From Escherichia phage AV101, in sequence record OQ973471.1: 64,000 nt of DNA. The stretch is one strand, 5' to 3'. Position numbers and translations under genes: made by a program. Positions 1 through 64,000 of this stretch are shown one piece after another. Every line of letters begins with the position of its first letter. Positions within the stretch are counted from its first letter, which is position 1. The notes beneath the pieces are model-generated. The model was not told where the DNA came from, did not search any database, and saw only the letters and a program-made list of their open reading frames with translations.

Positions 1-498
1 GGCGCGGGTATTGCCCTGCACATCGGCAACAACTTCCCAGCGCTGCGCGAAGTCGATGCGAACGACCCTCGTGGTCCAGAGCAACGCCTGGGTGGCATGT
101 CCTATGCATTTGACCACAGCACTGGTGTCTGGGGTGCGAACCTCTACACTCAGTTTTATCCAGGTCCGAACGCTCGCATGCCGTCTGTCATCAGTTCTGT
201 TCAGACCCTGTTTGAGCAGGTGCATGAAATTGTGGAAGCAACTAAAGACGAAACTGTCTATGTCGGCCTGCCTGCTATCGGCTGTGGCATTGGTGGCCTG
301 AACCTCTACAGTGTAGTGCGCCATATCAATCGAATCTCTGAAAGCGTGTATGAAGAGACCCGCCGTCGTGTCGTCCCAGTCTTCTATATCAGGGAAGGAG
401 ACGGGTTCGATGATGATCTGATGGAACTTTCTCATCTGGACACAGAAAGTATCATGATTGTCGAAGATGAGCAAGAAATCATCGACGAGGAGGGGTGA
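1..498 (+). CDS. macro-domain-like protein (ADP-ribose binding/hydrolase family), 5' end outside window
   Basis: Frame 1 is open from position 1 (the ORF track's 97..498 is its internal-Met part); motifs GAGIALHIG and VGLPAIGCGIGGL resemble macro-domain glycine loops; acidic C-terminal tail. Confidence 0.35.
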   Translation, partial: GAGIALHIGNNFPALREVDANDPRGPEQRLGGMSYAFDHSTGVWGANLYTQFYPGPNARMPSVISSVQTLFEQVHEIVEATKDETVYVGLPAIGCGIGGLNLYSVVRHINRISESVYEETRRRVVPVFYIREGDGFDDDLMELSHLDTESIMIVEDEQEIIDEEG

Positions 499-501
499 AT
501 A

Positions 502-753
502 ATGATATGCGCGTTTGATCAAGAATTTTATAAAAAGGTCAATATTCTAAAACTTGTCATGTCTGGAACTAGTTCGAAAGAAGTATCAGAAATTTATTGT
601 ATTTCACAGGCCAGGGTGAGCCAGATTTTGAGGGAAACTATAGGGTTACTTTGCCCAGAGATAGAAATTAAGCGCGTCAACAAAAAGTTCATTGATGAAA
701 ATTATTATACAGTAAAAGCCAAAATAAAGTGTTGGGAGAATAAGCATGTATAA
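502..753 (+). CDS. small helix-turn-helix protein
   Basis: ATG at 502 with GAGGAGG RBS; SEIYCISQARVSQILRE resembles sigma region-4/HTH. Confidence 0.4.
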   Translation: MICAFDQEFYKKVNILKLVMSGTSSKEVSEIYCISQARVSQILRETIGLLCPEIEIKRVNKKFIDENYYTVKAKIKCWENKHV

Positions 754-1378
754 ATCAAATTTTTTGGCTGTGGCTGACAGTGAAACCTTGGGGCGCTGGG
801 ATGATGCAGTCATGCTGTCTTGGGCACACACCATCGCTGACTTGACCAAGCGTTATACTCTTCAGCAGCTGGTTGAGGAGCGCACGACGTTCATTAAGCT
901 GAATGTCAAAGAGCAGATCGAACTCGGTCGCGTGAAGGACCAGGGGACGGTAGAATGGTGGTTGGGGGCGGGCAAGCGCAACCCGTGTGATGCGGCTCGC
1001 GCCGTCAGTCTGTATCCCAAGGAAGATGACATCTCTATCTTCCAGCTGGCCGATGAAATCCGCAAGGGTTGTCATCGTCTTGGGGTAGACCCGCGCTCGG
1101 TTGACTGGTGTGACCGTAACTTGTTCGATCTGCGCAAGGCTCAACACATCATTGAGGTGACGTGTAAGCAGGACTCCAACGAGCCATGGGATTACCACCA
1201 CACGTTCGACATCGTGAGCTGGCTGAAGGGTGTCGGACAACAGGATCGCTACGCTGGCATCAAGGCGTGGGAACTGGAAGGTATGGTCTATCATGACCCT
1301 CGTTATGATGCGGCGCTTGACTGGCTGCGTATTCAGAAGACCATGGAAGATCTGATGGGGCTGGAGGTTGTGGGATGA
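746..1378 (+). CDS. dexA: DnaQ-like 3'-5' exonuclease (T4 DexA-like)
   Basis: N-terminal AVADSETLG (Exo I DxE) and C-terminal HDPRYDAALD (Exo III) motifs; size 210 aa. Confidence 0.55.
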   Translation: MYKSNFLAVADSETLGRWDDAVMLSWAHTIADLTKRYTLQQLVEERTTFIKLNVKEQIELGRVKDQGTVEWWLGAGKRNPCDAARAVSLYPKEDDISIFQLADEIRKGCHRLGVDPRSVDWCDRNLFDLRKAQHIIEVTCKQDSNEPWDYHHTFDIVSWLKGVGQQDRYAGIKAWELEGMVYHDPRYDAALDWLRIQKTMEDLMGLEVVG

Positions 1379-1677
1379 TTGTATTCACTGTCATCGGTGT
1401 GATCGTAACAGCTGGGGTGTTCGCAGCCATATTGGGCTACCTGTACTTCATGTTCCTTCATCCGTTATTTCAGGCGTTCAGTCTCACGAATTGGTACTTG
1501 GCCTGCCTAAAGGCCGACGGCGGCGTGAACATGGCCTCTCTTCCTTACTGGCGGCTGGTGGCGCATTACTACTCGGTCGGTGGCTGGCCTGGGGAAAGGA
1601 CATGGAACTCTATCGGTGAGTGGTATGGAATAGGTCGATGGCGTATATTCCCTGATGAAGACGATCAAGCCCCGTGA
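1375..1677 (+). CDS. small membrane protein
   Basis: ATGA overlap with upstream stop; N-terminal hydrophobic helix IVFTVIGVIVTAGVFAAILGYLYF. Confidence 0.45.
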   Translation: MIVFTVIGVIVTAGVFAAILGYLYFMFLHPLFQAFSLTNWYLACLKADGGVNMASLPYWRLVAHYYSVGGWPGERTWNSIGEWYGIGRWRIFPDEDDQAP

Positions 1678-1740
1678 GGGGCTTTTCTATATCCGGGATA
1701 GAGTATCATTGTTCACCAACGAATCCTCGGGAGAGGCGAT

Positions 1741-2082
1741 ATGAAACGTTCGGTTGTTGTAAATGACATCACGAGATTGATAAACCTTGTCAAAGATGTG
1801 TTTCCACAACAGGTGGATGTCGAGTACGTGGGGAAGAACGGGAAGTGTTACCAGGTCGCTCTGTTGTTGAAGCACGTGTACCCTCAAGCAGAGATCCATT
1901 ACAGTCAGATTGAAGGTCATGTGTATACTCTGATTGATGGGCATTACTACGACATCGACGGCATCCACTTCAGTGTCCCACCGGACACGTGTTTGCTCGA
2001 ACACAACAGAGGTCACAAACCACATCGCTGGCATAAAGGGTTTGTGAACGTACCGATTTTAGAATGGTTGAGGAGACCATAA
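1741..2082 (+). CDS. hypothetical protein
   Basis: ORF 113 aa with GGAG-type RBS upstream; no recognisable motif. Confidence 0.4.
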
Positions 2083-2642
2083 TGGCAGGAATTGTAAAGT
2101 ATCTGGGCGACACCCACCTCGGACACAAGAAGATCTTCAAGCCCCGTGGGTTCGATACCCAAGAGACGCATGATGCTGCAGTCATCGACAGTATCTTTCA
2201 GGGGCTGAAGTCTCGAGACGTCCTTGAACTGGCTGGGGACATCTGCTTCATCGGGGCTGAGGGGTTCATTCGCCTGATGCGCGAGGGTGCCAAGCGGAAT
2301 ATTGATGAGTTCAAGCGCCGCCCGGTTCCCGATGACTGGCGACCGAACTTTATCATCAGGGTGGCACAAGGCAACCATGACAGATTCAAGATGTTGATGC
2401 AGCTGTATCAAGAGGGATGGATTAGATCCTTTGGTGCGATGTATGAGCGTGATACTCCAGTTGGTCGTGTATTGACCACTCACGTTCCTTATCAATTAGA
2501 CCGCTGGGTGTATAATATCCATGGTCATCTTCACGAAAATATTCGCGAAGAGCGCGAATACCTGAACTGCAGCTGGGAACAATTCAAGCGTCCTGTAACC
2601 CTGTCTGAGTTGTTATACACAAATTTAGGAATTGTGCTATGA
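2082..2642 (+). CDS. calcineurin-like metallophosphoesterase
   Basis: Motifs GDTHLGH, GNHD, GHLH; ATG at 2082 overlaps upstream stop (TAATG) with GAGGAG RBS. Confidence 0.65.
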
Positions 2643-2971
2643 AAATATTCTTTCCTGGTCAGAAAGTACCCGAAGAAATAGAAAAGGTCGAGTTATTTGG
2701 TTATAAAATCGGTGATCCGTTCCTGCGATTTTCTTCACCATGTATCGTGAAGCGCGATCATGAAGGGTATTATGTGCGCCCAATCATTCTCATGGGTTCT
2801 GTCATGACGCTGAGAGCCAAAACAGACTCCGTCGTTATTACCGGAAGTCCTAACATACCCAATGGGAAGACCACACTCAATGGAAAGCCTATCCTGTCGT
2901 CTTGGGCGTTAATTGGATTTCTGTCTATAATCTTGTTTTATCGTTACCTTACCGACTTGGGGATCTTATGA
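2639..2971 (+). CDS. hypothetical protein with C-terminal transmembrane segment
   Basis: ATGA overlap start; C-terminal [13 protein letters not shown] hydrophobic stretch. Confidence 0.4.
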
Positions 2972-3297
2972 AAAAGCCACGCATCACAGGACATCAACTC
3001 TGCGTCCTTTTAGGAATGTTGAACTTTGAGAAAGGTCATTGCCGTTATGGTGAATGGTACTTTCATCCCAAATCCTGGACCAATGACAAGGGCAACACCG
3101 TCTGGACGTTCCGGGTATGCCCGAACGCTGGTGGTTTCACCTCCGTCAAAGGCAACCCCCGCACTGGGGCTTCCCTGTTGTCCAAAGGGTTAATTGAACC
3201 AGCTGGCTCAATGGTTCATGACGGTTCTTACGTGAACTGGCCGAACACTGAGGTGACGTTCTATCGCCTGACCGAACTCGGTAAATCTTATCTCTGA
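2968..3297 (+). CDS. hypothetical protein
   Basis: ATG at 2968 overlapping upstream stop (ATGA); track ORF 2902..3297 trimmed to this ATG. Confidence 0.4.
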   Translation: MKKPRITGHQLCVLLGMLNFEKGHCRYGEWYFHPKSWTNDKGNTVWTFRVCPNAGGFTSVKGNPRTGASLLSKGLIEPAGSMVHDGSYVNWPNTEVTFYRLTELGKSYL

Positions 3298-3367
3298 ATA
3301 AAGATTCAGCGGTTATTGAAGAAGGGGGAGTATATACTTCCCCTTAGTTTATTAAGAGGAACCGGAA

Positions 3368-3682
3368 ATGACCCCATTAAAAGAAATGTATGAGCGCCTG
3401 TCTGAACTACAGGCGAAGGAAAAGCGCTTCTCAGAAGAAGAGACAGAGCTGTCCGAGCTGAACACTTTGATCGCCACTCGTGAGAAGTACCTGCAGCGCT
3501 ACATTAATCACCCGCCGCGCATGGTAGACCGCGTCAGCACTATCATGGACCTGGATGAAGTTACTCCTGGCAAAGAAATCATTGTCAGGGAAGTCCACCA
3601 GATGGTCGCCATGGGTCAGATCTTTGGTCGTGCAGACCAAGACGACATGATCTTCCTCCTTGAAAAGAAACTGGTGATGTGA
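3368..3682 (+). CDS. hypothetical protein
   Basis: AAGAGGAA RBS before ATG 3368; 104 aa. Confidence 0.45.
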   Translation: MTPLKEMYERLSELQAKEKRFSEEETELSELNTLIATREKYLQRYINHPPRMVDRVSTIMDLDEVTPGKEIIVREVHQMVAMGQIFGRADQDDMIFLLEKKLVM

Positions 3683-4188
3683 TGGCTATCAAACCCCGTA
3701 TGTTGTTTGCGCATATGCGCTCGGCTCATGCATACGCTCTGTCCAGCTATGCACAACGCCTGAAGGTCGGCTGTGTTATCGTTGACCCGCGTGTTGACCA
3801 GCCCCTGTCTATCGGTTGGAACGGGACTGCTCCTGGCGCTCCTAATGTCTGTGAGAAGGAAGTAGACGGTCAACTGGTATCGGTGGGTGTTATCCACGCC
3901 GAGGAGAATGCTCTGAGCAAACTCCCCCAGCACACCGAAGACTGTTGTGGCCTGGTGATGTTTGTCACTCATAGTCCATGCCCAGAGTGCACCCGTCGTA
4001 TTATCGACAGTGGCAAGATCGCTAAAGTATTCTATGACCGACCATATCGTATCATAGACGGTATTATTGAAATGCTGGCTGCTGGGATTGAAGTATATCG
4101 CATGGTCGATCAGATTGTTGTAGTCCAGCATTCTGTGAAGAACGGCGAACTGGTATCCACCCCTGTTTTAGTGAACCCTGACAAATAA
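3682..4188 (+). CDS. cd: dCMP deaminase
   Basis: Zinc-deaminase motifs HAEENA and PCPEC; start ATG overlaps upstream stop (TGATG). Confidence 0.8.
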   Translation: MAIKPRMLFAHMRSAHAYALSSYAQRLKVGCVIVDPRVDQPLSIGWNGTAPGAPNVCEKEVDGQLVSVGVIHAEENALSKLPQHTEDCCGLVMFVTHSPCPECTRRIIDSGKIAKVFYDRPYRIIDGIIEMLAAGIEVYRMVDQIVVVQHSVKNGELVSTPVLVNPDK

Positions 4189-4198
4189 GGAATTTATC

Positions 4199-4606
4199 AT
4201 GCGTTATGTAGATCGTATGCTCGGCAAAGACGAGCACGTTATTGCCTTCACCCGCCCGACTTGGTGGAGCGGTTTTTGGATTTACGTTCTGGTTATTTTA
4301 ACGTTTATTCCAACATTTGGATTCAGCTTGTTATTTCTGATACCAACAATTTTAAATGTATTGACAACTGAATTCGCTGTGACTAACAAGCGCGTCATCG
4401 TCAAACGTGGTTTCATCCGTCGTGATGCTGATGAGTTGCGCATTGGTAAGGTGGAGACAGTGAAGGTTGATCAGTCCATCACAGGCCGCATCTTGGGCTT
4501 CTCAACAATCAGCGTGATCGGTACGGGTGGCACCCGCCTGCTGGCCAAGGGTTGTGCTGGTGGTAATGCTTTCCGTCAGAAGATCTACGATCACCTAGAA
4601 GACTGA
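4199..4606 (+). CDS. membrane protein with bacterial PH-like domain
   Basis: Two N-terminal hydrophobic helices followed by TNKRVIVKRGFIRRD...RILGFSTISVIGTGG pattern. Confidence 0.4.
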   Translation: MRYVDRMLGKDEHVIAFTRPTWWSGFWIYVLVILTFIPTFGFSLLFLIPTILNVLTTEFAVTNKRVIVKRGFIRRDADELRIGKVETVKVDQSITGRILGFSTISVIGTGGTRLLAKGCAGGNAFRQKIYDHLED

Positions 4607-4608
4607 TC

Positions 4609-4821
4609 ATGATCATTTCAGGTTACACCATCGATCTTTATTGTGAATGCTCAGATTGCAAGGCATGCAGTTGGGCTTGGGAAGAGCATCACCCCAAGTG
4701 CGGGTTCAAACAATACACTGGTGAGACTTGGGGTGAGTGTGTCAGGCAGGCTCGGGCTGATGGTTGGAAAATCGGGCGCGACAGACATACCTGTTACGCC
4801 CCTGGCCACAAGAGAAGTTAA
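4609..4821 (+). CDS. small Cys-rich protein
   Basis: 70 aa with CxC...CxxC...C..C pattern; no identified family. Confidence 0.35.
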   Translation: MIISGYTIDLYCECSDCKACSWAWEEHHPKCGFKQYTGETWGECVRQARADGWKIGRDRHTCYAPGHKRS

Positions 4822-5432
4822 GGTAAGAGCAGCCCATCATCCCGCTCCGTTGGGGCGGGTTTAATCTCCTTCCGCATCTGTTCCTTCAGCACCCTGACAC
4901 GTTCGGCATGTCGGCGATCTTGCATCTCCATATCCCGTTTCTTTTTCGACTTCAATTCGAACTGTTTACGAACATCCGGATCTTCACCTGGAACAAGATG
5001 CTCTTCAGTCCAGATAATGAACTTCCAGTTCTTCTTGGCACACAGTTCGCGGGTGGCCTCCCACTTGGCAGAATTGACCAACCAGGTTCGCATCGCATTG
5101 TTGAATGTCGACTCCTTCATGTTCGGAGTCTTCTTCGGCTGCTTGATCTGGTCTTTGGGCTTGATCTCAATGAGGGTGACCTGTAGTTCCTCTTGCCCTT
5201 CACGGCGCGTCCAGACCTTGAGGTCCATGAAGTAACGATGGGTGCGCCCGTCGACTGGGGAAATGTAAGGGATTACGGTCTCCTCACTAGACCACTTCAC
5301 TATCGCGGAGTTCATATCACAGAACTTGAAAGCCACCAACTCCAGCGAAGAGCGGAAGATGATGTTGTTCACATTCCCCTGATACTTCTTGGGATTAACC
5401 GGGGTGTACTTCCCCTGAAGATAGTTGCTCAT
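4818..5432 (-). CDS. head completion / DNA end protector family protein (gp4/gp2-like), tentative
   Basis: N-terminal KYxxVNPKKYQGNxNNIIFRSSLE...VIPYISPVDGRTHRYFMD pattern recalled from T4 gp4/gp2; ATG at 5432. Confidence 0.3.
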   Translation of the reverse strand: MSNYLQGKYTPVNPKKYQGNVNNIIFRSSLELVAFKFCDMNSAIVKWSSEETVIPYISPVDGRTHRYFMDLKVWTRREGQEELQVTLIEIKPKDQIKQPKKTPNMKESTFNNAMRTWLVNSAKWEATRELCAKKNWKFIIWTEEHLVPGEDPDVRKQFELKSKKKRDMEMQDRRHAERVRVLKEQMRKEIKPAPTERDDGLLLP

Positions 5433-5482
5433 AATCTAGTCCTAAATAGCCATAACACTCTATCTATTTAAGGGCTGAGACC

Positions 5483-6451
5483 ATGGCCGACTTCAAGAAG
5501 ACAATCGATAAGATCAAGGTTCTGAACACGAAGGGATTGTCCCAGGCTCAGAAGCAATTGTCTTATCCCCTGGACGTTACTGGGGGTAAAACCTTGGGAC
5601 ACTATGTCCTATTCAACATCAACCGCATCTCCGGTTCATCTTATGGCAACACGGCTACTCAGACTATCGAGAACCCAATACAGAACCCTCTGGGGAATAC
5701 TCCTGTGGTCTATGGGTCCAAGTCTGGTTCCATCACCAAATATGCATGGGCGCGTCACGTTCGTTCAAACGAATCTATTGTTCTGTGTATGCCGGAGTCC
5801 ATTACAACCAACTATGGCGTTGGCTGGAACGGTAGCGAGCTGGGGCTGGCTGGTATGGGGGCACAGTTCCTTTCCCGCGCCGCCCAAGACATGACTCAGT
5901 TTAAACTGGGTGATGCGCTCAACGTCGGGAAGGAGATGGGGCGATTCGCTGCCACCAAGGCTATCCAATCTGCGTCGGAGGCTATTCCATTCCTGCCGAG
6001 CATTAACGCCCATGACACCCTTGAGTTGTTCACAGGCACCATGACCAACCCATATGTGGAGATGATCTTCCAGGGTGTACGCAACCGTGAGATTCCATTT
6101 ACATTCAAATTCACGCCGCGATCTCAGAAGGAAGCCAAGATGGTCCGTGAGATCATCCGCATGTTCAAGATGCACATGTACCCAGAGTACAAGTACAACA
6201 AGAACTCCAGTGCCTTCTATCTGCATCCATCGACCTTTGATATCACGTTCATGGTCAATGGTGAGCGTAACCAATGGCTCCACCGCATCTCCACCTGCGT
6301 GCTGTCCAACATGTTCGTCAACGAAACGCCGGACAGTTCATATGCAGTACACAAGGATGATGGGATCGTGTCTACACAGGTTGACATGACCTTCATCGAA
6401 CTGGAGCCTCTGCATAAAGGGCGCTTTGAAACCGAAGGCGATAGCTTCTAA
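5483..6451 (+). CDS. baseplate/tail-tube-associated structural protein (gp48-like, tentative)
   Basis: 322 aa; beta-rich C-terminus typical of tube-fold proteins; CTAAATA-like motif upstream; precedes tape-measure-like gene. Confidence 0.35.
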   Translation: MADFKKTIDKIKVLNTKGLSQAQKQLSYPLDVTGGKTLGHYVLFNINRISGSSYGNTATQTIENPIQNPLGNTPVVYGSKSGSITKYAWARHVRSNESIVLCMPESITTNYGVGWNGSELGLAGMGAQFLSRAAQDMTQFKLGDALNVGKEMGRFAATKAIQSASEAIPFLPSINAHDTLELFTGTMTNPYVEMIFQGVRNREIPFTFKFTPRSQKEAKMVREIIRMFKMHMYPEYKYNKNSSAFYLHPSTFDITFMVNGERNQWLHRISTCVLSNMFVNETPDSSYAVHKDDGIVSTQVDMTFIELEPLHKGRFETEGDSF

Positions 6452-6462
6452 GAGAGGATGCC

Positions 6463-7017
6463 ATGAAATATTTTGAGAAGTTTCCACTTGTTTGGCATCA
6501 ATTGCAAGATGTCCAAGAGAATGATCAGGTGCTGTTACAGAACTTAACGCGCCGGGTGATGATCTTACAGAAAATTAAGGACATCGAAGGGCTTCTCCTG
6601 CCGTATACGATCCAAGAGGGGGAAACCCCAAGGTCTTTTGCAGAACGCGTTTACGGATCCTTCGAGTTGTTTTGGATACCTTGTCTGATAAATGGCATCA
6701 TGGACATCAATAAGGACTGGCCGAAACCGGAACGCCGTATTATTGAAGAACTGACTGCAGATTATGGCATCGATGGTATGTGGGATACAGCCTATTATGT
6801 CGACCAGTTCAACAATGTGACCGACGCCCGTGCTATCAAATTTGCATATAACCTAGACCTGGATGAGCCGTCCATAATTGCTAACTATGGTCTGACGGCA
6901 GTTTCATACCATGATGATGCAATCAGTAAGAATGAAGCCAAACGGAACATCCAAGTACTCGACCCAGATTATGTGTCTTCGTTTGTCAATCAGCTGGAGC
7001 AGGAGTTGGCGAAATGA
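6463..7017 (+). CDS. structural-module protein, function unknown
   Basis: RBS GAGAGGA upstream; coupled to the following gene (ATGA overlap). Confidence 0.35.
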   Translation: MKYFEKFPLVWHQLQDVQENDQVLLQNLTRRVMILQKIKDIEGLLLPYTIQEGETPRSFAERVYGSFELFWIPCLINGIMDINKDWPKPERRIIEELTADYGIDGMWDTAYYVDQFNNVTDARAIKFAYNLDLDEPSIIANYGLTAVSYHDDAISKNEAKRNIQVLDPDYVSSFVNQLEQELAK

Positions 7018-8402
7018 TCGAAAACAGAGAGACCCAAGACGGTATTGTAACACCGTCAACAACATTTGACCTGAAGTATATGGCGATCCTCCCTCATACG
7101 CCCCAGGGTGGATCACCAACGCCATATGACCTGACGGCGTTGTTTGAGGAGTTCAACGTCTTCCAGGATCTGGGTCTTGAAGGGAAGTCATCTCCATCAC
7201 TTACAGCCAATGTCTTGATAAAAGAGGGGTGGGACATTCTTGACACAATGCCTATCTTGGGTGGTGAAGAAGTTGTGGTGTCATTCAAGAGTCCGGCAGC
7301 CTCGGAATACACCACTCTCTCCCTGCGCGTAGCGCGTGTTGGGCGCGTAGCTGATGAGTCCAACAGCTCGTCCAAGAAAGCATTCTGGTTGCACATGGTG
7401 ACCACCGATGCCTATAAGGACAGCATGATCCGATGCTCCCTCGGTCTTGACGGTTCGTATTCTGACATGGCGAAGACAATCTTCAATCAGCTGGAGTCGC
7501 GCACCAAGTTCGAAGACATCGACCCGTCGTATGGAATTCAAGAGCGGTTCGCCACCCCGCTCTGGCCTGTGCTGCGATCTATTGATTATATGGCGAGCCG
7601 TTCTTATGACGAATTGTTCATGCCATTCGTGTTCTATGAAGACTTCAATGGCTATCACTTCAAGAGCCTGACGACGTTGTTCAACCAGGGCAGCCAGTCA
7701 TTGACAGCAGAAGAGAAGCAGGAACTAGCTCAGCAGAACAAGTTGTTCCGTGATCCTCAGGACGCGCCGCTCATGCAGGATAACAACTTCAACTCTGAGC
7801 GCTTTATGCGCACGATCATCAAGGCAGAGAAGAAGCTGGCGCGTGACCAGTTCATGGCAAACTACCGCGATGTCCTGGCGGTGAACGAGCGCGTCTACGA
7901 CTTTGAGACCAAGACAGTCACCCCAACACAGCGCGTCTACACTGAGTGGTTTGCAGAGACGGCTCACCTTGATCCGTTCCCGATGTTCTCAGATGAATTC
8001 AATCGTCAGAACGTCCGTTACATTGAAGCCCAGCCGGATGGAGCGGAGCAGATTGATTATGCTCGTCGTGTTATCAACTTCAGTCTTGCCAGCACTGTGA
8101 TGCGCGTGTTGCTCGTTGGTGATAACCGCCTGAACGTCGGTCAGGTGTTCTACGTTGAAGACCAGTCCAACCGTCCTAAGAAGAACGAAAACCTGGCAGA
8201 GTTAAGTAAGCTATCGACAGGCCACTATATCGTGACCAAAGTGCGTCACAAGATTTCCCGCCTGACCAAAGATTATCAGTGCATCGCTGAGATTGCCAAG
8301 GACAGTTTGCTGGAGCAGGTGCTTCCACCTCAGACCAATCAGACAACTGCTTCCACCACTACTCCTCAGGCGATTGAGAAAGGCCAAGCACAGAAGGTTT
8401 AA
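7014..8402 (+). CDS. putative baseplate hub protein (gp27-like, tentative)
   Basis: 462 aa; position between structural genes and upstream of tape-measure-like gene. Confidence 0.3.
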   Translation: MIENRETQDGIVTPSTTFDLKYMAILPHTPQGGSPTPYDLTALFEEFNVFQDLGLEGKSSPSLTANVLIKEGWDILDTMPILGGEEVVVSFKSPAASEYTTLSLRVARVGRVADESNSSSKKAFWLHMVTTDAYKDSMIRCSLGLDGSYSDMAKTIFNQLESRTKFEDIDPSYGIQERFATPLWPVLRSIDYMASRSYDELFMPFVFYEDFNGYHFKSLTTLFNQGSQSLTAEEKQELAQQNKLFRDPQDAPLMQDNNFNSERFMRTIIKAEKKLARDQFMANYRDVLAVNERVYDFETKTVTPTQRVYTEWFAETAHLDPFPMFSDEFNRQNVRYIEAQPDGAEQIDYARRVINFSLASTVMRVLLVGDNRLNVGQVFYVEDQSNRPKKNENLAELSKLSTGHYIVTKVRHKISRLTKDYQCIAEIAKDSLLEQVLPPQTNQTTASTTTPQAIEKGQAQKV

Positions 8403-8413
8403 CGAGGTGACCC

Positions 8414-10360
8414 ATGGCACAGGAAGCAACGAACAATGATGTTGTCAAAGTTCTAGACAAGATCAAGGCGGAGATGATGCAGCGCAAACAACTCCGTGCT
8501 CAGAATGAAACCAACAGACAGCTTGACCGGATGAACAAGAATCTGGCCAAGCTGGAATCTGCCACTAAACAGGGCACCAAGGCCGAGTCCAAGCCATTTG
8601 AAATCCGTATCCCGACAGTCAATGAGATCGTCATGGGATTCGCTCGCATGTCTCCGATCTTCACCCGCGACTTCAGCGTATGGATGAAGGATACTGTCGA
8701 TGTGGGTAACGAAGGCAATCGGGAACTGGAGAATATCGCAGGCAAGATTGACCGCCTCGGTGAGATCACCCGCATGCCAACAGATGACACGTCCCTGGAG
8801 TATCTTAACCTGATCTCAGACCAGCTGAAGTCTGCCAATGATGACACCCTCAAGCGCATGGACGAGCAGAGCGTGTCTCTGGTCCGCGTAGGATCATTCT
8901 TGAACATGATCGACGGAGTGATGATCGAGGTTCGTGACGATGTTGCTGAACTGAAAAAGAACTCCGATGACAACCTTACTCGCTTGTCTAGCATTGAAAA
9001 CAAGATTGGGCGCACGGGCGGTCATATCGTTGGAGTTCTGACACGCATCTTTGATGAAGACCAGAAGTGGCGTGAGAAGGACGAGATGCGCCGTGGGGAA
9101 ACCGACAAAGAAACGGGTGGTCACCCTCAGGCGGGTTCTGTTATACCCAAAGACGATGACCAGAAAGACGATTCCTCCGGTATCGGGGCTGCTGTGGCGG
9201 CCATGCTTGGCCTGAATGCACTGAAGGGCTTCTTGCTCAAGCCGTTCAAGATCATCGGTGGTGTTGTCGGGACTTTCCTCGGCATGTTCTCCAAGCTGGG
9301 AGAAGGTATCACCAAACTTCTGGGTCCATTTGGGAAGGTGTTCAAGTTCCTGAAAGTCGGCCCACTGGCTCTCCTGTCTATGATCTGGGACTTCGGTAAA
9401 GGCTTCATTGATGCGAAGGAGATCCTGGGTAAAGGTGCTGTCACGATAGTTGACCGAGTACGGGCGGGGATATCAGAACTGGTTGGTGGATTTGGTGATC
9501 TATTTGACTGGGTGTCCAAGATCTTTGGCTTTGATACCAAGGCGGGAGAAACCCTGCGCAAATACACCCTCATGATCACTGAGGCTCCCGCTCGTTGGCT
9601 GAATGGTATTATCGACTGGATTAGCAACGACTTGTTTGCAGGGATCGGGAGAGACACGTCTCTTACGGATATCCCTGGCAAGTTAGCAGACAACCTACAG
9701 TCCGAGTTGATGAAGCTGGTAGACTGGATCACAGGGGGTATCAGTAGTGTGATCGACGAGGGCATGGGTGTGGCCAACAAGGTTATTGACGAAATCAAGA
9801 AGGGATTTGCCGAAAATGTGAAGAAACCTTTCTTCAACATGCTGAACACAATCACCAATGCGATGTTCGATATCGTTGACAAGTTCGTCAGCATCATCCC
9901 TGACGCTCTGGGTGGACAGGCTGCGAAGCAGAAGATGGATGAGGCTCGCCAGTCTATGCTGATTGACACTGATGAGAATCCGTCTCCTAATGTGACAGAG
10001 ACCCAGCAGCCACAGACGCCAGCACAACCGAACGTTGATCCACAAACGCTGACTCCAATACCTTCTGGTGTGTCTTCAGATTACAAGAATATGACTAATG
10101 ACCGCACCTCTCAGCTGAAAGCCGCGTATGGTTCTATCGGGGGTGGTACTCTGGGCGGGGCCATGCCATCACAAGGGAGGGCGCTGTCTAATATCGAGCA
10201 AGTACAAGGCGGCTATTCACCGCCTCCAGCCAGCGTCGTGATGCCAGTACAGCAGAATGTGGATGCTTCTAAGAGGATCAACACGACCAATAACTTCAAC
10301 AGCTCATCTCTTGAGCCTGAGAACAAAACAGATAATTCCCGCATCCTGTGGGAATGGTAA
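8414..10360 (+). CDS. tail tape-measure-like protein (gp29-like)
   Basis: 648 aa; N-terminal coiled coil, central Gly/hydrophobic repeats (GGVVGTFLGMF, FGKVFKFLKVGPLALL), Gln/Pro-rich C-terminus. Confidence 0.5.
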   Translation: MAQEATNNDVVKVLDKIKAEMMQRKQLRAQNETNRQLDRMNKNLAKLESATKQGTKAESKPFEIRIPTVNEIVMGFARMSPIFTRDFSVWMKDTVDVGNEGNRELENIAGKIDRLGEITRMPTDDTSLEYLNLISDQLKSANDDTLKRMDEQSVSLVRVGSFLNMIDGVMIEVRDDVAELKKNSDDNLTRLSSIENKIGRTGGHIVGVLTRIFDEDQKWREKDEMRRGETDKETGGHPQAGSVIPKDDDQKDDSSGIGAAVAAMLGLNALKGFLLKPFKIIGGVVGTFLGMFSKLGEGITKLLGPFGKVFKFLKVGPLALLSMIWDFGKGFIDAKEILGKGAVTIVDRVRAGISELVGGFGDLFDWVSKIFGFDTKAGETLRKYTLMITEAPARWLNGIIDWISNDLFAGIGRDTSLTDIPGKLADNLQSELMKLVDWITGGISSVIDEGMGVANKVIDEIKKGFAENVKKPFFNMLNTITNAMFDIVDKFVSIIPDALGGQAAKQKMDEARQSMLIDTDENPSPNVTETQQPQTPAQPNVDPQTLTPIPSGVSSDYKNMTNDRTSQLKAAYGSIGGGTLGGAMPSQGRALSNIEQVQGGYSPPPASVVMPVQQNVDASKRINTTNNFNSSSLEPENKTDNSRILWEW

Positions 10361-11020
10361 TCAGATTCCGTGGGCTTGTATTAGCTCACGGAGTCTCTGT
10401 TTTGAATATGTGGTATCCTCATCCGGAACCACAGCATTCGTCTTCCTGAGCAAGAACGCCTCTGAGTTCCAGTAGATGTCATCACGCAGAATCGTATCAT
10501 ATAGATGAATGAAACCAACGATCTTGTTCAGACCGACAAGGAACCAAATCGGGAACTTCTTGATGATGATGTCTGTCAGCAACGGTGGATGGCCTGTACC
10601 CGTCCCCTTGATGTACTCAATGAAGGTGCAGTTGCGCTCCCTTATGGCAGGGATCATCGCCCGCTCGAACTCCTCAAGGAAGTTATATGTGAAGTTCTCG
10701 TACAGCTTACGGTATTCATCATAATTGGCCTGAGCCTGGCGTGTAAGTAATGTCGTCACCCAGGTCTTGGGTGATTTGATGAAGTTGGCAATGATGTAGT
10801 TCTCTACCACTTCACCCTGTGATGACTCGAACCGACGGGCAAGGCGAGCAAACTGTTTGCACACGGCCTCCTTCGCCAAGAACGTCTCGAACTTGTAATT
10901 CATCGGTCCATACAAGCTGTAATCGAAGTCCTTAGTGGTGAAGTGCAGCTTGATCGCCATGAAGACACAGTAAACGTTGAACGCCCGCTCGAACTCCATC
11001 TTCTGCCACTCTGTTAGCAT
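10361..11020 (-). CDS. helicase loader (gp59-like)
   Basis: 219 aa; segment pattern matches the T4 gp59 sequence recalled from memory; AGAGGAA RBS. Confidence 0.45.
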   Translation of the reverse strand: MLTEWQKMEFERAFNVYCVFMAIKLHFTTKDFDYSLYGPMNYKFETFLAKEAVCKQFARLARRFESSQGEVVENYIIANFIKSPKTWVTTLLTRQAQANYDEYRKLYENFTYNFLEEFERAMIPAIRERNCTFIEYIKGTGTGHPPLLTDIIIKKFPIWFLVGLNKIVGFIHLYDTILRDDIYWNSEAFLLRKTNAVVPDEDTTYSKQRLRELIQAHGI

Positions 11021-11268
11021 TTGCGTTCCTCTTCTTTAATAAATTGCAATAACTCTTCCATCAGCCCTTTCTTCTTGATGAACTGTAACACCAGGATGAA
11101 GCGACGGAAGGAGCGGGGGACAACACGATAACCCTTCGCCCAGTAGTTCACAACATTAGAACAATCCAATAAACGAGCCAGCCCAGATTGTGACACCCCG
11201 AGGCTCAGCAGAACCTTGTACATGTACTTCTTGTCATTTACCGGAAGCTCTTTCATTCTTAAACTCAT
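11014..11268 (-). CDS. XRE-type helix-turn-helix protein
   Basis: LLSLGVSQSGLARLLDCSNVVNYWAKG HTH signature. Confidence 0.45.
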   Translation of the reverse strand: MSLRMKELPVNDKKYMYKVLLSLGVSQSGLARLLDCSNVVNYWAKGYRVVPRSFRRFILVLQFIKKKGLMEELLQFIKEEERKC

Positions 11269-11491
11269 GATACTTGTCCGCTAATGTCTTGTAATATTTG
11301 TTAGGATTATACTCCTGTTTGGAATAGTGAAGAGTAAGGGAAGTACTCAGACCTAGGATAATCACGACAACGAGCGCCTTGTGGTTATTGATCTCGGGAA
11401 TAGCTATCCACACCAGCAACAACACGAGCGAGCTGATAATCAAGGACAGCAAGAACGTTAATGTAATCACCAATGCGAATAGCTCGTCCAT
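11234..11491 (-). CDS. small membrane protein
   Basis: Two hydrophobic helices (LVITLTFLLSLIISSLVLLLVWIAI; LVVVIILGLSTSL). Confidence 0.4.
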   Translation of the reverse strand: MDELFALVITLTFLLSLIISSLVLLLVWIAIPEINNHKALVVVIILGLSTSLTLHYSKQEYNPNKYYKTLADKYHEFKNERASGK

Positions 11492-11495
11492 CAGA

Positions 11496-11729
11496 TCACA
11501 CCTCTTTGTGATTCTTCATCTTGCGGACAGTGCCCACAAACCCAAGATCCTTCCCGCAATGGGTGCAGATAGCATGGCAAGCACGGTTCTCACGATAGGT
11601 GCTGTGTTTGCAGCGCCATTGCTTGAACGCCGAACGGGCAACTGGGATCACGGCGATCAAGAAGACGATGCCGGATATCTGAAGTTCAACCAAGAACTTC
11701 GCCCACCAGAAACTTATGTACTCACCCAT
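11496..11729 (-). CDS. small membrane protein with C-terminal Cys cluster
   Basis: Start ATG at 11729 overlaps ligase stop (ATGGGTGA); TM helix then C..H..C.HC. Confidence 0.4.
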   Translation of the reverse strand: MGEYISFWWAKFLVELQISGIVFLIAVIPVARSAFKQWRCKHSTYRENRACHAICTHCGKDLGFVGTVRKMKNHKEV

Positions 11730-13152
11730 TACTCTTCTCCAACAGGAATGCGATGTTTTCGATATACGCTTTCTGTATCGCATAGACTTCATCCAGTGTG
11801 TTGGCCACTTTCTTGTCAATGCGGACTTCTACAAGGCGAGGTAGGAACAAAGACTTCATCGCATCATCTGTCTTATCCTGTACGCCATTGGAGAGCACTG
11901 CGGCGATCTTGCCAATGTAGTCGCCCTGGTTCTCCCACATATGGCGTCTCAGCTCATCTGAGATCCCTGATACACCAACAACAAGCAGGCCGTCGGAAGT
12001 TTTACAAATCAGTGAGCCAAAAGTCTTGGCGTGTTTACCCTTCTTGTCGGCCTCGTTAAAGCCCACGATTTCAAGGTCACACTCAACCTCCATCTTCAGC
12101 TTCAGACCTTCAGAAGAAGTACCATCTTCCCACGGCATGTCTGCGGCCTTACATATCGTGCCTTCTTCTTTGCGAGCCAGCGCGTCTTTGAAGTGGTCGA
12201 CGGCTTCGGCAAATGAGTGAACAACACGAGTTTCCTGAACCTGAACCAGACCGTCGTCTTCATCAAACAGTTGCTGGATGATATCGAAGCGGCGCTCATA
12301 CGGGGTGTCCACGCGCTGGGCGTTGAACCATTGTTCATATGGCACAACATCCCACACCCGGTAGATCACCCGATAACGATCTTCTAGGGGTTCTCCTGTC
12401 TGAATCACGCTGTTGAGTTTACCGTTACCGACAGCACGAGGCAGGATGGTATTCGACTTGAGGTCAACAACGAGAAGTTCACCATGGAACACACTCTCAC
12501 CAATCCCCGCATCGTAGATCAGGTCTTTGAACACCAGTGAAAGGTTATCAACCGAACCACCTGCGATAAGGGAACCGGAGCGAGAGCGAATCTCAGGCTC
12601 TTTATTGTAACGACAGATGATGTTGGCGAACATACCGTCTGACTTCAGCTGGCTGTAGACACCACGCTTGAAGTCCATCTTCTTCAGCAGGTCAATCGTC
12701 ATGTTGTCATAACGATGATATGGAAGGATGTTGATCAGGCGTCCAGTACCTCCGGCGGCGTTGAATGCAGCGTTGATGCCCTTCTCAGCGATACCCGCCT
12801 TGATATCACGGTCTAGGATCATCTGAATGAGTTCGTGGTATTGGGGATCCATCTTCAGGGCGACAGAGGCCAACAGGGCATCAGCCTTTTGGCCACCGAC
12901 AAGGCGCTGCGCCATCTGGTCGAGGACGTCATAGACTTCGCTGATGTCATCAGTCTTCTCACGGACGAGCATGCGAGGATACGCGCTGAGTTTCAACTCA
13001 GTCCGATAGAACGACATCATTGGGTCATAGACATACTGCAGGAAGTCTGCCAAGTCTGGGTTGTTCTTGAATGCTTCGGTCAGCACGGCTTTCTTCGCAT
13101 TGCTGCCTTTGGTTTCGCGAAGTCGGTGGACTGTTTCAAGGATAGGGATCAT
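11722..13152 (-). CDS. ATP-dependent DNA ligase
   Basis: Adenylation motif KSDG (..QLKSDGMF..), 476 aa; GGAG RBS. Confidence 0.8.
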   Translation of the reverse strand: MIPILETVHRLRETKGSNAKKAVLTEAFKNNPDLADFLQYVYDPMMSFYRTELKLSAYPRMLVREKTDDISEVYDVLDQMAQRLVGGQKADALLASVALKMDPQYHELIQMILDRDIKAGIAEKGINAAFNAAGGTGRLINILPYHRYDNMTIDLLKKMDFKRGVYSQLKSDGMFANIICRYNKEPEIRSRSGSLIAGGSVDNLSLVFKDLIYDAGIGESVFHGELLVVDLKSNTILPRAVGNGKLNSVIQTGEPLEDRYRVIYRVWDVVPYEQWFNAQRVDTPYERRFDIIQQLFDEDDGLVQVQETRVVHSFAEAVDHFKDALARKEEGTICKAADMPWEDGTSSEGLKLKMEVECDLEIVGFNEADKKGKHAKTFGSLICKTSDGLLVVGVSGISDELRRHMWENQGDYIGKIAAVLSNGVQDKTDDAMKSLFLPRLVEVRIDKKVANTLDEVYAIQKAYIENIAFLLEKSNG

Positions 13153-13265
13153 GTGGTGTCTCCAGGGTTATATGTGCTGCTATTATAACCCTGGGGACTT
13201 CAATAGATTATTGGCGGGTACGGGATCTTGCCTGGCCGATAATGAGGTCAGTGTGTAGTCCTCGG

Positions 13266-13607
13266 TTATTTCTTCGGGGGTTCAATTGAGGTGAAAGAAT
13301 CCTTCCAACTCTTGAATTTTTCAACCAGAGCTTCTTTACCCAGCTCGTCATTTGACACGCTGTGAATATAGGCGAATGCTCCATAGCCGGATCCTGACAT
13401 AGCCTTGCAGATGCGCAGACTGACCAAAGAATCTCCTACGGAAACAAGATAGTGGTCACGACGATTGTTCAGGGCATAATGGTTGTCGTGAAACTTGTCA
13501 ACAATAACACAGTTCTGAGGTTCGACGTCAATCGGTAGCCCGTTGGCTTCGGATCCGCCGCGCCCAAGTACGCAGCCTGGGAATAATGTTTCTACGAGTG
13601 TGGTCAT
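13266..13607 (-). CDS. hypothetical protein
   Basis: 113 aa; AGGAA RBS; TATAAT -10 element upstream. Confidence 0.4.
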   Translation of the reverse strand: MTTLVETLFPGCVLGRGGSEANGLPIDVEPQNCVIVDKFHDNHYALNNRRDHYLVSVGDSLVSLRICKAMSGSGYGAFAYIHSVSNDELGKEALVEKFKSWKDSFTSIEPPKK

Positions 13608-13859
13608 GGTATGTTCCTTCTGTAAGTTCCCATGTATTATATGGGTGAATCGTTTAATGAATTATTTGTTATGGAAACCCAGAGCCTTGTGGACTTCTTC
13701 ACGATTTTAATTTCGGCCTGAGCCTCTGTGTGATTATCCGGTGCTTGTGATGTCAGACGAGGACTTTGTAAACAGCATTGGCGTCAATGGCATCGATTAG
13801 ACAACGGATCTCAGCGCATCAGGGGCTTACCCAACAGCCAGTTGAAATACTTGCGCATG

Positions 13860-14072
13860 TCACTTCCTCATCAGTGAGAGCAGGTTGACCGTAGCCGGGC
13901 GCGCATCAGGGGCGTAGAAGACGTCCTGAGAGTGCCTCTTACAGCACGGGCAATCCTTCGTGGCGATTACACAGGGAGCCTTGTCCACGGCAAATCCAGC
14001 GGCTTCGGCTTCCTTCACAGTGGTGAACGGCAGGTAAGCACTTGTGCCCTGCCCTCCGCATGAACATTCCAT
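13860..14072 (-). CDS. small Cys-rich protein
   Basis: ATG at 14072 after AAGAGGAAA RBS; C.CGG...C....C.CC pattern. Confidence 0.4.
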   Translation of the reverse strand: MECSCGGQGTSAYLPFTTVKEAEAAGFAVDKAPCVIATKDCPCCKRHSQDVFYAPDARPATVNLLSLMRK

Positions 14073-14188
14073 CAACGTTTCCTCTTAAAGGGGATGACCA
14101 GGGCTATGATGAGAAGCATAGCTGTAATCATCCCACATGCTATCAGACCGAAGGCGAACGACTTCAGAACAAACTCAATCAAATTCAT
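14072..14188 (-). CDS. 38-aa hydrophobic peptide (not in ORF track)
   Basis: ATG overlaps stop of upstream gene (ATGA) and its own stop overlaps next ATG (TGATG); translation MNLIEFVLKSFAFGLIACGMITAMLLIIALVIPFKRKR. Confidence 0.35.
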   Translation of the reverse strand: MNLIEFVLKSFAFGLIACGMITAMLLIIALVIPFKRKR

Positions 14189-15378
14189 AATTTCCTCAAT
14201 TTGGCTCTGGTGACCTGAGTTTGTTTAACGCCGTTGTACTCAGTCAGTTCTTTGACACGACCACGGATGATCATATCGCCCTGCAAGAACTCTGTATCCA
14301 TATAAGAGGTCTTCCAGGTAATTGTATTACCTTCTGCTGTTTTGAAAGTAAACAGGTAGCTATCACCATATTCATTGGAGAAGAGGAAGGTGCGCTTGTC
14401 GAACCTGACTTGCACTTCCAGCATTTCACCGACTTCACCCACCCATTTGTTCTCCGCCTTGCGGTCAGCACGAGGACGATGGATGTAATCGTAATACTTC
14501 TTGGCACCCCAGCGGACTGTGTTGTTATCCTTGATGAGGTGATAACCGGGTTCACACATGCGTTTCAGGCGAACATTGAACTCATTAGATTCGGACAGCG
14601 CACTGATGAAAAGCTTCATATGGTACATTTCCGACTCGGCGTCTTCACAGTATTCGTGTGCCTTGTTTACGAAATACTCTTCATCGGAACCTGCTTTTGG
14701 TTTCTGATGAGACCGGACATAGCCCAGTACTTTGTCAAACAGTTCAGACTTGATATCCACGCCTGCCAGCATCACCTGGAAGCATGCACGCAGGAAACTG
14801 TGGGTGTCAGTGAAGCGCTCATTTTGGACGCGATATATACCCTCTGGGTCGTCCTCGTCTGGCATGAAGAACTCTTGGATTTCCAGATAGTAAGACATAA
14901 TCGCGTCAAGCGATTTCTGATGAGGTACATAATGATGCATACAGGTGCTACCAATCAGCATCTGGGCATGCGTTTCCTCATTTTCAATCACATACGTGTT
15001 CTTGCGACGGATGACTAGATTGCAATGCTGACACCAAGAGACGTTCTCTGTCTCGAAGCGACGGATGAATTCTGGGTTGATGTTGTCAACCAGTTTGTTC
15101 AGAATGACCTTTGGATATTCATGATTGAACTGACCGATGATCTTCCAGCCACCATAAGAGACGGGGCGGTCAATGCCTTCGCCTTCGAGAGTAACAGGTT
15201 TCCACCAGTGAGTAAGGATCTCACCAGTGAAGTCGCGGGTGTGGGTTTTGAAGGGTTCACCATAAGTCACAGTCGGAAACGGAACACCCAACCTTTCGGC
15301 AGTGCGCTCGAGCTTCTTCAGTCGCTCAACTACCAACCCTTCATTGTCGATCGGAATATTGAATGTTTTGACGTTCAT
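14185..15378 (-). CDS. hypothetical protein with putative zinc-binding Cys/His cluster
   Basis: Start refined to ATG 15378 (GAGG RBS); WCQHCN...STCMHH cluster; own promoter and terminator. Confidence 0.45.
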   Translation of the reverse strand: MNVKTFNIPIDNEGLVVERLKKLERTAERLGVPFPTVTYGEPFKTHTRDFTGEILTHWWKPVTLEGEGIDRPVSYGGWKIIGQFNHEYPKVILNKLVDNINPEFIRRFETENVSWCQHCNLVIRRKNTYVIENEETHAQMLIGSTCMHHYVPHQKSLDAIMSYYLEIQEFFMPDEDDPEGIYRVQNERFTDTHSFLRACFQVMLAGVDIKSELFDKVLGYVRSHQKPKAGSDEEYFVNKAHEYCEDAESEMYHMKLFISALSESNEFNVRLKRMCEPGYHLIKDNNTVRWGAKKYYDYIHRPRADRKAENKWVGEVGEMLEVQVRFDKRTFLFSNEYGDSYLFTFKTAEGNTITWKTSYMDTEFLQGDMIIRGRVKELTEYNGVKQTQVTRAKLRKL

Positions 15379-15421
15379 TTCCAGCCTCATGATGTAGTTG
15401 TAACTCTTCAATACAGATTAA

Positions 15422-15450
15422 ATATTAGGCGATTATTTCTTGAAAGTAAA
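15422..15450 (-). promoter_or_regulatory. putative sigma70-type promoter TTTACT-17-TAATAT
   Basis: Minus-strand hexamers with 17-nt spacer upstream of gene starting at 15378. Confidence 0.4.
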
Positions 15451-15462
15451 GTTATTGAAGTT

Positions 15463-15486
15463 AAAAAGCCCAGTACTTGACTGGGC
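15463..15486 (-). terminator. intrinsic terminator
   Basis: Stem GCCCAGT/ACTGGGC with 5-nt loop followed by T-run on minus strand. Confidence 0.6.
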
Positions 15487-15505
15487 TTCTTGGTGTTCTA
15501 TTGAC

Positions 15506-15820
15506 TTATTCGCCACTGGCATTCGGATCTCGATCGGGCTTGGCGTTCGGGAATAGAGACTCGTATAAGTCTTGATATTTCTCGCTCGTTTCGATCGTCT
15601 TATGGTAAGTTCCATTGGCGCGGTCGGATACAACCTTGCGCAAGTCGCTGGCCTTGATACCCGTGTCTTTCGCCAGCTCGGCCAGAGTCTCAGTAATGAA
15701 AGTCTGTTCTGACTTGATGCGGACCTGGGCGGCACGACAGTTTTCAATTGCACCTATCAGCTTGCGACGGGATTCAGGATCAGATGGTAGTACATAAAAG
15801 CCGATTTGTTCTACAGACAT
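15506..15820 (-). CDS. hypothetical protein
   Basis: AGAGGAA RBS; 104 aa; followed by intrinsic terminator. Confidence 0.45.
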   Translation of the reverse strand: MSVEQIGFYVLPSDPESRRKLIGAIENCRAAQVRIKSEQTFITETLAELAKDTGIKASDLRKVVSDRANGTYHKTIETSEKYQDLYESLFPNAKPDRDPNASGE

Positions 15821-15835
15821 TTGGTGTTCCTCTTG

Positions 15836-16171
15836 TTAAGATCTCATACCTTGTGGGATCAGATTAGTCCCGCAACGGCGTAAAAAGAAGTTTACGATTG
15901 AGTGATACTGGAACTTCGGGATGATCTCTACACCATCTTCCGTCGTATACCATTCCACTGTGTTGGTGCGCACTGGAAGGGGAAATGACGGCAGATCCAG
16001 CTGTACGAGTTCACCCTCTTGGCATATCATACCAATTCCATATTCCTCCCAGATTTTACGATTGTTGAAGAACTCCAGAGTCTGCTCCGGACTCAGCTCA
16101 ATCGCTTGTTTGGTGTGGCACACCTGTTTGGCGGCCTGCACCAGGCCAGCCATAAAATCATTGTGTGACAT
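15836..16171 (-). CDS. hypothetical protein
   Basis: AGGAG RBS; TTCAAT-16-TATAAT promoter upstream. Confidence 0.45.
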   Translation of the reverse strand: MSHNDFMAGLVQAAKQVCHTKQAIELSPEQTLEFFNNRKIWEEYGIGMICQEGELVQLDLPSFPLPVRTNTVEWYTTEDGVEIIPKFQYHSIVNFFLRRCGTNLIPQGMRS

Positions 16172-16203
16172 GATGTGCTCCTGGTTTACATTCAGATCAT
16201 AGA

Positions 16204-16231
16204 ATTATACCCTATGACCTGCTTTATTGAA
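16204..16231 (-). promoter_or_regulatory. putative sigma70-type promoter TTCAAT-16-TATAAT
   Basis: Minus-strand hexamers with 16-nt spacer upstream of gene starting at 16171. Confidence 0.4.
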
Positions 16232-16235
16232 TTGC

Positions 16236-17660
16236 CTAGAATTTCCAATTATTGACTGTTTGGGCTTTCTGCTCATCACTGGCAGTAGCCCCGGACTTGT
16301 TGAGGTCATGTTTGATGTGTACGTTTTCGACATATTTGGCCTCAGCCTCAGTCAGGTCCTTCTTAACTTCGTTCCAGTCCAGGTCAAACAGGATCTGTTT
16401 GTCTTGGTCCATACCAAACAGGAATGATTTCAGCTTCTGCTTGTTGGCATAACGGTTCTTGAGTATTGAGGCTCGGGCTTTCTTGACCGCCGCCAGTTCG
16501 TCAGGAGCATAGAATGCCATGATGAAGTCGGCCACCTTCGGAATACCGATAGCATCTGCCAAATCACTGATTCCACCATCAGTGCTATTCTGATTCTCAC
16601 GATTGAACTGCATACCAGTCCATACAGGGACATCAAACTCAAATCCCAGCGCACGAAACTCACGAGCCACAGACGTGTAATAGACGTTCGTGTTCTGCAT
16701 CAGGTGGGCAGGCAGGCGCGAGGAAGCAGCTTCGCCAAGATAGTCAATAACGATAACATCAGGAGCACGACCAGTTGCCTGGATGTACTCAAGGATATCG
16801 CGGCGGAATAAACCTGTGTGTCCGGTACCGGAAGGATATTCCTTGATGACGATATCACCCTTGGGCGCACCATCTTGGCGACTGCGGAGCTTCTCTATCG
16901 TTGCAATATACTCGTGCCTTGTGAGTTTCTCTAAAGACTCAAAGTCACGACGCATGATACGGGCATCAAGACGGTGTCGCCAGACGTTCTCGGCCACTTC
17001 AAGGGTGAAGACAAAGACGTTCAGCCCCTGCTCCGAGTACCCTGCGGTCAGGTCAATCAGCGTTGTGGTCTTACCTGCGTTGATCGCACCTGTTACGATG
17101 TTCAGTGTCTTCTTACCAACGCCACCACGTGTCGCCTTATTGAATATCTCAACTGCGAACGGGATCTTGGCCTCGTTGGAGTTCATGTGGTCATACTGCT
17201 CTGCCGCCATCTCCCAATAGATGTGACCGAGGTATGAATCAAACCGGATCGCCAGGGCTTCCTGCAACATGGTCGGGATGTTGTTCATCTCGTCCTTGCG
17301 CTTCTCGTCACCGTAGATGTTAACGGCGGTCTTGATTGCGTTGTGTACGGCCTTTTGCCGCGCCCAAGCCTCGGTTTCCTTCGCCAGCCACTCTTCATTG
17401 AAGGTGTTGTCGTTGATGTTCTCCAGGGCAGATACCGCCTGGTCAAACACATATTCGTTCAGCTTTGTCCGTTCAAGAATTATAGATAGTGCTTCGACAG
17501 ACGGGCGGGCATTGTACTCTGAGGTATAACTGTCAATCAGACCAAAGATGACCTTTTCGCCTTCGTTGTCAAAATAATCGGCTTTCAGGTACGGCAGGAT
17601 CTTTCTTTGGTAATCTTCATTGTAAATCAACTGTGAAAGCACGACAGATTCGAGTAACAT
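16236..17660 (-). CDS. replicative DNA helicase (DnaB family, gp41-like)
   Basis: Walker A GAINAGKTT, DnaB-like architecture, 474 aa. Confidence 0.85.
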   Translation of the reverse strand: MLLESVVLSQLIYNEDYQRKILPYLKADYFDNEGEKVIFGLIDSYTSEYNARPSVEALSIILERTKLNEYVFDQAVSALENINDNTFNEEWLAKETEAWARQKAVHNAIKTAVNIYGDEKRKDEMNNIPTMLQEALAIRFDSYLGHIYWEMAAEQYDHMNSNEAKIPFAVEIFNKATRGGVGKKTLNIVTGAINAGKTTTLIDLTAGYSEQGLNVFVFTLEVAENVWRHRLDARIMRRDFESLEKLTRHEYIATIEKLRSRQDGAPKGDIVIKEYPSGTGHTGLFRRDILEYIQATGRAPDVIVIDYLGEAASSRLPAHLMQNTNVYYTSVAREFRALGFEFDVPVWTGMQFNRENQNSTDGGISDLADAIGIPKVADFIMAFYAPDELAAVKKARASILKNRYANKQKLKSFLFGMDQDKQILFDLDWNEVKKDLTEAEAKYVENVHIKHDLNKSGATASDEQKAQTVNNWKF

Positions 17661-17666
17661 TGGCCA

Positions 17667-17996
17667 CTACCCCACCAAAAATTTATTATATTCCTGAGCA
17701 TTACGCTGCATGAGGTCTACAAGGATATCCCCTGACACCTCAGTGAACAAGTCATTTTCTTTCAAATTCACAAACATCAGACGCAATGGTTTCTTCAATA
17801 TATCAGTCACGAAAGACAGGCGGGGTTCGCCGTCCACTTCGTTGATGGCCACCTTGCCGAACCGGAATTGAACACCACGGAATTTGCCAGAAGTGATCTT
17901 GATGATCGCCAGCTGTTCAGCACCAGGGTCGATGATTGTGTAGTTATTGGGGGAGTCTCCTCCCCCTCCACTGTTATTCGCTTGTGTTGATAACAT
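17667..17996 (-). CDS. hypothetical protein (position equivalent to T4 gene 40)
   Basis: Between uvsX and helicase; ATG at 17996 (track start 18047 is GTG). Confidence 0.35.
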   Translation of the reverse strand: MLSTQANNSGGGGDSPNNYTIIDPGAEQLAIIKITSGKFRGVQFRFGKVAINEVDGEPRLSFVTDILKKPLRLMFVNLKENDLFTEVSGDILVDLMQRNAQEYNKFLVG

Positions 17997-19059
17997 GGTC
18001 CATTTGCTCCAGCATGTTCGCAGGCATAACAGTACCGTTAGAAACACCGAACATCTTCTTCACGTCATTGGCGAAGTCAACATTCTCCAGTAGCGGATAC
18101 CAGAAATCATCGCCCATCTGGCGCTTCTGATATTTCTTTTCCTTCTCGGGATCGAAACCACCCTTGGCTGTACGCACATACCAGCCGGAAGACGGCATAT
18201 CAACATAACCCAGAGCACGAGCGATCTCAAGCAGGCCGCTCCAGCGATCAATACCGCCGTTGTACAGTACCGTCACAGGGAGCTTGGCTTTCTCTTTGAC
18301 ATGGCGACCTTTCATGATGCTTATGTTGAAGTTCCAGCCCAGCAGATCTTTGTCTTCCTTCACCTGAGAACGGGTGATAAACCAGATCAAGTTGGATGAT
18401 AAGAAGCCCTGCTTGCCGCCTTTGATGTTAGGCTCGGCATACTGGTTGCCGATCTCATCGTAATAGGAGTTGATCCAAACACACACGAGATTTTTGCTGT
18501 TGATTTCAGGAGTCATGACACGCCAGAAGCTGTTGAGGGCACGGGCGCGGGTCATGTCTTGAGTGTCGTTCCCTTTGATCGCATCTTCAACTTCCTTGGT
18601 GGAGGGAAGTTGGCTGATAGAGTCGATGAAGATTATAACATGGTCGCCTTTCTTGACTTCCTGTAGGATCTGCAGCAAGCGGATCTTGGTCTGTTCAACG
18701 TTGTCGATCGGTACGTACAGGACGCGGTCCATGTCAATGCCCATAGAGGTCCAGTAATCAGCGTTGGCACCCTTTTCCGAGTCAGCAAATACACAGATAG
18801 CATCAGGGAACTTGTCCATATAAGCCTTGACGTCCACCAGACCGAACATCGTTTTGAAGGTACGGGAATCACCCACCATCATCTTGATACCGGAGATCAG
18901 GCCGCCGTCAATACGCCCAGACCATGCGATGTCGATCAGGGGAATACCAGTAGAACATATGATAGACGGTTCCAGAGCGTCTGATTGGGACAGTACTGAA
19001 GCCTGGTCGTCATGTTTCTTGGCAACCTTCAGCATGCGGTCCATTAATGAACTGGCCAT
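17974..19059 (-). CDS. uvsX: UvsX recombinase (RecA-like)
   Basis: RecA-fold motifs (MMVGDSRTFKT, IIFIDSISQL); 361 aa; AGAGGAAG RBS. Confidence 0.85.
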   Translation of the reverse strand: MASSLMDRMLKVAKKHDDQASVLSQSDALEPSIICSTGIPLIDIAWSGRIDGGLISGIKMMVGDSRTFKTMFGLVDVKAYMDKFPDAICVFADSEKGANADYWTSMGIDMDRVLYVPIDNVEQTKIRLLQILQEVKKGDHVIIFIDSISQLPSTKEVEDAIKGNDTQDMTRARALNSFWRVMTPEINSKNLVCVWINSYYDEIGNQYAEPNIKGGKQGFLSSNLIWFITRSQVKEDKDLLGWNFNISIMKGRHVKEKAKLPVTVLYNGGIDRWSGLLEIARALGYVDMPSSGWYVRTAKGGFDPEKEKKYQKRQMGDDFWYPLLENVDFANDVKKMFGVSNGTVMPANMLEQMDHVINTSE

Positions 19060-19586
19060 TTCACTTCCTCTTTGTTGTTAATCGTCGTTAGTAAGTCTAC
19101 ACCCATAACCTTCTGGGACAAAATGTTAACCGCCTCTTGGATGCTCTTCAGGGACATTGTCTCAACAAGCGACGATGCGTCATTATGCCGGTCGGTTAGG
19201 TACATATTGCGCAGATTGTTGTAGTTCGTGCGGTTGATGCACGCAGTGTTCAGTGCTATATTCAGGATATACATTATCTGTTCAATGGTTACATCCTTTG
19301 GCATAGCGTGGATGTAATAGATCGAGCCTTCAAAATAGACGTCTACCAGTTCATCTGGTATCTTGATGCCACCACTGGCATACTCTTCGATCATTCTGAA
19401 CAGAGACTCTGGTTGCTCGCTGGCGATCTTATGCGTAACAGTCGCCGAAAGACCGTCGCCCGGTTTAACAGGCCTGTTGTATTCAGTAAGGAATACATTA
19501 TGTCCGCCGCCGATGATGTGCTCGGCGAATTTGGAAGATGCCTGAGCAGCGTTCTCCGCATGGTATGAAACGACGACTGTAAACAT
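19044..19586 (-). CDS. hypothetical protein (last gene of nucleotide-modification operon)
   Basis: Start ATG overlaps upstream stop (TAATG). Confidence 0.4.
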   Translation of the reverse strand: MFTVVVSYHAENAAQASSKFAEHIIGGGHNVFLTEYNRPVKPGDGLSATVTHKIASEQPESLFRMIEEYASGGIKIPDELVDVYFEGSIYYIHAMPKDVTIEQIMYILNIALNTACINRTNYNNLRNMYLTDRHNDASSLVETMSLKSIQEAVNILSQKVMGVDLLTTINNKEEVKWPVH

Positions 19587-20140
19587 TAGAACTCCAGGGT
19601 CAGAGGGGTTTCTGCGGACTTATCGTAATCCGCGCCACCAGCAGCACGCAGGCGATTGCGATCGTTCTTGCGTTTGTGTGCCAGTATGTAAGTCTCAATG
19701 TCGATCTCCATATAAGAACACGCAGACGACAGGAAGAACATGAGAGTCTCAACGCAAGGATCGTTCATGAATTGCCCAAGGCGGTACGTAACATTGCGAT
19801 GCCCTACAACACCCAAAGCAGGTGGGGTGAATTCGCGATTACTAAGGACTTCAAATTCTTCTTCGATCTCACCTTTGGTGCGGTCCACAAGGATGAAGCA
19901 CAACATGAAGTGTACCACGTCCACCAGTTCATAAACTGCGTTCGTATGGTCAAACCCGATGTCGTTGCCATAGACCTTCCAGTCACGGGTGGTTTCATCA
20001 AGGAACTCTGCCCACTCACGATAGATAGAGTTGATGACTGCGTTCTGACTCCATACATTCTTCCACTCTTCCCCAAAGTAGGCCACGTTAGTGGCCTTTT
20101 GGAGTTCGAGCAGGCTTTTGATATGCCCTGCTGTGATCAT
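19586..20140 (-). CDS. MazG-like all-alpha NTP pyrophosphatase (dCTPase gp56-like)
   Basis: REWAEFLDE and YELVDVVHFML motifs resemble MazG/gp56 acidic helices; ATGA coupling. Confidence 0.45.
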   Translation of the reverse strand: MITAGHIKSLLELQKATNVAYFGEEWKNVWSQNAVINSIYREWAEFLDETTRDWKVYGNDIGFDHTNAVYELVDVVHFMLCFILVDRTKGEIEEEFEVLSNREFTPPALGVVGHRNVTYRLGQFMNDPCVETLMFFLSSACSYMEIDIETYILAHKRKNDRNRLRAAGGADYDKSAETPLTLEF

Positions 20141-20706
20141 TTACGTTCTCCGTAGAATTTAACGAACGGCTCCCAACCATCAAATGGATTGAGGAATTCG
20201 TAGTCCACTTTCATTTGGTCAATGAAAGCCTCTATATCGTCCTCTATGATACCAGCACGGTCGGCCTTTGAAATACGGGTGATAGGACATTTCGTACTCA
20301 GCGCCCATTCATATTCCTGAGGGGTACGCAGATCGCTCACGATATAATGGACGTGGGGGTTCTGCTCTACCAGAGGAAGCTGGAAACGCTTGAAGAATGC
20401 CAGGAACAGATCGGGTTGTACGTAACGCAAGCCCGTATCGCTGCCTAGATGAAGCCAGATCTGCCGGGGAGTTAAGCCCTTGGGGTTATCAGGGTGCACG
20501 TAAGGAACGTCCTTCACGGCATCCTCTACCTCCGCTGGCAGCCATGGATAGATGAAGTTGGCAACCCGGCGCAGTTCATCTGAGAACGAAAGGCGCTGGA
20601 TGTCCATATCACCCTGTAGTTGGTGATAGCTGATGAGGGACTCCAAACAGAAGTCCTTGCCGGAACGCTTGCGCCCCGTAAAGAATTCAAGATTTGGGTA
20701 CATCAT
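20137..20706 (-). CDS. deoxynucleoside monophosphate kinase (gp1-like)
   Basis: N-terminal FFTGRKRSGKD P-loop matching T4 gp1 FLSGVKRSGKD; coupled to neighbours. Confidence 0.65.
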   Translation of the reverse strand: MMYPNLEFFTGRKRSGKDFCLESLISYHQLQGDMDIQRLSFSDELRRVANFIYPWLPAEVEDAVKDVPYVHPDNPKGLTPRQIWLHLGSDTGLRYVQPDLFLAFFKRFQLPLVEQNPHVHYIVSDLRTPQEYEWALSTKCPITRISKADRAGIIEDDIEAFIDQMKVDYEFLNPFDGWEPFVKFYGERK

Positions 20707-21749
20707 ACTACACCTTCCAGGAACTTAGGATCAACGATCTTGCGGTCAACCGGAGAATGGGTGAGCGCGGTGTTCAATCCATGATCCTGAATCAGGTCCA
20801 GGTTAATGAGCTTGTTATTCAATTTGCAGTGCAGGCAGTATGCCATCTGCACAATCAGACCGCGATCCGCATCATACTCCTTCAGGAAGGCAACAACAGT
20901 TTCCCAAGGACTACCGAAGTCACAATGAACAAGCACGCCAGTGAACAGATCGCGGATATGGTTCTGGTTGGTCACGTTCGTGAAGTGGATCATGGAGTTG
21001 ATGAACCCAGCTTCTACTTTGGTGTCCTTCGTGATCTTGCCCAGCTGCTTCTGGCTGACTTCATTGTTGTAGTAATGAAGATTGTTGGAGAAGAGCTTGT
21101 ACTGGCCGACGTCAACATCCAACACCCGAGCAATCACTTCCTGAAGAATAGAGAACTCAATGAAGTTGATTGAACTCATACCCCACAGAACATCCTGTGA
21201 GCGATTGATAACCGTCAGGTTCAGGCGACCTTCAACGATGGCGAACAACAGAGCCAGGTTACACACCATGTCCTTGGTCTTTGCTTCGCCACTCTCACTG
21301 AACTTCGCCAGACCAGCATCTGAATCCAGAGCCGGATCATAGATGGTGAGGTACGCCTGGCGAGTGTTTGGATTCTTGCGCAGGCGGTTGATGACGCTAT
21401 CCAGCTGGCCATGGGCGTACAGACGCGGACCATAAGCGGCTCGCCATGTGTGGCCGTTGTCGGAAAAGTTGGCGGCGCGGGGCAACACGCGGGACAGGAA
21501 GCGAACGTCATCGCGCCCGGACAGAACCCAGAAGGTCTCGCCGATGGCGGCGATAGCCGATGAGTTACGACCTTCAACGGATAGCCAGCGGTCACGGATG
21601 TCGGCGACGGTTATGGTCACGCCATCAAGGAAGCGGGTGCTATCAGTATTGATTTCAGCATTACCAGGATCAGATTCGATCCCGAATTCACGGATAGCCA
21701 AGACAGCCTGTTTCAGCATGTCATTGTTGTTTATTGCTTTGATTTCCAT
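20703..21749 (-). CDS. thymidylate-synthase-family pyrimidine hydroxymethylase (gp42-like, divergent)
   Basis: TS-fold motifs: catalytic Cys in DMVCN, NRSQDV matching TS QRSCDV / gp42 MRSNDV; 348 aa, about 100 aa longer than T4 gp42. Confidence 0.7.
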   Translation of the reverse strand: MEIKAINNNDMLKQAVLAIREFGIESDPGNAEINTDSTRFLDGVTITVADIRDRWLSVEGRNSSAIAAIGETFWVLSGRDDVRFLSRVLPRAANFSDNGHTWRAAYGPRLYAHGQLDSVINRLRKNPNTRQAYLTIYDPALDSDAGLAKFSESGEAKTKDMVCNLALLFAIVEGRLNLTVINRSQDVLWGMSSINFIEFSILQEVIARVLDVDVGQYKLFSNNLHYYNNEVSQKQLGKITKDTKVEAGFINSMIHFTNVTNQNHIRDLFTGVLVHCDFGSPWETVVAFLKEYDADRGLIVQMAYCLHCKLNNKLINLDLIQDHGLNTALTHSPVDRKIVDPKFLEGVV

Positions 21750-22408
21750 CAGATACTCCCAAAATCACGACAGAGGAATGCCATCACAGCCTGGTCTACT
21801 GTTAGGCCGTGAGACTTCATCATACCCGCAGCCACCGTAGGGAACAAGTCTTTATGTCGTTGACGATGGTCATGAACTCTCTCCCACTTCTCGACCACCA
21901 GACTTTCATTGAAATCCACACCGCCGTTGCGTGATTTAACGCGGGTGATACACGTTTCAAGAGGAGTGTCCATAAAGAGCACAACCAATTCACGTGGTGG
22001 GCGTGTCAGGCGGGGGATCCAAGAACTCAATAATGTGGATGGAATGATACCTTCGAAAATCACATCATATTTCAAGTATTCTGGTTGGTCAGCAATAGAC
22101 AACGCGAACAACATCTGCTCAGTGTCCTTCAGGGAATCAACCCCCTTGGACTTCGACTTGTCATATTTACCGATACAGACCACGTTGAACGAAGGACAGA
22201 CAGTCAGCATGACCTTGCCGTTATGGGTCACGACATACGCCTGAGGATCCCTCTCCGCCAGCTGAGACGGCACAGTGGATTTACCGCTACCATTGGAGCC
22301 TTTGACGTAGTAGATTTGCCCTCGTGCTGGGTAGATCCCCTTTACGACGGGTGGTTTAAAGAATGTGTGGACGGGGCGCTTCATCAGCCCCTTCAGGGAG
22401 TAGGACAT
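21749..22408 (-). CDS. P-loop kinase, polynucleotide-kinase-like
   Basis: Walker A GSNGSGKST and downstream LFMDTPLETCITRVKSRNGG resembling T4 Pnk kinase domain FDVPWTELVKRNSKRG; no phosphatase domain. Confidence 0.5.
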   Translation of the reverse strand: MSYSLKGLMKRPVHTFFKPPVVKGIYPARGQIYYVKGSNGSGKSTVPSQLAERDPQAYVVTHNGKVMLTVCPSFNVVCIGKYDKSKSKGVDSLKDTEQMLFALSIADQPEYLKYDVIFEGIIPSTLLSSWIPRLTRPPRELVVLFMDTPLETCITRVKSRNGGVDFNESLVVEKWERVHDHRQRHKDLFPTVAAGMMKSHGLTVDQAVMAFLCRDFGSI

Positions 22409-22443
22409 AAACTGCTCCGATAAACAAAAGGAGCTGCTATTAT

Positions 22444-22474
22444 AGCAACCCCTTCATCTATTGAACAGTTTCTG
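22444..22474 (-). promoter_or_regulatory. putative early promoter (TTCAAT ... TGCTATAAT) overlapping 13-bp palindrome TGCTATTATAGCA
   Basis: Minus-strand extended -10 TGCTATAAT; perfect palindrome 22444-22456; sits before the modification operon. Confidence 0.4.
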
Positions 22475-22483
22475 AACTTAAAT

Positions 22484-23323
22484 TTACACAGCTTTCGCTT
22501 CAGCCAGAGCCTGTGGAAGCCATTCATTGATCGCCTTAACCAGAGACTCAGCATCAGACTCTTTGATCTTCTGACGTTTGGTGAAGGACTTGCCGTTCAC
22601 GTACAGACTGAAGCCCCAGCCACCGGAAACGATAGGCGCAACGTCGACATACGTATTGGTGCGGGCGTGAAGGTTTTCAGGGTTAGCCAGTTCGGTGACC
22701 GGGAACTGGAACCAACGCATGTCTGGGTTCACGTAGCTCAGGAACACGCCGGGGACAACACCAGCTTCAATCGCCGCCAAGACCGGACCGTGATTAGAAG
22801 CGCGAGCCACGTCAACCATTTCCTCACGTTTGGTGTGACGGCGTTTACGCTCTACCAGCGCCGCCTGCGGGGTCAGGGTCTTACCCTTCGATGCTTCTTT
22901 CAGCATAGAAGACGCCAAGGAACCGATTTTCGCGTCGGACGGCTGATTGCCTTCTTCCAGCGCCGCGTTGACTGCATCTTTAACTGCGTCTACCGGGGCG
23001 TCGGACACTACTGGGGCTTCACATGCATCGGCAGAGATCGGTGCTTCAGCATCAACGGTTTCAGCGACTTTCAGGGATACTTCAGCTTGGGCTTGCTCTT
23101 GGGCTTGCGCCAGAGCCTGCTGAGTTTCTTCCTTCTCTTCGGCGCTCAGACCTTCAATCAGTTCGAAGCCGTTGGCAGCCTGAAGAACACCTTCAACCAT
23201 ACGGCGCAGGGTAACGTTTCCGATGATCAGACCTGCTTCTTTGATTTCAGCCTGGATAGCCGCAACGTCTTTGCCTTCAATTTCAATTTTGGTTCCAGAA
23301 TCCACATGAAGAATATATGACAT
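22484..23323 (-). CDS. hypothetical protein with Ala/Glu-rich linker
   Basis: 279 aa; low-complexity acidic middle; no identified motif. Confidence 0.4.
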   Translation of the reverse strand: MSYILHVDSGTKIEIEGKDVAAIQAEIKEAGLIIGNVTLRRMVEGVLQAANGFELIEGLSAEEKEETQQALAQAQEQAQAEVSLKVAETVDAEAPISADACEAPVVSDAPVDAVKDAVNAALEEGNQPSDAKIGSLASSMLKEASKGKTLTPQAALVERKRRHTKREEMVDVARASNHGPVLAAIEAGVVPGVFLSYVNPDMRWFQFPVTELANPENLHARTNTYVDVAPIVSGGWGFSLYVNGKSFTKRQKIKESDAESLVKAINEWLPQALAEAKAV

Positions 23324-23512
23324 AATAAAAACCCTTTCGTTATTAAGACCGTATCCGCAGCATATTGTTGTTCTGACTGTGTAGTGAGAACATAATATAC
23401 TGCATTTTCATAGATGTAAACTACTTTTTATTGAAAAGAAAGTTAACACCTTAGTGTTATAAGGTGCGCGACCAAGCGGAGCGCGAACTTGCGTGAATAT
23501 TAACTTTCTACG

Positions 23513-23788
23513 TCAATATAGAAAAACCATTTCCGGTGGCCAACAATTTGTTAGCTCGACTTTTGCGAACCGTGGTTGGCAGTACGCATCAACCGACTCA
23601 TCAAACAGACAGTGTTCTACATTTGCAATCATCAGATCATCATCCACCACTTCAACAGAATGGACAATGATCTTGTGGTCATACGTCAGGCAACCGTCTA
23701 AATGCATGTTGTCAGCGCGGAGGTGTTGCATGATGAAATACTCTATGATCGACTCAAGGACAGTCGTCAGCTTCAGATAACGTTTCAT
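23513..23788 (-). CDS. hypothetical protein
   Basis: ATG at 23788 after GAGAGG RBS; overlaps a plus-strand ORF judged less likely. Confidence 0.3.
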   Translation of the reverse strand: MKRYLKLTTVLESIIEYFIMQHLRADNMHLDGCLTYDHKIIVHSVEVVDDDLMIANVEHCLFDESVDAYCQPRFAKVELTNCWPPEMVFLY

Positions 23789-23808
23789 ACACACCTCTCA
23801 CAGTGGAG

Positions 23809-24558
23809 TTATTTGGACAGATAGAAGTTTGGAACTTCAGGGAAATGCTCTGGTAGATATCCCACCAGAACATCCTGTTTCACCTTCCCTTCGATATCTT
23901 CGCGGATACGACGAATCACATCTTCCTGTTGTTCTGCTGCCATCACTTCTTCCATGGCTGAGTACAAGTTTTCTAGAATGACACCTACGTAGTTGTGGAT
24001 GGCACGACAGGAGTTCTGATCATACTCCATATCCGGATGAATCGCCAGGTCGACCTGATCACGCCCTACCAGCAGATGTCCAGACACCAGATTTATCGGG
24101 TATTTGAATACTTCACTAGATTTGACAGCAACTCCGTCGGCTTGCTCCAGCAGGAATTCGGTTTCAGAGAAGCGTTCAAGTAGTTCCGATGGGAATACCA
24201 TATCGAGATTCTGACGCTTGCGACCAAAGAAGTATAGACAATGCGCCAGCTTCAGGCAAGCCTCTGTCGCCATCTTCATATGCGCTTTGGCATGTTCATA
24301 TCCAGCGATCACATCACGGACATAATCGTACAGGTCGGCATGACCAAAACGAATGTCTTCGCTGAACTGAATTGCGGTTTCGCTGTCTTCTTTCAGACCC
24401 AGCACGTCGAAGATATTGTGTTCACGGACAGATCTGCCGTTTCGATCGAAACCCAGAACGCAACCGACTTCGAATCCACTCTTTTCAAAATTTGGGAGTT
24501 TCATATCAAGGCGAGCTGGGGTAAACTCTAACCCGAACATACGATAAATTTGTGACAT
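23809..24558 (-). CDS. hypothetical protein
   Basis: 249 aa; GAGG RBS. Confidence 0.45.
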   Translation of the reverse strand: MSQIYRMFGLEFTPARLDMKLPNFEKSGFEVGCVLGFDRNGRSVREHNIFDVLGLKEDSETAIQFSEDIRFGHADLYDYVRDVIAGYEHAKAHMKMATEACLKLAHCLYFFGRKRQNLDMVFPSELLERFSETEFLLEQADGVAVKSSEVFKYPINLVSGHLLVGRDQVDLAIHPDMEYDQNSCRAIHNYVGVILENLYSAMEEVMAAEQQEDVIRRIREDIEGKVKQDVLVGYLPEHFPEVPNFYLSK

Positions 24559-24620
24559 GTTATAGCCTCATCATTTAGGATTACCTGTTCACGAATTATC
24601 CCTCGGAACGGGTTATAGAA

Positions 24621-25325
24621 CTATTTCTTCTTATGCATACGACGTGCATCTTTCCACACAGACATCTGGCTCTGTTTCTGGAAGCGGGCAGTGCGCATGA
24701 AGAGAACGATCTCCCAGTACTGTGGCTCAATCTCGTAAAGCTGTGAACGGAACTGATCGGCGCGGTACAGCTTCACACAGTGATTGTACAGCGGATGGTT
24801 GGCGAAGCGCTTCAGGGCTTCCCAGGTGAGCTTCAGACGCGTCTTTGAGCGGTATGCCCGTTCGTTACGCAACTTGATCAGATCCTCAAACACCAACAGC
24901 CTGAGCTTCGGTGGCAGGTAGTGCATGTTGAGTCCCCAGAGGTATGTCACACCCTTCTCTCCAAAGGTGATACCATCACCCTTGACAAAGTTGAAGAAGA
25001 ACACCAGAGGGTACATATCCCAGTAGGGTAGTTCATTCTTCGTCAGAGCATCATATTTGAAATAGAACATACGCCCGACTATATACCGCACACCTTGTAC
25101 CGGACGTTTATGATCAGCGAATGCCTGTTTCATATGGTTGGGGCTCAGGTTGGCGTCCTTAGACACACGCTCCATGAACCACACATGCGAACGGCGGATG
25201 TTACGCTTCGCCTCTGGGCCGAAGTGTTGACGGTACTTGCGGATGTAACGCTTGACCAGCTCGGGGGCGTCCATCTCGGCCGGAAACAGCAACGGATCTT
25301 CTTCGCCAGCTGCATTCTTTGCCAT
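24621..25325 (-). CDS. hypothetical basic protein
   Basis: 234 aa, Lys/Arg-rich; AGGAG RBS; divergent from gp54-like gene. Confidence 0.45.
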   Translation of the reverse strand: MAKNAAGEEDPLLFPAEMDAPELVKRYIRKYRQHFGPEAKRNIRRSHVWFMERVSKDANLSPNHMKQAFADHKRPVQGVRYIVGRMFYFKYDALTKNELPYWDMYPLVFFFNFVKGDGITFGEKGVTYLWGLNMHYLPPKLRLLVFEDLIKLRNERAYRSKTRLKLTWEALKRFANHPLYNHCVKLYRADQFRSQLYEIEPQYWEIVLFMRTARFQKQSQMSVWKDARRMHKKK

Positions 25326-25336
25326 TTGTCAACTCC

Positions 25337-25344
25337 TATAAATA
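25337..25344 (+). promoter_or_regulatory. T4-type late promoter motif TATAAATA upstream of gp54-like gene
   Basis: Exact TATAAATA 35 nt before start codon. Confidence 0.55.
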
Positions 25345-25378
25345 ATAACAGTTATTTTATTTAAGTGGAGTCCTCATC

Positions 25379-26323
25379 GTGGAAGACTATCGCAATTTTA
25401 TCACACAGATGTTACATCGGGGCTTGTCGCGCAAAAACCGCTTCAGAGTGACCATCCCTCTACCACCAGGGATCTTTGACTCCAATGCCACTCTGGCTAA
25501 TGACGGAAAGGCGTACAGAACCAATTCATCTTTTGGTGACTTGTTTAAGCAGTCAGCCCGTATTGTAAACGCTTTCTTTGGAGGGACAAACCAGACGTCC
25601 CGTTCCCTTCAGATGATGTGTATGGTTGCCTCATTGCCAGGGGTTGGTATCGACACCACTCCAATGACAAGCAACGGTAATCACATCAAGATGCCGAACA
25701 ACAAGTCCAACGTCGACCTCGACTTGTCATTCTTATTAGCCAATGACTATTATGAGAAGTCTGTGATGGACAAGTGGAAGAGTCTGATCTTTGATCCACA
25801 CACCACCAAAATGGGATATTACGAAGACTTCGTGACTGACATATGCATTGAACAGCTTGATACCGAAGATCAAGTGGTCCACCGCGTCTACATCGTCGAG
25901 GCTCACCCAATAAATTTCAGTTCTATTGAGCTGGATAAAGGTGCCACAGACCAGTTCAACCAGTACAACATTTCTTTCTCTTACAACAAAGTGCTTTCGG
26001 AGACAGAATATGAAACACGCAGCCTTTCCAGCGATTTTCTTCCTCTCGGCATTGCTGACGCTCTTACCAGTGGTGACTGGGAAACTGCGGCCTCAAAAGC
26101 CGGACAACTTTATCGCAAGGTGAAAGAAGGGAACTTCACAGGAGAGGCTCTCCTGGCTTACAAACAGCTTGACCAACTTGTAAACAACCTGGCTGGGATA
26201 AGCATACAGGACTTCGAGCGCATCTCGGTAGGTATCTCTCGTGACATCATGGGTAACGATAACCTGACGGCGGCGGAGAAGACAAGCCTGTTGGGGTTAT
26301 TGAAAGACGTGATGGGAAAATAA
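25379..26323 (+). CDS. baseplate tail-tube initiator (gp54-like)
   Basis: N-terminus and tube-fold C-terminal strands resemble T4 gp54 as recalled; GTG start with GGAG RBS; TATAAATA at 25337-25344. Confidence 0.5.
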   Translation: MEDYRNFITQMLHRGLSRKNRFRVTIPLPPGIFDSNATLANDGKAYRTNSSFGDLFKQSARIVNAFFGGTNQTSRSLQMMCMVASLPGVGIDTTPMTSNGNHIKMPNNKSNVDLDLSFLLANDYYEKSVMDKWKSLIFDPHTTKMGYYEDFVTDICIEQLDTEDQVVHRVYIVEAHPINFSSIELDKGATDQFNQYNISFSYNKVLSETEYETRSLSSDFLPLGIADALTSGDWETAASKAGQLYRKVKEGNFTGEALLAYKQLDQLVNNLAGISIQDFERISVGISRDIMGNDNLTAAEKTSLLGLLKDVMGK

Positions 26324-26325
26324 AA

Positions 26326-26343
26326 AGCCATCCGAAGATGGCT
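26326..26343. terminator. bidirectional terminator hairpin between convergent gp54-like and gp32 genes
   Basis: Stem AGCCATC/GATGGCT, 4-nt loop, A-run on one side and T-rich on the other. Confidence 0.55.
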
Positions 26344-26349
26344 TGTTGA

Positions 26350-27360
26350 TCAGTTAGACTTGAGATACTGCTCGAATTCGTCAATGGAAGCCGTGTTTCT
26401 GGCATTCGGTTGAGCCTGAGCCTGAGACGGCGCGGCCTGTTGCTGTTTCAGGCTATCTTGAGCAGTTGGCTGATGCGTAGTCTGGGTGCTAGGAGCATGA
26501 GCCATCGTGGCTGCACCACCTTCAACCAGAGGCTGGTCATCAGGGATTGCCAGAACTTTGCGCAGGCGCTTTTCCAGGGAGTCGTAGTCTTTGAAGTTAG
26601 CCGGATTGAAGAATTCAAACAGGCTGTGCTCGCGAGACCAGACGTCTTCCATATACGCTTCGTCATCACTCAGCGGGGCAGGGTTCTCCCACACCACCTT
26701 ACTGAAGTTTGCCACCAGACCTTCCCAGTTCCCAAACTTCTTCTGCTCGCCAAAGAGCTTCAGGTTCAGGTTGGCACCTTCCCACAGATCGAACGGATCG
26801 AATTTAGGGTCGGTTGGGAACTTAGGATTCTGCGCCTGATCCAGGATTTTCTTGATGGCGTTACCAAATTCCAGCAGGAAGACCTTGCCGTTGTTTTCCG
26901 GTACGTTGACATCTTTGATCACCAGAATGTTAGCGTAGTATTTGGTGTCGGGTAGACGTTTCTTCAGGATGTCCTTCAGCTTTTCGTCGTTCGTTTCTTT
27001 CTGCTGCGCCCACAGCGGACGGTCATGGTCGCGCACCGGATCGTCGTTACCGAACGTCTGAGGTGAGTTCTCAATATACCAACCACCAGGTCCCTGGAAC
27101 TGATGCTTCATGATCATGGCACAAGGGGTAAGGATCTGATCTTTATCGATCGTTCCTTCTTCCTGTGCCTTGAGGTCTACCAGCGGGACTGGCAGGAAGC
27201 GGATGATGTTCTCAGAGATACCATCTTTGTTCCAAGTCCATTTCCAGATGCGAGGATCCTTCTGGAAACCGGACTTCTGGCCTTGCTGTGCAAGACGAGC
27301 CTGCATTGCTTCAGTTTGCTGGCCGCGAGACGCTTTCAGACGATCGAATAAATTACCCAT
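26350..27360 (-). CDS. single-stranded DNA-binding protein gp32
   Basis: IRFLP, YYANILVIKD, PENNGKVF, WEGANLNLK match T4 gp32 core; acidic/Gln-rich C-terminal tail. Confidence 0.85.
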   Translation of the reverse strand: MGNLFDRLKASRGQQTEAMQARLAQQGQKSGFQKDPRIWKWTWNKDGISENIIRFLPVPLVDLKAQEEGTIDKDQILTPCAMIMKHQFQGPGGWYIENSPQTFGNDDPVRDHDRPLWAQQKETNDEKLKDILKKRLPDTKYYANILVIKDVNVPENNGKVFLLEFGNAIKKILDQAQNPKFPTDPKFDPFDLWEGANLNLKLFGEQKKFGNWEGLVANFSKVVWENPAPLSDDEAYMEDVWSREHSLFEFFNPANFKDYDSLEKRLRKVLAIPDDQPLVEGGAATMAHAPSTQTTHQPTAQDSLKQQQAAPSQAQAQPNARNTASIDEFEQYLKSN

Positions 27361-27428
27361 TTCTTAATTTCCTCTGTTTCCGCCCCTCAGGGCTATTCTG
27401 TTACATGTATTTTCAGTTTGCTACAAAG

Positions 27429-27446
27429 CGGGGTAATTATACCCCG
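27429..27446 (-). repeat. third copy of CGGGGTAAT(T/C)ATACCCCG hairpin in gp32 leader region
   Basis: CGGGGTA-ATTA-TACCCCG between upstream gene and gp32. Confidence 0.5.
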
Positions 27447-27459
27447 ATCTTACATTGAA

Positions 27460-27699
27460 TTAACCTTTAAGCACTTGATTTGCTGGGTCAATTTCAATAA
27501 TGTCGAACACGTCCGAAAACGTCTTCTTGCCTTCGTCGTGCGTGTGATACTCAACGACATATGAGCGACCATCAGGGGTAACGTAACGAATACGATCCGT
27601 CTGGTCGGCATTCTCGTTCAGACTACCCACACGCCAGCGCATTGCGCCAGGAAGAAACTCGGCAGCTTTCATTGCGCTGTAAATTGATTCTTTGCTCAT
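27460..27699 (-). CDS. hypothetical protein
   Basis: 79 aa. Confidence 0.4.
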   Translation of the reverse strand: MSKESIYSAMKAAEFLPGAMRWRVGSLNENADQTDRIRYVTPDGRSYVVEYHTHDEGKKTFSDVFDIIEIDPANQVLKG

Positions 27700-27706
27700 A
27701 ATAGAC

Positions 27707-27952
27707 CTACACTAATTTCTTAGACTTTAGCGCGTCTTTGATCAGGCGCGCATCGGAGCACTCAGCTGTCAGTCGTGACAACAATGGTGCTGTAATCATC
27801 TTTTTGACTTTGGTCTCGTCTATGTCGTTCTCTTCACAGACAGCTGCCAGAGTCTCAAGGATACTATCCTTGGTTTGGGCGGCGCGTAGTAGGACGATTT
27901 CAGAAAATAATTCTGGTGTCATCACAAGCGCTGGCTGTTTTTCGTCAGACAT
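27707..27952 (-). CDS. hypothetical protein
   Basis: 81 aa; overlaps upstream gene end. Confidence 0.4.
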   Translation of the reverse strand: MSDEKQPALVMTPELFSEIVLLRAAQTKDSILETLAAVCEENDIDETKVKKMITAPLLSRLTAECSDARLIKDALKSKKLV

Positions 27953-28190
27953 CGATTGTGTTCCCCTTACCCGAACCCTTCTTTATCGTACGCAAGACGT
28001 CCTTGAAGCCGTCTGGAGCTGATTGTGGTCCCTTCACCCCAGAGACAATCTTGGGAGCACCCACGATCATTTTAATCTCCCCTCCGCACTCAGTGCAGGG
28101 GTTGGATTCAGGCTCATGGCGATCTGCAATAGATTTACGCAGTGTCATCGCGTTACCACAGCCCTTGCATTGATAATCATACAGCGGCAT
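27945..28190 (-). CDS. zinc-ribbon protein
   Basis: CKGCG...CTECGG two CxxC pairs. Confidence 0.45.
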   Translation of the reverse strand: MPLYDYQCKGCGNAMTLRKSIADRHEPESNPCTECGGEIKMIVGAPKIVSGVKGPQSAPDGFKDVLRTIKKGSGKGNTIDV

Positions 28191-28491
28191 GGAACACCCC
28201 CACGGTTGTCAGCACGAAACGAACCATAATGATAACCAGCAACATCACTGTAGAAAACACTACACGCTTGATCATTTTATCGCGCATGTGGATGAACTGA
28301 TATGAGAGGATAGCCTCGGCCTGTTGATCGGCACGAACGTTCGTGTCACGATGTGGGGACAGTGTGTAGAAGTTGATCTGGTACACATACGCATGAACCA
28401 GAGTGAAGAACGACTTCACCCAGACCAAGACAACCACTAACAACAAAGCGAACGTCAGGAAGTTCGCCAACAACCAATAATCGACCATCAT
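28177..28491 (-). CDS. membrane protein
   Basis: Three hydrophobic helices; 104 aa. Confidence 0.4.
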   Translation of the reverse strand: MMVDYWLLANFLTFALLLVVVLVWVKSFFTLVHAYVYQINFYTLSPHRDTNVRADQQAEAILSYQFIHMRDKMIKRVVFSTVMLLVIIMVRFVLTTVGVFHAAV

Positions 28492-29078
28492 ATACCTCTG
28501 TTGAAGTCTGGATTATTCTCAATGAAGTAAGAGCCACAAGCCATTATCGCAAACGAATCCACGAGGTCATCGATTGGCTTGGGATCCTTAACTTCCAACA
28601 TATCCATTATACCGCGCATGCTAACATTGAACAGTGACTCGAAGTGAGCGATCATGGCATGTTTATCCGCGTTGCCCTTGTCGGTGAACATCTTCTTCAC
28701 GTGTGATGGCGTGACGATCTGGAAGTCGAAATTGTTACGGCGCAGGGCTTGCTTCAACAGTGAGGTATTCTCTGCGGTCTGGCATATGTTGTTGGAGTTC
28801 TTAGAGTTACCCATAGCATACCCTTCAAGAGTGATCGCATCCGGCTTCTCAGTCAACAGGACAGCCTCAGCCCATTTACAGATGTTATAGAAGCGTTCTT
28901 CTGGGGTCTCCCATTTCGGTTGCTTCATGATAAGGATGTTCTGACGAATCTGAGTGCAGTACTTCTCCACAGTATAATATGCGTAGAAGCGCAGATGATC
29001 AAAATCAAGAGGGTCTTTATCATCCCAGAAGCACAGGGATGGACAGCCATAGGAGTAGTCGATTCCGCAATATTTCAT
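28488..29078 (-). CDS. RuvC-like Holliday junction resolvase, tentative
   Basis: N-terminal CGIDYS, central ITLEGYAMG, C-terminal DDLVDSFAIMACG resembling RuvC catalytic acidic residues. Confidence 0.4.
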   Translation of the reverse strand: MKYCGIDYSYGCPSLCFWDDKDPLDFDHLRFYAYYTVEKYCTQIRQNILIMKQPKWETPEERFYNICKWAEAVLLTEKPDAITLEGYAMGNSKNSNNICQTAENTSLLKQALRRNNFDFQIVTPSHVKKMFTDKGNADKHAMIAHFESLFNVSMRGIMDMLEVKDPKPIDDLVDSFAIMACGSYFIENNPDFNRGI

Positions 29079-29129
29079 GTAAATAGCCCATAACGAAGTT
29101 TCATTGGTGTATGGGCTATTTACGCCGGG

Positions 29130-29621
29130 TTAACGGGTGATGATTTTGCTGTCAGGCAGGATCAGACCAGGGTGGTCCAGGTTCTTCTGCATCTGTTGGA
29201 TACTCTGCAGGATCACGGTAGTGTCGATGTGGCGTTTCACTTTGCGCGCTTCATCACCGTAGGAGATCTGCCCCTGAGGATCGATGTAGTGGGCTGTCAC
29301 AACCTGCAGATCATAACCACACTTGATCAGGTACTTAGCAATGTTGCTAACTTCGAGAGACAGGGACTCACCGTCCACACCGATGTTGGCTGAGTAGACG
29401 ATTACGCCATTTTCTACTGCTTTTGGTTCAAACAAAACCATACCAGCGATCGTCTGGATCAAAGGAACTCCCTCGGTATCGAAAGCCACCTGATCGAACG
29501 CACCGATGAACTCATCCGGCACTTTACCTTCGGCATCAGAAACTGTGTGTTTCATAAGGTCCAGGACGTGTTGTTGTACTTCCTCAATCGGAGCACGTTC
29601 AACGGGTTTTTCGTTTTGCAT
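29130..29621 (-). CDS. hypothetical protein
   Basis: Start refined to ATG 29621 with GGAG RBS. Confidence 0.4.
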   Translation of the reverse strand: MQNEKPVERAPIEEVQQHVLDLMKHTVSDAEGKVPDEFIGAFDQVAFDTEGVPLIQTIAGMVLFEPKAVENGVIVYSANIGVDGESLSLEVSNIAKYLIKCGYDLQVVTAHYIDPQGQISYGDEARKVKRHIDTTVILQSIQQMQKNLDHPGLILPDSKIITR

Positions 29622-30123
29622 TACTTTTCTCCAGTTCATAATCGCGCTCCACAACGTATTGGTAGACACGCATCTTAATATAGTCAGCACTGCCTGATGA
29701 AGACAGCACCATCCATCCACTACTAAGGGCATTCATCTTATATTGACCAACACCCTCTTGAAAATAACTTTTAATCTGTTCCAGCTTTCGCACACGATGA
29801 TAATACGAAATGAGTTCGCCGATGACAATACAATCTGGATAATGCTTTTCCAATGTATTGATGTTGCGGTGAACATATACGGGTAGAACTTCTTCATCGT
29901 CGATAGGGCTGTAGTATGGGTCTACGATGACCACTTGTAGACCATAACGCAGCAGGTCTTTGACACCCAGCCGACAGAACTTATAATCTTCGTGTTTCAT
30001 TGCCACATGGAGGATATTCTCTTTCTTGGCATAATCGGTCAGGAAGATAAAGAAGTCTGTGTTGGGATCGGGATATTGTATAGACAGTTCTTTGCCTATT
30101 TCACTAAAACAAAATCCGCGCAT
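29599..30123 (-). CDS. hypothetical protein
   Basis: 174 aa; GAGGA RBS. Confidence 0.4.
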   Translation of the reverse strand: MRGFCFSEIGKELSIQYPDPNTDFFIFLTDYAKKENILHVAMKHEDYKFCRLGVKDLLRYGLQVVIVDPYYSPIDDEEVLPVYVHRNINTLEKHYPDCIVIGELISYYHRVRKLEQIKSYFQEGVGQYKMNALSSGWMVLSSSGSADYIKMRVYQYVVERDYELEKSNAKRKTR

Positions 30124-30172
30124 TTTCATTCCTCGTTATAATTACTCTTACAATATACCGTGGAGATACATT

Positions 30173-30979
30173 ATGAATTTACCATCATTGCCCAGAACAG
30201 AAAAGACATATAAAAGCGACTTTTGGCCTACTGTGATCAAATATCGCGCCTTTACTGCGGGGCAACAAACTTTATTACTTCAGGTGTCAGATCCGCAAAC
30301 GCCGATTGAAGAACGCGCAGCCATGATGGAGAGTCTCTTTAGCGAATGTGTAAATGCAGGCGCACCTTTCAGCAAACTGCCAATCGGCGTTGTTGAAGAA
30401 GTGTTCATCCGCATGCGCATGATATCCATCGGTGAATTGATGAAGATTCGTTATAAGTGCAATAATCAGATTGAAGAAACGATCGATCTGGGAGATGGTC
30501 AAGAAAAGCGTCAGATGGTTCCCTGTGAGCAGGAACTGACTCTACCTATCCCGTTGAACAATGTCAAATGCATTGCTCAGGACGGCTTCCGGGAAACGTT
30601 TGACCTGCCAGGTGGATATCACCTCAAGATGCGCCAACCTTCCTTCTCGGACGCTACGGCACTGTCTGATGCTGCAAGCGTTGAGATGATGCTGGCCACC
30701 TTTATCGACTGTCTGTACGATGATGACGGTCAGGTGTGGAAGGTTGAGAATCCTGAAGAAATCGGAATCACTCCGGAAGAGGCTACTGAGCGCCGCCGTG
30801 TGAAAGAAGCGTTTGGTGGGTGGGTGAAGGATAACATCGAATCAGATGTTATTGACAGCATTACGAAGAACTTCTTCCACAAAATACCGCGCATCCACTA
30901 CAAGAGTTCGATCAAGTGTCCGAAATGTGGTAAGGAGCACAAAATCGAATTCAATAGTATTAATGAAATTTTCATTTAA
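30173..30979 (+). CDS. hypothetical protein with C-terminal CxxC zinc ribbon, upstream of gp5
   Basis: ATG 30173 after GTGGAG RBS; C-terminal CPKCGKEH; followed by intrinsic terminator. Confidence 0.45.
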   Translation: MNLPSLPRTEKTYKSDFWPTVIKYRAFTAGQQTLLLQVSDPQTPIEERAAMMESLFSECVNAGAPFSKLPIGVVEEVFIRMRMISIGELMKIRYKCNNQIEETIDLGDGQEKRQMVPCEQELTLPIPLNNVKCIAQDGFRETFDLPGGYHLKMRQPSFSDATALSDAASVEMMLATFIDCLYDDDGQVWKVENPEEIGITPEEATERRRVKEAFGGWVKDNIESDVIDSITKNFFHKIPRIHYKSSIKCPKCGKEHKIEFNSINEIFI

Positions 30980-31127
30980 TGTTTGAAACTGATTTATTAT
31001 CCTACTTCGTGATGTGTGATGAATTGAAGTTACACGGCTATAGCATATTTGAAATCAACGAGTCGATGCCATGGCATCTTGACTTGTTAACCGAAGCCCT
31101 CAAGGTCAGGTTGTCTAAGAAACAGTA

Positions 31128-31149
31128 ATCCCGCTTCGGCGGGATTTTT
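31128..31149 (+). terminator. intrinsic terminator
   Basis: ATCCCGC-TTCG-GCGGGAT followed by TTTTTA. Confidence 0.65.
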
Positions 31150-31169
31150 ATTGGCTTAACTGTAAAATC

Positions 31170-31207
31170 GGTTAACACGTACTCTCTTTACCTGAAATTG
31201 CTATAAT
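31170..31207 (+). promoter_or_regulatory. putative sigma70-type early promoter with extended -10 (TGcTATAAT)
   Basis: TTGCTATAAT at 31198-31207 in the long intergenic region. Confidence 0.4.
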
Positions 31208-31449
31208 GGGCTTGTTCCCGAGTCATTTGTTGGTGTTTGTCTGTTTTGAATCAGATTGCCAGTAAAATACCATTTTTCAAGGAGTGTTCTGGGGTGTACA
31301 GTTATTGCCTCGCCCTTATGCCTCCATGGCATTGGAATGGTGCTGCCCGCATAGGGCGGTTTGATGAGCGAAGCGAATAGGATCGAATAAAACAAATAAA
31401 ATGAACGGAAGCAGAGCTTCCTATAGTATATAAGGCAAAATCAGCTGCG

Positions 31450-31457
31450 CATAAATA
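31450..31457 (+). promoter_or_regulatory. putative late promoter (CATAAATA) upstream of gp5
   Basis: Near-consensus late motif about 35 nt before ATG 31492. Confidence 0.35.
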
Positions 31458-31491
31458 CCTTCAAATCCTTGTTTGACAACCGGAACTCAAT

Positions 31492-33102
31492 ATGTTAGAC
31501 AATATGAGATGGTTTTACGGCACCGTTGAAGATGTCAACGATCCAGACCAAAACGGGCGCGTCGCCGTCCGCATCTATGGCGTACACACCGACGATCCCG
31601 TCCTCCTGCCTACGGACAAACTCCCATGGGCGAAGGTACTGATGCCTGCTTCAAACGCCTCCTCTGCTGGTTTAGGTTGGTCTCCAACGGGTATCATTCC
31701 TGGCACTGAGGTTATGGGGTTCGCCCTTGACGAAGCATACCAGAATTTACGCATCACCTGGACTTGGACTGGTTCAAGTCCTACTGATGGTGCCGACACA
31801 AACCCACTGGCCCTCGGGCAGGTCGTTCAATCTGTGGAACGTCAGGCGTACAACGCCGTCACTGACGTTCCTGTGAAACAAGAAGACGAACCACAACCAG
31901 ATCCACAACCACCTGTTGGCGGGTATGATCCAGAGAAGTGGATGACAATCGCTCGTGGTGAATTGGGTATCAAGGAGTACGCCGGAAAGTTCAACAACAA
32001 CCCGCGCATTATAGAATATCACAAGACAACCTCCCTTGGTGCTTCTGAAGATGAAGTGTCGTGGTGTGCGGCGTTCGTGGGTTGGGTTATGATACAGGCT
32101 GGATACACGTCTACACGCTCCGCTCTTGCCCGATCTTACCTTACATGGGGCACTCCACTGTCAGCACCACAATATGGCGCTATCGTAGTCTTCCGGCGTG
32201 GTAACAACCCCACATTTGGACACGTAGCGTTTGTGCAGAAGTTCGATGCAAACTATGTCTGGTGTATTGGTGGCAACCAATCCGATTCAGTGAAGGTTAG
32301 TCGTTTCAGACGTTCTTCGGTCTTGGGATATCGTTGGCCTGGTCCTGCTAACACAGCCACAGCCGCGCCTGCGCAGCAGAATGGTAAATGGTCAGAACCT
32401 ATCCCAGATCGTACTCCAAAGGAACAACCGACTCCGGCTCCTACTGGGCGAGTACAGGATATTGACAACACTGGAGAAACCATGGTTCCGGCTGCGGGTG
32501 GATCTAAATACCCGTACAATAACGTCATGGTGTCCCGAGCTGGGCATATTATGGAAGTGGATGACACCCCTGGCGGTGAACGTCTTCACTGGATGCATAA
32601 GTCTGGGTCTTACAAGCAAATGTTGCCGGATGGTGATGTGGTCAACAAGTCCGTCAAAGACCACTATGACCTGACGATGTTCAACAAGCGTTATTATGTC
32701 GGCGGGGACCACAACCTGACGGTCAAAGGAACTGAAGTTCAGCGCAAGACAGGTGAGGTCTATCATTTGCATTCCAACAATTACTCCAACGTGGTTGCGG
32801 GCACAGCGCTGATGAAATTCAGTGACCTAGCGGAAATGCAAGCGCAGAATATTCTGCGCATTATCTGCGAGACTCTGGAGGTCGGTGGGACATTGAAGGT
32901 TCCTAAGATTCTAACGACTGAGATCATCGCTGACAAACTGACGGTTGCTCAGACGATCAATGGTAACATTATATATGCCGAAGGTGCTGGTCGTGCTTCT
33001 TCTCTGTCAGGTGCAACCCCTGCATCCCCTACGGGTCCGGGTGAGATTGACATCAAGGCAGAATTAAAAGACAATGGTGGTAATTTCGGCACCAAAGAGT
33101 AA
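31492..33102 (+). CDS. baseplate hub / tail-spike protein gp5 with NlpC/P60-type peptidase domain
   Basis: N-terminal OB-fold RWFYGTVEDVNDPDQNGRVAVRIYGVH as in T4 gp5; central Cys/His domain (WCAAFVGW...GHVAFV); C-terminal beta-helix-like region. Confidence 0.75.
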   Translation: MLDNMRWFYGTVEDVNDPDQNGRVAVRIYGVHTDDPVLLPTDKLPWAKVLMPASNASSAGLGWSPTGIIPGTEVMGFALDEAYQNLRITWTWTGSSPTDGADTNPLALGQVVQSVERQAYNAVTDVPVKQEDEPQPDPQPPVGGYDPEKWMTIARGELGIKEYAGKFNNNPRIIEYHKTTSLGASEDEVSWCAAFVGWVMIQAGYTSTRSALARSYLTWGTPLSAPQYGAIVVFRRGNNPTFGHVAFVQKFDANYVWCIGGNQSDSVKVSRFRRSSVLGYRWPGPANTATAAPAQQNGKWSEPIPDRTPKEQPTPAPTGRVQDIDNTGETMVPAAGGSKYPYNNVMVSRAGHIMEVDDTPGGERLHWMHKSGSYKQMLPDGDVVNKSVKDHYDLTMFNKRYYVGGDHNLTVKGTEVQRKTGEVYHLHSNNYSNVVAGTALMKFSDLAEMQAQNILRIICETLEVGGTLKVPKILTTEIIADKLTVAQTINGNIIYAEGAGRASSLSGATPASPTGPGEIDIKAELKDNGGNFGTKE

Positions 33103-33174
33103 GTTGGTATAAGTTTAGTGGCAGAGGGCAGCACGTCTCTCTGCTCCTTATAGGCATCCTGAGAGGATCGCGAA

Positions 33175-33555
33175 ATGAAAGAGTACAAAGATGTCGATCT
33201 GAAGTTCGGCATGCATCCGGTGACCAAAGATGTCACCATGAAATCAGGTGTATATGCTGTCTTACAATCCGTGCGGAATATCGTCATGTCTTCAGTCGGG
33301 GACTGGCCCACTTATCCTGGGATCGGCGCAGGGTTGTATAATCTCCTCGGAGAGAACACCACCCCAACGATTCAGGTAGATGTGAAGAACAAAGTAGAGG
33401 ACGCTATCGCCCTGTATGAACCCAGAGCAGAGGTAGAAGAAGTCACGGTGAGTCTGTCAGAGGATTACCATTCTCTGGGTGTGACCATCACATTCTATGT
33501 GGTCAACAATCCAGATCCAATAACAGACACCGTGTGGTTGAAAAGGACGAATTAG
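33175..33555 (+). CDS. baseplate wedge protein gp25-like
   Basis: YEPR motif and overall match to the T4 gp25 pattern as recalled; 126 aa. Confidence 0.65.
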   Translation: MKEYKDVDLKFGMHPVTKDVTMKSGVYAVLQSVRNIVMSSVGDWPTYPGIGAGLYNLLGENTTPTIQVDVKNKVEDAIALYEPRAEVEEVTVSLSEDYHSLGVTITFYVVNNPDPITDTVWLKRTN

Positions 33556-33902
33556 AGTTTCGTCCTGAATGCCGGAGCCACGACTAACATGAAGTGGCTC
33601 AATAACCTGAACATTTCTTTGCCGTTGAAGTAGTAGAGGATAATCATCGGCCTGACGTCAACCACTGATCCCTCCAGCTTCTTGTTCAACATAAATCTGG
33701 AACCGACACTGACCTTCCCGCGCTCTTCGTCTCCTGGTTTGTCGTAGACCACGCAACTGGTGGCATAACCGATCTGAGATCCATCCTCAGACCGCAAGGG
33801 CAGCATATGCCCTTCAGACATCAGATGATGCAGGTTTTGGTATAAACCTTTGTCTGGTATGGGGACTGCCAGCTGCATTCTCAACTCTTTGTAATCTTGC
33901 AT
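33552..33902 (-). CDS. hypothetical protein
   Basis: 116 aa. Confidence 0.4.
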   Translation of the reverse strand: MQDYKELRMQLAVPIPDKGLYQNLHHLMSEGHMLPLRSEDGSQIGYATSCVVYDKPGDEERGKVSVGSRFMLNKKLEGSVVDVRPMIILYYFNGKEMFRLLSHFMLVVAPAFRTKL

Positions 33903-33907
33903 GAGGA

Positions 33908-34368
33908 CTACTCCGCCAGGGTGATCACAACCATATTTAAGACTGTGTCGATAGCTCGGCCTGTTTCCTCTTCATGGAGGGTTTCGGCGCGGAGGTGCAC
34001 GTCGGTGATGAAATTGTCGATGTGCATTGAAGTCAGATACGGGCGGTGTTGACTGACCGGGCGGTTGACCAGAACATAATTGCGCAATGTGTTGAAGTCC
34101 TGATGAGAGCACCCCGTTGTATCGATACGAAGGAAGCGTTCGTTGTGGCTTGTCTTCAACTCAGTCACCTTGCCGAGGTAGGCCAGAGGTCCATTGCGAC
34201 CGATACGGAACATGACATCAACAACAGACTTGAAGATTTCGCGTTCAATCAGTGCGGTGGGTGACCAGCAGATCTCTTCTTTGTCGTCGGCGTACAGGGT
34301 GTCGATCACCAGAGGAAGTTGAATGTAACCGAAGTTGTGCAGTGGGTTGGTGAGTACTTTGTTTGTCA
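33908..34368 (-). CDS. hypothetical protein
   Basis: Start refined to ATG 34368 preceded by conserved AGGAACTATATC cassette. Confidence 0.4.
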
Positions 34369-34467
34369 TGATATAGTTCCTGCTTTCAATTTGTGGCGAA
34401 TGCCAATGAATTACTGGGAAGTATAGGGGAGGGCGTTTCAAAAGTAAAGCCCCTCATTGAGGGGCTT
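34369..34467 (-). repeat. conserved intergenic cassette copy: GC hairpin + CCCTATACTTC + TTGAAAGCAGGAACTATATC-ATG
   Basis: Near-identical in 3' part to copy at 47284-47378. Confidence 0.6.
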
Positions 34468-34474
34468 TGACAGA

Positions 34475-34699
34475 TCAGCGTTTGAGGCTGGCGGCGAGTC
34501 CATTAACGTCGGTCACGGTCTGGTCAGCGAGGACGATTACAGGCATCGACACGCGCGGCTTACCCGTCAACTGCTGAAGTTCTTCCAGCCGGTAATCTTT
34601 GTCCAGCTTGAGGATCTTGTGCTCCAGCCCTTTCATTTTGCACAGATTTTCGGCTGTTACACACTGAGCGCAACCTTGTTTGGAATAGATCGTAATCAT
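34475..34699 (-). CDS. glutaredoxin/NrdH-like redoxin
   Basis: 74 aa with CAQC active-site motif, immediately downstream of nrdB. Confidence 0.6.
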   Translation of the reverse strand: MITIYSKQGCAQCVTAENLCKMKGLEHKILKLDKDYRLEELQQLTGKPRVSMPVIVLADQTVTDVNGLAASLKR

Positions 34700-34708
34700 T
34701 TCTCACCT

Positions 34709-35812
34709 TTAAGCGAATTTGAGGCCATCGGATACCGAACCAGTCAGTACACCCATTAGATAATCAGGAGCTTCCGCTTCCTGCAACGCGTACTGCATTG
34801 CCTTATTATCTAGCCAGTCATTAATCCATGGGACTGGGTTCTCCTTGCGAGGTTCACCGGGATATGGGTGCCCGATAGCGCCCATCCGGTGGGTTGCCAG
34901 CCAGTCTACCATCTGATGAAGGATCTTGGCGTTCAGCCCCAGGATGGAACCGTCTTTGAATAGGTAGTTCGCCCACTCCTTCTCTTGATGAACCACGTCC
35001 AGGAACATCTGGGTCATCTCACCACGCAGTTCCTCACGGATGATTGCAAAGTCGGGGTCCATACCAGGCAGGCGGTTTAGCAGCGTCTGGGTCAGGATCA
35101 GGTGATCCTGCTCATCACGGGCGATCTGTCGAATGATTTTGGCATTGCCTTCCATTTTCTTCTGGAACTGTGTGAATGCCCAAGAGCATGCAAAGGACAC
35201 GTAGAAGCGGATGCCTTCCAGTGTGTTGGCAGCAAACAGAGCACGCCAGAATGCGCGTTTGGCATTCATCAGATCTTCTCGGGTGAAGATGCGTCCGGCC
35301 ATACGCATGCCACTGTACTGTACCATGTCATCGTAGTACACACTGATCTGGTGAGCGCAGTCCACGATCTCTGCAACATCCAGTACGTGGTCAAACACGA
35401 TACCTGGATCGTTCACAGTGTTGCGCAAAATGTGGGTGTACGATAAAGAGTGAATGGCTTCTTGGCGCGTCCATTCAAGGACAGCAAACTGCATTTCAGG
35501 GGTAGACGCCCATGGACCAAACGCCTCGAACGGAGCCGCACCCTGGATAGAGTCCAGCATGGTCTGGCGCTTCAGGTTGCTGAAGTAGACATGTTTCTCT
35601 GCTTCGTTCAGAGTAGCGAAGTCTGCCTTGTCCTTGGTGATGTCCACCTCTTCAGGACGCCAGAACTGGCTGAGACCTTTCTCATACCACTTCTGTACGA
35701 ATGGCCAGGCCACGACATCGTAACGCTGGATGCTCACTGGGTCACCGAAGAACGGTAGACCAGTGTTGTCCGAGCTTGGGTCGAATACGGAGAATTGTTT
35801 CTGTTCGCTCAT
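34709..35812 (-). CDS. nrdB: ribonucleotide reductase class Ia beta subunit
   Basis: Ferritin-like di-iron fold pattern, 367 aa, adjacent to nrdA. Confidence 0.85.
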   Translation of the reverse strand: MSEQKQFSVFDPSSDNTGLPFFGDPVSIQRYDVVAWPFVQKWYEKGLSQFWRPEEVDITKDKADFATLNEAEKHVYFSNLKRQTMLDSIQGAAPFEAFGPWASTPEMQFAVLEWTRQEAIHSLSYTHILRNTVNDPGIVFDHVLDVAEIVDCAHQISVYYDDMVQYSGMRMAGRIFTREDLMNAKRAFWRALFAANTLEGIRFYVSFACSWAFTQFQKKMEGNAKIIRQIARDEQDHLILTQTLLNRLPGMDPDFAIIREELRGEMTQMFLDVVHQEKEWANYLFKDGSILGLNAKILHQMVDWLATHRMGAIGHPYPGEPRKENPVPWINDWLDNKAMQYALQEAEAPDYLMGVLTGSVSDGLKFA

Positions 35813-35882
35813 GTTTCTTTCCTGATTAATAAGGGGTGATCTCTCACCCCTGATGATATAACGGTAGTAGGTTTAGACCAAT

Positions 35883-38165
35883 TTATACAACACAGCTGTC
35901 GCACTGAGTTTCCTCAGCCTGCTTCAGCTCTTCGTCTTCCTTGGCGTCCTTGTTTGTGTTGTAATATAGAGTCTTGCCACCCCACATATAGAACGACAGG
36001 ATATCCTGCATCATCTTGGCGCGAGGGATCTTGCTGTCAGGGTACTTCTCTGGGTCATACCACGTGTTGGTACTAATGGACTGGTCAACCCAGCGCTGGA
36101 TGACAGCAGCGGTCTTCAGGTACTCAATACAGTCCAGATCCCACTTGAGGTCATACATCGGTCCAAGGGTCTCAACGTCCGGGACGACCTGCTTATAAGT
36201 GCCGTCCTTGCTACCCTTGATGCTCACCAAGCCCTTCGGTGGCTCAATGCCGTTCGTTGCGTTGAGGACCTGTGAGGAGCTTTCGGTAGGGGCTACTGCC
36301 AGCAGGGTGGCGTTGCGGATACCATAGGTCTTCAGATTATCCTTCAACTCATCCCAATCCAGCCCATATGCCATCCCTTCCGGCTTCTTGCCATTTGGTA
36401 GGATATCAAGTGGAAGCGGCTGAAGGTCGGCGGTGACCTGCCCATTATTGTGGATGGTTCCGCGTTTACACGCCCCGAACTTCATAGCCAGACGGTTGGA
36501 TGCCTTGACCAGATAGAAGTGCAGGTGTGCCATCCACGCATCCAACATTTCAAGACCAGCTGGTGAGCCATAGCCCGTGAAGTTCTTGGCCAAGAAGTGA
36601 GCCACGTTCACGATACCAACACCCAGAGGACGATAGTCTTCAACAGCTTTACGAGCCTGAATCGCTGGATAGTCCTGATATTCCAACAGCATGTCCAGCG
36701 CAGACACCAACACGAACGCCACGTCTTCCATTTCGGTCGGGTCTTCGAATGCTGTCAGGTTGAAGGAAGCCAGGGTGCACAGAGCCACGCGCCCGTTTTC
36801 ATCGTTGTACTGCTCAAACTCACGGGTCGGCAGGGCGATTTCTAAACAAAGATTTGAAGAATAAATCGTGTCTAGGTTGAACGGGCTGTATTCATTCATG
36901 TGATCGACAAATGCGATGTAGATGCGGCCTGTGTCTGAACGCTGGTCTAACAGCATCTGGAACACCTCTTCTGCCTGCAACTTTTTAGCACGAACCAAAC
37001 CAGCATCAGCGGCCTTGATCATGTTCTCATACAGAGTACGGAACTTGTCAACGTCAGCGAAGTATGCTTCATACATTTCGCGGTTGTCTTTCGGGTCGAA
37101 CAGATACAGAGGCTGCTTGGCAACAAGGCGCTCAAACATCACGCGGTTGATCTGAATGCCATAGTCGATACGGCGTTCGCGGTTTTCTTCAGTACCACGG
37201 TTGTTCTTCAGAACAACGACGTCATCGAACTGGTAATGCCACAGAGGGATGTACGCTGTTGCTGCACCACCACGAATGCCGCCCTGAGAGCACGATTTGA
37301 GTGCCCCAGTGAGATACTTGATGAACGGGATCAGGCCTGTGTGAACCATCTCTCCGCCGCGAATAGGACTACCAATCCCACGGATTGCCCCGACGTCGAA
37401 GCCGATACCCGCACGTTTGGACACATAGTCAACGATGGTCTTGGCTGTTGCGTTGATAGAGTTCAGGGTGTCACCAGTTTTGATCAGAACACAAGAGCTG
37501 AACTGGCGGGTTGGTGTACGAACACCAGCCATGATAGGCGTTGGAAGACTGAACTTGCCTGTGCTGGCGTATTCATAGAACTTCTTGACCATATCCAGGC
37601 GGCTTTCTTTGTCCCAGTTGGAGAACAACGCCATGGCGATTGCCATGTACATGACCTGAGGAGTTTCGTAGAAGATCTTGCTATCCTTCTTGGAACGGTC
37701 ACGCAGCAGATACTTCTCTGTCAACTGGCCCATGGCCGCCCAGGTGAAGTTCTTGTCACGTTTGTGGTTGATGACATCGTTCAGCTCGTTGAACTCTTCA
37801 GTCGTGTAAAGGTCGAGGAACTCACGATCATACACGCGTTGCTTGATGTTCTTGACGAAGATATCCAGCAGGTGAGGTGGCTTGTACTGGCCATAGACAG
37901 CCTTGCGCAGATCATATGACTTCAGGCGAGCAGCCACATACTGGTAATTGGGTTTCTCTACGGAGATCAGTGAAGCCGCAGCCTGGATGAGGATATCCTG
38001 AATGCGATCTGTTCTCATGTTGTCGGTGAACTGAATCTTCGATGCAGCGATCACCTCTGACATTGATACGCCAACCAGTCCGTCACATGCGCGGTCTACG
38101 ACTTCGTGTGGTTTCTCAATATCAAAGGGGACAGAAGATCCGTCCCGCTTAATGACGTTAATCAT
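35883..38165 (-). CDS. nrdA: ribonucleotide reductase class Ia alpha subunit
   Basis: N-terminal ATP-cone (VIKRDGSSVPFD), 760 aa, C-terminal CxxC tail. Confidence 0.9.
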   Translation of the reverse strand: MINVIKRDGSSVPFDIEKPHEVVDRACDGLVGVSMSEVIAASKIQFTDNMRTDRIQDILIQAAASLISVEKPNYQYVAARLKSYDLRKAVYGQYKPPHLLDIFVKNIKQRVYDREFLDLYTTEEFNELNDVINHKRDKNFTWAAMGQLTEKYLLRDRSKKDSKIFYETPQVMYMAIAMALFSNWDKESRLDMVKKFYEYASTGKFSLPTPIMAGVRTPTRQFSSCVLIKTGDTLNSINATAKTIVDYVSKRAGIGFDVGAIRGIGSPIRGGEMVHTGLIPFIKYLTGALKSCSQGGIRGGAATAYIPLWHYQFDDVVVLKNNRGTEENRERRIDYGIQINRVMFERLVAKQPLYLFDPKDNREMYEAYFADVDKFRTLYENMIKAADAGLVRAKKLQAEEVFQMLLDQRSDTGRIYIAFVDHMNEYSPFNLDTIYSSNLCLEIALPTREFEQYNDENGRVALCTLASFNLTAFEDPTEMEDVAFVLVSALDMLLEYQDYPAIQARKAVEDYRPLGVGIVNVAHFLAKNFTGYGSPAGLEMLDAWMAHLHFYLVKASNRLAMKFGACKRGTIHNNGQVTADLQPLPLDILPNGKKPEGMAYGLDWDELKDNLKTYGIRNATLLAVAPTESSSQVLNATNGIEPPKGLVSIKGSKDGTYKQVVPDVETLGPMYDLKWDLDCIEYLKTAAVIQRWVDQSISTNTWYDPEKYPDSKIPRAKMMQDILSFYMWGGKTLYYNTNKDAKEDEELKQAEETQCDSCVV

Positions 38166-38250
38166 AGCGATCCTCGGTTTGTGTTATAAGCAGGTTTTAT
38201 TATACGCCGCCCTCGTAGATTGAAGGCGGCGGGGAGTGTTGGTGAGTTAC

Positions 38251-39093
38251 TTAAATGTCGTACAGATCGTTGACTTCCAGCATCAGGCGGGTGAAGTCGC
38301 CGCGCCCGTTGCGGTCAGACTTGTCGAACTCGATGACACTGAACGGCTGAACCCATTCAGGGTACTCATCACCGACGCCAACACCATCGATCTTCAGGGT
38401 TCCGGCCTCCAGCTTGGCGTTGAAGTCGCGGAAGGAACTGACGTACTTTTCAAGGGCGCTGTCGCGCAGGCGCTTGTTGGACTGTTTGATGTCACCGTTG
38501 ACAAAGATGTAAGTCGAGTCGGATGCGCGGGTCAGTAGGTTCTTCAGCTGCTCCATATCACATTCCTGCGCTTCTTCAATGATCAGGAAGGTGTCGTCGA
38601 AGGTCATCCCCTTGATGGTCTCCAGATCCTGGATCTCAATGATCCGCTTCTCCCACAGATAGTTGAAGAAACCGTCGCTACCTGTGTCAGTCTTCAGCAC
38701 CTTCTTCAGCGTCTGAATCAGGGGCATCAGATATGGCATCAGCTTTTCGTATGTGTCGCCAGGGCGGAAGCCTGCAGTCTGGCCTGTTGGCAGCGGAGAG
38801 CGCGTGATGACGATCTTGCTGACCACTTTATCGATCAGGAGCTTGGCGGCGGCTGAGGCACCACAGTACGATTTACCTGTGCCTGCCGGACCGATTGCGA
38901 TGGTGAGGTTTTCTTCAAGAGCAGATTGATACGCGAGGTTCTGATTTTCTGAGAGGCCATTGAACGGAGCGATTCTGAAGTCACCTTTAGAGAACTTCAT
39001 CCAGTCATCTTCTTTCTGGATTGTCTCTTTCTTACGTGCTGACTTGGTCTTGCCCGCTGGCTTCTTACTTACAACTTTGGTGGCAGATTGCAT
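38251..39093 (-). CDS. phoH: PhoH-like ATPase
   Basis: Walker A GPAGTGKS and PhoH-like architecture. Confidence 0.75.
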   Translation of the reverse strand: MQSATKVVSKKPAGKTKSARKKETIQKEDDWMKFSKGDFRIAPFNGLSENQNLAYQSALEENLTIAIGPAGTGKSYCGASAAAKLLIDKVVSKIVITRSPLPTGQTAGFRPGDTYEKLMPYLMPLIQTLKKVLKTDTGSDGFFNYLWEKRIIEIQDLETIKGMTFDDTFLIIEEAQECDMEQLKNLLTRASDSTYIFVNGDIKQSNKRLRDSALEKYVSSFRDFNAKLEAGTLKIDGVGVGDEYPEWVQPFSVIEFDKSDRNGRGDFTRLMLEVNDLYDI

Positions 39094-39195
39094 GGGAACC
39101 TTCCTATATCTCAGGGTGTCATCACCTCTAATTAAGGTGACAACCCCAGCATACCTGGGGATTGGATAAAGAAAAGGCCGTTTCCGGCCTTTGAG

Positions 39196-39990
39196 TTAAC
39201 TGAAACTCTTGTATGCTGCTGCGAGCTTCGCGTCGTACTGGTTCTTGGCATACGCCGGACCATTATAGCGCCGTGCAAACTCAGCCCAGTTCTTGTCCTT
39301 CAGAGCCTGCCAGAGCTTGGCGTCAGCCTTGATGAACTTCACGAATGCCATCAAATGAGCACGTTCTCCTGTCAGGAAGTCGTTGAACATCTCCTTGGCG
39401 TTGGCATATCCACAGACCTGGCAGTTGAATCCCATGATCTGGAAGAGACCGTAAGAGGCGCTCTCGTACGCACAATCCTCATCGATGTTGATCGCTGCAT
39501 GAAGTCGATCCAACTCCGCGTCGCCTCCCGTGTACCCGCCTGCGGAAGGACTGACCAACGTCGGGTACATATGTCCCATGGCATTCGCCCGAGCCTGTCC
39601 GAACTTCGCCATCAGCTTCTTATACATGATGTGGCGCTCAAACAATGTCTTGATCTTACCTGACTTGGTGAAGCCCGTGCCGCGCGACTCAACCTGATTC
39701 ACCGCCTTGACAGAGGCAAGGTCAACACCCAGATCATTAGCAGCATCAATCAGGTCTGACTCAGTTAGATGATCCTGATGGGCGTCTCCGGCGTTGCGAA
39801 TAGCATAGGAGGTCTTTGGACCCACGATACCATCAATGACAAGTCCCGCACCCGCCTGAACCGTCTTGACGGCGTTCTCTGTTGCCTTACCAAAGATACC
39901 ATCAGCGACGAGGGTGAAGCCGATTTTGTTGAGGCTATTCTGAAGTGCCTTCACTTCAGTGCCACGGTTGCCAAGTTTTAGAATGGCCAT
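39196..39990 (-). CDS. endolysin: peptidoglycan-binding domain plus muramidase-like catalytic domain
   Basis: N-terminal PG-binding repeat (LQNSLNKIGF...DGIFGKATENAV...DGIVGPKTSYAI), C-terminal YGLFQIMGFN motif; GGAGG RBS. Confidence 0.65.
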   Translation of the reverse strand: MAILKLGNRGTEVKALQNSLNKIGFTLVADGIFGKATENAVKTVQAGAGLVIDGIVGPKTSYAIRNAGDAHQDHLTESDLIDAANDLGVDLASVKAVNQVESRGTGFTKSGKIKTLFERHIMYKKLMAKFGQARANAMGHMYPTLVSPSAGGYTGGDAELDRLHAAINIDEDCAYESASYGLFQIMGFNCQVCGYANAKEMFNDFLTGERAHLMAFVKFIKADAKLWQALKDKNWAEFARRYNGPAYAKNQYDAKLAAAYKSFS

Positions 39991-39993
39991 AAG

Positions 39994-40024
39994 AAATACC
40001 TCCACAATGAATGCAGAGGTATTT
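39994..40024 (-). promoter_or_regulatory. stem-loop sequestering endolysin RBS
   Basis: 9-bp stem AAATACCTC/GAGGTATTT; the 3' arm on the mRNA contains GGAGG RBS, ATG 4 nt downstream. Confidence 0.4.
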
Positions 40025-40175
40025 AAAGTGAAAGTGAACTACTCGAGAAACTGAGGGAAAACTTTGTTCGGAATGTGGTCAGCAACCCAGAGAGCGCCTA
40101 AAGAGGATTGAATGGCTGCGATCTCCTCCCAAGACCTGATAGGGGGAGTTGTCTCCCCTATGTTACACGTCGGGA

Positions 40176-40664
40176 TTAGGCCAGTTTGCTCACCAGAGCT
40201 TCAACTGCGTCGGCGCTCAGTTTACCCATTTTGACGTATTGAGCTTTTGCTTCGCCGCCAACTGCTTTCACGATGTCGGTGTTGTCGTACCCCTTCTTAG
40301 GGAAGACCATCACAGAGAAGGAACCGTTGTTCAGCGGGTTCAGCTGGATGCGACCTTTACCGACTACGATGGTGCCGTAAGTTTCGGTGTTTGCTTCGAC
40401 AATGTGGATGTCGTGACCCAGGTTTTTCAGCATACCAACTTTGTCGGCAGTCTTAGCAACCACAGCTTTATCAACCACAACCTGCTCTACCAGGGTGAAG
40501 CCGTTAGTCGCTTTCACTTTACCGTTCAGCAGGTTCATGAAGGAAGTTTTGCCACCAGTGAAGCCAGCTGCCTGAGCGATGCGGAACATTTCAACTTTAG
40601 CAACTTCGGTGTTCAGTTCGAAAGAGATGGTGCCGTTGGTGATCAGAGTTTTGGTAGTAGCCAT
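40176..40664 (-). CDS. hypothetical protein, likely abundant
   Basis: Strong GAGGA RBS, structured leader, terminator on both sides; Thr/Val/Gly/Lys-rich. Confidence 0.45.
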   Translation of the reverse strand: MATTKTLITNGTISFELNTEVAKVEMFRIAQAAGFTGGKTSFMNLLNGKVKATNGFTLVEQVVVDKAVVAKTADKVGMLKNLGHDIHIVEANTETYGTIVVGKGRIQLNPLNNGSFSVMVFPKKGYDNTDIVKAVGGEAKAQYVKMGKLSADAVEALVSKLA

Positions 40665-40802
40665 GATGTAATTCCTCATAATGTAGTTGGTTCATTTCAC
40701 TTTTCATTCGGCGGTGTGTTACCGCCCTATGTGAACTATAATAGTGTATCATTATTGAAGAGTAAAGTCTTTTTCAATAAATTTTTAAATAATTTTGAAG
40801 TA

Positions 40803-40829
40803 TTTTAAAAGGCCTCATTCGACGAGGCC
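40803..40829 (-). terminator. intrinsic terminator
   Basis: Stem GGCCTC/GAGGCC with 7-nt loop; T-run on minus strand. Confidence 0.55.
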
Positions 40830-40858
40830 TGGAGGGAGGTGATGTGAAGTAAAAAGTT

Positions 40859-41065
40859 TTAGCTCGGGCGAAATCTTACAAACTCGCGAGCCAATTCGGC
40901 CTGCTCAGCACTGATAGGAACTCCATGGAAGTCCACCTGACCATTCTTCCAGCCGTGGATGAAACTCGGAGACTCTTCCCCAGATAAGACATACCCCTCA
41001 CGAGATTTCAAGTACCCCCGCAAGATCTCTCCGTCGTCCAGTTTGTTCAGTTCTTCTAACGTCAT
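40859..41065 (-). CDS. hypothetical protein
   Basis: 68 aa; coupled to primase gene (ATGA). Confidence 0.4.
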   Translation of the reverse strand: MTLEELNKLDDGEILRGYLKSREGYVLSGEESPSFIHGWKNGQVDFHGVPISAEQAELAREFVRFRPS

Positions 41066-42120
41066 CGCACTTTCCTCAGTTCAGCGAATTGTAATGATGC
41101 GGCCATACCTTGGTAAACGTTCTTGGCGATCAGCTTCAGGAGGTCTTGTATGGACATGTTGCCCTTTGATGGCATGACCATGTCGTTGATATCCTTCCAA
41201 GGAACGTCTGGTGGGAACAGTACAACCTTGACACCTTTATCTATCATCTTCTGAATACCGTCACACACCTGCGGGTTCCGGTACTGATTATCAGGGATAT
41301 AAATGTCGCCCTTCACGCTCAGTAGATCAGCATCGGCCGATGCAAGACAGTTGGGTAGGAACAGGCTGTCAATCGGACCTTCCACAACCAGCTTGGTCTT
41401 GTGAATGTTCACCCGGTCTTCACCATACACCTTAGTGTCTTCATCCTTGGGCTTGACTGTTGCGTAGCGCAGTGTCGCACTCTTGTCGAATGCACGCCCC
41501 TGAACGATCTTCATGCGACCATCCTGAGTCCAGAACGGAATCACCAGCCGCTCATCGTCGGGGATCTTCAGCTGCTTCTCAGGGTTCGTTTCGAACTGGA
41601 GTAGATCCTGGCGGAAGTGCTGTGTGTAATACAGGAGGGTCAAAGTGCTCTCCGGCAGTCCACGCCACTGTACGTACTGTCGAGCCTTATGGTCAGGCGG
41701 TAATAGATCAAGCCGTAGCATATTGCCGAGGAGGCTCTCGTCGCGTTTCGCCGCCACTGAGCCAATACGGGCGGTCTGTGTTAGCTTTGGTAACGGCTTC
41801 AGGGAAGGAAGTGGTCTGCCCGACGTATCACCCAGCAGACGGAACTTCTCCATGTTGTACTCTGTTGAGAGGCGTTCGTCGAACTTCTTCAGCCAGAACT
41901 CAAATGACCAGCCATTCATCTGGTTGCAGTTATGGCACTTGAACCGGAAGCAGTCATGATCCCGATCATAGAAGAAGTATCCACGGCGCTTGTTAGCAGA
42001 CTTCGTGGAGTCACCGCACAGAGGGCAACGGAAGTTCGCAACAGAACCCACGCGCTCCCACTTGAACTTGTCAAGGCGGGGCGACAAGTTGTTGATAAAT
42101 TGCTCGTCAAGAAATTTCAT
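41062..42120 (-). CDS. DNA primase (gp61-like)
   Basis: Zinc ribbon FRCPLCGDS...CHNCN matching T4 gp61 FRCPVCGDS...CYNCN; Toprim VVEGPIDSLFL. Confidence 0.85.
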   Translation of the reverse strand: MKFLDEQFINNLSPRLDKFKWERVGSVANFRCPLCGDSTKSANKRRGYFFYDRDHDCFRFKCHNCNQMNGWSFEFWLKKFDERLSTEYNMEKFRLLGDTSGRPLPSLKPLPKLTQTARIGSVAAKRDESLLGNMLRLDLLPPDHKARQYVQWRGLPESTLTLLYYTQHFRQDLLQFETNPEKQLKIPDDERLVIPFWTQDGRMKIVQGRAFDKSATLRYATVKPKDEDTKVYGEDRVNIHKTKLVVEGPIDSLFLPNCLASADADLLSVKGDIYIPDNQYRNPQVCDGIQKMIDKGVKVVLFPPDVPWKDINDMVMPSKGNMSIQDLLKLIAKNVYQGMAASLQFAELRKVR

Positions 42121-42391
42121 TTACCCACCCGGTACGGAAAAGGATAGATTTATACTCTTCCACCATGTCCTGGTCGTAATCAGTTTGACGGGAATACGAT
42201 TGGGCTTCAGCACAATCAGCGCCAAGTTCCACAGAAGCCATAGCGGCTTGCATGTTCAATTTATTTTTGTACTCAGAAACCATCCCATGTCTTTCCAAAT
42301 ATTCACTTGCCTGGATAAATCGTTTTTCTCTGGCGAACATTAGACCATAGTTGATTTCTGAAAACTCTCTGTTGTATGCTTTTAATGACAT
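42107..42391 (-). CDS. hypothetical protein
   Basis: 94 aa. Confidence 0.4.
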   Translation of the reverse strand: MSLKAYNREFSEINYGLMFAREKRFIQASEYLERHGMVSEYKNKLNMQAAMASVELGADCAEAQSYSRQTDYDQDMVEEYKSILFRTGWVNEIS

Positions 42392-42400
42392 AATGACCTC

Positions 42401-43012
42401 TTAAATCGCTGGTCTCTGGAACACTTCGGTCACAGTATAGTCTACACCACGACTTTGAGCTATACACAGTTGACGCCAAGCCCCATACAGGATATTCTGT
42501 TCCCCAGCCATGTTGCGCTCAAAGTGGGCGAAGCCGTCGAGGAGTTCCATGTAGCTGCGCATATGCCGGGTAATGGTTCTTCCTCTCTTGATCTGTTCAT
42601 CAAGGTACTTCTGATAATGCTCTGGTGATGACAATAAAGAGTACTTCATGTCTGGCACATGAACTGGCATCAGGGACTTGCGGGGTGTGAAATAGAACAG
42701 CCCCCACTTCGGCGGTAGGTCTTCAACCCTGATCACGTCCTGAGGGCAGACATAAAAGCGGTATGCGCCCATGCCCGTCGTCGGATCCATGCGATGAGGC
42801 TTCTTCTTGTCGGTAAGGAAATCAGAGCGAGACACCTTCACTTCCATCAGGATAGAGCAACCGCCGGAACGGAACCCGATGGCATCAGGTGATTCTTTGT
42901 TGTCAAACGAATTTGGCTCGATGAAGACAGCGCCGCAGTTCATGCGACCGCGCAGGTAGTTGGCCGCGATCTCACATCCTTCGCGGTGTGACGGGATAAA
43001 GATTTTGCTCAT
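42401..43012 (-). CDS. PD-(D/E)xK-like nuclease, tentative
   Basis: D...ILMEVKVSRSD pattern; start ATG 43012 after AAGGAAAGGA RBS. Confidence 0.35.
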   Translation of the reverse strand: MSKIFIPSHREGCEIAANYLRGRMNCGAVFIEPNSFDNKESPDAIGFRSGGCSILMEVKVSRSDFLTDKKKPHRMDPTTGMGAYRFYVCPQDVIRVEDLPPKWGLFYFTPRKSLMPVHVPDMKYSLLSSPEHYQKYLDEQIKRGRTITRHMRSYMELLDGFAHFERNMAGEQNILYGAWRQLCIAQSRGVDYTVTEVFQRPAI

Positions 43013-43069
43013 TGTCCTTTCCTTTTGGTGAATAATGAGCAAAATTATATGCCTTTATTTCGTATTGAC

Positions 43070-43423
43070 TTACGACAGCTGCTTCAGTTTGTAGATCGTC
43101 TGATAGCACAGTGTCTTGATTTCATCAAGCGTGTTCTGAAGGTGGGAGTCACACTGCTTGTAGATGCCATCGACGTCTATCACCACACTGTTGACATAGG
43201 CAATTGGGTCTGGGTTGTAGAGCTTGATGTTCTCGAATGATGGAACATACTGACCACCCGCACCGATGTATGCTTCGGTAAACGTGTCCAGCAAGTCCTC
43301 TAGATCCCCGTAGAACTCCCCGAGTGCCTTGTGCTTGGCATAGGATGTTGTAACGAAGTGCAAGGCATGAGAGTGGGCTATAGCAAGCAGTCCACGGTTG
43401 ATGAAAATACTCGCATTGACCAT
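43070..43423 (-). CDS. hypothetical protein
   Basis: GAGGA RBS; 117 aa. Confidence 0.4.
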   Translation of the reverse strand: MVNASIFINRGLLAIAHSHALHFVTTSYAKHKALGEFYGDLEDLLDTFTEAYIGAGGQYVPSFENIKLYNPDPIAYVNSVVIDVDGIYKQCDSHLQNTLDEIKTLCYQTIYKLKQLS

Positions 43424-43516
43424 GATGTTGTCCTCAGAAAAAGAAATCCCCCTGTATTTAGGGGGATCCAGTTACAGACCAAGTTCTTTCGTCGTGGCGT
43501 CGTCTAGTGCAACCTC

Positions 43517-44095
43517 CTAGACAGGCTTAACACCGAGGAACTTGGCAATGTCAGCAGCCAGGTTTTTACCCTTGCTGATGTCGTGTTCTTTACCGCCGAC
43601 AGTAACGATAACATACGGGTCATCTTCACCACCGAAGTTCACGGTGATCGCCTTGCCGATGCCAGGGATGCCAGGGATGCCAGAGTATTCGAACTCAGTA
43701 CGACCACTCTTGCGAGACTTGCCAGCACCCAGTGCTTTACCGATCATCTTGTCCATGTTCGCCAGTTCCTGAGCATAGGATTCGGTCACCTGGCCTTTGT
43801 CGGCAGACTTGCCAAAGAAGAATTCGAAGCCGTCATGGACAGCAACGACTTCCTGACCTTGGGAAATACCGTGAGTCTGGTCTGGGGTCAGCTTCACCTT
43901 GATGGTGTTGCCGTTGGTTAACTCCAGGTTGTAGACATCCGCCTGATTGTCAGGAGTGATCTGGGTCACGGTAGCGCCGGAACACCACTGGGTGCCGTCA
44001 GCTTGCTTGGTGATGGATACGGTCTTACCCTGGACACCAGCATGTGTCTGAGGTTTAGCGGCTTGTTCTTTAAAGTATTGAAGGAACGGTTTCAT
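43517..44095 (-). CDS. late protein of unknown function (likely virion-associated)
   Basis: TATAAATA late-promoter motif on minus strand (44110-44117) and GAGGAGA RBS. Confidence 0.5.
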   Translation of the reverse strand: MKPFLQYFKEQAAKPQTHAGVQGKTVSITKQADGTQWCSGATVTQITPDNQADVYNLELTNGNTIKVKLTPDQTHGISQGQEVVAVHDGFEFFFGKSADKGQVTESYAQELANMDKMIGKALGAGKSRKSGRTEFEYSGIPGIPGIGKAITVNFGGEDDPYVIVTVGGKEHDISKGKNLAADIAKFLGVKPV

Positions 44096-44109
44096 CTTGA
44101 ATCTCCTCG

Positions 44110-44117
44110 GGATTTCA
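44110..44117 (-). promoter_or_regulatory. T4-type late promoter motif TATAAATA
   Basis: Minus-strand TATAAATA immediately after terminator hairpin, before gene starting at 44095. Confidence 0.55.
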
Positions 44118-44118
44118 G

Positions 44119-44132
44119 TTATTTATAAGCCC
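44119..44132 (-). terminator. stem-loop (GCCCC-CGAA-GGGGC) separating large gene from late gene
   Basis: 5-bp GC stem with tetraloop, immediately before late promoter. Confidence 0.45.
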
Positions 44133-44151
44133 CCGAAGGGGCTTTAGATGA

Positions 44152-46872
44152 TCAGATTTTAATCTGCATGTTGCCGCCCAGGGACTGCTCATACTCACTG
44201 TATGCGCTCTCCCCGTTGCTTGCAGCCCATTCGTCCGACTGCTGAGCACGAGCCAGAGTCATCAGGTTTGGTTCAGTCGGGTTGTATCCCTTGGACTTCG
44301 CATCCTGATACACGGTCTGCAGGTACTGGTTGGCACGGTCGATCTGCCCTTTGAACTCGCGGAAAGCCCCTTCGGTTGTGTTGCGGCGGAAGGTGATATC
44401 CCAATCGACGTTCAGGGTTTGCCCATCACGGCTTGCATAGATCTGCCAATCCAGGTCGCGACCTTTTGGAGCATTGTCGCGGATGGATCCGGCGTATGTC
44501 GCAAGGTCAACGCCAGTCTTCTTCGCAGTACTCGACTCTTTCTCCAGTCTCTCGGTTTCTTTGGACAGGATACCCAACATAAATTCATTAGTGCGGCGAT
44601 CCGCCATGTCGTACCCGCGCCAAAGGACTGAACCGTTGTCGTCAACAGAAATGTCGTCCAAGAATACTTGTTTCGGATTATGCGACGTGCTTTTCAGAGT
44701 TTGCATATTCCGAGATATCATTTCCATTTTAGAAGAAATTTCATCGATCACGGCCTGAACAATATCTTTCTTCAAAGTAAGTTCATATGTCTTCGGATTG
44801 TTCAGGGTACGACCTTTATTGGATACCATAGGCGTGATCGCCACTTTGCCTTTGTCGTAGTAATAGGTCACATTCGTGGTCAATACAGCACCATCATACT
44901 TCCCAGTTTTCGGGAAATTGACGCCAGACCAAGTGATGGACATACCGTTGACAGTCTCACCAAACACCATGGCGTTGCGTGGCATCTTCAGGGTTCCAGA
45001 GTTGACCAGATCAGCGCCTTGGGCATTCAGGTCGATAGAACCATAGATGGCCCCGGTAATACGATCTTTCAGCATCAGGGTCTTGTCGCCCTTCTCTGGG
45101 ATGATTTCCAGCGGGTGCTTGCCACGCGGAGGCTCTTTGATGAGTTCCAGCAGAGCAGTGTTCCCAGGCTTCACACGATTCAGGACAGCGTCGGACACTG
45201 TCAGAGTCCAGTTTGCGGTTTCCACATAACCCCAGCCCCGAGAACGGCGAATGGCTTTGATAGGATATGGAGCGCTTGTTGGCACTGCGCTAATTTCCCA
45301 TTTGCCAGTGTACTGGGTCTTGGCAACCTCAAAGATGGACGCAATTACCGCATTGGCGACGTCACGGGCGCTACCTTTGGCCACGTTCTCCTCTTCAGCA
45401 ATTTCGCTGAAAACTGAGTATTGAACGAAACCAGCGAGGACGTTTGTGAAGTTGACAACGATAACCAACCCGCCTGCCGTCGTGTAACGACCAGCGCCCA
45501 CGCGACGGATGTTTTCACCAGGAAGAATAGAAGTGTCCAGCCCAACGTTGGTATCAATGATACCCAGAACACGAGCGATGAAACCGCTGTCACGTAATTG
45601 ATCAACACTGGTTGCACTCTCGGTCGAATCCGATGCGGATTTAGACACTTTGTTCAACTTGATAGAGACAAGGGTTTCCCCGTTGACACCGATGATATCC
45701 CATTCAGTACCCTGCTCGTTCGAGGTGCGGGCAATCTTGCGCTTTGAATTGATGGCACCTTCGTAACGCCCGTTCTTGACCACAACAGAGGCAGTAGCAG
45801 CATCAGTAGCACTTGCTGCATTTGAAAAGTCTGGGTCAGAAATACTGATGTCGACGTCACCGTTTTGAGAACGCATGCGAACACCGTTTTTGAATCGTTC
45901 CACGTTTACTTCTCGAGCACCAAGTCGTTTGGCATCAATAACAGCAGTTCCAGAACCGATAATGTTGGCTGGGTTATTTCTGTCTGAACTGTTTTGAGAA
46001 CCTTTCCAAAATTTTGTGGACGCCGTGGTGAAATCATTCAGGATACTGATAGGGACTTGCGGTAATTTCAACTGACGAGCAATGAAATCAGCACTTTGCC
46101 CACGCACAGGTTTCTCATTCATGTATGCGCCAACATACACGCCCGGCTCATTGTAGTGGGGAGCGATATTTGCCGTGTTCATGCGGCCTCTCTCCTTACC
46201 AGCCCATAACAACATGGGCTGATCCCCGTTTGAAGTTAATTTCCATCCGTTGGAATTATCAACAGAAGATGACACACCCACATCCGGAGTATTGTTCTGA
46301 ACCGGAACGTCACCGACCTTGTCTGGATCATCCCAGGTGATACCCTGCATCTTCGGACCGTCGAATACCTGAGCCGGATCTTTACCCTTGCGGACCAGCC
46401 ACACATAACCACGGTCAGGGACAGGCGCGTAGGTCAGGTCCATGACATTCAGTTTCTGTTTCAGGCCGGACTGGCGGATGATCTTAGGAATCAGGGTCAT
46501 ACCGCGATCCAGCGCTTTCTTAGAGAAGTTGACAGCAAAGCCATCGATGGTCTTACCCAGAGGAGTCGCCATGAATTGTTTGGTCGCTTCGATCATGGAA
46601 GCGATAACGCGCATTGGGTTCTTGAAGCGAGCGATGGCGTCAGGATAGACGGAGCCGCGCTTCTGGCCGATGAAAACCTGACGAACACTCTTACCCAGCC
46701 CCTGAGGGGTATAGAACTGAATACGGTATTCCTTTTCATCTTCGTCGATGAAGGTGAAGAACACATCGCCTGCGTTCTTCTTGCCCATGGTCAGCTCATA
46801 CGGAGCGGAGTTGAACGCTTCGTCCAACTGATCTCTTTCCTGCATGAACTGGAGGAAACTTAGCTTTGACAT
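44152..46872 (-). CDS. large hypothetical protein (907 aa)
   Basis: Start refined to ATG 46872 with GGAG RBS; no clear catalytic motif. Confidence 0.5.
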   Translation of the reverse strand: MSKLSFLQFMQERDQLDEAFNSAPYELTMGKKNAGDVFFTFIDEDEKEYRIQFYTPQGLGKSVRQVFIGQKRGSVYPDAIARFKNPMRVIASMIEATKQFMATPLGKTIDGFAVNFSKKALDRGMTLIPKIIRQSGLKQKLNVMDLTYAPVPDRGYVWLVRKGKDPAQVFDGPKMQGITWDDPDKVGDVPVQNNTPDVGVSSSVDNSNGWKLTSNGDQPMLLWAGKERGRMNTANIAPHYNEPGVYVGAYMNEKPVRGQSADFIARQLKLPQVPISILNDFTTASTKFWKGSQNSSDRNNPANIIGSGTAVIDAKRLGAREVNVERFKNGVRMRSQNGDVDISISDPDFSNAASATDAATASVVVKNGRYEGAINSKRKIARTSNEQGTEWDIIGVNGETLVSIKLNKVSKSASDSTESATSVDQLRDSGFIARVLGIIDTNVGLDTSILPGENIRRVGAGRYTTAGGLVIVVNFTNVLAGFVQYSVFSEIAEEENVAKGSARDVANAVIASIFEVAKTQYTGKWEISAVPTSAPYPIKAIRRSRGWGYVETANWTLTVSDAVLNRVKPGNTALLELIKEPPRGKHPLEIIPEKGDKTLMLKDRITGAIYGSIDLNAQGADLVNSGTLKMPRNAMVFGETVNGMSITWSGVNFPKTGKYDGAVLTTNVTYYYDKGKVAITPMVSNKGRTLNNPKTYELTLKKDIVQAVIDEISSKMEMISRNMQTLKSTSHNPKQVFLDDISVDDNGSVLWRGYDMADRRTNEFMLGILSKETERLEKESSTAKKTGVDLATYAGSIRDNAPKGRDLDWQIYASRDGQTLNVDWDITFRRNTTEGAFREFKGQIDRANQYLQTVYQDAKSKGYNPTEPNLMTLARAQQSDEWAASNGESAYSEYEQSLGGNMQIKI

Positions 46873-46947
46873 TTTATATCTCCTGATGGAATTATGACGG
46901 TTTCTTCTAATTAGCGAAACCAAAAGAGAGCCGAAGCTCCCCTTATC

Positions 46948-47283
46948 TTATTTTTGAACTTGGGCTACAGACATCGCCCAGAGCGGGAGGGTGTGGGGGT
47001 CCAGGGCTTCCAGTAGATATTCGACGCGCTCTGACATGATACCTTCAGGGAAGTTTACTTCTTCTGGTTCGTTGTTGGCCGTCCAACCCAAGGTCAGTCC
47101 TTCAGCGTGATGGATGATATAAACGAAGTCGCCCGATTCGTAGTCCTTTTCCATCAGGTCGAAGAAATGGAAGATTTCTTCGTCGGAGAAGTAGTAGATG
47201 CGAGGTACAGAGCCGTCAGCAAAGTGCTCAGCACCCTGGAAGGCAAACATGTCATCGGCAGTGAAGTTCTTGAGTTGTGTCAT
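46948..47283 (-). CDS. hypothetical acidic protein
   Basis: Start ATG 47283 preceded by AGGAACTATATC cassette. Confidence 0.4.
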   Translation of the reverse strand: MTQLKNFTADDMFAFQGAEHFADGSVPRIYYFSDEEIFHFFDLMEKDYESGDFVYIIHHAEGLTLGWTANNEPEEVNFPEGIMSERVEYLLEALDPHTLPLWAMSVAQVQK

Positions 47284-47378
47284 GATATAGTTCCTGCTTT
47301 TCAAGTTGGTGTCGTACTGCTTATGGAATGAAGTATAGGGAAGGATATTGAAGAAGTAAAGGGGCGTTTGCCCCTTTT
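47284..47378 (-). repeat. conserved intergenic cassette copy
   Basis: Shares CCCTATACTTC and TTGAAAAGCAGGAACTATATC-ATG with copy at 34369. Confidence 0.6.
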
Positions 47379-47389
47379 ATTGAATTATT

Positions 47390-48025
47390 TTACGGCGTTG
47401 TAACCACCGGGATATGAGACCGAATTCCAGCGATGATGTCCTTCAGCTGAGGCTTCCATCCATCCACCAAACGGGGTAGAGCGATAGCACCAGGCTGGAC
47501 CAAAATGATGTCGCTGCCTGTGATATTGTGCTGAGGGAACTGGGCAAGGTACTGCTCCATGGTGACACCCTCATCAATCAGAACCGCACCGACGTCAGAC
47601 GATGCGTAGGTCGCACCCAGACCGTCAACGCCCCATGCCAAGATACCCCAGTCAGGGATGTTGGCTTCAGATGTGATGGTGAATCCAAACACAGTGTTCA
47701 GGGAGGTGAAGGAATAGACATCGTGAGTTATGTCATACACCAGATACCCCTTGGCCAGCATATCGGCAAATATCGCGTCCGTATCGCCAGCAGCCGGAGT
47801 CGGTACAGTAAACAACAGCTCACCCTCAGGAGGAGCAGGATACGTGCCGAGGGCATAGAGGCACCACGCATCGATGCACTTCTTGATAAATGCCTCCGGT
47901 GCGACATAATCAGCAAGGCGAACCGTACCTGAGTACTCTGATACGATAATGCCTTCCTTCGCACCCTGTAGAGCAATGAAGACCAAGATATGTTCATATC
48001 CGGCCTGAGATGGAGTGATGTTCAT
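47390..48025 (-). CDS. hypothetical protein
   Basis: Start ATG 48025 overlaps stop of upstream gene (TAATG). Confidence 0.4.
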   Translation of the reverse strand: MNITPSQAGYEHILVFIALQGAKEGIIVSEYSGTVRLADYVAPEAFIKKCIDAWCLYALGTYPAPPEGELLFTVPTPAAGDTDAIFADMLAKGYLVYDITHDVYSFTSLNTVFGFTITSEANIPDWGILAWGVDGLGATYASSDVGAVLIDEGVTMEQYLAQFPQHNITGSDIILVQPGAIALPRLVDGWKPQLKDIIAGIRSHIPVVTTP

Positions 48026-48639
48026 TATCTTGTCCTCTTCAGTTTCTCTATTGTGTGCCTGTTCATGGCGATCACCTGAGGATCTACCTCGGAGATGGTC
48101 CGGCCTTCGAAGGACACACATTTCTGAAGATATTTAGCTTTCTTCACGACGTCGGCAGCATAAGCGTTCGATGCAGGATTACGGGCGAAGCCAGCATTGT
48201 AAGAGGAGAGGGATTTGCGGATATTCTGATTGTGATAGGTCAGCCAGAACTGCATCTCATCGAGGGCGGCTTGCGCGGCATATTCTTGGTCGGTCAGCAA
48301 CTTTATGGCGACATTGGCATAGCACTTGCGATTCTTACAACCTTCGCGATCACCAACTGTCTTCACCTTGTTCTGAAAGGCTCCCATGTTGGCCGCCTTG
48401 AGGCCGTATCGCATTGACACTACATCTTCGCCAGCGCGGCTCTCACGCCAAGATATGGCGGCCAGAGTGTAGCCAAGATCTTGTGTCTTGCCCACGTGAT
48501 AGGCGGTTGCCATCGTATTAAGTTGTTGCTCAGAGAAATTATAAACACATTGACTTGTATTTTGGGAAGCGTGCACATTCCCGCTGGCAATGGTAAAGGT
48601 CACGGACAAGGCCATGGCCTTCAACGTTGTCATCGTCAT
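48025..48639 (-). CDS. secreted lytic-transglycosylase-like protein
   Basis: N-terminal signal peptide MTMTTLKAMALSVTFTIASGNVHA; SLT-like ISWRESR...GAFQ...YNAGF. Confidence 0.45.
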   Translation of the reverse strand: MTMTTLKAMALSVTFTIASGNVHASQNTSQCVYNFSEQQLNTMATAYHVGKTQDLGYTLAAISWRESRAGEDVVSMRYGLKAANMGAFQNKVKTVGDREGCKNRKCYANVAIKLLTDQEYAAQAALDEMQFWLTYHNQNIRKSLSSYNAGFARNPASNAYAADVVKKAKYLQKCVSFEGRTISEVDPQVIAMNRHTIEKLKRTR

Positions 48640-48735
48640 GATGGCGTTCCTTATGTTTGTCGACTTGCAGCTCGATTGAGCCTCCTGACAGGGGTTAAAA
48701 GATAAAGGGCACGTGATATTTAGTGCCCTTCAGCC

Positions 48736-49020
48736 TCATTCGTAGATGAGGTGGTAGGATTCCTCGATGCACTCCAGCCAGCCGTAGACGAACTGTAGAG
48801 GGTCATCCCATGCCGTCTTGGTCGCGACGGTAAAGTTGCCGTCCAGGATCTGCATATCTTGGTACTTGTTGAAAGCGAGTACAGCATCAACCACAATCAG
48901 GCCACCCTGCTCAAGATAACGATTCGGAGTGACGGTCACTTGGTAATGAGGATTCCTGCGATTCCATATCTCCACAGCAATGTCACAGGATTCCTGAATT
49001 TCATCTTTGTTTTCTGACAT
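48736..49020 (-). CDS. hypothetical protein
   Basis: 94 aa. Confidence 0.4.
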   Translation of the reverse strand: MSENKDEIQESCDIAVEIWNRRNPHYQVTVTPNRYLEQGGLIVVDAVLAFNKYQDMQILDGNFTVATKTAWDDPLQFVYGWLECIEESYHLIYE

Positions 49021-49331
49021 ACGTTTGTCTCAGATGTTCGGTAAAGGATTTACCCAGCTTGCGGAATAGTTTAATACGACCAATGACTTTGACGTAAACA
49101 TCTCCGTGGCAGGGGCGCGGCTTACACCAGCACCCCAATACCTTCCCGTCAAGATCAAGGAGTTCATCCTCAGTGATATCCCCCTTCAATCAGGCGCACA
49201 TACAGGTCGTCCTCAAACAGTTCGATACAGACGCCTCGTCCATGGTCTTTGACCTCAAACGGGTTTCCCCATTTACCAGGCCGACCAATGTAAACGTCAT
49301 ATGGCTCCTTCTTGAAGTGGACGACTTTCAT
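49001..49331 (-). pseudogene. DUF4326-like gene interrupted by a 1-nt frameshift in a C5/G5 homopolymer
   Basis: N-terminal half (MKVVHFKKEPYDVYIGRPGKWGNPF...) in one frame stops at 49170-49172; C-terminal half (LDLDGKVLGCWCKPRPCHGDV) in the +1 frame; shift at homopolymer 49180-49184. Confidence 0.5.
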
Positions 49332-49492
49332 TTCAGGATTTGACCTGCAAGTAGATAACAGAACCAGACAGAGAACCCGAGATACCCCAGTGCTTTCAGG
49401 TAGTTTTTCCTTTCGACTTCACGAGAAAACGCAACGATGTCAATGATGCATGCAAAGACCAGGATTGCGAGTTTAATTTGTTCGTAGTTCAT
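49328..49492 (-). CDS. 54-aa small hydrophobic protein (not in ORF track)
   Basis: ATG just downstream of gp46 stop; stop overlaps next ATG (ATGA); translation MNYEQIKLAILVFACIIDIVAF... Confidence 0.35.
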   Translation of the reverse strand: MNYEQIKLAILVFACIIDIVAFSREVERKNYLKALGYLGFSVWFCYLLAGQILK

Positions 49493-49494
49493 GA

Positions 49495-51840
49495 TCAATC
49501 CTTCTTGATAACTTCAGTCAGGCCGTTTCGCAGGCCGTAGCGAATGTTGTGTTGGAAGTATTCCTGGAACTCCTGCTCACGCTGGCTGATGACAAACAGG
49601 TTGTTCCCACCGAACTTATGCTTCAACATCTCAACCGATTCCTGCACCCCGCGCTCGCTCATGTTCTCAAGGATCTCGTCCAACACGAACAGGTTACATT
49701 GTACAGACGCCTTGAGGTTAGCCACATCGCGCAGAGCTAATGTCACAGCCAGGTTCAGACGACTGCGCTGACCAGTAGACAGGGAGAAGATGCTCTGTCC
49801 TTTGCGGCCTGCTGCGCTCATGGTGATCTCAAAGGTATCGTCAACAACGATGTCCAAGAACATGTTGAGGGCTTCAAGATACTCGTTGATCTTGCTATTG
49901 AGGAATGGAAGATACAGGGCGATGATACGCGCCTTGGTCTGGTCATCTTTCAAGAAGAACAGCAGGTGCTGTAAGTCCTGGAGTTCCTGGTCGGCATCCT
50001 CGCGGCGCTGGTATAGATCCTCCAGTTCACCCTCCAACGCAGCGATAGAGTTCTCTAGGTCGGTGGTAGGTGTTGGCTGTACAGCCAGTTTACGCTCCAG
50101 ATCGGCAATAGACGCCACGAGAAGAGCACGACGGGCTTTCAGCTCGGCGATCTTATCATCGACGGCTTTAATCCCGCTGACGGCATTCTCTCGCTTCTGT
50201 TGCAGCGACGCAGTGATGTCTTCAAAACGAACGTTCAGCGCCTTGCGGATGTCAAGGATCTTCTGTTGACATTCACGGTTCAGGGAGTTGCATTCAATCG
50301 TGGCAGCGTCATGGAACCCCTGAATATCACGACGCAGCTGCTTGATGTTGTCAACGATTTCGTCGGCCTTCTTGCGCATTGCATCCAGTTCAGCATCCAA
50401 CACAGCAATGTCAGCAACCAGCTTGTCGTCCTGGGCTTTGTGGTCATCGATCAGGACATTGATATCGGCGGTAACTTTGTCCAGTTGATCTAACTTCGAC
50501 TGTAGTTCCTGGATCTGAGGATTGTACTCACTCTCAATCCGCGCCTTGGTGTCATCAGACACCAGTTGGGTACATGTTGGGCAAGTCCCCATGTCGTGGA
50601 AGCGCTTGATGGCCGACTGATGTCCATCCATTTCGGTCTGGAACTTGATGCGGAAGTTCTCACCCTGCTGGCGGCGCTGAATAGCAGCGTTCAGGGCGTC
50701 CAGGTTTGTGTTGCGCTCGGTGAGCAGGGTGTTCTTGCGTTCGGCCACTGTAAAGGCGCGGTCACGCAAGACCTGAAGATCATGCTCCGCAGTAGACACT
50801 TCGATGCGCTCATAATCATCGGCCTTTTCCTGAGCGACATCCTTCACCGCCTGGATCTTGGCATCAAAGTCTTTCTTGACAGCCTCGATTTCCACCATGG
50901 ATTCATCATGCAGGCGGCTTTCTACCGTCTTCATTTCCTGGCTGGCTTCGAACTCAACCGCAGTGAGGCGGGTGCGCTCTTCGTTCTGGGCGGCGATGTC
51001 AGCATCCAAGGAATTCAGGGCTTCCTGTTGCTGTACAAGGATATCGGCCGATTGCTGTTGGATCAGGGCGTTGGATTGCTCGATCTGCTGAAGCTGCGTC
51101 TTCTTGTTGGTGTGGTCAACAACCTTCAACGCACATTCATTCGCGATCGTGTCCAGCTTTTCGTTCGCTTTCTTGATGGATGCCTTGACATCTTCGTTCA
51201 TCAGGCTGAAGAAGCCCAAGTCCCAGATAGTCTCCACCATGGCGCGGCGGTCGGCTGTGTACATCTCCGTGAACGGAATGAACTTCTCTTTGCCCAGCAC
51301 CAGAGAGTTCTCAAACATCTTCTGGTCCACGCCGATGAGGTTCACGATGTACTTGTTCATGTCGGCTTTGGCTGCTTCGTTATCGATCTGCAACCACTTG
51401 CCGTCCACCATCTGGTAGACTTCAACAAAGTCAGGTTTAATACCACGGCGAACCTTCCATTCGTTACCACGGCAGGCAAACTCCACCTCACCCACACATT
51501 CCTTGCGGCTTTGTGAGTTTACCAGGCCTGCCTTCTTCTCCTTCTTACTGTACGTGTCGTTGTACAGTACGAAAAACAGCAGCCATACCAGCATCGTGGA
51601 TTTACCCGCGCCGTTGTCATCAGACGTAACAAGGGTGGCCGGGTTGCGCTGATAATCAATCTCCATGAACTGATTGCCGATGGAGCGGAAGTTCTTGGCG
51701 CGGCCTTTGCGGAAGGTCAGTTTGTGTGTAACAACGTTACGCACTTCAAATGGGACTTCAACCTCGACCGGGGCGTCGGCTTCCTTCAAAAGATTACCAA
51801 ATTTGGTCAAGATATCTGTGCTCTGAGTCATGTTATGCAT
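49495..51840 (-). CDS. recombination endonuclease subunit gp46 (Rad50/SbcC-like)
   Basis: Walker A DDNGAGKST, long coiled coil with zinc hook CPTC, signature SLSTGQRSRL, Walker B LFVLDE. Confidence 0.85.
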   Translation of the reverse strand: MHNMTQSTDILTKFGNLLKEADAPVEVEVPFEVRNVVTHKLTFRKGRAKNFRSIGNQFMEIDYQRNPATLVTSDDNGAGKSTMLVWLLFFVLYNDTYSKKEKKAGLVNSQSRKECVGEVEFACRGNEWKVRRGIKPDFVEVYQMVDGKWLQIDNEAAKADMNKYIVNLIGVDQKMFENSLVLGKEKFIPFTEMYTADRRAMVETIWDLGFFSLMNEDVKASIKKANEKLDTIANECALKVVDHTNKKTQLQQIEQSNALIQQQSADILVQQQEALNSLDADIAAQNEERTRLTAVEFEASQEMKTVESRLHDESMVEIEAVKKDFDAKIQAVKDVAQEKADDYERIEVSTAEHDLQVLRDRAFTVAERKNTLLTERNTNLDALNAAIQRRQQGENFRIKFQTEMDGHQSAIKRFHDMGTCPTCTQLVSDDTKARIESEYNPQIQELQSKLDQLDKVTADINVLIDDHKAQDDKLVADIAVLDAELDAMRKKADEIVDNIKQLRRDIQGFHDAATIECNSLNRECQQKILDIRKALNVRFEDITASLQQKRENAVSGIKAVDDKIAELKARRALLVASIADLERKLAVQPTPTTDLENSIAALEGELEDLYQRREDADQELQDLQHLLFFLKDDQTKARIIALYLPFLNSKINEYLEALNMFLDIVVDDTFEITMSAAGRKGQSIFSLSTGQRSRLNLAVTLALRDVANLKASVQCNLFVLDEILENMSERGVQESVEMLKHKFGGNNLFVISQREQEFQEYFQHNIRYGLRNGLTEVIKKD

Positions 51841-52948
51841 CCAGTTTGTTCAGGCGTTGTTGGGCAGCATTATAGAAGTGCTCTGCTAGTTTACAGACGT
51901 TGTCGGGGCGCTGAATGTTGTTCCCTGCGCGGATATCCTTCTTCAGGACTTCCACCGCATCGGTCGCCACCATCTCTTCGGTGACCTCAACCTTCTCGGC
52001 AGCAACAGTAATCGTCCGGTCGATGAAGTTGTAGTCAATACACTTGCATCGCTTCATCGCATCACAGAACTTTTCATAATGCTTAGCATTGTCACGGTTC
52101 TGTACAATAACCTTAACAATTTGCCCTTCAATACCCAAGCCTGTGTTCAGCCATTCCGGGTCGATCCAATTACCTTCTTCATCAGAGGACAACTTGGTGT
52201 AATCATATTCCACATAGCGGAACAGCGTCTGGTGCTCGGCGTTCGGGATAAAGATCTCACCACCACGCATGTCGTCTACATAGAAACCACGATTGGTGCC
52301 GTCTTTGTAGTCTTCCCAGTTCAGGTGATATGGAGTCCCAATATATTGAATGTTACCTTCCATCGAACGGGTATGGAAATGCCCCGTGTCGACCCTGGTA
52401 AACTTGGAAAGCAGAGCAACGTCGATCTGACCGTGATCACAAGTAGAAGACTGGTACATTTTGAACCCCGCCAGCTCCAGATGCGCAAAACAGTACTCGG
52501 CGTCTGTATCTTGTATCGCTTTAATAGACGCATCATAGTTCTCCTTGTTGATCCAAGGCAGCAGCAGAGTCTTGACACCCTCGATCATCACTTCGGTCGG
52601 TTCGCTGTAATAGCAGTACACATCCGGGTCGAGTTCGTTCAGGTAGGATGGCCAGTTGATGCGGTTGGACTCTTCCAGGGTGATGTCATGGTTGCCCACG
52701 ATGCCATTCCACTTGATACCAGCCGCTTTCAACGCAGGGGTGAGTTCATCCTTCAGCCAGTCTTTGTCGCGCCCGTACATGAATTTGCGGACATCAAACG
52801 TATCACCGAACTGCCAGACCTCTTTGATATCAGAGTCGGCAAGTTCAGGAATGAAATAATTGATGAGATAGTTCTTGATGAAGTCGCGAACGTATCGAGA
52901 ACCATTACGGCTCCCGATATGCAGATCACCAATTTTAGCAATCGCCAT
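51833..52948 (-). CDS. recombination nuclease subunit gp47 (Mre11/SbcD-like)
   Basis: Phosphoesterase motifs GDLHIG, GDTFD, GNHD, GHFH. Confidence 0.85.
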   Translation of the reverse strand: MAIAKIGDLHIGSRNGSRYVRDFIKNYLINYFIPELADSDIKEVWQFGDTFDVRKFMYGRDKDWLKDELTPALKAAGIKWNGIVGNHDITLEESNRINWPSYLNELDPDVYCYYSEPTEVMIEGVKTLLLPWINKENYDASIKAIQDTDAEYCFAHLELAGFKMYQSSTCDHGQIDVALLSKFTRVDTGHFHTRSMEGNIQYIGTPYHLNWEDYKDGTNRGFYVDDMRGGEIFIPNAEHQTLFRYVEYDYTKLSSDEEGNWIDPEWLNTGLGIEGQIVKVIVQNRDNAKHYEKFCDAMKRCKCIDYNFIDRTITVAAEKVEVTEEMVATDAVEVLKKDIRAGNNIQRPDNVCKLAEHFYNAAQQRLNKLDA

Positions 52949-53726
52949 TATTCTGTTTCTCCCGTTCTTCTAATCTTTGTTTGAGGGCTTCCCAATCTGG
53001 TTCCATCGCACAGATATCATCTTCCAGATTGAATTGGGTTTTGCCGAAGTCTTGATCTGAATTGTCTTCGGCCTGCGCTGTTACCGTATTCTTAGCCTGC
53101 GCCATGTATTGAAGTATGCCTTTCGCAATCTTTTTATTCGATTCTGCGAGACGAGCTGCCTCCACCTTCTCTCGCTCCTTCTGCCTTTGAGCGTCCTTTT
53201 TGTTCTCAAAGTTGCCGATACGTTCACGGAAGTCCATGCCAATTCCTGTAGCATCAACAAAGACCTCTTGTTGGAAGTCGGGATCGTCTGCCAGGCCTGC
53301 GAACCCACCCGCCTCTTCAAATGAGCGCAATTTAATGTACGTGTGCTCTTCTTCGATATTCAGTTTACGAGCGAATGATCGATCAGCACACATGGTCACC
53401 CAAGAGAAGAAGTTGATCTTCCCTTTCTTTCCAATGTGTTCGACGTCAAATGTGTGGAGGTAGCGCAAGATGTTGACTATTGCTTCAGAGACCATGTCTT
53501 CACGGAAGGGATAGTCGCGATAGTTGTAGCGGGTGCTCATCTTGGTGATGATGCGCTGGACCTGTAGAGCAACATAGTTGGGGATCTTTGGAAGCCTGGT
53601 GCCTTCAGCCAGAGCCTTCTTACGAGCAGGGATCCAATCACGAAGGATACTGATGACACGCTCGTTATCTTCGTCTGTGAAATATTTGACGACATTCTCC
53701 CCTCTGTCCACGAAGTTCATTCCCAT
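52935..53726 (-). CDS. late-transcription sigma factor gp55-like with C-terminal extension
   Basis: N-terminal 150 aa follow the T4 gp55 pattern as recalled; extra charged C-terminal region of about 80 aa. Confidence 0.55.
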   Translation of the reverse strand: MGMNFVDRGENVVKYFTDEDNERVISILRDWIPARKKALAEGTRLPKIPNYVALQVQRIITKMSTRYNYRDYPFREDMVSEAIVNILRYLHTFDVEHIGKKGKINFFSWVTMCADRSFARKLNIEEEHTYIKLRSFEEAGGFAGLADDPDFQQEVFVDATGIGMDFRERIGNFENKKDAQRQKEREKVEAARLAESNKKIAKGILQYMAQAKNTVTAQAEDNSDQDFGKTQFNLEDDICAMEPDWEALKQRLEEREKQNNGDC

Positions 53727-53737
53727 TATGAAATCCC

Positions 53738-54265
53738 TCAGATACCGATAAATTCATCAAAAGATCCAACAACCTTCTTCACCGAGATCTTGTCATTCTC
53801 AATCAGGAAGTTGCTGTCGTTTTTGGCTGCTGTGGCCCAGTCATCGGCAAGTTCGTTGCCTTCGTGCCCCGCATGACCCTTAACCCATTTTAGTTCAACA
53901 TCACAAATTGAACAAACGAGATCATAGATTCTGAACAGATCTTTGATGAGTTCAACGTTCTTTTCTGGGAAACCCTGATACTCCCACTTCGCTCGCCATT
54001 CGGTGACGCTCTTGATAGCATATTGGCTGTCAGACCAAATTGTTGCCTTTGGTATTCTGCGCTCACCCTTTCCTGAGAATGCCCACAGTAGCTTCAATGC
54101 GTTGGTCACACCCAACAACTCGGCGATATTGTTAGTGGACGGGGGAGGTAGATGACCGAAGAACACCTTCCATTGCATACCCGTTATTGGCCTGATGACA
54201 AATGCCCATCCTGCGGCCTGGTTGGTCTTCGGGTTAGAACCCCCGTCAGAATAAATTTCTATCAT
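53738..54265 (-). CDS. rnhA: ribonuclease HI (bacterial type)
   Basis: IYSDGGS, GWAFV, NNIAEL, IWSDSQY, VKGHAGHEGNELAD motifs; start refined to ATG 54265. Confidence 0.8.
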   Translation of the reverse strand: MIEIYSDGGSNPKTNQAAGWAFVIRPITGMQWKVFFGHLPPPSTNNIAELLGVTNALKLLWAFSGKGERRIPKATIWSDSQYAIKSVTEWRAKWEYQGFPEKNVELIKDLFRIYDLVCSICDVELKWVKGHAGHEGNELADDWATAAKNDSNFLIENDKISVKKVVGSFDEFIGI

Positions 54266-54267
54266 GA

Positions 54268-54275
54268 TATAAATA
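54268..54275 (+). promoter_or_regulatory. T4-type late promoter motif TATAAATA
   Basis: Exact TATAAATA 36 nt before ATG 54311. Confidence 0.55.
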
Positions 54276-54310
54276 TCCCAAACTGGTTTTATAGAAAGAG
54301 GAATGAAACT

Positions 54311-55078
54311 ATGGCACCCCGCGCATATCGTTTCAGTCTCACCGCCCCGCAGATTGAGCAATTGCTCCTCTCTATCTATGATGCTATCAAGTCAGAAGAT
54401 ATCATCTATGATTATGCTGCAGGTGGGACTGCTGGACAAGTCGCAGCAGCTTCTGCTGTCAAGAACATGTGGTTGAAGCTCAACGAGATGGTGACAGGCC
54501 AAGGTCTCAAAGATGCCATCAACGATGCAGAAGACAGCAACGTGTTCACCGACTATTATAAGTCTTTACTGGATCGCGAAGGTTGGAAATTTATTGGATC
54601 TCCAGCAGATGAACTTCAGCGAGGCGACATCGATACCTCGAACTTCAAAGGTGGTGAGGTCATTCTACTTCAGAAGAACGCTTCGGGCAACCCAGAATTC
54701 CAATACTGGAAGCGAACCCCTGTTGCTGGGGGTGATCCTACCTTTGCATGGGCTTCGGTCTATGAAGGGAACTCCAATGATTCCAGCATAGAGATTCCCG
54801 TGGTTGGCACCAGCGTACTCAAGGACATCCCCAAGGCACTCTTCCATATGATCGAGTTCAGAGTGCATGTCTACGATGAGACACTGGGTCATTGGCAAGA
54901 CACCGACGGGAAGGTAGGGTATCGTGGCGAGGATCTGATCTACAGTGTCTACAACCATATTCAGACCAAACCTCTCGCCACCATTGACTTCAGCCAAGAT
55001 ACGGACAATATGACGGTTTCTGTGACGTCGTTGGAACCGAATGTCAAGTGCCATCTGTCCTTCGTTGCGGGTTACTAA
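54311..55078 (+). CDS. late protein of unknown function
   Basis: TATAAATA at 54268-54275 and GAGGA RBS precede ATG 54311; only plus-strand gene in a minus-strand block. Confidence 0.5.
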   Translation: MAPRAYRFSLTAPQIEQLLLSIYDAIKSEDIIYDYAAGGTAGQVAAASAVKNMWLKLNEMVTGQGLKDAINDAEDSNVFTDYYKSLLDREGWKFIGSPADELQRGDIDTSNFKGGEVILLQKNASGNPEFQYWKRTPVAGGDPTFAWASVYEGNSNDSSIEIPVVGTSVLKDIPKALFHMIEFRVHVYDETLGHWQDTDGKVGYRGEDLIYSVYNHIQTKPLATIDFSQDTDNMTVSVTSLEPNVKCHLSFVAGY

Positions 55079-56793
55079 ACCTCAAACACGGCATCAGTGA
55101 ACCAAGCGGGGAAGAACTCTGGGTTGCGCATCATCAGTGATTCGAAAGAAGAATCAAGGATGTACGTCGCAGCCCAGTCATTCACGCCCCTGACCGAACG
55201 CCCACACATCTGAACGATACGCAGTACCGCCATCCTGAAGTACGCCGATGGGTCCACACTGTTGACGTGGGCCACCAGAGGATCACCAAGGTAATCGTAT
55301 GGCACCTTGATCAAGATCTGAAATCGACTATAATCGCCTTTGAAGTCATACCCCTCTTCCATGGCCGGACTGGCGATGACACAAGGTGTCTTCGTCCTGA
55401 ACGCGTGTTCCATGATGTCCATCAGAGCCTTACGAGTACGAGGAACGTGAATCATATTCCGGTACTTACTGAACTTTTGTAGAGCCAGGGCGCGGTCATA
55501 ACTGACTGTGTGAATGATGCCAGACTGCCCAGGGTGGAATGCGATGATTTCATCCACGTATTCAGCCAGCTTCTTCATCTCGTAGTCACCCATGTTCGCC
55601 GTCATCTTCATGATGGGCATGTAGTTGACTTTCCGGTTCTCAATCGGGATAGGGTTGCCGATCTGAATCTTGTGGTACTCACCCTCGCGGATACCCAGTG
55701 ACCTGGCGTACGAGTCAATCCCACAAATGGTCGCCGACATGTGGACGTGGTAGTCACCCTTGCGGAAAAGACCGAACTGGGATACATCAGAGGCGATGAC
55801 AGGCTTGAACTGAATCATACCCTTGTCCTTCTCCTGTACGATGAAAGTGCTGGCGTTGGTCTGCCCCATGATACCACAGTAGTCGCTGAGGTTGTGAAGA
55901 GTATCAATAATATCAGACAGCTTCATCACCTGGGCTTCAGTCAGGCGCTCGTCTTCTACCAGTTCCTCAAGAGTTTCCAGCAGAGATTCAACCTTGCCGT
56001 GTAGTTCATCAAATATCGCATGCATCTCACCAGACAGGGAATACAGCTTGCCCAATTCATAGTTCTCTGTGCGGATGATGATATCCTTGATGGTCTCCAC
56101 GATAGGCACTCCCTCGGGGATCGTAAGCAGCCCTTCCACAGCCTTTGTGCTGTATTCCATGATAGTATGCTCTAGGAGCGTAGAGGGCATTTTATGACAC
56201 TCGTCAAGGATCAGCATATCGGCGCGGTTTTCCGGCTTCATACAGATCGTCGTGCACATCTCCACCATCATGGCGGCGTTGGTGCAGCGCAGGGAGGAGA
56301 CGTCGGTCCACTGTCGACGCGCCTGAACATATGGGCAACGATTCTTACTACAGTGGCCATCACGGCATGCCATACGACACTGAATGGCGTTGTAGTATAG
56401 GTCGGGACTGATGTGGCAACGATAGTTCTTCTTGCCCTTCAGGATGTCTATCGCCACGGCTTTCTCTGCTGCATACTGATCCTGTAAACCTTTGGTCGGC
56501 GTCGTGATAGACGTGCGAAACTGACCATACGGGTTGTGCTCAAGAACCAAATGGCGAAGCACGTTATGGATGGTAGTGCCGATGAGGGATTTACCCACAC
56601 CAGTCGGAGCCTCGATGATCACGTGTTTGAATTTCTTATTCACAAGGGCATCAATGGCTTCAACGATGCACTCCATCTGGCCGGGGTTGGCGGTGTCATA
56701 CGGGAAGAACTCAGTGGCAAGAGACTTGATGCGGTCTATGCTGACTGGTCCGACGCCGCCAAGCGCCTTGGTATATTGGTTGAATGCTGTCAC
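55075..56793 (-). CDS. DinG/XPD-family Fe-S DNA helicase
   Basis: Walker A APTGVGKS, DECH box, four-Cys cluster (C..C..C..C between helicase motifs); GTG start with AGGAGGAAG RBS. Confidence 0.65.
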   Translation of the reverse strand: MTAFNQYTKALGGVGPVSIDRIKSLATEFFPYDTANPGQMECIVEAIDALVNKKFKHVIIEAPTGVGKSLIGTTIHNVLRHLVLEHNPYGQFRTSITTPTKGLQDQYAAEKAVAIDILKGKKNYRCHISPDLYYNAIQCRMACRDGHCSKNRCPYVQARRQWTDVSSLRCTNAAMMVEMCTTICMKPENRADMLILDECHKMPSTLLEHTIMEYSTKAVEGLLTIPEGVPIVETIKDIIIRTENYELGKLYSLSGEMHAIFDELHGKVESLLETLEELVEDERLTEAQVMKLSDIIDTLHNLSDYCGIMGQTNASTFIVQEKDKGMIQFKPVIASDVSQFGLFRKGDYHVHMSATICGIDSYARSLGIREGEYHKIQIGNPIPIENRKVNYMPIMKMTANMGDYEMKKLAEYVDEIIAFHPGQSGIIHTVSYDRALALQKFSKYRNMIHVPRTRKALMDIMEHAFRTKTPCVIASPAMEEGYDFKGDYSRFQILIKVPYDYLGDPLVAHVNSVDPSAYFRMAVLRIVQMCGRSVRGVNDWAATYILDSSFESLMMRNPEFFPAWFTDAVFEV

Positions 56794-56843
56794 TTTCTTC
56801 CTCCTATGGGATTCGCCTATAGTTTACCCGATCCCCAAGAACG

Positions 56844-56879
56844 AAAAAGCCGGAGTACAATGCTCCGGCTTTCTCTTTT
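56844..56879. terminator. bidirectional terminator hairpin between HU and helicase genes
   Basis: Stem GCCGGAG/CTCCGGC, 7-nt loop, A-run upstream and T-run downstream. Confidence 0.6.
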
Positions 56880-56922
56880 GCCATGCCCTGTATTGCAGAG
56901 TCTGGCCGCGCGTCAGATAGAA

Positions 56923-57201
56923 TTACTTGCCGTTGGCAGCGTTCTTCAGACCTTCGCCCACTTTGAATTTCACAACGTTTTTCGCCGCGATCTGAATGGT
57001 CTGGCCGTTCAGAGGGTTGCGGCCTTCACGCGCTTCTTGGTGTTTCACTTCGAACGCACCGAAGCCGACCAGCTGTACAGATGCGCCTGCAGCAACTGCA
57101 GTTTTAACACCGTCGATAAAGGATGCCACTACTTTCTCCGCTTCGCCTTTGGTGATATTCTGGGTCGAAGCAATGTGGGCAACAAATTCAGTACGATTCA
57201 T
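56923..57201 (-). CDS. HU/IHF-family DNA-binding protein
   Basis: Strong HU signature (VQLVGFGAFEV...GRNPLNGQTIQIAAKNVVKFK), 92 aa. Confidence 0.85.
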   Translation of the reverse strand: MNRTEFVAHIASTQNITKGEAEKVVASFIDGVKTAVAAGASVQLVGFGAFEVKHQEAREGRNPLNGQTIQIAAKNVVKFKVGEGLKNAANGK

Positions 57202-57326
57202 CTGGATTTCTCCGTTGGGTTAATGTTTACTTTCATGTTCACTACAAGAGGGCTACAGTTTAACTAACAAATTTTATTGAATAAAGCGGAATTAATAGCC
57301 TTTCACCACGATTACAGTCTTTGTGC

Positions 57327-57767
57327 TCATATTTGCTCCGTTTGTTTCTCAACGCCCAGTGCGGCGGCATAGATACCACGAGCCATGCGATCATCACAAA
57401 ATCCATGCGTGAATAATCCAGCAATGGCATCAAGGCGTTCCTGTGTTGGTGTGACAGGCACAGACGCCGTTTGAACTTCAGTCTTTTCGGTGCCTTCCGG
57501 TTTCATCAAGACCTCCATTTCTTGACGGCTAACAATAATGGTTTCTACCTTATCTTCATCGATCAACATTTCGTTCAGAAGATCGTATCCCAACACTTGT
57601 GTATCGCCGATATATGTTTTCGCGTTCAGTTCTGCTTCGATACTTAACACCCTCTGAGCTGTAAGGCCACCAGAGGAGAACGGTACTGGATAGAAGGCGG
57701 AACGCACTTGGGCACACCCATTTACGCTGTAACGAACCAGCAAGACATCACACCATACGCCAGCCAT
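57327..57767 (-). CDS. hypothetical protein
   Basis: GGAGG RBS; 146 aa. Confidence 0.4.
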   Translation of the reverse strand: MAGVWCDVLLVRYSVNGCAQVRSAFYPVPFSSGGLTAQRVLSIEAELNAKTYIGDTQVLGYDLLNEMLIDEDKVETIIVSRQEMEVLMKPEGTEKTEVQTASVPVTPTQERLDAIAGLFTHGFCDDRMARGIYAAALGVEKQTEQI

Positions 57768-57768
57768 A

Positions 57769-58431
57769 TTACACCTCCACCGCGTGAGACTTCAGGAGTT
57801 CATCAATCTCTTTCTGTCCCATGTATGAGAACGGGGTGCGCTGGTAGAACGCCCAGAGTACTAACTGGACAACAGCACGGGAACGGGTTTCGGCCGTCAT
57901 CACCAGGCCACTGAAATGAGGAGACTCAGCTGTCCATTGTATCTCTTCGCCCAGGTCTTGATTACAGGTCACCGAGATGCGGAACTTGTTGCACAGATTG
58001 TCGACTTCTTTGTACGCATCGGTAGACACACGAAGTTGTTCCGCATGCACCCACGGAGTTGTGATGATTCTTTCACCCATCACTTTATCAGAGATAAACC
58101 AATCAATACATTCGGTAAACTCACTAAAATGGTCGATACGATAAATGCAGTCTCCCCCTTCCATAGAACGCATGGCATGATAGCGAGCGTCAATTTCGTT
58201 GTTATGCATAGCGTTGAAGTCGATGAACACGCGACGCGCCAGCACAACATCTTCTGGTTGAAGTGCCAGGAAATCGTTCAGGCGGCTATAATGGAGGACA
58301 TTGGAACCGTCGTGGCCACGTGTGCAATATGCGTAATGGCTACCGATACGGGCGTGGGCAATATAAGACAACGGGGCGAAGAATAATCCGTCAGGATCAG
58401 GACCGACGATAATAGAATAAAGTTTTTCCAT
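57769..58431 (-). CDS. hypothetical protein
   Basis: Start ATG 58431 preceded by GAGACTATATC cassette. Confidence 0.4.
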   Translation of the reverse strand: MEKLYSIIVGPDPDGLFFAPLSYIAHARIGSHYAYCTRGHDGSNVLHYSRLNDFLALQPEDVVLARRVFIDFNAMHNNEIDARYHAMRSMEGGDCIYRIDHFSEFTECIDWFISDKVMGERIITTPWVHAEQLRVSTDAYKEVDNLCNKFRISVTCNQDLGEEIQWTAESPHFSGLVMTAETRSRAVVQLVLWAFYQRTPFSYMGQKEIDELLKSHAVEV

Positions 58432-58487
58432 GATATAGTCTCTCAAATGAAAGGGTAGCTTTATGATAAGCCGCCCGAGGTTATTGA

Positions 58488-59354
58488 TTATTGGAAATCG
58501 CCAACATACATGTTCAGCTTGTCATCCCAATTCAGAACAACACGGATCGTTCCGGTATCTTCTGGGAAGGTCAGTTTGTCACACATGGCGCGATTAACAT
58601 AAGTCCCGCTCTGGTTGACGTTGTAGTCCTTGCCTTGCATGATACCAAAACGCTTGAAGTCGCGAGTGACCATCATGTTCAACGTGGTCCACGGAATGAT
58701 GTCACGCAAGGCTTTGCACAGGATGATCTTGCCATCCGACCTGAACGACACAAACAGCTCGTTGGCGACACGACGGCGAGTAGGCGGTTCAAGTTCACGC
58801 AGGGAAATGAATTGTGAATTCTTTACCTTTTCTGCCAGCGCCTGTACTTCTGCTGGATCCGGCTTGAACGGCTCCACTGAAGAGTCAGACTTCATCACAA
58901 CGTCACCCTTGCGCTTCTCAACCAATTGCTCCACAGCCTTTTGACTCACGGGAGGGAGGTATTTGGACTTAGGAACAACCGCTGGCTTGATGACAGGGCT
59001 TGCATCTGGTTTCGCCTTTGGAGTACTCCGTGCCGCACGCAGCTTTTCCTGGGCTTGTAGAATGCGCTCTTGACGAGAAAGCGGAGCCTTTGGGGTGATC
59101 TTCGTACTGAAGTCAGAAACGCCGACCCAGTCACCCTGGTCATTACGCTTGGCTACCAGAGTCAGTTTGTGGATGATACCCTGAAGTTTGCTCTCACGCA
59201 AGTTGTCAGCATACCAGAACTTCGCGCCCATCTCGAACTTCTCGGCGAAGATCACGCGAGCGTCTTCGTGTACCAACATAACTTTGGCTGCGTTGGGGGC
59301 AAAAGCCTTATTCTTTTCGATAATCGCCGCAGCGATTGTTTTGGTCAGGAGCAT
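58488..59354 (-). CDS. hypothetical protein with Lys/Pro-rich central linker
   Basis: ATG 59354 after GAAGGAA RBS. Confidence 0.4.
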   Translation of the reverse strand: MLLTKTIAAAIIEKNKAFAPNAAKVMLVHEDARVIFAEKFEMGAKFWYADNLRESKLQGIIHKLTLVAKRNDQGDWVGVSDFSTKITPKAPLSRQERILQAQEKLRAARSTPKAKPDASPVIKPAVVPKSKYLPPVSQKAVEQLVEKRKGDVVMKSDSSVEPFKPDPAEVQALAEKVKNSQFISLRELEPPTRRRVANELFVSFRSDGKIILCKALRDIIPWTTLNMMVTRDFKRFGIMQGKDYNVNQSGTYVNRAMCDKLTFPEDTGTIRVVLNWDDKLNMYVGDFQ

Positions 59355-59393
59355 CACAGTGTATTCCTTCAGTTCACAATGTAGGGCTAAATT

Positions 59394-59720
59394 TTAACCC
59401 GAAACTTTATTTTGAAATCCGACAAAGTCCTGGGCAATCCCCCGGCAATACATCAGGTCTTTCTTCGTTTGTGGACTGTTGTCAGCCGCAGTCAGCATCA
59501 TGGGAAGATCCAGCGCATTCTCTATCTGATCAACACTGAACAGATCAAGGCGCTTCAGCTCTCCCTCAAAGTCAGACAGGAGGATAGATGTGTCTTTGTC
59601 ATCTGGGTGGAACTGCTGATACGTCTCCATCCATGCCACACATGTGTTCAGTTTGGACGGTGGCGCAGCGTTTACACACCCGGCTATCAGTACCAACAAG
59701 AGCAGGATTTTACATTTCAT
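59394..59720 (-). CDS. putative lipoprotein
   Basis: Signal peptide with lipobox-like LIAGC (MKCKILLLLVLIAGCVNA); coupled to upstream gene (TGATG). Confidence 0.5.
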   Translation of the reverse strand: MKCKILLLLVLIAGCVNAAPPSKLNTCVAWMETYQQFHPDDKDTSILLSDFEGELKRLDLFSVDQIENALDLPMMLTAADNSPQTKKDLMYCRGIAQDFVGFQNKVSG

Positions 59721-60406
59721 CACTCGTTCTCCTTCATCATATTGTCGCAGTCAACACGAGTCTGCTGGAGTTCGCGCGACATGCGAGGATCATCAAGGTT
59801 CACGCTCAGATTCGTGGACAGGTCTTTCAGACCGTTCTGAACCCTGTCTTCAAAGTAATAATCGTTCTCAACCAACCAGGCTCTGAGACCGAGAGCGCGA
59901 GTGCGCCATTCCTTCTTCAGGACGCGATCAGAGGTCTGCGTAGCGCTGTATTCGAATACTTTGATGCACTGGTTGCCATCGTTGATGAGGTTCAGGTGAC
60001 GGCGGCCTATCTGCACACCCTTCTGTAATGCCGGAGAAGGGAGCGAACGGCACTGTCTTACGGTCATTCGGCCTTGGGTGCCCATACGCCCAGTCATGAT
60101 TAAATCGCCAGCCTCCATGCCTCCACGGTTAAATTCGTCGTCATTGAGGTAGCCCTTGAGGTTATAGGCTCCCTGTTTGTAACGGTTGAACTCAATTCCG
60201 GCATTGACGACAGCGGTGAAGACGTTGCCTGTGTTCCAGAGTTCAGCGAAGTTCTCTATGGAACCGGACTTGTCGATGGCAACCGCCTGGGAGAACCCAG
60301 CACAATAGGAAAGGTCGGACCACAGTTTATCACCTGTGGAGTTCAGCTTGGCAGCGGCGGGTAATGCCAGACCAGCCAGCACAACCCCGAGGATTAAACG
60401 TTTCAT
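59720..60406 (-). CDS. secreted (periplasmic) protein
   Basis: ATG 60406 after AAGGAGA RBS; signal peptide MKRLILGVVLAGLALPAAA. Confidence 0.5.
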   Translation of the reverse strand: MKRLILGVVLAGLALPAAAKLNSTGDKLWSDLSYCAGFSQAVAIDKSGSIENFAELWNTGNVFTAVVNAGIEFNRYKQGAYNLKGYLNDDEFNRGGMEAGDLIMTGRMGTQGRMTVRQCRSLPSPALQKGVQIGRRHLNLINDGNQCIKVFEYSATQTSDRVLKKEWRTRALGLRAWLVENDYYFEDRVQNGLKDLSTNLSVNLDDPRMSRELQQTRVDCDNMMKENE

Positions 60407-60485
60407 GGTGATTCTCCTTATTTCATTGGATGAAATGATAGGCGGCTCACCATGTTGAGTAAAGGGATTCAATAAACTATCGTAT

Positions 60486-60935
60486 TCAGAAACGGGTATC
60501 GCTGACCGTTCTGTATCGCACACCCTGAAACTGTTTAGCGAGTTTAACAAATTCCATCGCTGGCAAATCAACTTTGTAGACCTTCATGCGCTGTTTGCCG
60601 TCCATGTTCAACGCAGCGACAAATCGGTGAGAACCGTCAACAACGTAATTGTCAGAAGATACCCAAACTCGACCCATAGGTTTCTTATTTCTGATCTGCT
60701 TCATAATCTTCCAGACCTTCATTTTATTGATTTCGTTCTGGGTAAGACGAAGTATTTTGATGGGCACTTGCACAGCATCTATGGACACGCCGTTGTCTTC
60801 AAGATATTTGTGAAAATCTTCTTGTTTGTCGGCATCGATTTGTGGCATAGAAGAACGCGAAAGCCCGAGGTTCCCAACAGGAATCCTCAGGCCGTTAATG
60901 ATGTTCAACCAGTCAATAAAAGATGTAAGGAACAT
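60486..60935 (-). CDS. ParB/sulfiredoxin-like nuclease-domain protein, tentative
   Basis: VPIKILRLTQNEIN and VVDGSHRFVAA resemble the ParB N-terminal domain DGHHR motif. Confidence 0.35.
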   Translation of the reverse strand: MFLTSFIDWLNIINGLRIPVGNLGLSRSSMPQIDADKQEDFHKYLEDNGVSIDAVQVPIKILRLTQNEINKMKVWKIMKQIRNKKPMGRVWVSSDNYVVDGSHRFVAALNMDGKQRMKVYKVDLPAMEFVKLAKQFQGVRYRTVSDTRF

Positions 60936-60967
60936 GACACACCTCGGGATATAGGGTTATCCCTTAG

Positions 60968-61159
60968 TTAGCGCATCCATCGATCCTTTCTCTCTTTCTC
61001 CTTGCGTTCGCGACGTTTCTGGTCGGATCGGAATAACCAATAGAAGAAGTTCCCACCCAAGATGAAAACCACCGCGATTATTACTAGGACACCCTTCACA
61101 ATTTCCCAAACCAATTCTTTATCCAAATTATACCTCGTCTTCTTCAGGTCCACCGTCAA
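60968..61159 (-). CDS. small single-pass membrane protein with basic C-terminus
   Basis: TM helix IVKGVLVIIAVVFILGGNFFYWLF then KRRERKEKERK; non-ATG (TTG) start so uncertain. Confidence 0.3.
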   Translation of the reverse strand: MTVDLKKTRYNLDKELVWEIVKGVLVIIAVVFILGGNFFYWLFRSDQKRRERKEKERKDRWMR

Positions 61160-61415
61160 TCAGGATACGAGCGGTGTCGAAAGTTTCCCCGCCCGTGTTC
61201 AGCAGCTTAGTCAGATCGTCAAGATATCGAACCGTGCCAAGATCAGATGACCGCGATATAAACTCCAGCATACCATACAACGCTGTTTGGAATCGGCTGT
61301 TATCGATATCGTTCTTTATTACCATCAGGCGCAAGATGTTCTCTGACTGAGTATGGCCAACACACGCCTTGTCTCTGATCATCTCCTTGATAGAACTTCT
61401 CTCTGATGGTGTCAT
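61128..61415 (-). CDS. hypothetical protein
   Basis: ATGA coupling with upstream gene. Confidence 0.4.
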   Translation of the reverse strand: MTPSERSSIKEMIRDKACVGHTQSENILRLMVIKNDIDNSRFQTALYGMLEFISRSSDLGTVRYLDDLTKLLNTGGETFDTARILIDGGPEEDEV

Positions 61416-61785
61416 AACGTACCCCCGACAGAGATCAAGAACTCTTCTTGCATGGTCTTGACCGGGTGGTGGTTGCGGGTTTCGATCATGAAGCCCCAGC
61501 CGCCGTCGGCGACGTTGCCAAAGGTCTTGACGCCAAAGGACTTCGTCCCGTTGGAGCAGGAATAGATGTCCAGGACGTATGGGCTACCCTGATTGTCGAT
61601 CCCACGATTCACGTCGTCTGATACGCAGCGCTCAATCATCTTCCCGTTCTTATACAGAACGAGGTCTTGGCCATACGCCTTGAAAGCATAAACACCGTTG
61701 GTAGACACTCCGGTGATGACAGGAGGGGCGGAAACAGCAGCAAAGGAAGCGCCTAGCAGGGCAACAGCGAGGATTAACTTTTTCA
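61412..61785 (-). CDS. secreted protein
   Basis: Start ATG about 61785; signal peptide MKKLILAVALLGASFAAVSA; two Cys pairs. Confidence 0.45.
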
Positions 61786-61832
61786 TGATATAGTCTCTTG
61801 GTTTCAAATGGGCGGGGTAATCATACCCCGCC
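61786..61832 (-). repeat. cassette variant with GGCGGGGTA-ATCA-TACCCCGCC hairpin + CATTTGAAA + GAGACTATATC-ATG
   Basis: Hairpin and flanks repeated at 62346-62392. Confidence 0.6.
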
Positions 61833-61838
61833 GTGGGT

Positions 61839-62345
61839 TTATAGAGTAACAAGTGATACGGTAAAAACCATCGTCCCGTCTGTTGCCATTTTTCTTGAAA
61901 CTGGTATGACGCGAGGCTGGCAGAATATCCATTCTTTCTCCATGGACGCCAAGTCCAGCATATCCATTTCTGATTCATCGCCTTTGTTCACAAATTTTTC
62001 TAGAGAACCATAGACATTAAGCCCCTCCGGGAGTCTGTTTCGATGTTTGTAACAAATGCGGGCAACAGCTTTGGTTCCGTACGATTTAGAAAATTTTTTG
62101 GCCACATGCTTCAGTTCACTGAAGCTAAGACAAGAGTCCCATGTCTGGAACATGTCGCCTCGTTCAAACATTATCTCTAAACGCGCAACGTCCTCTTTAG
62201 GCAACCCACGATAAAGTGTGGTCGTCTGTGGTTCGCGCAATTCTTGCACCAGATCGCGGACGGCAGGGGAAACAGTACCGGGGCGCATGATGTGGGACTT
62301 ATCATGGACGAGGTAAAATAAATCTTGAATTTGTTGATCGGTCAT
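61839..62345 (-). CDS. candidate mono-ADP-ribosyltransferase (R-S-E type), tentative
   Basis: Spaced TLYRG (Arg), SCLSFS (S-x-S) and DESEMD (E-x-E) in order and spacing reminiscent of T4 Alt/Mod-type ARTs. Confidence 0.3.
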   Translation of the reverse strand: MTDQQIQDLFYLVHDKSHIMRPGTVSPAVRDLVQELREPQTTTLYRGLPKEDVARLEIMFERGDMFQTWDSCLSFSELKHVAKKFSKSYGTKAVARICYKHRNRLPEGLNVYGSLEKFVNKGDESEMDMLDLASMEKEWIFCQPRVIPVSRKMATDGTMVFTVSLVTL

Positions 62346-62392
62346 GGTATAGTTCCTGCATTTCAAATAGACGGGGTAATCATACCCCGCCC
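62346..62392 (-). repeat. cassette variant copy
   Basis: GACGGGGTAATCATACCCCGCC hairpin + TATTTGAAATGCAGGAACTATACC-ATG. Confidence 0.6.
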
Positions 62393-62404
62393 AAAGTTAT
62401 AGAA

Positions 62405-62644
62405 TTAACTGATGTGCTTCAGAAGAGCGAAGAGGATCGCGGCCTTGGCCTTTACCTTTCCCACGATGCCTGTCTCGACATCAACTTCTTCAGCAACCCA
62501 CTCTTTTCCCTTCTTGCTGATGATAACGTCACGGCGCTGTGCGTAGACTTCTTTGGTCGCATACACACGGCGGAACCCTTTAGCGCGGAGCAATCCCCAA
62601 TTGCGATCAATTTCTACTGAGGTTTCTACCATTTTGTTCTTCAT
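62405..62644 (-). CDS. hypothetical protein
   Basis: 79 aa. Confidence 0.4.
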   Translation of the reverse strand: MKNKMVETSVEIDRNWGLLRAKGFRRVYATKEVYAQRRDVIISKKGKEWVAEEVDVETGIVGKVKAKAAILFALLKHIS

Positions 62645-62766
62645 GTTATAATCTTACCTTTCAACCCGGTGAACCCATCGTTCGCCAGTTATTGAATAAT
62701 AGGACATTCCTTAGAGGAAGTAAACCCCTAAAAGTAAAAATCCCCAACGTTTGTTGGGGACTTCTG

Positions 62767-63090
62767 TTATTTGCGCAGGGCAACCACGAGTTCAGAGAGT
62801 TCACCCATGGTCGGGTCATCGCCTTTACTACCTAGCCACCCGTCGTCGATTTCGACCTGAAACTCTTCTTCGAGGTCCATTACAATTTCGATAGCGTCCA
62901 GTTCATCACCGCCGAGGTCTTTCTTGGTACGGAGGCCAGCCAGCTTGTCCAGGGCGTCCTCGTTCTGAGATGCCACGTCGTCCAGCAATTTGCGCTTGTC
63001 ATCGTCACGCCACAGATCCATATTCAGATTGTCGGTGGCGTACTGAGCCAGATGACGCATGACTTCAACATATGTTGGTTTACTGCTCAT
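62767..63090 (-). CDS. acyl-carrier-protein-like protein with Glu replacing the phosphopantetheine-attachment Ser
   Basis: KDLGGDELDAIEIVMDLEEEFQVEIDD aligns to ACP [27 protein letters not shown]; GGAG RBS. Confidence 0.55.
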   Translation of the reverse strand: MSSKPTYVEVMRHLAQYATDNLNMDLWRDDDKRKLLDDVASQNEDALDKLAGLRTKKDLGGDELDAIEIVMDLEEEFQVEIDDGWLGSKGDDPTMGELSELVVALRK

Positions 63091-63132
63091 GCTACTTCTC
63101 CCAAAGAAAGGCGGGTTGCCCCGCCCGTTGGA

Positions 63133-64000
63133 TTAGATTTTGATTTCTTTCTCTGTCAGTTCGGCAGTGACCTTGTACTTCACGCCATCCACTTCAACTT
63201 CCATGGTGGACTCTTCCAGGTCGAGGTCGGTGAACCAGCCGTGGCCAGCAACGATACCATACACCACTTTAGACAGTGTCTTGTTCAGGGCACGGACTTC
63301 GGTGATGGCCGCCTTGGCAGCAGCGTCGATCCAGTTTTCGATCAGCTGTTTCTGTAAGGCTTCAGGCACGGCAGTGATCATAGGAGACTTCACGAATGCT
63401 TCGTACTCTTTCAGAGCATTGGCGATGAACAAGTCACCAGCATTGAGTTTCTTGTTCTCGGCAATCTTCTTCTGTACCGCTGCGATAGACGGTAGAGATG
63501 AAGCGCCAGCGATCTTCACGTTCAGCTCACGGCTCATGTAGAAGTCGGTAGACTCTTTGGTCTCAGTCTTCGGTGAGAAGCCGTAATCGCGGATGCCGTA
63601 GGAGGACAGGAACTCGGCCGCCTCAGCGCCGTACTGTACTGCCAGGCCTTTGGCGTTACCCTTACCAACCAGGGCGTCTCGATAGAACTTCAGCACCTTC
63701 TGCTTGCCTTTCAGGGCTTCCAGACGGACATTATCCGCAAAGAACTGAGCAGCACTGATGTTCTTGACCATGGCGCGGTTGACCAGCGGTACGCTTTCCA
63801 GGTTCAGGACAAACACTTCCGGACCACCAAACACGTGGACGCCCATTTCGATCAGCTTTTGTACAACTTCGATATCAGCCTTGAACGGCAGAGTCTTCAC
63901 GTTAATGATACCGTCTTTGACGATGGTGTAGTTGCGCCACTGGAAGGTGTCCAGTTCTTCAGGTAGACCAAACTTCTTCTGTGCGAATTCAGGCACAGCC
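63133..64000 (-). CDS. hypothetical protein, N-terminus outside window
   Basis: Frame open to window edge; track's apparent start is GTG at 63996. Confidence 0.45.
   Translation of the reverse strand, partial: AVPEFAQKKFGLPEELDTFQWRNYTIVKDGIINVKTLPFKADIEVVQKLIEMGVHVFGGPEVFVLNLESVPLVNRAMVKNISAAQFFADNVRLEALKGKQKVLKFYRDALVGKGNAKGLAVQYGAEAAEFLSSYGIRDYGFSPKTETKESTDFYMSRELNVKIAGASSLPSIAAVQKKIAENKKLNAGDLFIANALKEYEAFVKSPMITAVPEALQKQLIENWIDAAAKAAITEVRALNKTLSKVVYGIVAGHGWFTDLDLEESTMEVEVDGVKYKVTAELTEKEIKI

Follow-up and report, generated by a model that had tools for sequence, protein, structure and literature searches.

On the minus strand of Escherichia phage AV101 (Agtrevirus, Ackermannviridae), a gene for a protein of 906 aa is followed after a 56-nt spacer by a gene for one of 192 aa, and the question that this pair raises is what its products do in the virion. 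We analyzed the locus within a stretch of 64 kb (64,000 nucleotides, hereafter the window), in which the large protein is 100% identical to an AV101 protein labeled as hypothetical in the database. A sequence-only reading had proposed that the two are packaged virion proteins, Alt-like or internal proteins of the T4 type, a proposal that is supported by mass spectrometry (MS) of orthologues, by homology to the N-terminal domain of T4 Alt together with its cleavage site, and by a near-copy of the T4 capsid targeting sequence (CTS). We put the probability at roughly 70% that both genes encode T4-type head-internal ('ejection') proteins that are trimmed by a protease and injected with the DNA. 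This kind of protein is already known; its recognition in the Ackermannviridae is new, and the word 'internal' is absent from a recent review of the family. Phages of this family (ViI, CBA120 and AV101-like) are widely used in biocontrol and their engineering is under way; for the Ackermannviridae phage S117, tailocin-type MCP or portal knock-outs have been made (PMC11721090). Over half of the genes in these phages lack an annotation.

Layout and regulatory elements of the locus

The locus is flanked by a RegB-annotated gene and an endolysin gene, the same neighbors as those of the T4 ipII/ipIII locus, and like the T4 locus it is hypervariable and subject to module exchange, as seen in a BLASTP segment map of 120 homologues. 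The sequence-only reading had described a hairpin behind the large gene that runs into a late promoter for the 192-aa gene, and all of these elements were found, each on the minus strand (Table 1); the size of 907 aa given for the large protein did not stand, since the 907 codons include the stop.

The UUCG hairpin behind the large gene has an invariant core (AGCCCCTTCGGGGGCT) in the five Ackermannviridae phages compared, and the 65-nt stretch around it folds with a dG of -16.7 kcal/mol (z = -2.1). It has no U-tract, and the terminator scan made no call there. The second UUCG hairpin (dG -21.3 kcal/mol over 83 nt, z = -2.6) is likewise absent from the terminator-scan list. The Ackermannviridae late motif appears as CTAAATAC in the loop of the hairpin 3′ of the 192-aa gene, ahead of the gene for the next virion protein.

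The first T of TATAAATA is the last stem base of the intergenic hairpin, such that the motif overlaps the 3′ arm. It occurs three times in the whole window, and because near-matches to it are no commoner there than chance, the motif by itself is not significant; as a putative promoter it becomes credible through its position and conservation. It is kept in Agtrevirus and Limestonevirus, CBA120 has at the same place GCTAAATACA, which is similar to the published Ackermannviridae late motif CTAAATAcCcc (PMC7283392), and the authors of the LIMEstone1 genome annotated a putative late promoter at the equivalent site. The late promoter of the sequence-only reading can be retained on these grounds for the 192-aa gene but not extended to the 906-aa gene, which has no late-promoter-like motif directly upstream and none within one mismatch of TATAAATA, a finding that counts against the head-internal reading. 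Near-matches of the CTAAATAT type lie 1.2–1.8 kb upstream of the large gene and are not enriched over chance. The 192-aa protein would be made late from the TATAAATA promoter, and the 906-aa protein probably from upstream promoters, with a UUCG hairpin being read through.

Table 1. Positions in the window of the genes, signals and protein regions discussed (↓, predicted cut)
Feature	Position	Strand	Description
Terminator-like hairpin	43444..43469	minus	Intrinsic-terminator-like, with T-run; 3′ of 192-aa gene
192-aa protein gene	43517..44095	minus	ATG start preceded by GAGGAG; predicted internal head protein
Codon E105 in GQVTE↓S	43781..43783	minus	Invariant Glu; predicted second prohead-protease site
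CTS MKPFLQYFKE, codons 1–10	44066..44095	minus	Predicted cleavage after E10 (FKE10↓Q)
TATAAATA	44120..44127	minus	T4-type late-promoter motif, 24 nt upstream of 192-aa gene ATG
UUCG-tetraloop hairpin AAGCCCC-UUCG-GGGGCUU	44127..44144	minus	7 bp; directly 3′ of 906-aa stop codon
906-aa protein gene	44152..46872	minus	907 codons with stop; ATG start preceded by AGGAGA
C-terminal 'TFRRNT...YSEYEQS' domain, residues 781–906	44155..44532	minus	Exchangeable among homologues
Conserved alpha/beta core, residues ~416–780	44533..45627	minus	pLDDT ~80–90
Variable array, residues ~198–415	45628..46281	minus	Modules of ~100–120 aa
Alt N-terminal-type domain, residues ~19–185	46318..46818	minus	Almost invariant within Ackermannviridae
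Predicted propeptide MSKLSFLQFMQE↓RDQLDE↓, codons 1–18	46819..46872	minus	Near-invariant residues in family alignment
Second UUCG-tetraloop hairpin	46923..46944	minus	9 bp, U-rich tail; between 111-aa ORF and 906-aa gene

Leader, N-terminal domain and cargo of the 906-aa protein

The leader of the large protein combines a CTS-like helix (F6, L7, F9, M10) with two x-x-E sites, of which LDE18↓AF is the conserved one. A motif containing E stands at the end of the leader in 77 of 79 family members, with L or I at P3 of the same site in 67/79 and A or S at P1′ in 70/79; leader length ranges from 4 to 45 residues. The hhalign alignment pairs QLDE with LITE of T4 Alt and so places LDE18↓AF on ITE6↓LF, where Alt has been shown experimentally to be cleaved (PMC5694885). 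The (I/L)-x-E motif of Alt-family propeptides is present in this sense, at the level of the motif, and we predict cleavage after E18 with A19 as the mature N-terminus (AFNSAPYELTMGK). The AV101 leader differs from that of T4 Alt in its length (18 versus 6 residues) and in carrying an additional IP-like element, FLQFMQE.

The domain that follows the leader is a homologue of the T4 Alt N-terminal domain. Identity is remote (about 15–20%), and the homology rests on the agreement of three methods: the family HMM (E 7.9e-5 and 8.2e-7), hhalign (P = 0.0026 over 158 co-linear columns, though with a probability of only 11%) and a structural model. The AlphaFold2 (AF2) model of the domain, built from a diverse alignment, reached a pLDDT of 88, and Foldseek matched it to the BFVD models of Alt from phiAS5, HY03, CF1, SP18 and Henu6 (E 7e-7 to 4e-5, TMq 0.55–0.60); the near-invariance of the alignment over this domain kept its pLDDT below 50 in the full-length run. 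On the Alt side the profile is thin, since the T4 Alt N-terminus found just five matches in a large protein database, all of them near-identical. A precomputed database annotation, PF26846, marks the Alt N-terminal domain on T4 Alt fragments, and no mention of it was found in the literature.

The N-terminal domain model also matches proteins annotated with deaminase or ParB domains, consistent with a delivery domain that is independent of its cargo. The domain itself heads ~80 diverse proteins, two of which (P0215 and P0273) end in a PF03496 ADP-ribosyltransferase (ART) domain (E 9e-10 and 2e-11) that aligns to the ART domain of T4 Alt (E 7e-8 and 0.003). Apart from the Glu of the cleavage site, the residues of the domain that hardly vary are hydrophobic or Gly, and none of the whole set looks catalytic.

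Behind this domain the two proteins part. T4 Alt and the 906-aa protein are both large virion proteins of several domains whose genes lie away from the main structural module, and they have in common a homologous N-terminal domain of ~170 residues and a short propeptide that closes, at matching alignment positions, with (L/I)-x-E (ITE-6 in Alt, LDE-18 here). The C-terminal ~700 residues of the AV101 protein, by contrast, are unrelated to Alt and consist of variable modules and a conserved part of unassigned fold. T4 Alt contains the ART domain PF03496 (E 5.8e-36), whereas in the 906-aa protein we found no match to PF03496 at Pfam E <= 1 and no other ART. Since this match is missing, the 906-aa protein is neither an Alt orthologue nor an Alt enzyme, having the delivery part alone in common with it. 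LIMEstone1 seems to package its ART separately from the Alt-type protein, as the small CTS-ART-PolyVal protein ORF173.

Nor did the ~700 cargo residues yield any recognizable enzymatic domain, including the ART, peptidase and nuclease domains for which the sequence-only reading had suggested profile searches, a negative result that tells against the head-internal reading. The same reading had matched neither protein to a core structural family, and our searches agree: the 906-aa protein had no Pfam hit at E <= 1, no NCBIfam hit and only PHROG 3867 (function unknown), and the 192-aa protein matched PHROG 4048 (function unknown) with a sub-threshold TOBE hit. Seven proteins of the cluster were run against NCBIfam, and none matched. 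Searches of both proteins against PDB chain sequences returned only noise, and the full-length 906-aa model compared with the PDB by Foldseek gave a meaningless TM of about 0.06.

Among the 120 BLASTP homologues the array of middle modules undergoes insertions, deletions and duplications, with total lengths of 555–1208 aa, and LIMEstone1 and Ag3 naturally have the large gene in split or truncated form. The array is modeled as beta-rich at lower confidence, and its modules in AV101 have no self-similarity to one another. The C-terminal domain also stands alone in many small metagenomic proteins, several with CTS-like starts; the genomic context of one of these (P0229) came from short contigs and was uninformative. 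Because the modules are reshuffled, a role for them in host interaction or counter-defence is suggested. As a separate observation, beta-rich variable modules and high abundance of the 906-aa protein are also compatible with surface exposure.

Proposed capsid targeting sequence and modules of the 192-aa protein

The sequence-only reading had pointed to capsid-targeting and processing motifs as a check, and both N-termini carry one, LDE18↓AF in the large protein and MKPFLQYFKE in the small one. In T4, IPII and IPIII begin with MKTYQEFIAE, cleaved as MKTYQEFIAE↓A, and IPI begins with MKTFKEF; residues 4 and 7 of the T4 CTS matter for targeting, and residues 8 and 10 for processing (PMC9026906). 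The corresponding F4, Y7, F8 and E10 are all in place in the 192-aa protein, which shares with IPII and IPIII the decapeptide M-K-x-aromatic-x-x-aromatic-hydrophobic-x-E, and in its family alignment the N-terminus reads MK[PTSK]F[LIVSA][EQ][FY][FLM]xE with an invariant E10. When a strict form of the T4-derived pattern was applied, the window's 1885 candidate starts yielded a single match, that of the 192-aa gene. Across 6273 candidate starts there were five strict matches against ~0.05 expected by our own estimate, and all five are real gene starts. They include the starts of the 192-aa gene, of its orthologue in LIMEstone1 and of LIMEstone1 ORF173, an ART-PolyVal ADP-ribosyltransferase that MS has confirmed in the virion. 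With LIMEstone1 ORF140 the family has a homologue of gp21, the T4 prohead protease. The LIMEstone1 CTS proteins ORF173, ORF079, ORF007 and ORF167 have no homologues in the window, and the same holds for ORF174 and the protease N-terminal fragment.

From these motifs we predict removal of the CTS after E10, with Q11 (QAAKPQTHAGVQGK) as the new N-terminus. E105, a candidate second prohead-protease site that would leave S106 (SYAQELANMDK) as the new N-terminus, marks the junction at which alternative C-terminal modules are swapped in family sequences P0144–P0149, and the C-terminal module of the 192-aa protein also follows a CTS cleavage site in LIMEstone1 ORF079. The P3 residue at the two proposed sites is F or V, as against L or I in T4, which counts against the head-internal reading. 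Like the T4 internal proteins, the 192-aa protein is small, late and, judged by MS of its orthologues, in virions. It differs from them in being near-neutral (pI 6.9) and not strongly basic, and in probably comprising two cargo modules with the second x-x-E site between them; beyond the CTS, its family has no homology to T4 IPIII (hhalign E 0.22).

Virion proteomics of relatives and the readings compared

Orthologues of both proteins have been detected in virions of two relatives. In LIMEstone1 the 192-aa orthologue ORF080 is confirmed by MS with two peptides, as are ORF081 and ORF082, the split orthologue of the 906-aa protein; ORF081, with 23 unique peptides and 55% coverage, is exceeded only by the tail sheath. 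In CsCl-purified virions of Sajous1, of which the gene order was matched via the Guerrero record, gp214 (906-aa orthologue) is among the top five proteins with 196 spectra, and gp215 (192-aa orthologue) has 32. These data describe virion preparations of LIMEstone1 and Sajous1, and it is the place within the virion that we infer. Both studies also picked up non-structural proteins at low level, namely ligase, PhoH and gp44.

Taking the motifs and the proteomics together, we infer for both proteins a head-internal location, targeting, cleavage, ejection and an effector role. Short N-terminal leaders would dock them onto the scaffolding core during prohead assembly, the 192-aa protein by its IP-type CTS and the 906-aa protein by its 18-residue leader followed by the Alt-type domain. 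A gp21-type prohead protease would then cut after Glu, in the 906-aa protein at LDE18↓AF and possibly also at FMQE12, and in the 192-aa protein at FKE10↓Q and probably at VTE105↓S, yielding two pieces of ~9–10 kDa. The mature proteins would remain in the DNA-filled head until ejection, when they would enter the cell alongside the genome, and the 906-aa protein would resemble a T4 Alt in which the ART has been swapped for rapidly reshuffled modules. Such a T4-type packaged role would give abundant virion proteins a testable function and would correct their 'tail completion protein' labels; the natural capsid-targeting tags could possibly serve to load foreign proteins into Ackermannviridae phages, and a hypervariable injected protein could be among the factors that decide whether the phage overcomes host defences.

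A wider proposal, possible but doubtful, is that the Alt N-terminal domain with its cleavable leader is a general, unrecognized head-delivery platform of T4-related phages. Our data show the T4 Alt N-terminal domain to be a separable module joined to many kinds of cargo; on this proposal the cargoes would be interchangeable, whether ART, deaminase- or ParB-annotated domains or the AV101 module array. The middle and C-terminal modules of AV101 would then be pre-made counter-defence effectors that are injected and help to shape Ackermannviridae host range, and the 192-aa protein a 'polyprotein' that a protease processes into two small internal proteins. This platform would be an analogue of the MuF-fused polymorphic toxins and 'polyvalent' virion proteins described by the Aravind group (PMC9503650), in which a conserved N-terminal head-association module likewise precedes swappable C-terminal domains that travel with the DNA. 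MuF toxins differ in being delivered by MuF/portal fusion instead of an Alt-type domain with a cleavable leader, and the AV101 cargo differs from theirs in its lack of a recognizable enzymatic domain.

Turning to the alternatives, both proteins could be head-internal as parts of a morphogenetic core or scaffold, like T4 gp67, gp68 and IPIII, and not injected effectors. We consider this unlikely: although T4 core proteins carry targeting and cleavage signals of this kind, the large protein is very abundant, its N-terminal domain is extremely conserved within the family and T4 IPIII mutants affect head assembly (PMC9026906), a core protein that determines head geometry would not be expected to be split, truncated or so variable in length. 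The orthologues moreover persist in mature virions and are not degraded, and in other phages the N-terminal domain is joined to ART domains or to deaminase- or ParB-annotated proteins, all of them effector-like.

The 906-aa protein could also be an external structural part (tail-completion or terminator-like, neck, baseplate or capsid decoration) with beta-rich modules that are surface-exposed and under diversifying selection. The annotations of Guerrero, Sajous1 and UPM 2146 call it a 'tail completion protein', its orthologues are abundant in virions, and like the Hoc-like decoration proteins it varies in how many modules it has, but it matches no tail, neck or decoration family in Pfam, PHROG or NCBIfam, it begins with an Alt N-terminal domain and a conserved protease-type site, its gene lies in a replication/IP-like region outside the structural module, and LIMEstone1 already has identified Hoc, gp3, gp15, gp13 and gp14. 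For these reasons an external position seems rather improbable. Two specific assignments were tried and rejected: the protein did not belong to gp3, gp15 or terminator proteins by sequence or fold, and as a Hoc-like decoration protein it had no Ig-family Pfam hit, the LIMEstone1 Hoc homologue being a separate protein (ORF006).

It is very improbable, finally, that neither protein is a true virion component and that abundant late or replication-region proteins with coincidental N-terminal motifs co-purify, since, for all that both genes lie among replication genes and that clear non-structural proteins appear in both MS studies, independent detections of the orthologues come from two genera, the large one ranks with the most abundant virion species, CTS-pattern matches exceed chance and fall on real gene starts, and the cleavage-type motif is kept across 79 diverged relatives.

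Organization of the gene pair and its putative promoter

We read the 906-aa and 192-aa proteins encoded by two adjacent genes of Escherichia phage AV101 as T4-type head-internal proteins, targeted to the prohead, trimmed, retained in the head and ejected with the DNA, and put the probability of this at about 0.7. The larger had been called a 907-aa protein in the sequence-only reading; the large ORF is there, but 907 counts the stop codon, and the 906-aa product matches a hypothetical protein of Escherichia phage AV101 at 100% identity. The window DNA is 95–97% identical to several Agtrevirus phages. Both genes lie in the replication and nucleotide-metabolism region, in the order gp47/gp46, a 'RegB'-annotated gene, a 212-aa ORF, a 111-aa ORF, the 906-aa gene, the 192-aa gene, a 117-aa ORF, primase, endolysin and PhoH. 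The T4 ipII/ipIII locus is likewise flanked by regB and the lysozyme gene e, just as the AV101 pair sits between 'RegB' and endolysin.

As had been noticed from the sequence, a hairpin runs directly into TATAAATA ahead of the 192-aa gene, the two overlapping by one T; this hairpin lacks a U-tract and is not a canonical terminator. The window holds three exact copies of TATAAATA, with near-matches at chance level, and the motif is too rare there for statistical meaning, so that its support comes from conservation rather than from frequency. Five Ackermannviridae share an unchanged hairpin core, and TATAAATA is kept in Agtrevirus and Limestonevirus, CBA120 carrying instead GCTAAATACA, which is close to the late motif reported for the family (CTAAATAcCcc; PMC7283392). 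The authors of the LIMEstone1 annotation placed a late promoter at the same site. A search immediately upstream of the 906-aa gene found no TATAAATA-type motif. The Ackermannviridae late motif also appears, as CTAAATAC, in the loop of the terminator-like hairpin, just upstream of the 117-aa gene.

Features of the AV101 locus and of loci in other phages (L numbers are stretches of other phage genomes)
Feature	Position	Strand	Remarks
117-aa DUF5856 protein gene	43070-43423	-	
Terminator-like hairpin	43444-43469	-	3' of 192-aa gene
192-aa protein gene	43517-44095	-	ATG start, preceded by GAGGAG
TATAAATA, exact copy	44120-44127	-	first T common to hairpin stem; 24 nt ahead of 192-aa ATG
UUCG-tetraloop hairpin, 7 bp	44127-44144	-	AAGCCCC-UUCG-GGGGCUU; in the 56-nt spacer between the two genes
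906-aa protein gene	44152-46872	-	907 codons with stop; ATG, preceded by AGGAGA
'TFRRNT...YSEYEQS' domain	44155-44532	-	
Second UUCG hairpin	46923-46944	-	U-rich tail; upstream of 906-aa gene
212-aa DUF7270 protein gene	47390-48028	-	
204-aa ORF ('RegB')	48025-48639	-	
Ag3 orf109, orf110.1, orf110	L002:6951-9330		large gene, split
LIMEstone1 ORF082/ORF081	L003:4348-5944		large gene, split
LIMEstone1 ORF079	L003:6580-6819		MKGFQDFLLKE
Vibrio phage D533 locus	L006:4424-9991		
LIMEstone1 ORF007	L008:6316-6549		MKGFQDFLED
LIMEstone1 ORF167	L010:19808-19993		MMKSFSDYLNE
LIMEstone1 ORF173	L010:25191-25649		MKTFLQYLQE

The Alt N-terminal domain and its cargo modules

[quoted passage not shown] A profile of 79 family N-termini matched the first 240 residues of Alt from T4 (E 7.9e-5) and Salmonella phage Melville (E 8.2e-7) in a search space of two sequences with filters off, in co-linear alignments (model 79-173 to Alt 87-182). 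By hhalign, residues 15-178 paired with Alt 3-179 (P = 0.0026, at a calibrated probability of only 11%). An AlphaFold2 model of residues 1-200 built from a diverse alignment (pLDDT 88.4, pTM 0.80) retrieved obvious relatives first in a Foldseek search of BFVD, followed by models of Alt or 'RNA polymerase ADP-ribosylase' from phages phiAS5, HY03, 50AhydR13PP, CF1, SP18 and Henu6 (E 7e-7 to 4e-5, TMq 0.55-0.60); proteins whose annotations name deaminase and ParB domains were also matched. In the databases, PF26846 is annotated on the T4 Alt N-terminus. Two relatives of the domain, the homologues P0215 and P0273, end in a PF03496 ADP-ribosyltransferase (ART) domain that aligns with that of T4 Alt (E 0.003 and 7e-8). 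Near-invariant positions hold hydrophobic residues or glycine, together with a single Glu, which argues for binding or scaffolding rather than catalysis.

The proposal that the protein is Alt-like thus holds for this domain, on which profile, hhalign and Foldseek agree, and fails for the enzyme: the Pfam search found no ART domain in the 906-aa protein, and we consider it Alt-like in its delivery part only. Among 120 homologues (555–1208 aa), residues 1 to ~195 are almost invariant, modules of ~100–120 aa are gained, lost or duplicated in the region ~198–415, and the last ~126 residues are exchangeable. Exhaustive HMMER searching of 1.84 billion representatives placed the N-terminal domain at the start of ~80 otherwise different proteins of 300–1439 aa, and the C-terminal 'TFRRNT...YSEYEQS' domain in many small proteins. 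On the best-supported reading, the protein carries, behind its Alt-N domain, an array of fast-evolving modules that takes the place of the ART as cargo.

Among small metagenomic proteins the 'TFRRNT...YSEYEQS' domain (homologues P0219–P0278) is widely distributed. Several of these proteins start with leaders resembling a capsid targeting sequence (CTS; P0229, MKTFKEFVKE) or of the type M[KR]L..L.E/MAAKK, and the domain may be a module that many internal proteins share. At a syntenic locus downstream of gp47/gp46, the Ackermannviridae-like Vibrio phage D533 has 737-aa and 999-aa ORFs followed by one of ~200 aa; the Alt-N domain is found in the 999-aa ORF, and tblastn gives a second match at another position of the same record.

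Leaders and predicted targeting sequences

Packaged internal proteins that bear a CTS and are processed by the prohead protease gp21 are textbook T4 biology. The expected N-terminal processing motifs were found in both AV101 proteins. A leader of 4–45 residues (median 17) ending in x-x-E precedes the N-domain in 77 of 79 family members, with L or I at P3 in 67 and A or S at P1' in 70; that of AV101 reads MSKLSFLQFMQE/RDQLDE/AFNS, and hhalign pairs its Q-L-D-E18 with L-I-T-E6 of Alt, from which gp21 is known to remove exactly six residues by cutting at ITE-6 (PMC5694885). In its predicted mature form the 906-aa protein has a mildly basic pI of about 9; that of the 192-aa protein is neutral.

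The 192-aa family starts with MK[PTSK]F[LIVSA][EQ][FY][FLM]xE (MKTFLEFFTE, MKTFIEFLNE), the counterpart of T4 IPII/IPIII (MKTYQEFIAE) and IPI (MKTFKEF), whose starts were taken from the T4 genome sequence; beyond the CTS, the protein has no similarity to IPIII. Mutagenesis assigned residues 4 and 7 to targeting and 8 and 10 to processing (PMC9026906), positions at which AV101 has F4, Y7, F8 and E10. The T4-derived pattern ^MK.[FYW]..[FYW][FILMV].E, run on 6273 candidate starts from the window and nearly the whole LIMEstone1 genome, gave five matches against an estimated ~0.05 by chance, all real gene starts, including the AV101 192-aa gene and LIMEstone1 ORF080, ORF167 and ORF173; ORF079 and ORF007 match more loosely. 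The small ORF173 is an ART-PolyVal ADP-ribosyltransferase (PF18760, E 5e-12) and an MS-confirmed virion protein (PMC3296691), and for this reason we take the motif to mark packaged proteins in Ackermannviridae. ORF173 is likely a packaged, injected ART separate from the Alt-N-domain protein, and packaged ART activity in the family appears to be supplied in this separate way; the window holds no homologue. ORF007, ORF079 and ORF167 are likewise small, and each begins with a CTS-like sequence.

An invariant Glu in GQVTE105 of the 192-aa family lies exactly where alternative C-terminal modules join, and one such module directly follows a predicted CTS cleavage site in ORF079. Together these suggest a putative second protease site that would yield two small mature products. 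The ORF079 module is also fused behind the VTE site in some family members; in AV101, ORF079 is absent between the 192-aa and 117-aa genes.

Virion proteins and competing explanations

Orthologues of both proteins are present in virions. LIMEstone1 ORF080 (the 192-aa orthologue) and ORF082 and ORF081 (the large gene, split) are annotated 'confirmed structural protein', with 2, 4 and 23 unique peptides; ORF081, at 55% coverage, is exceeded by tail sheath alone (PMC3296691, Table 2), and the authors remarked on ORF78–ORF85 as a cluster of function-unknown structural proteins. In CsCl-purified Sajous1 virions the 'tail completion protein' gp214 gave 196 spectra, among the top five, and gp215, gp216 and gp217 gave 32, 20 and 10 (PMC10892097). 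That gp214 and gp215 are the orthologues of our pair is confirmed by the gene order in Guerrero, the sister of Sajous1 (RegB, structural, hypothetical, 795-aa 'tail completion' (H38), 190 aa, 79 aa, 117 aa); a sub-threshold TOBE match in the 192-aa protein agrees with the 'molybdate-binding' call for gp215 (PMC10892097).

Three main rivals have to be weighed against these data. The 906-aa protein could be an external structural component, a reading to be set, with the abundance and 'tail completion' name of gp214, beside the Alt domain and x-x-E leader. A purely morphogenetic role in the core would share the leaders and cleavage motifs with our reading and differ from it in placing the proteins' action in prohead building, not after injection. 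Co-purifying contaminants would have to account for the counts from both phages. On the head-internal reading, the leaders would direct both proteins to the prohead core, a gp21-like protease would trim them, and they would stay in the mature head and be ejected along with the DNA; the homology and motifs are observed in AV101 and virion presence in the orthologues, while these steps, the interior location and any effector activity are our inference.

Internal proteins of the CTS/gp21 type appear to be unreported in Ackermannviridae, a 2024 review of the family making no mention of internal proteins. Equally unreported, it appears, are an abundant 'tail completion' or hypothetical protein sharing the Alt N-terminal domain, and that domain as a separable module on many cargoes.

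In LIMEstone1 and Ag3 the large gene is split into two or three overlapping or adjacent ORFs, which could reflect a frameshift, either programmed or introduced in sequencing, or a genuine split. MS detected both halves in LIMEstone1, yet the C-terminal half begins inside the Alt-N domain, without a leader. Neighbouring genes, too, have orthologues whose products were detected in virions. The 117-aa DUF5856 protein, which goes under the names 'starvation-inducible transcriptional regulator' or 'ferritin-like' in relatives, lacks a CTS at its start and is MS-confirmed in LIMEstone1 (ORF078) and Sajous1 (gp217). The 212-aa DUF7270 protein, without a CTS-like start, is the orthologue of LIMEstone1 ORF085, a function-unknown MS-confirmed virion protein of the same cluster. 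The 'RegB' label that relatives give the 204-aa ORF may be wrong: it has a signal-peptide-like N-terminus (MTMTTLKAMALSVTFTIASGNVHASQ in the LIMEstone1 orthologue) and a weak, narrowly sub-cutoff Pfam match to SLT lytic transglycosylase (E 4e-4), and purified Sajous1 virions yielded 31 spectra of its orthologue there, gp211.

Follow-up and report, generated by a model that had tools for sequence, protein, structure and literature searches.

The DUF4326 domain has been placed, as a proposal, in the rhodanese-phosphatase superfamily (PMC9503650), and is predicted to process terminal phosphates on ribose in ADP-ribose derivatives and to act as an enzyme on NAD+/ADP-ribose-derived molecules in phage-host conflict (PMC9503650; PMC7824862). 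The function of the intact protein is a prediction, and no experimentally established DUF4326 function was found in the literature searched. The domain is widespread, with matches in 2,061 of 50,697 phage records (tblastn), and the PHROG assignment of the gene described here is phrog_464, 'unknown function'. The closest described copies are the orthologues in Ackermannviridae phages, as in A221 (UTQ72617.1), Salmonella phage vB_CECAV_050 and Shigella phage Ag3 (orf00116), where an intact DUF4326 gene follows gp46 (SbcC-like) and a gene for a 54-aa membrane protein and is itself followed by a 94-aa ORF. Escherichia phage AV101 (Agtrevirus) has the same gene order, but unlike these intact orthologues its DUF4326 copy contains an additional G and leaves the reading frame past codon 50. 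We examined this copy in a stretch of 64,000 nt from the AV101 record (OQ973471.1), referred to in its full length as the window.

The disrupted DUF4326 / NrdA.1-family gene lies on the minus strand at 49001-49331 and is 331 nt long, while every relative has 330 nt (109 codons and a stop). The extra base falls in a run of five C at exactly 49180-49184 in the plus-strand context gtgatatCCCCCttcaa, which is G5 on the coding strand; the relatives have G4 here, in GAA-GGG-GAT (E49-G50-D51). Upstream of the run, an N-terminal ORF of 53 aa (49170-49331, minus strand) starts with the ATG at 49331 and ends with the TGA at 49172-49170. Its product, MKVVHFKKEPYDVYIGRPGKWGNPFEVKDHGRGVCIELFEDDLYVRLIEGGYH (MKVVHF...VRLIEGGYH), holds native residues 1-50, after which translation from the native ATG runs into the out-of-frame tail GYH and stops. 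The C-terminal frame (49001-49189, minus strand) is +1 relative to the frame upstream of G5 and gives 62 aa from a mechanical TTG, (TTG)KGDITEDELLDLDGKVLGCWCKPRPCHGDV...KQR and stop; native residues 51-109 are read in it from position 49180, beginning with D51 (codon GAT at 49180-49178). The codons at the junction are AUU GAA GGG GGA UAU CAC UGA, and skipping one G turns them into GAA GGG GAU AUC ACU, that is E-G-D-I-T. The preliminary description had placed two halves of one protein in adjacent frames with their junction at this C run, which is exact according to both the sequence and the ORF list, and it had foreseen a continuous protein of about 110 aa once one base was removed; deletion of one G gave a single ORF of 109 aa.

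The two parts differ in their prospects of being translated. The ATG of the DUF4326 ORF shares bases with the stop of the 56-aa ORF that precedes it (ATGA), and the N-terminal 53-aa ORF is likely the only part of the gene to be translated. The C-terminal frame, which contains the invariant GCWCxPxxCHGD motif, has no ATG, and no recognisable Shine-Dalgarno or other ribosome-binding sequence was seen in the 12 nt 5' of its TTG; this frame has no credible start codon. The public databases hold a single match to the stump, WJJ54070.1, 'hypothetical protein [Escherichia phage AV101]', which is exactly the 53-aa product including the GYH tail, while the exact 62-aa C-terminal product was absent from the protein collection searched.

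Assignment to the family rests on the Pfam profile PF14216 DUF4326 (profile length 82, gathering threshold 25 bits), which the repaired 109-aa protein matches with 82.7 bits (E 3e-23). The N-terminal half alone scores 38.7 bits (E about 1.7e-9) over profile positions 3-46, and the C-terminal half alone likewise scores 38.7 bits (E about 1.7e-9) over positions 52-80. As each ORF matches PF14216 on a complementary part of the profile, the two are halves of one protein and not a chance pair. All invariant PF14216 residues tested are present in the repaired protein (D12, R17, G22, N23, G66, C67, C69, P71, C74 and H75), and in the window they are divided between the two ORFs. A search with tblastn further found the NrdA.1 of phages T4, T2 and T6 at 41% identity over residues 2-86 (E about 6e-13), and the orthologue is annotated in relatives both as 'DUF4326 domain-containing protein' and as 'NrdA.1'. 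The DUF4326 assignment of the preliminary description is thereby borne out by Pfam and by the annotation of the relatives. The reading frame is not continuous across the domain, since the extra G shifts it past codon 50; the locus is a DUF4326 family member by descent, and as sequenced it is a disrupted copy.

An alignment of 68 sequences shows invariant residues on either side of the break, V4, D12, R17, G22 and N23 before it and L60, L65, G66, C67, C69, P71, C74 and H75 after it, hence both halves of the gene are needed. The AlphaFold2 model, which was made from the 98%-identical cluster representative P0003 and not from the repaired AV101 sequence, is one compact domain (pLDDT 94.7, pTM 0.86) in which the CWCxPxxCH loop lies between a strand at 64-67 and a helix at 75-91. 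In the model the break comes at the end of helix 32-49, so that strand 64-67, the two C-terminal helices and the C-W-C-x-P-x-x-C-H-G-D loop all lie beyond it. The 53-aa stump therefore lacks the probable active-site loop. No sequence homologue was found in the PDB, and a Foldseek search against the PDB gave nothing significant; weak PF22751 DUF488-N3a matches were seen in 17 of the 68 homologues, the best with E 0.0056. The proposed rhodanese-phosphatase placement would call for a fold resembling rhodanese, PTP or Cdc25 domains, in which a strand and a helix flank a catalytic Cys loop.

The locus was compared with its relatives. It matches Ackermannviridae phages (Aglimvirinae/Agtrevirus) with up to 98.7% identity. 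In all 13 GenBank relatives compared, with DNA identities between 98.7% and 85% and with Kuttervirus SilasIsHot, Agtrevirus Ag3 and EspM4VN among them, the gene is one 330-nt CDS with G4. In the DNA alignment with these 13 the extra G is the sole gap column within the gene. The same G4 and an intact ORF were found in eight IMG/VR contigs and in ten Logan/ENA assemblies, the latter all encoding the identical 109-aa protein, and three metagenome contigs matched a 20-nt G4 pattern; altogether G4 and an intact ORF are present in all of the roughly 34 related sequences examined. The corresponding G5 21-mer had zero matches in the viral, metagenome and genome collections. A looser 15-mer gave 39 matches in IMG/VR, none of which aligned to the gene, and these were set aside as chance. 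No match to the locus was found in complete E. coli genomes. The comparison with orthologues in related phages, proposed earlier as a check, has thus been made, and none of the orthologues is split.

In its repaired form the protein matches A221 UTQ72617.1 and the vB_CECAV_050 orthologue with 100% identity; at the DNA level the repaired gene differs from theirs at 2-4 synonymous positions (two synonymous sites for A221). Comparison of the repaired gene with its relatives gave dN/dS values of 0-0.16, which indicates that the DUF4326 gene is maintained elsewhere by purifying selection. Apart from the extra G, we detected no other defect in the AV101 gene. With G4 in all relatives, no match to G5 and a repaired protein identical to that of relatives, the lesion is private to AV101 and very young. 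The ten contigs encoding the identical 109-aa protein were considered as possible copies of AV101 itself and rejected, as they share 95.3-97.6% identity with the window over about 20 kb. The collections searched held no independent AV101 assembly from public reads, and no record of the 53-aa product as a called gene in such an assembly.

Two further observations were made among the relatives. In the Kuttervirus Salmonella phages vB_STmST313_KE31 and pertopsoe the 900-nt locus is stretched to 1,247 nt and matches in two pieces, owing to an extra insert of about 350 nt that holds one more hypothetical gene. The same insertion of about 350 nt is found in OR844944.1, 'Enterococcus phage Efm 3-10' (38,511 bp, unannotated), which matches the locus over its full length with 84% identity and is probably a mislabelled or contaminant sequence.

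The genes around the split copy are arranged as in the relatives. Upstream, the gp46 / SbcC-like recombination endonuclease subunit (49495-51840, minus strand) stands first in the same run of minus-strand genes and serves as the anchor of synteny with the relatives. It is followed by the 5' neighbour, a small predicted membrane protein (phrog_34593; 49328-49498, minus strand; 'putative membrane protein' in relatives), whose stop overlaps the DUF4326 start. The 3' neighbour encodes a 94-aa protein with no function assigned (phrog_4165; 48736-49020, minus strand), the ATG of which lies 20 nt inside the DUF4326 3' end, an overlap annotated likewise in all relatives. The premature stop lies about 150 nt 5' of this overlapping start, and translational coupling to the 94-aa gene may be reduced or lost when ribosomes stop at 49170.

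Decayed copies of the gene are also found elsewhere in the family. In a Klebsiella phage May-like contig (Logan SRR8788203_6, L069:1471-1701, P0122) DUF4326 is a pseudogene: a nonsense codon interrupts it at position 26 (CCT TTT TAA), and about 87 nt are missing internally, between short GGACG(A/G)G repeats. What remains is a 66-aa chimeric ORF, to which GenBank gives the name 'ribonucleoside-diphosphate reductase subunit [Klebsiella phage May]'. In Dickeya Limestonevirus the upstream small membrane-protein gene and the first ~19 DUF4326 codons are deleted; in Dickeya phage RC-2014 (NC_025452.1, L070:801-1073) similarity starts at the base after the gp46 stop, and what is left is an unannotated remnant of 84 aa with a GTG start that keeps the CWCxPxxCHGD motif. 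This 5' truncation pattern is seen in about 19 Dickeya records. These copies show at least two independent losses of the DUF4326 gene within the family, and the gene is dispensable in some lineages at least. A 45-aa member of a JGI cluster was considered as a third truncated copy and rejected, the DNA being intact with G4; this call (P0010, Ga0495776_009395, L071:1201-1338) starts from an internal TTG and is accompanied by an antisense 78-aa call, and is a gene-caller artefact.

We suggest that the G4 of GGG-GAT (G50-D51) gained one G in an otherwise perfect DUF4326 / NrdA.1-family gene in the AV101 lineage. The insertion would have arisen by slipped-strand mispairing at the short homopolymer during phage DNA replication, as a Streisinger-type frameshift, and it may have been fixed by a bottleneck during plaque purification or propagation, or shortly before isolation. 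It would have been tolerated as a lesion in an accessory gene dispensable on the laboratory host. The event is very recent, since the gene has no other defect and its repaired protein is identical to that of two relatives. The stump ends before the beta-strand, the GCWCxPxxCHGD loop and the C-terminal helices, and as the C-terminal frame offers no credible start, the G5 allele is null as sequenced; at most, tRNA-Gly slipping by +1 on GGG-G, rarely and spontaneously, would leave it severely hypomorphic. We favour this reading, a very recent replication-slippage mutation by which a dispensable accessory gene became null, over an error in the consensus, and give it a probability of roughly 0.6.

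The strongest competitor is that the extra G is a sequencing, assembly or consensus artefact, the phage being truly G4 with an intact gene and one spurious G having been deposited. A change of one base in the length of a homopolymer is the commonest type of consensus error, and here the extra G is unique among about 34 related sequences, in a gene that is otherwise flawless and under purifying selection elsewhere. The freedom from other decay, which we read as a sign of youth, is equally what an artefact is expected to look like, and a null allele is somewhat unexpected in a natural isolate given the strong purifying selection in relatives. The AV101 genome (OQ973471, 156,759 bp) comes from Illumina MiSeq reads (Nextera XT, 2x250) that were put together de novo in CLC Genomics Workbench, with automatic annotation by RAST (PMC10844046). 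The AV101 publications are silent on the split and report no resequencing. On the other side, the data are neither 454, Ion Torrent nor Nanopore, and the run is just 4-5 nt long. Illumina MiSeq has no tendency towards homopolymer indels of this kind in runs so short. The independent loss of the same gene in relatives makes a real loss plausible, too.

An indel census of the window bears on the same question. The 64 kb were aligned to RPN242, A221, CECAV_050 and PC3, and indels with lengths not a multiple of three were listed. In this four-way census the G at 49180-49184 is the only frameshifting indel private to the window within a conserved CDS, although the window contains 80 homopolymers of at least 5 nt and 209 G/C runs of four, no other one of which is disrupted. 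Nine other private small indels, at 1711, 3340-3343, 38181, 38186, 39994-39996, 43430, 44099, 46938 and 56891, all lie outside the annotated genes of the relatives. By our own count, using the gene calls of locus L085, the intergenic share is about 6.5%, such that about 93% of random miscalls would fall in coding sequence; as random miscalls would be found mostly in genes, yet are not, there is no sign of systematic indel error. The distribution of the private indels instead looks like that of real mutations filtered by selection. The nine intergenic indels fall in roughly 4 kb, about 2 per kb, and from this density a neutral stretch of 330 nt is expected to gather about 0.7 indels, hence a genuine frameshift in a dispensable gene would be unremarkable. 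Weighing both sides, we regard the artefact as a serious alternative, less likely than a real mutation, with a probability of about one in three.

Some differences met in the census do not concern the split gene. Indels at 11115-11119, 23522-23526 and 40998 were considered as errors of the window and rejected, since they are private to RPN242, the window matching A221, CECAV_050 and PC3 at these places; in RPN242 (OL656110.1) they appear in gp036, gp054 and gp081 as single-base homopolymer differences, which may be frameshifts or record errors. A private patch of about 110 nt at 2857-2968 differs from all four relatives by a cluster of indels (+2, +8, +8/+4+4, -1); it coincides with the junction of the overlapping plus-strand ORFs 2639-2971 and 2902-3297, and has the look of a segment that diverged or was replaced locally rather than of a frameshift. 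The private 1-nt insertion at 56891 falls inside a 243-aa plus-strand ORF (56536-57267) that runs antisense to the 5' end of the helicase, the intergenic spacer and the HU-like gene. With this insertion inside it the ORF is not conserved in the relatives, and it is probably spurious. The window is further mosaic: it does not have the roughly 700-nt HNH/homing-endonuclease gene adjoining the helicase-loader gene (~11014-11018) in RPN242, CECAV_050 and PC3, and its segments 500-746, 13211-13803, 42121-42411, 43467-43786 and 61832-62342, of 200-600 nt, are without counterpart in RPN242.

Far less probable than an artefact is a functional recoding or contingency site, that is programmed +1 frameshifting at G5 or a phase-variable switch between G4 and G5. 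Runs of G are prone to +1 shifts, and tRNA-Gly frameshift suppressors act at GGGG. In the recoding model the P-site tRNA-Gly slips from GGG to GGG and GAU is read next, and such a +1 slip on GGG-G would restore the wild-type protein exactly. RNA folding downstream of the junction is also slightly better than in shuffled controls (z = -1.86), but the only hairpin is mildly stable, lies about 37 nt downstream and is formed by sequence common to the unshifted relatives, and we rejected it as an RNA stimulator. The 0-frame A-site codon GGA is an ordinary sense codon, neither stop nor rare, and the 3-12 nt 5' of the GGG codon, CGCCUGAUUGAA, contain no Shine-Dalgarno-like stimulator at a prfB-like spacing. 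The two-frame arrangement is moreover found in none of about 34 relatives, which keep an in-frame G4 down to 85% DNA identity. As for a phase switch, no polymorphism in tract length was seen among the relatives, and the tract of 5 nt (4 nt elsewhere) is below known contingency tracts, typically 7 nt or more. Three options had been left by the preliminary description; an error and a recent pseudogene both stand, while a slippage-prone programmed or phase-variable site is disfavoured by the G4 in every relative, the 5-nt tract and the missing hallmarks of +1 recoding.

A variant of this idea takes G5 as real but not as a simple null. With the gene regarded as a predicted NAD+/ADP-ribose-processing counter-defence gene, +1 slippage or reversion from G5 to G4 would provide a low level of DUF4326 enzyme, a crude expression dial that might be advantageous on the hosts of AV101; we consider this speculative and even a little less probable than a dedicated recoding or contingency site. 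Least probable of all is a gene fission into two separately functional small proteins. Both halves are still open and each matches its own part of the DUF4326 profile, but the C-terminal half has only the mechanical TTG with no visible ribosome-binding sequence, the split is found in no other genome, both halves contribute conserved residues to what is predicted to be a single compact domain, and selection has had too little time to shape so young a split.

The main value of the result lies in annotation hygiene, as the 53-aa 'hypothetical protein' of AV101 is the stump of a DUF4326/NrdA.1 gene. The AV101 record should be flagged for a frameshifted pseudogene, or corrected if G4 proves to be the true sequence. 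Should the mutation be real, AV101 provides a natural knockout, already at hand, of a gene that is widespread, and a first phenotype for DUF4326 could come from growing it on different hosts beside a G4 revertant or a close relative.

The AV101 copy can also be set against other known systems. The May-like and Limestonevirus copies resemble it as independent inactivations of the same accessory gene in the same phage family, although their lesions are older and larger than a one-base insertion, and that of Limestonevirus is common to many genomes. With the programmed +1 sites of E. coli prfB and of the capsid and tail genes of Listeria phage PSA, the AV101 junction shares the +1 direction and the possibility of perfect re-pairing of the P-site tRNA, but unlike them it shows no conservation, no slow or stop codon in the A site and no upstream Shine-Dalgarno sequence, and its relatives are single-frame. 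The Streisinger-type frameshifts of T4 rII and lysozyme likewise gain one base in a short mononucleotide run and terminate prematurely; these were shown genetically, whereas the mutational origin in AV101 is deduced from one consensus sequence. Like them, the AV101 allele should in principle be revertible by the loss of one base, and the event is an ordinary one, a single-base homopolymer insertion that splits an accessory gene of a known family and is unique to the AV101 isolate.

Follow-up and report, generated by a model that had tools for sequence, protein, structure and literature searches.

Annotation and identity of the helicase gene

The coding sequence at 55075..56793 raised the question of which helicase it encodes, whether this helicase carries an iron-sulphur cluster and what it contributes beside T4-type replication genes. 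The window, a stretch of 64,000 nucleotides from Escherichia phage AV101 (OQ973471.1), was about 97% identical at the DNA level to Enterobacter phage fGh-Ecl02 and belongs to an Ackermannviridae (Vi1-like) phage. The product is a small helicase of the XPD/Rad3/DinG family (SF2B), probably with a [4Fe-4S] cluster and 5'→3' movement and with a possible accessory role in replication or recombination.

55075..56793, minus strand, coding sequence of the helicase, 572 aa, XPD/Rad3/DinG family (SF2B), PHROG 2488

The reading frame, its length and its GTG start were given correctly in the initial annotation, which had left the strand unstated. A survey of related phages, proposed there as a check, identified the helicase (PHROG 2488) as a core gene of Ackermannviridae phages. 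Hundreds of records name it 'DNA helicase', 'ATP-dependent helicase', 'DinG' or 'Rad3-related', with the DinG and Rad3-related labels used in a few. In the papers searched on Ackermannviridae, the protein was labelled at most 'putative ATP-dependent helicase', at the level of genome announcements, and no description as DinG, XPD or Fe-S protein was found there. The helicase identity is correct but already known; the gene is ordinary and not surprising.

A link to thymidine hypermodification, prompted by the presence of the helicase in both Ackermannviridae and PhiW-14, was rejected. In tblastn searches, the aGPT-Pplase gene occurred together with the helicase only within Ackermannviridae and an Ackermannviridae-like Vibrio clade, and the Rhizobium, halovirus and Prevotella sequences that carry the helicase lacked it. 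The overlap of the two genes is due to shared ancestry and is not an independent association.

Helicase motifs and family assignment

The SF2 motor motifs Q, I, II, III and VI were all present and nearly invariant over 148 homologues, a set with a median identity to the query of 29%. The following motifs and domains were assigned:

56677..56706, minus strand, Q motif region (F30 ... G38 Q39), from the alignment of homologues
56587..56610, minus strand, motif I/Walker A APTGVGKS, aa 62-69, G67 and K68 in 148/148 homologues
56194..56205, minus strand, motif II/Walker B DECH, aa 197-200, D, E and H in 148/148
55759..56166, minus strand, approximate Arch-domain insertion between motifs II and III, aa ~210-345, from AlphaFold secondary structure with inferred boundaries
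55729..55737, minus strand, motif III SAT, aa 353-355, invariant in the smaller alignment, S in 144/148 and T in 143/148
55099..55401, minus strand, Helicase_C_2 match, aa 465-565 (Pfam PF13307, 4.8e-12, 46.7 bits)
55189-55212, minus strand, motif VI Q528xxGRxxR535, with Q528, G531, R532 and R535 in 148/148

The Walker A sequence and the DECH box reported initially were thus located at aa 62-69 and aa 197-200. At the third position of motif II, 72 of the 148 homologues had C and 63 had A, giving the family motif DE[CA]H. F30, G38 and Q39 of the Q motif were invariant in the smaller homologue alignment; the larger set retained Q39 in 147/148 and F30 in 138/148.

The HMM search that had been suggested with two Pfam models gave a divided result. 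Helicase_C_2 (PF13307) matched the query with 46.7 bits (cut-off 25.3) as well as 28/28 aligned relatives. DEAD_2 (PF06733) did not match the query at E ≤ 1 and matched 4/28 relatives, with a best value of 2e-5. This miss looks like a limit of model sensitivity on a divergent, shortened region, which is covered by the structure comparison. PHROG 2488 'DNA helicase' matched at 1.6e-259, with residues 19-572 aligned to profile positions 3-579 of 579. For the family profile itself, the E values were 3.2e-19 with E. coli DinG and about 3e-14 with T. acidophilum XPD. With Helicase_C_2 above its cut-off and the conserved cysteine set described below, the original assignment to the Rad3/XPD/DinG family was upheld.

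The AlphaFold model of the helicase reached a pLDDT of 88.7 and a pTM of 0.87. All top 40 Foldseek matches belonged to the XPD/DinG family, including E. coli DinG with 3e-26 and a TM score of 0.66, and two independent structure searches with the predicted fold were topped only by XPD/DinG-type structures. The four-domain fold of the XPD/DinG type and the Arch insertion between motifs II and III were present in the predicted model, the latter with long helices at 226-241, 255-279 and 286-311 and a beta hairpin at 316-331. Models of individual cellular groups scored low: NCBIfam DinG (NF008729) 65.5 against a cut-off of 598, YoaA (NF053712) 57.8 against 680 and TIGR00604 rad3 24.1 against 247. 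Because the DinG, YoaA and Rad3 models remained far below their cut-offs, the protein, judged by sequence, is a helicase within the XPD/Rad3/DinG superfamily and not an orthologue of any named or characterised cellular group.

Gene neighbourhood and proposed role

Three genes lie near the helicase gene:

56923..57201, minus strand, upstream gene for an HU/IHF-type DNA-binding protein, 92 aa (Pfam Bac_DNA_binding, 6.1e-30)
54311..55078, plus strand, convergent gene, 255 aa, PHROG 3833, 'structural protein' in some records
53738..54265, minus strand, downstream gene for an RNase HI-type ribonuclease, 175 aa from an internal ATG (Pfam RNase_H, 4.6e-25)

The HU/IHF-type gene held the same position in relatives, where it is named 'transcription factor' or 'DNA binding protein', and the RNase HI-type neighbour is labelled 'ribonuclease HI' in fGh-Ecl02. 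The stop of the convergent gene overlaps the helicase stop, a 4-nt overlap that annotations of relatives show too. The window as a whole encodes a gp41-like helicase, gp61 primase, ligase, NrdA, gp46/47, gp55 and RNase HI. The T4-like replication block recognised initially was confirmed as a set of T4-type replication and recombination genes, but its phage belongs to the Ackermannviridae and is not T4-like proper. The gene order helicase, RNase H, late sigma factor and SbcD was found again in a Vibrio phage at 45% identity. More distant helicase homologues adjoined genes for exonuclease, primase, ligase, dCMP deaminase and PolA. As a functional clue, the neighbourhood was not conserved outside Ackermannviridae-like phages.

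The helicases annotated in the closest complete genome were only a UvsW-like, a gp41-like and the XPD/DinG-type protein. A tblastn search with T4 Dda against the window and this genome gave best E values of 0.26-0.6 in unrelated P-loop regions, and no Dda homologue was detected. The contrast with T4 had originally been drawn for both Dda and UvsW; it held for Dda only, since a UvsW-like helicase is present. Because UvsW-like and gp41-like helicases are present and Dda was not detectable, a Dda-like accessory 5'-3' role is plausible. The protein may serve as an accessory replication or recombination helicase of the phage T4-type machinery and might act on forks, D-loops or R-loops in recombination-dependent replication. 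In that case it would perhaps stand in for Dda, an accessory helicase of 5'→3' polarity. This putative role in vivo is deduced from the neighbouring genes and the absence of Dda.

Instead of Dda-like help at forks or in recombination, the main task of the helicase could be the removal of R-loops and RNA-DNA hybrids together with RNase HI, to clear transcription-replication conflicts or to process replication primers. The RNase HI-type gene follows shortly after the helicase gene on its strand, the two genes are still close together in the Vibrio phage at 45% identity, and R-loops and D-loops are known substrates of E. coli DinG. However, the convergent gene between helicase and RNase HI means that they do not form one operon, and in the Aeromonas, Acinetobacter, Rhizobium and halovirus homologues the two are no longer linked. 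The phage also possesses a UvsW-like 'RNA-DNA and DNA-DNA helicase'. R-loop removal as the main task is considered unlikely, and an accessory role in replication or recombination is favoured.

Cysteine module and predicted Fe-S cluster

56335..56418, minus strand, compact four-cysteine module (C126, C139 or C143, C148, C153), predicted [4Fe-4S] domain in motor domain 1, from conservation counts and the DinG alignment

A four-cysteine cluster between the helicase motifs had been reported initially. Eight cysteines were present between Walker A and DECH (C126, 139, 143, 148, 153, 170, 180 and 184), of which four were conserved. Loss of the cysteines in orthologues had been named as evidence against the assignment, and the contrary was observed: C126 and C153 were each retained in 148/148 homologues, C148 in 142/148 and C139 in 126/148. 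C143, C170, C180 and C184 showed no conservation across the 148 homologues. At least four cysteines were found within the C126..C153 segment in 143/148 homologues. In the aligned sequences, conservation of the cysteine set is far beyond chance.

C143, C148 and C153 of the query aligned with C194, C199 and C205 of E. coli DinG. The commonest spacing in the family was C-x15-C-x4-C-x5-C, in which the last three cysteines are spaced as in DinG. Since the query holds five candidate ligands, with both C139 and C143, its ligand set is ambiguous. The module showed the lowest model confidence (pLDDT 71-75), as expected because the site was modelled without a cofactor. By homology, the four cysteines would hold a [4Fe-4S] cluster, and ATP hydrolysis would drive the enzyme 5'→3' along single-stranded DNA. 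The single strand is predicted to thread between the Arch domain, the Fe-S domain and motor domain 1, with the Fe-S domain acting as a putative strand-separating wedge.

With the same fold and helicase function, the four cysteines might bind zinc or form a structural knuckle, the Fe-S domain being reduced as in CasDinG. The module is very compact: C126 to C153 covers 28 residues, where that of E. coli DinG takes up about 86. CasDinG structures were among the top structural matches, the PADLOC type IV DinG model matched full length with 1.1e-51, and the FeS domain of CasDinG structures is described as vestigial (PMC10450177). Vestigial FeS domains have lost cysteines, however, whereas at least four were kept here in all but five of the 148 homologues. 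The four cysteines are located at the canonical insertion site, in motor domain 1 between motifs Ia and II, three of them align with known cluster ligands of DinG, and the C-x4-C-x5-C spacing of DinG was found in many members. A CCCC motif at the insertion site is the hallmark of cluster-binding DinG members in a review covering bacterial members only (PMC11981726). A zinc site or structural knuckle is thus quite improbable, and the module is read as a predicted [4Fe-4S] domain.

Translation start and upstream signals

56791..56793, minus strand, GTG start codon of the helicase gene, first start codon of the ORF
56797..56805, minus strand, Shine-Dalgarno sequence AGGAGGAAG of the helicase gene, read off the sequence
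56846..56872, minus strand, G+C-rich hairpin with a T-run after it, terminator of the HU-like gene that lies upstream, from pattern scan, compensatory changes and annotation

The minus-strand sequence before the helicase start reads AGGAGGAAGAAA, followed by GTG. AGGAGG was read at 56800-56805 with a 6-nt spacer to the GTG, in agreement with the strong ribosome binding site proposed before. The AGGAG core was invariant in a five-phage alignment of the helicase upstream region. The GTG start was kept in Marshall, EP75, XDRKpn-1 and Serratia phage Kevin, representing four Ackermannviridae lineages, and the helicase homologue of Vibrio phage D533 starts with ATG. GTG starts were rare, with 4/141 CDS counted in a related genome. 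Translation of the helicase gene has signals of its own: the Shine-Dalgarno sequence is strong, and the GTG is conserved and locally rare. The tuned low expression hinted at initially would be a possible effect of this GTG.

The next start in the helicase ORF is an ATG at codon 40, and the corresponding 533-aa protein is annotated in several public records (phages EP75, XDRKpn-1 and T751). If this were the real product, the GTG and the Shine-Dalgarno sequence would be incidental. The shorter form would drop F30 and Q39 of the Q motif, although these residues before M40 are conserved in 138/148 and 147/148 homologues, respectively. AGGAGG 6 nt before the GTG and the GTG itself are both kept across four lineages, and residues 11-60 were modelled confidently by AlphaFold (pLDDT 89-97). 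Initiation at codon 40 is thus very improbable, and the 533-aa entries in several records ought to be lengthened to the GTG start.

The pattern scan placed the hairpin at 56846..56872 on the plus strand. Pairing in the terminator stem was maintained by compensatory changes in five phages, and a terminator upstream of the helicase gene is already annotated in phage Marshall. This terminator sets the HU-like gene apart from the helicase gene. A scan for sigma-70-like promoters in front of the helicase gene gave no match. The conserved upstream block CGGGTAAACTATA was tried as a recurring promoter motif and rejected, with 7 matches against 8.1 expected in the window, which is not above chance.

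Significance

The main value of the findings lies in a better annotation: in place of the generic 'DNA helicase', the label can name the XPD/DinG family and a predicted [4Fe-4S] cluster. Current understanding is not challenged. If the cluster is confirmed, the protein would be among the smallest XPD-type helicases, convenient phage genetics would be available for Fe-S function in the family, and one would learn in addition how T4-type replisomes cope without Dda. A further, speculative reading is that a compact viral XPD/DinG clade replaces Dda in Dda-less T4-type replisomes, and that a redox- and iron-sensitive [4Fe-4S] cluster and the conserved weak GTG couple recombination-dependent replication to the iron or oxidative state of the host. 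This combination is distinctly unlikely. Were Dda replacement and iron/redox coupling true, a lytic phage would provide a minimal and tractable Fe-S helicase model of 572 aa that can be read out genetically.

Comparison with known systems

Among solved structures, E. coli DinG (PDB 6fwr/6fws) matched best by sequence; it was also the best Foldseek match and shares the SF2B architecture. Identity to the phage helicase was about 16-18%, and DinG is longer, with 716 against 572 aa. The distance from the first cysteine to the next candidate ligand is 12 to 16 residues in the phage helicase (C139 or C143), compared with 73 in DinG. Finegoldia magna DinG (PDB 9kqh, 'DNA 5'-3' helicase') aligned structurally over 486 residues with 16% identity and comprises 738 aa with extra regions. 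Archaeal XPD and eukaryotic Rad3-XPD (2vl7, 3crv, 2vsf/4a15, 5fmf) showed 13-19% identity; in contrast to Rad3-XPD, there was no hint of TFIIH or NER partners for the phage helicase.

Type IV-A CasDinG (Csf4; 8e2w, 7xf0, 8s35) gave strong structural matches, but its FeS domain, vestigial according to PMC10450177, differs from the four conserved cysteines of the phage helicase. A defence or counter-defence helicase akin to type IV CRISPR CasDinG, rather than a replication protein, is extremely improbable: PADLOC PDLC01439 (typeIV_DinG, 'CAS-IV-A associated') matched residues 23-552 at the E value given above, which mirrors the shared family only, and against it stand the curated Csf4 model TIGR03117 with 11.8 versus a cut-off of 400, neighbours (HU, RNase HI, gp55 and gp47/46) with no Cas gene nearby, and vertical inheritance as a core gene of a lytic phage family.

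T4 Dda, which serves a T4-type replication and recombination system as an accessory helicase of 5'→3' polarity, is a possible functional analogue. It belongs to another superfamily, SF1B, has no sequence similarity to the phage helicase and is without an Fe-S cluster. The viral homologues belong to the same family over their full length, with 25-47% identity and the same conserved cysteines. Those already annotated include PHROG 2488, the 'Rad3-related DNA helicase' of HF1-group haloviruses, and the helicases of Delftia phage PhiW-14 and of Vibrio, Aeromonas, Acinetobacter and Rhizobium phages. They differ from the present helicase in gene neighbourhood and replisome, with Rhizobium phages using a PolA-type polymerase.

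Family assignment of the helicase

The helicase was encoded at 55075-56793 by an open reading frame of 572 aa with a GTG start, in agreement with the initial annotation; as read from the window sequence, it lies on the minus strand. The Walker A motif APTGVGKS and the DECH box, both proposed there, were located at aa 62-69 and aa 197-200. The assignment to the XPD/Rad3/DinG type was supported by a domain search and by cysteine conservation, the two tests suggested for it. Pfam Helicase_C_2 scored 46.7 bits, above its gathering score of 25.3, but DEAD_2, the other family named for the search, gave no match to the query and matched 4 of 28 relatives. The generic Pfam families ResIII and DEAD also matched. 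PHROG 2488, 'DNA helicase', matched over the full length (1.6e-259). An AlphaFold2 model from the 28-sequence alignment was confident (pLDDT 88.7, pTM 0.87). All of the top 40 Foldseek matches were XPD/DinG family members, with E. coli DinG first at 3e-26. The family profile matched E. coli DinG at 3.2e-19 and T. acidophilum XPD at ~3e-14. NCBIfam models for DinG, YoaA and Rad3 matched weakly and far under their cut-offs, which, judged by sequence models, makes the helicase a superfamily member and an orthologue of no named cellular group.

Cysteine module

Eight cysteines lie between Walker A and DECH (126, 139, 143, 148, 153, 170, 180 and 184). The four-cysteine cluster described initially holds for the conserved residues but not for the total. 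C126, C139, C148 and C153 were invariant in the 28-sequence alignment, with identity down to 36%. An exhaustive profile search with a cut-off of E<=1e-3 returned 14,766 cluster representatives, of which 4,291 reached E<=1e-30; conservation was counted over the query and 147 full-length representatives (148 sequences, median identity to the query 29%). C126 and C153 were retained in 148/148 sequences, C148 in 142/148 and C139 in 126/148, with at least four cysteines within the C126..C153 segment in 143/148. Lack of cysteine conservation, named at the outset as evidence against the assignment, was thus not seen for these four positions. C143, C170, C180 and C184 showed no conservation across the same set.

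HMMER paired C143, C148 and C153 with C194, C199 and C205 of E. coli DinG, which together with C120 are its cluster ligands. The commonest family spacing was C-x15-C-x4-C-x5-C, and its last three spacings equal those of DinG. C139 and C143 are alternative second-ligand positions one helical turn apart and are both cysteine in enterobacterial Ackermannviridae, so the exact ligand set of this helicase is ambiguous. Its C126-C153 module spans 28 residues and is unusually compact. Binding of an Fe-S cluster is strongly predicted from these residues.

Start codon and upstream region

The strong ribosome-binding site reported before the GTG was present: on the minus strand, AGGAGGAAGAAA precedes the GTG and supplies a strong Shine-Dalgarno sequence spaced 6 nt from it. 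No start codon comes earlier in the frame than this GTG, and the next candidate is an ATG at codon 40; F30 (conserved in 138/148) and the invariant Q-motif residue Q39 lie 5' of that ATG. GTG and Shine-Dalgarno were kept in Marshall, EP75 (Kuttervirus), a Klebsiella phage and a Serratia Miltonvirus; a Vibrio phage homologue starts with ATG. In the closest relative, the 141 CDS annotated over 100 kb comprised 135 with an ATG start, four with GTG and two with TTG. The GTG start is thus unusual and conserved.

Some records begin at the internal ATG and give 533 aa, namely those of EP75 (L002, 3121-4722), XDRKpn-1 (L003, 3121-4722) and Klebsiella phage T751 (P0012). This drops ~40 N-terminal residues, including F30 and Q39. 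Since the conserved GTG with its Shine-Dalgarno lies 120 nt 5' of that ATG, these starts are probably misannotated.

A block, TTTTTCGTTCTTGGGGATCGGGTAAACTATAGG, at 56806-56845 (minus) between a terminator hairpin (56846-56872) and the Shine-Dalgarno was kept in four Ackermannviridae lineages. It did not fit the sigma-70 consensus, and copies elsewhere in the window did not exceed chance, which rules out a repeated promoter motif. A role as a promoter or regulatory site specific to this gene is possible. Between phages, compensatory base changes were seen in the terminator stem.

Relatives and neighbouring genes

Helicase gene DNA was 98% identical in Escherichia phages ZQ1, A221 and PC3 and Salmonella phages Marshall and Maynard, and 94% identical in Shigella phage Ag3, all of them Ackermannviridae (Vi1-like). 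The entire window aligned with Enterobacter phage fGh-Ecl02 at ~97%. The window also held genes for a gp41-like helicase, gp61 primase, DNA ligase, NrdA, gp46/gp47, gp55 and an RNase HI. The initial term 'T4-like replication block' is therefore fair for gene content, but by its relatives the phage belongs to Ackermannviridae and is not T4-like proper. In a published comparison of Vi01-like phages, the helicase appears among the shared genes as 'putative ATP-dependent helicase', in a gene order matching the window (PMC10892097).

Genes around the helicase and conserved large proteins in the window
8414-10360, plus: 648 aa, PHROG 3799; noted for fGh-Ecl02 as a putative tape measure protein
44152-46923, minus: 923 aa, PHROG 3867
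53738-54361, minus: RNase HI-type RNase H (Pfam RNase_H 4.6e-25)
54311-55078, plus: convergent gene, PHROG 3833; 'structural protein' in some records
56923-57201, minus: HU/IHF-type DNA-binding protein directly upstream (Pfam Bac_DNA_binding 6.1e-30); 'transcription factor' in relatives
57327-57767, minus: 146 aa, two genes upstream; DUF7425 (3.4e-46)

Stop codons of the helicase and the convergent gene overlap at 55075-55078, a 4-nt overlap also annotated in relatives. For the RNase HI, the mechanical frame from TTG gives 207 aa; relatives annotate an internal ATG (175 aa, 53738-54265). T4 rnh is a FEN-like 5' nuclease, unlike RNase HI. Relatives carry thymidine-hypermodification genes (aGPT-Pplase, PLP enzyme), and the HU-like protein TF1 of phage SPO1 prefers hydroxymethyluracil DNA; by this analogy modified DNA might be what the HU/IHF-type protein is adapted to. 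A hypermodification link for the helicase itself was rejected, as it occurs together with aGPT-Pplase only inside the Ackermannviridae-like clade.

Two small indels separated the window from fGh-Ecl02 (L009). At window ~1732-1741, ~0.9 kb with two small genes (L009 40487-41390) was missing, and at ~14074-14079, ~0.2 kb with one small gene (L009 27951-28156). This suggests accessory-gene turnover among near-identical phages.

Possible role

By family, the helicase should be a 5'->3' enzyme acting from single-stranded DNA. The closest complete genome was annotated with three helicases, UvsW-like, gp41-like and that of PHROG 2488. A tblastn search with Dda from the T4 record matched neither that genome nor the window. 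The most economical reading is an accessory replication or recombination enzyme in the Dda niche. The adjacent RNase HI gene keeps a role in R-loop processing open; a Vibrio phage again had the order helicase, RNase H, late sigma factor, SbcD. Distant homologues in Acinetobacter and Rhizobium phages adjoined exonuclease, primase, ligase, dCMP deaminase and PolA genes, and those of an Aeromonas phage and a halovirus lay among unannotated genes. These other types of replication and nucleotide-metabolism module support a general role in DNA metabolism and give no more specific clue.

Comparison with known systems

The initial observation was confirmed and the family assignment supported, for a gene already annotated in public records. 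Relatives label it 'DNA helicase', 'ATP-dependent helicase' or, occasionally, 'ATP-dependent DNA helicase DinG', and related viral genes are named simply 'Rad3-related helicase' (PMC7230728). It has long been annotated as part of the core gene set of a well-sampled phage family, and its product falls within a well-known helicase family. No paper characterising it was found in the literature searched. Useful additions are the Fe-S refinement, a corrected start for some of the records and the finding that Dda is absent.

Membership of a type IV CRISPR system is very unlikely, as the gene had no Cas genes around it and failed the curated Csf4 model; other Csf4 models matched weakly. PADLOC model PDLC01439 (typeIV_DinG, 'CAS-IV-A associated') matched the helicase over its full length (1.1e-51), which we read as family resemblance only. 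Some type IV-A CRISPR-linked helicases may be members or descendants of this clade, which is mostly viral.
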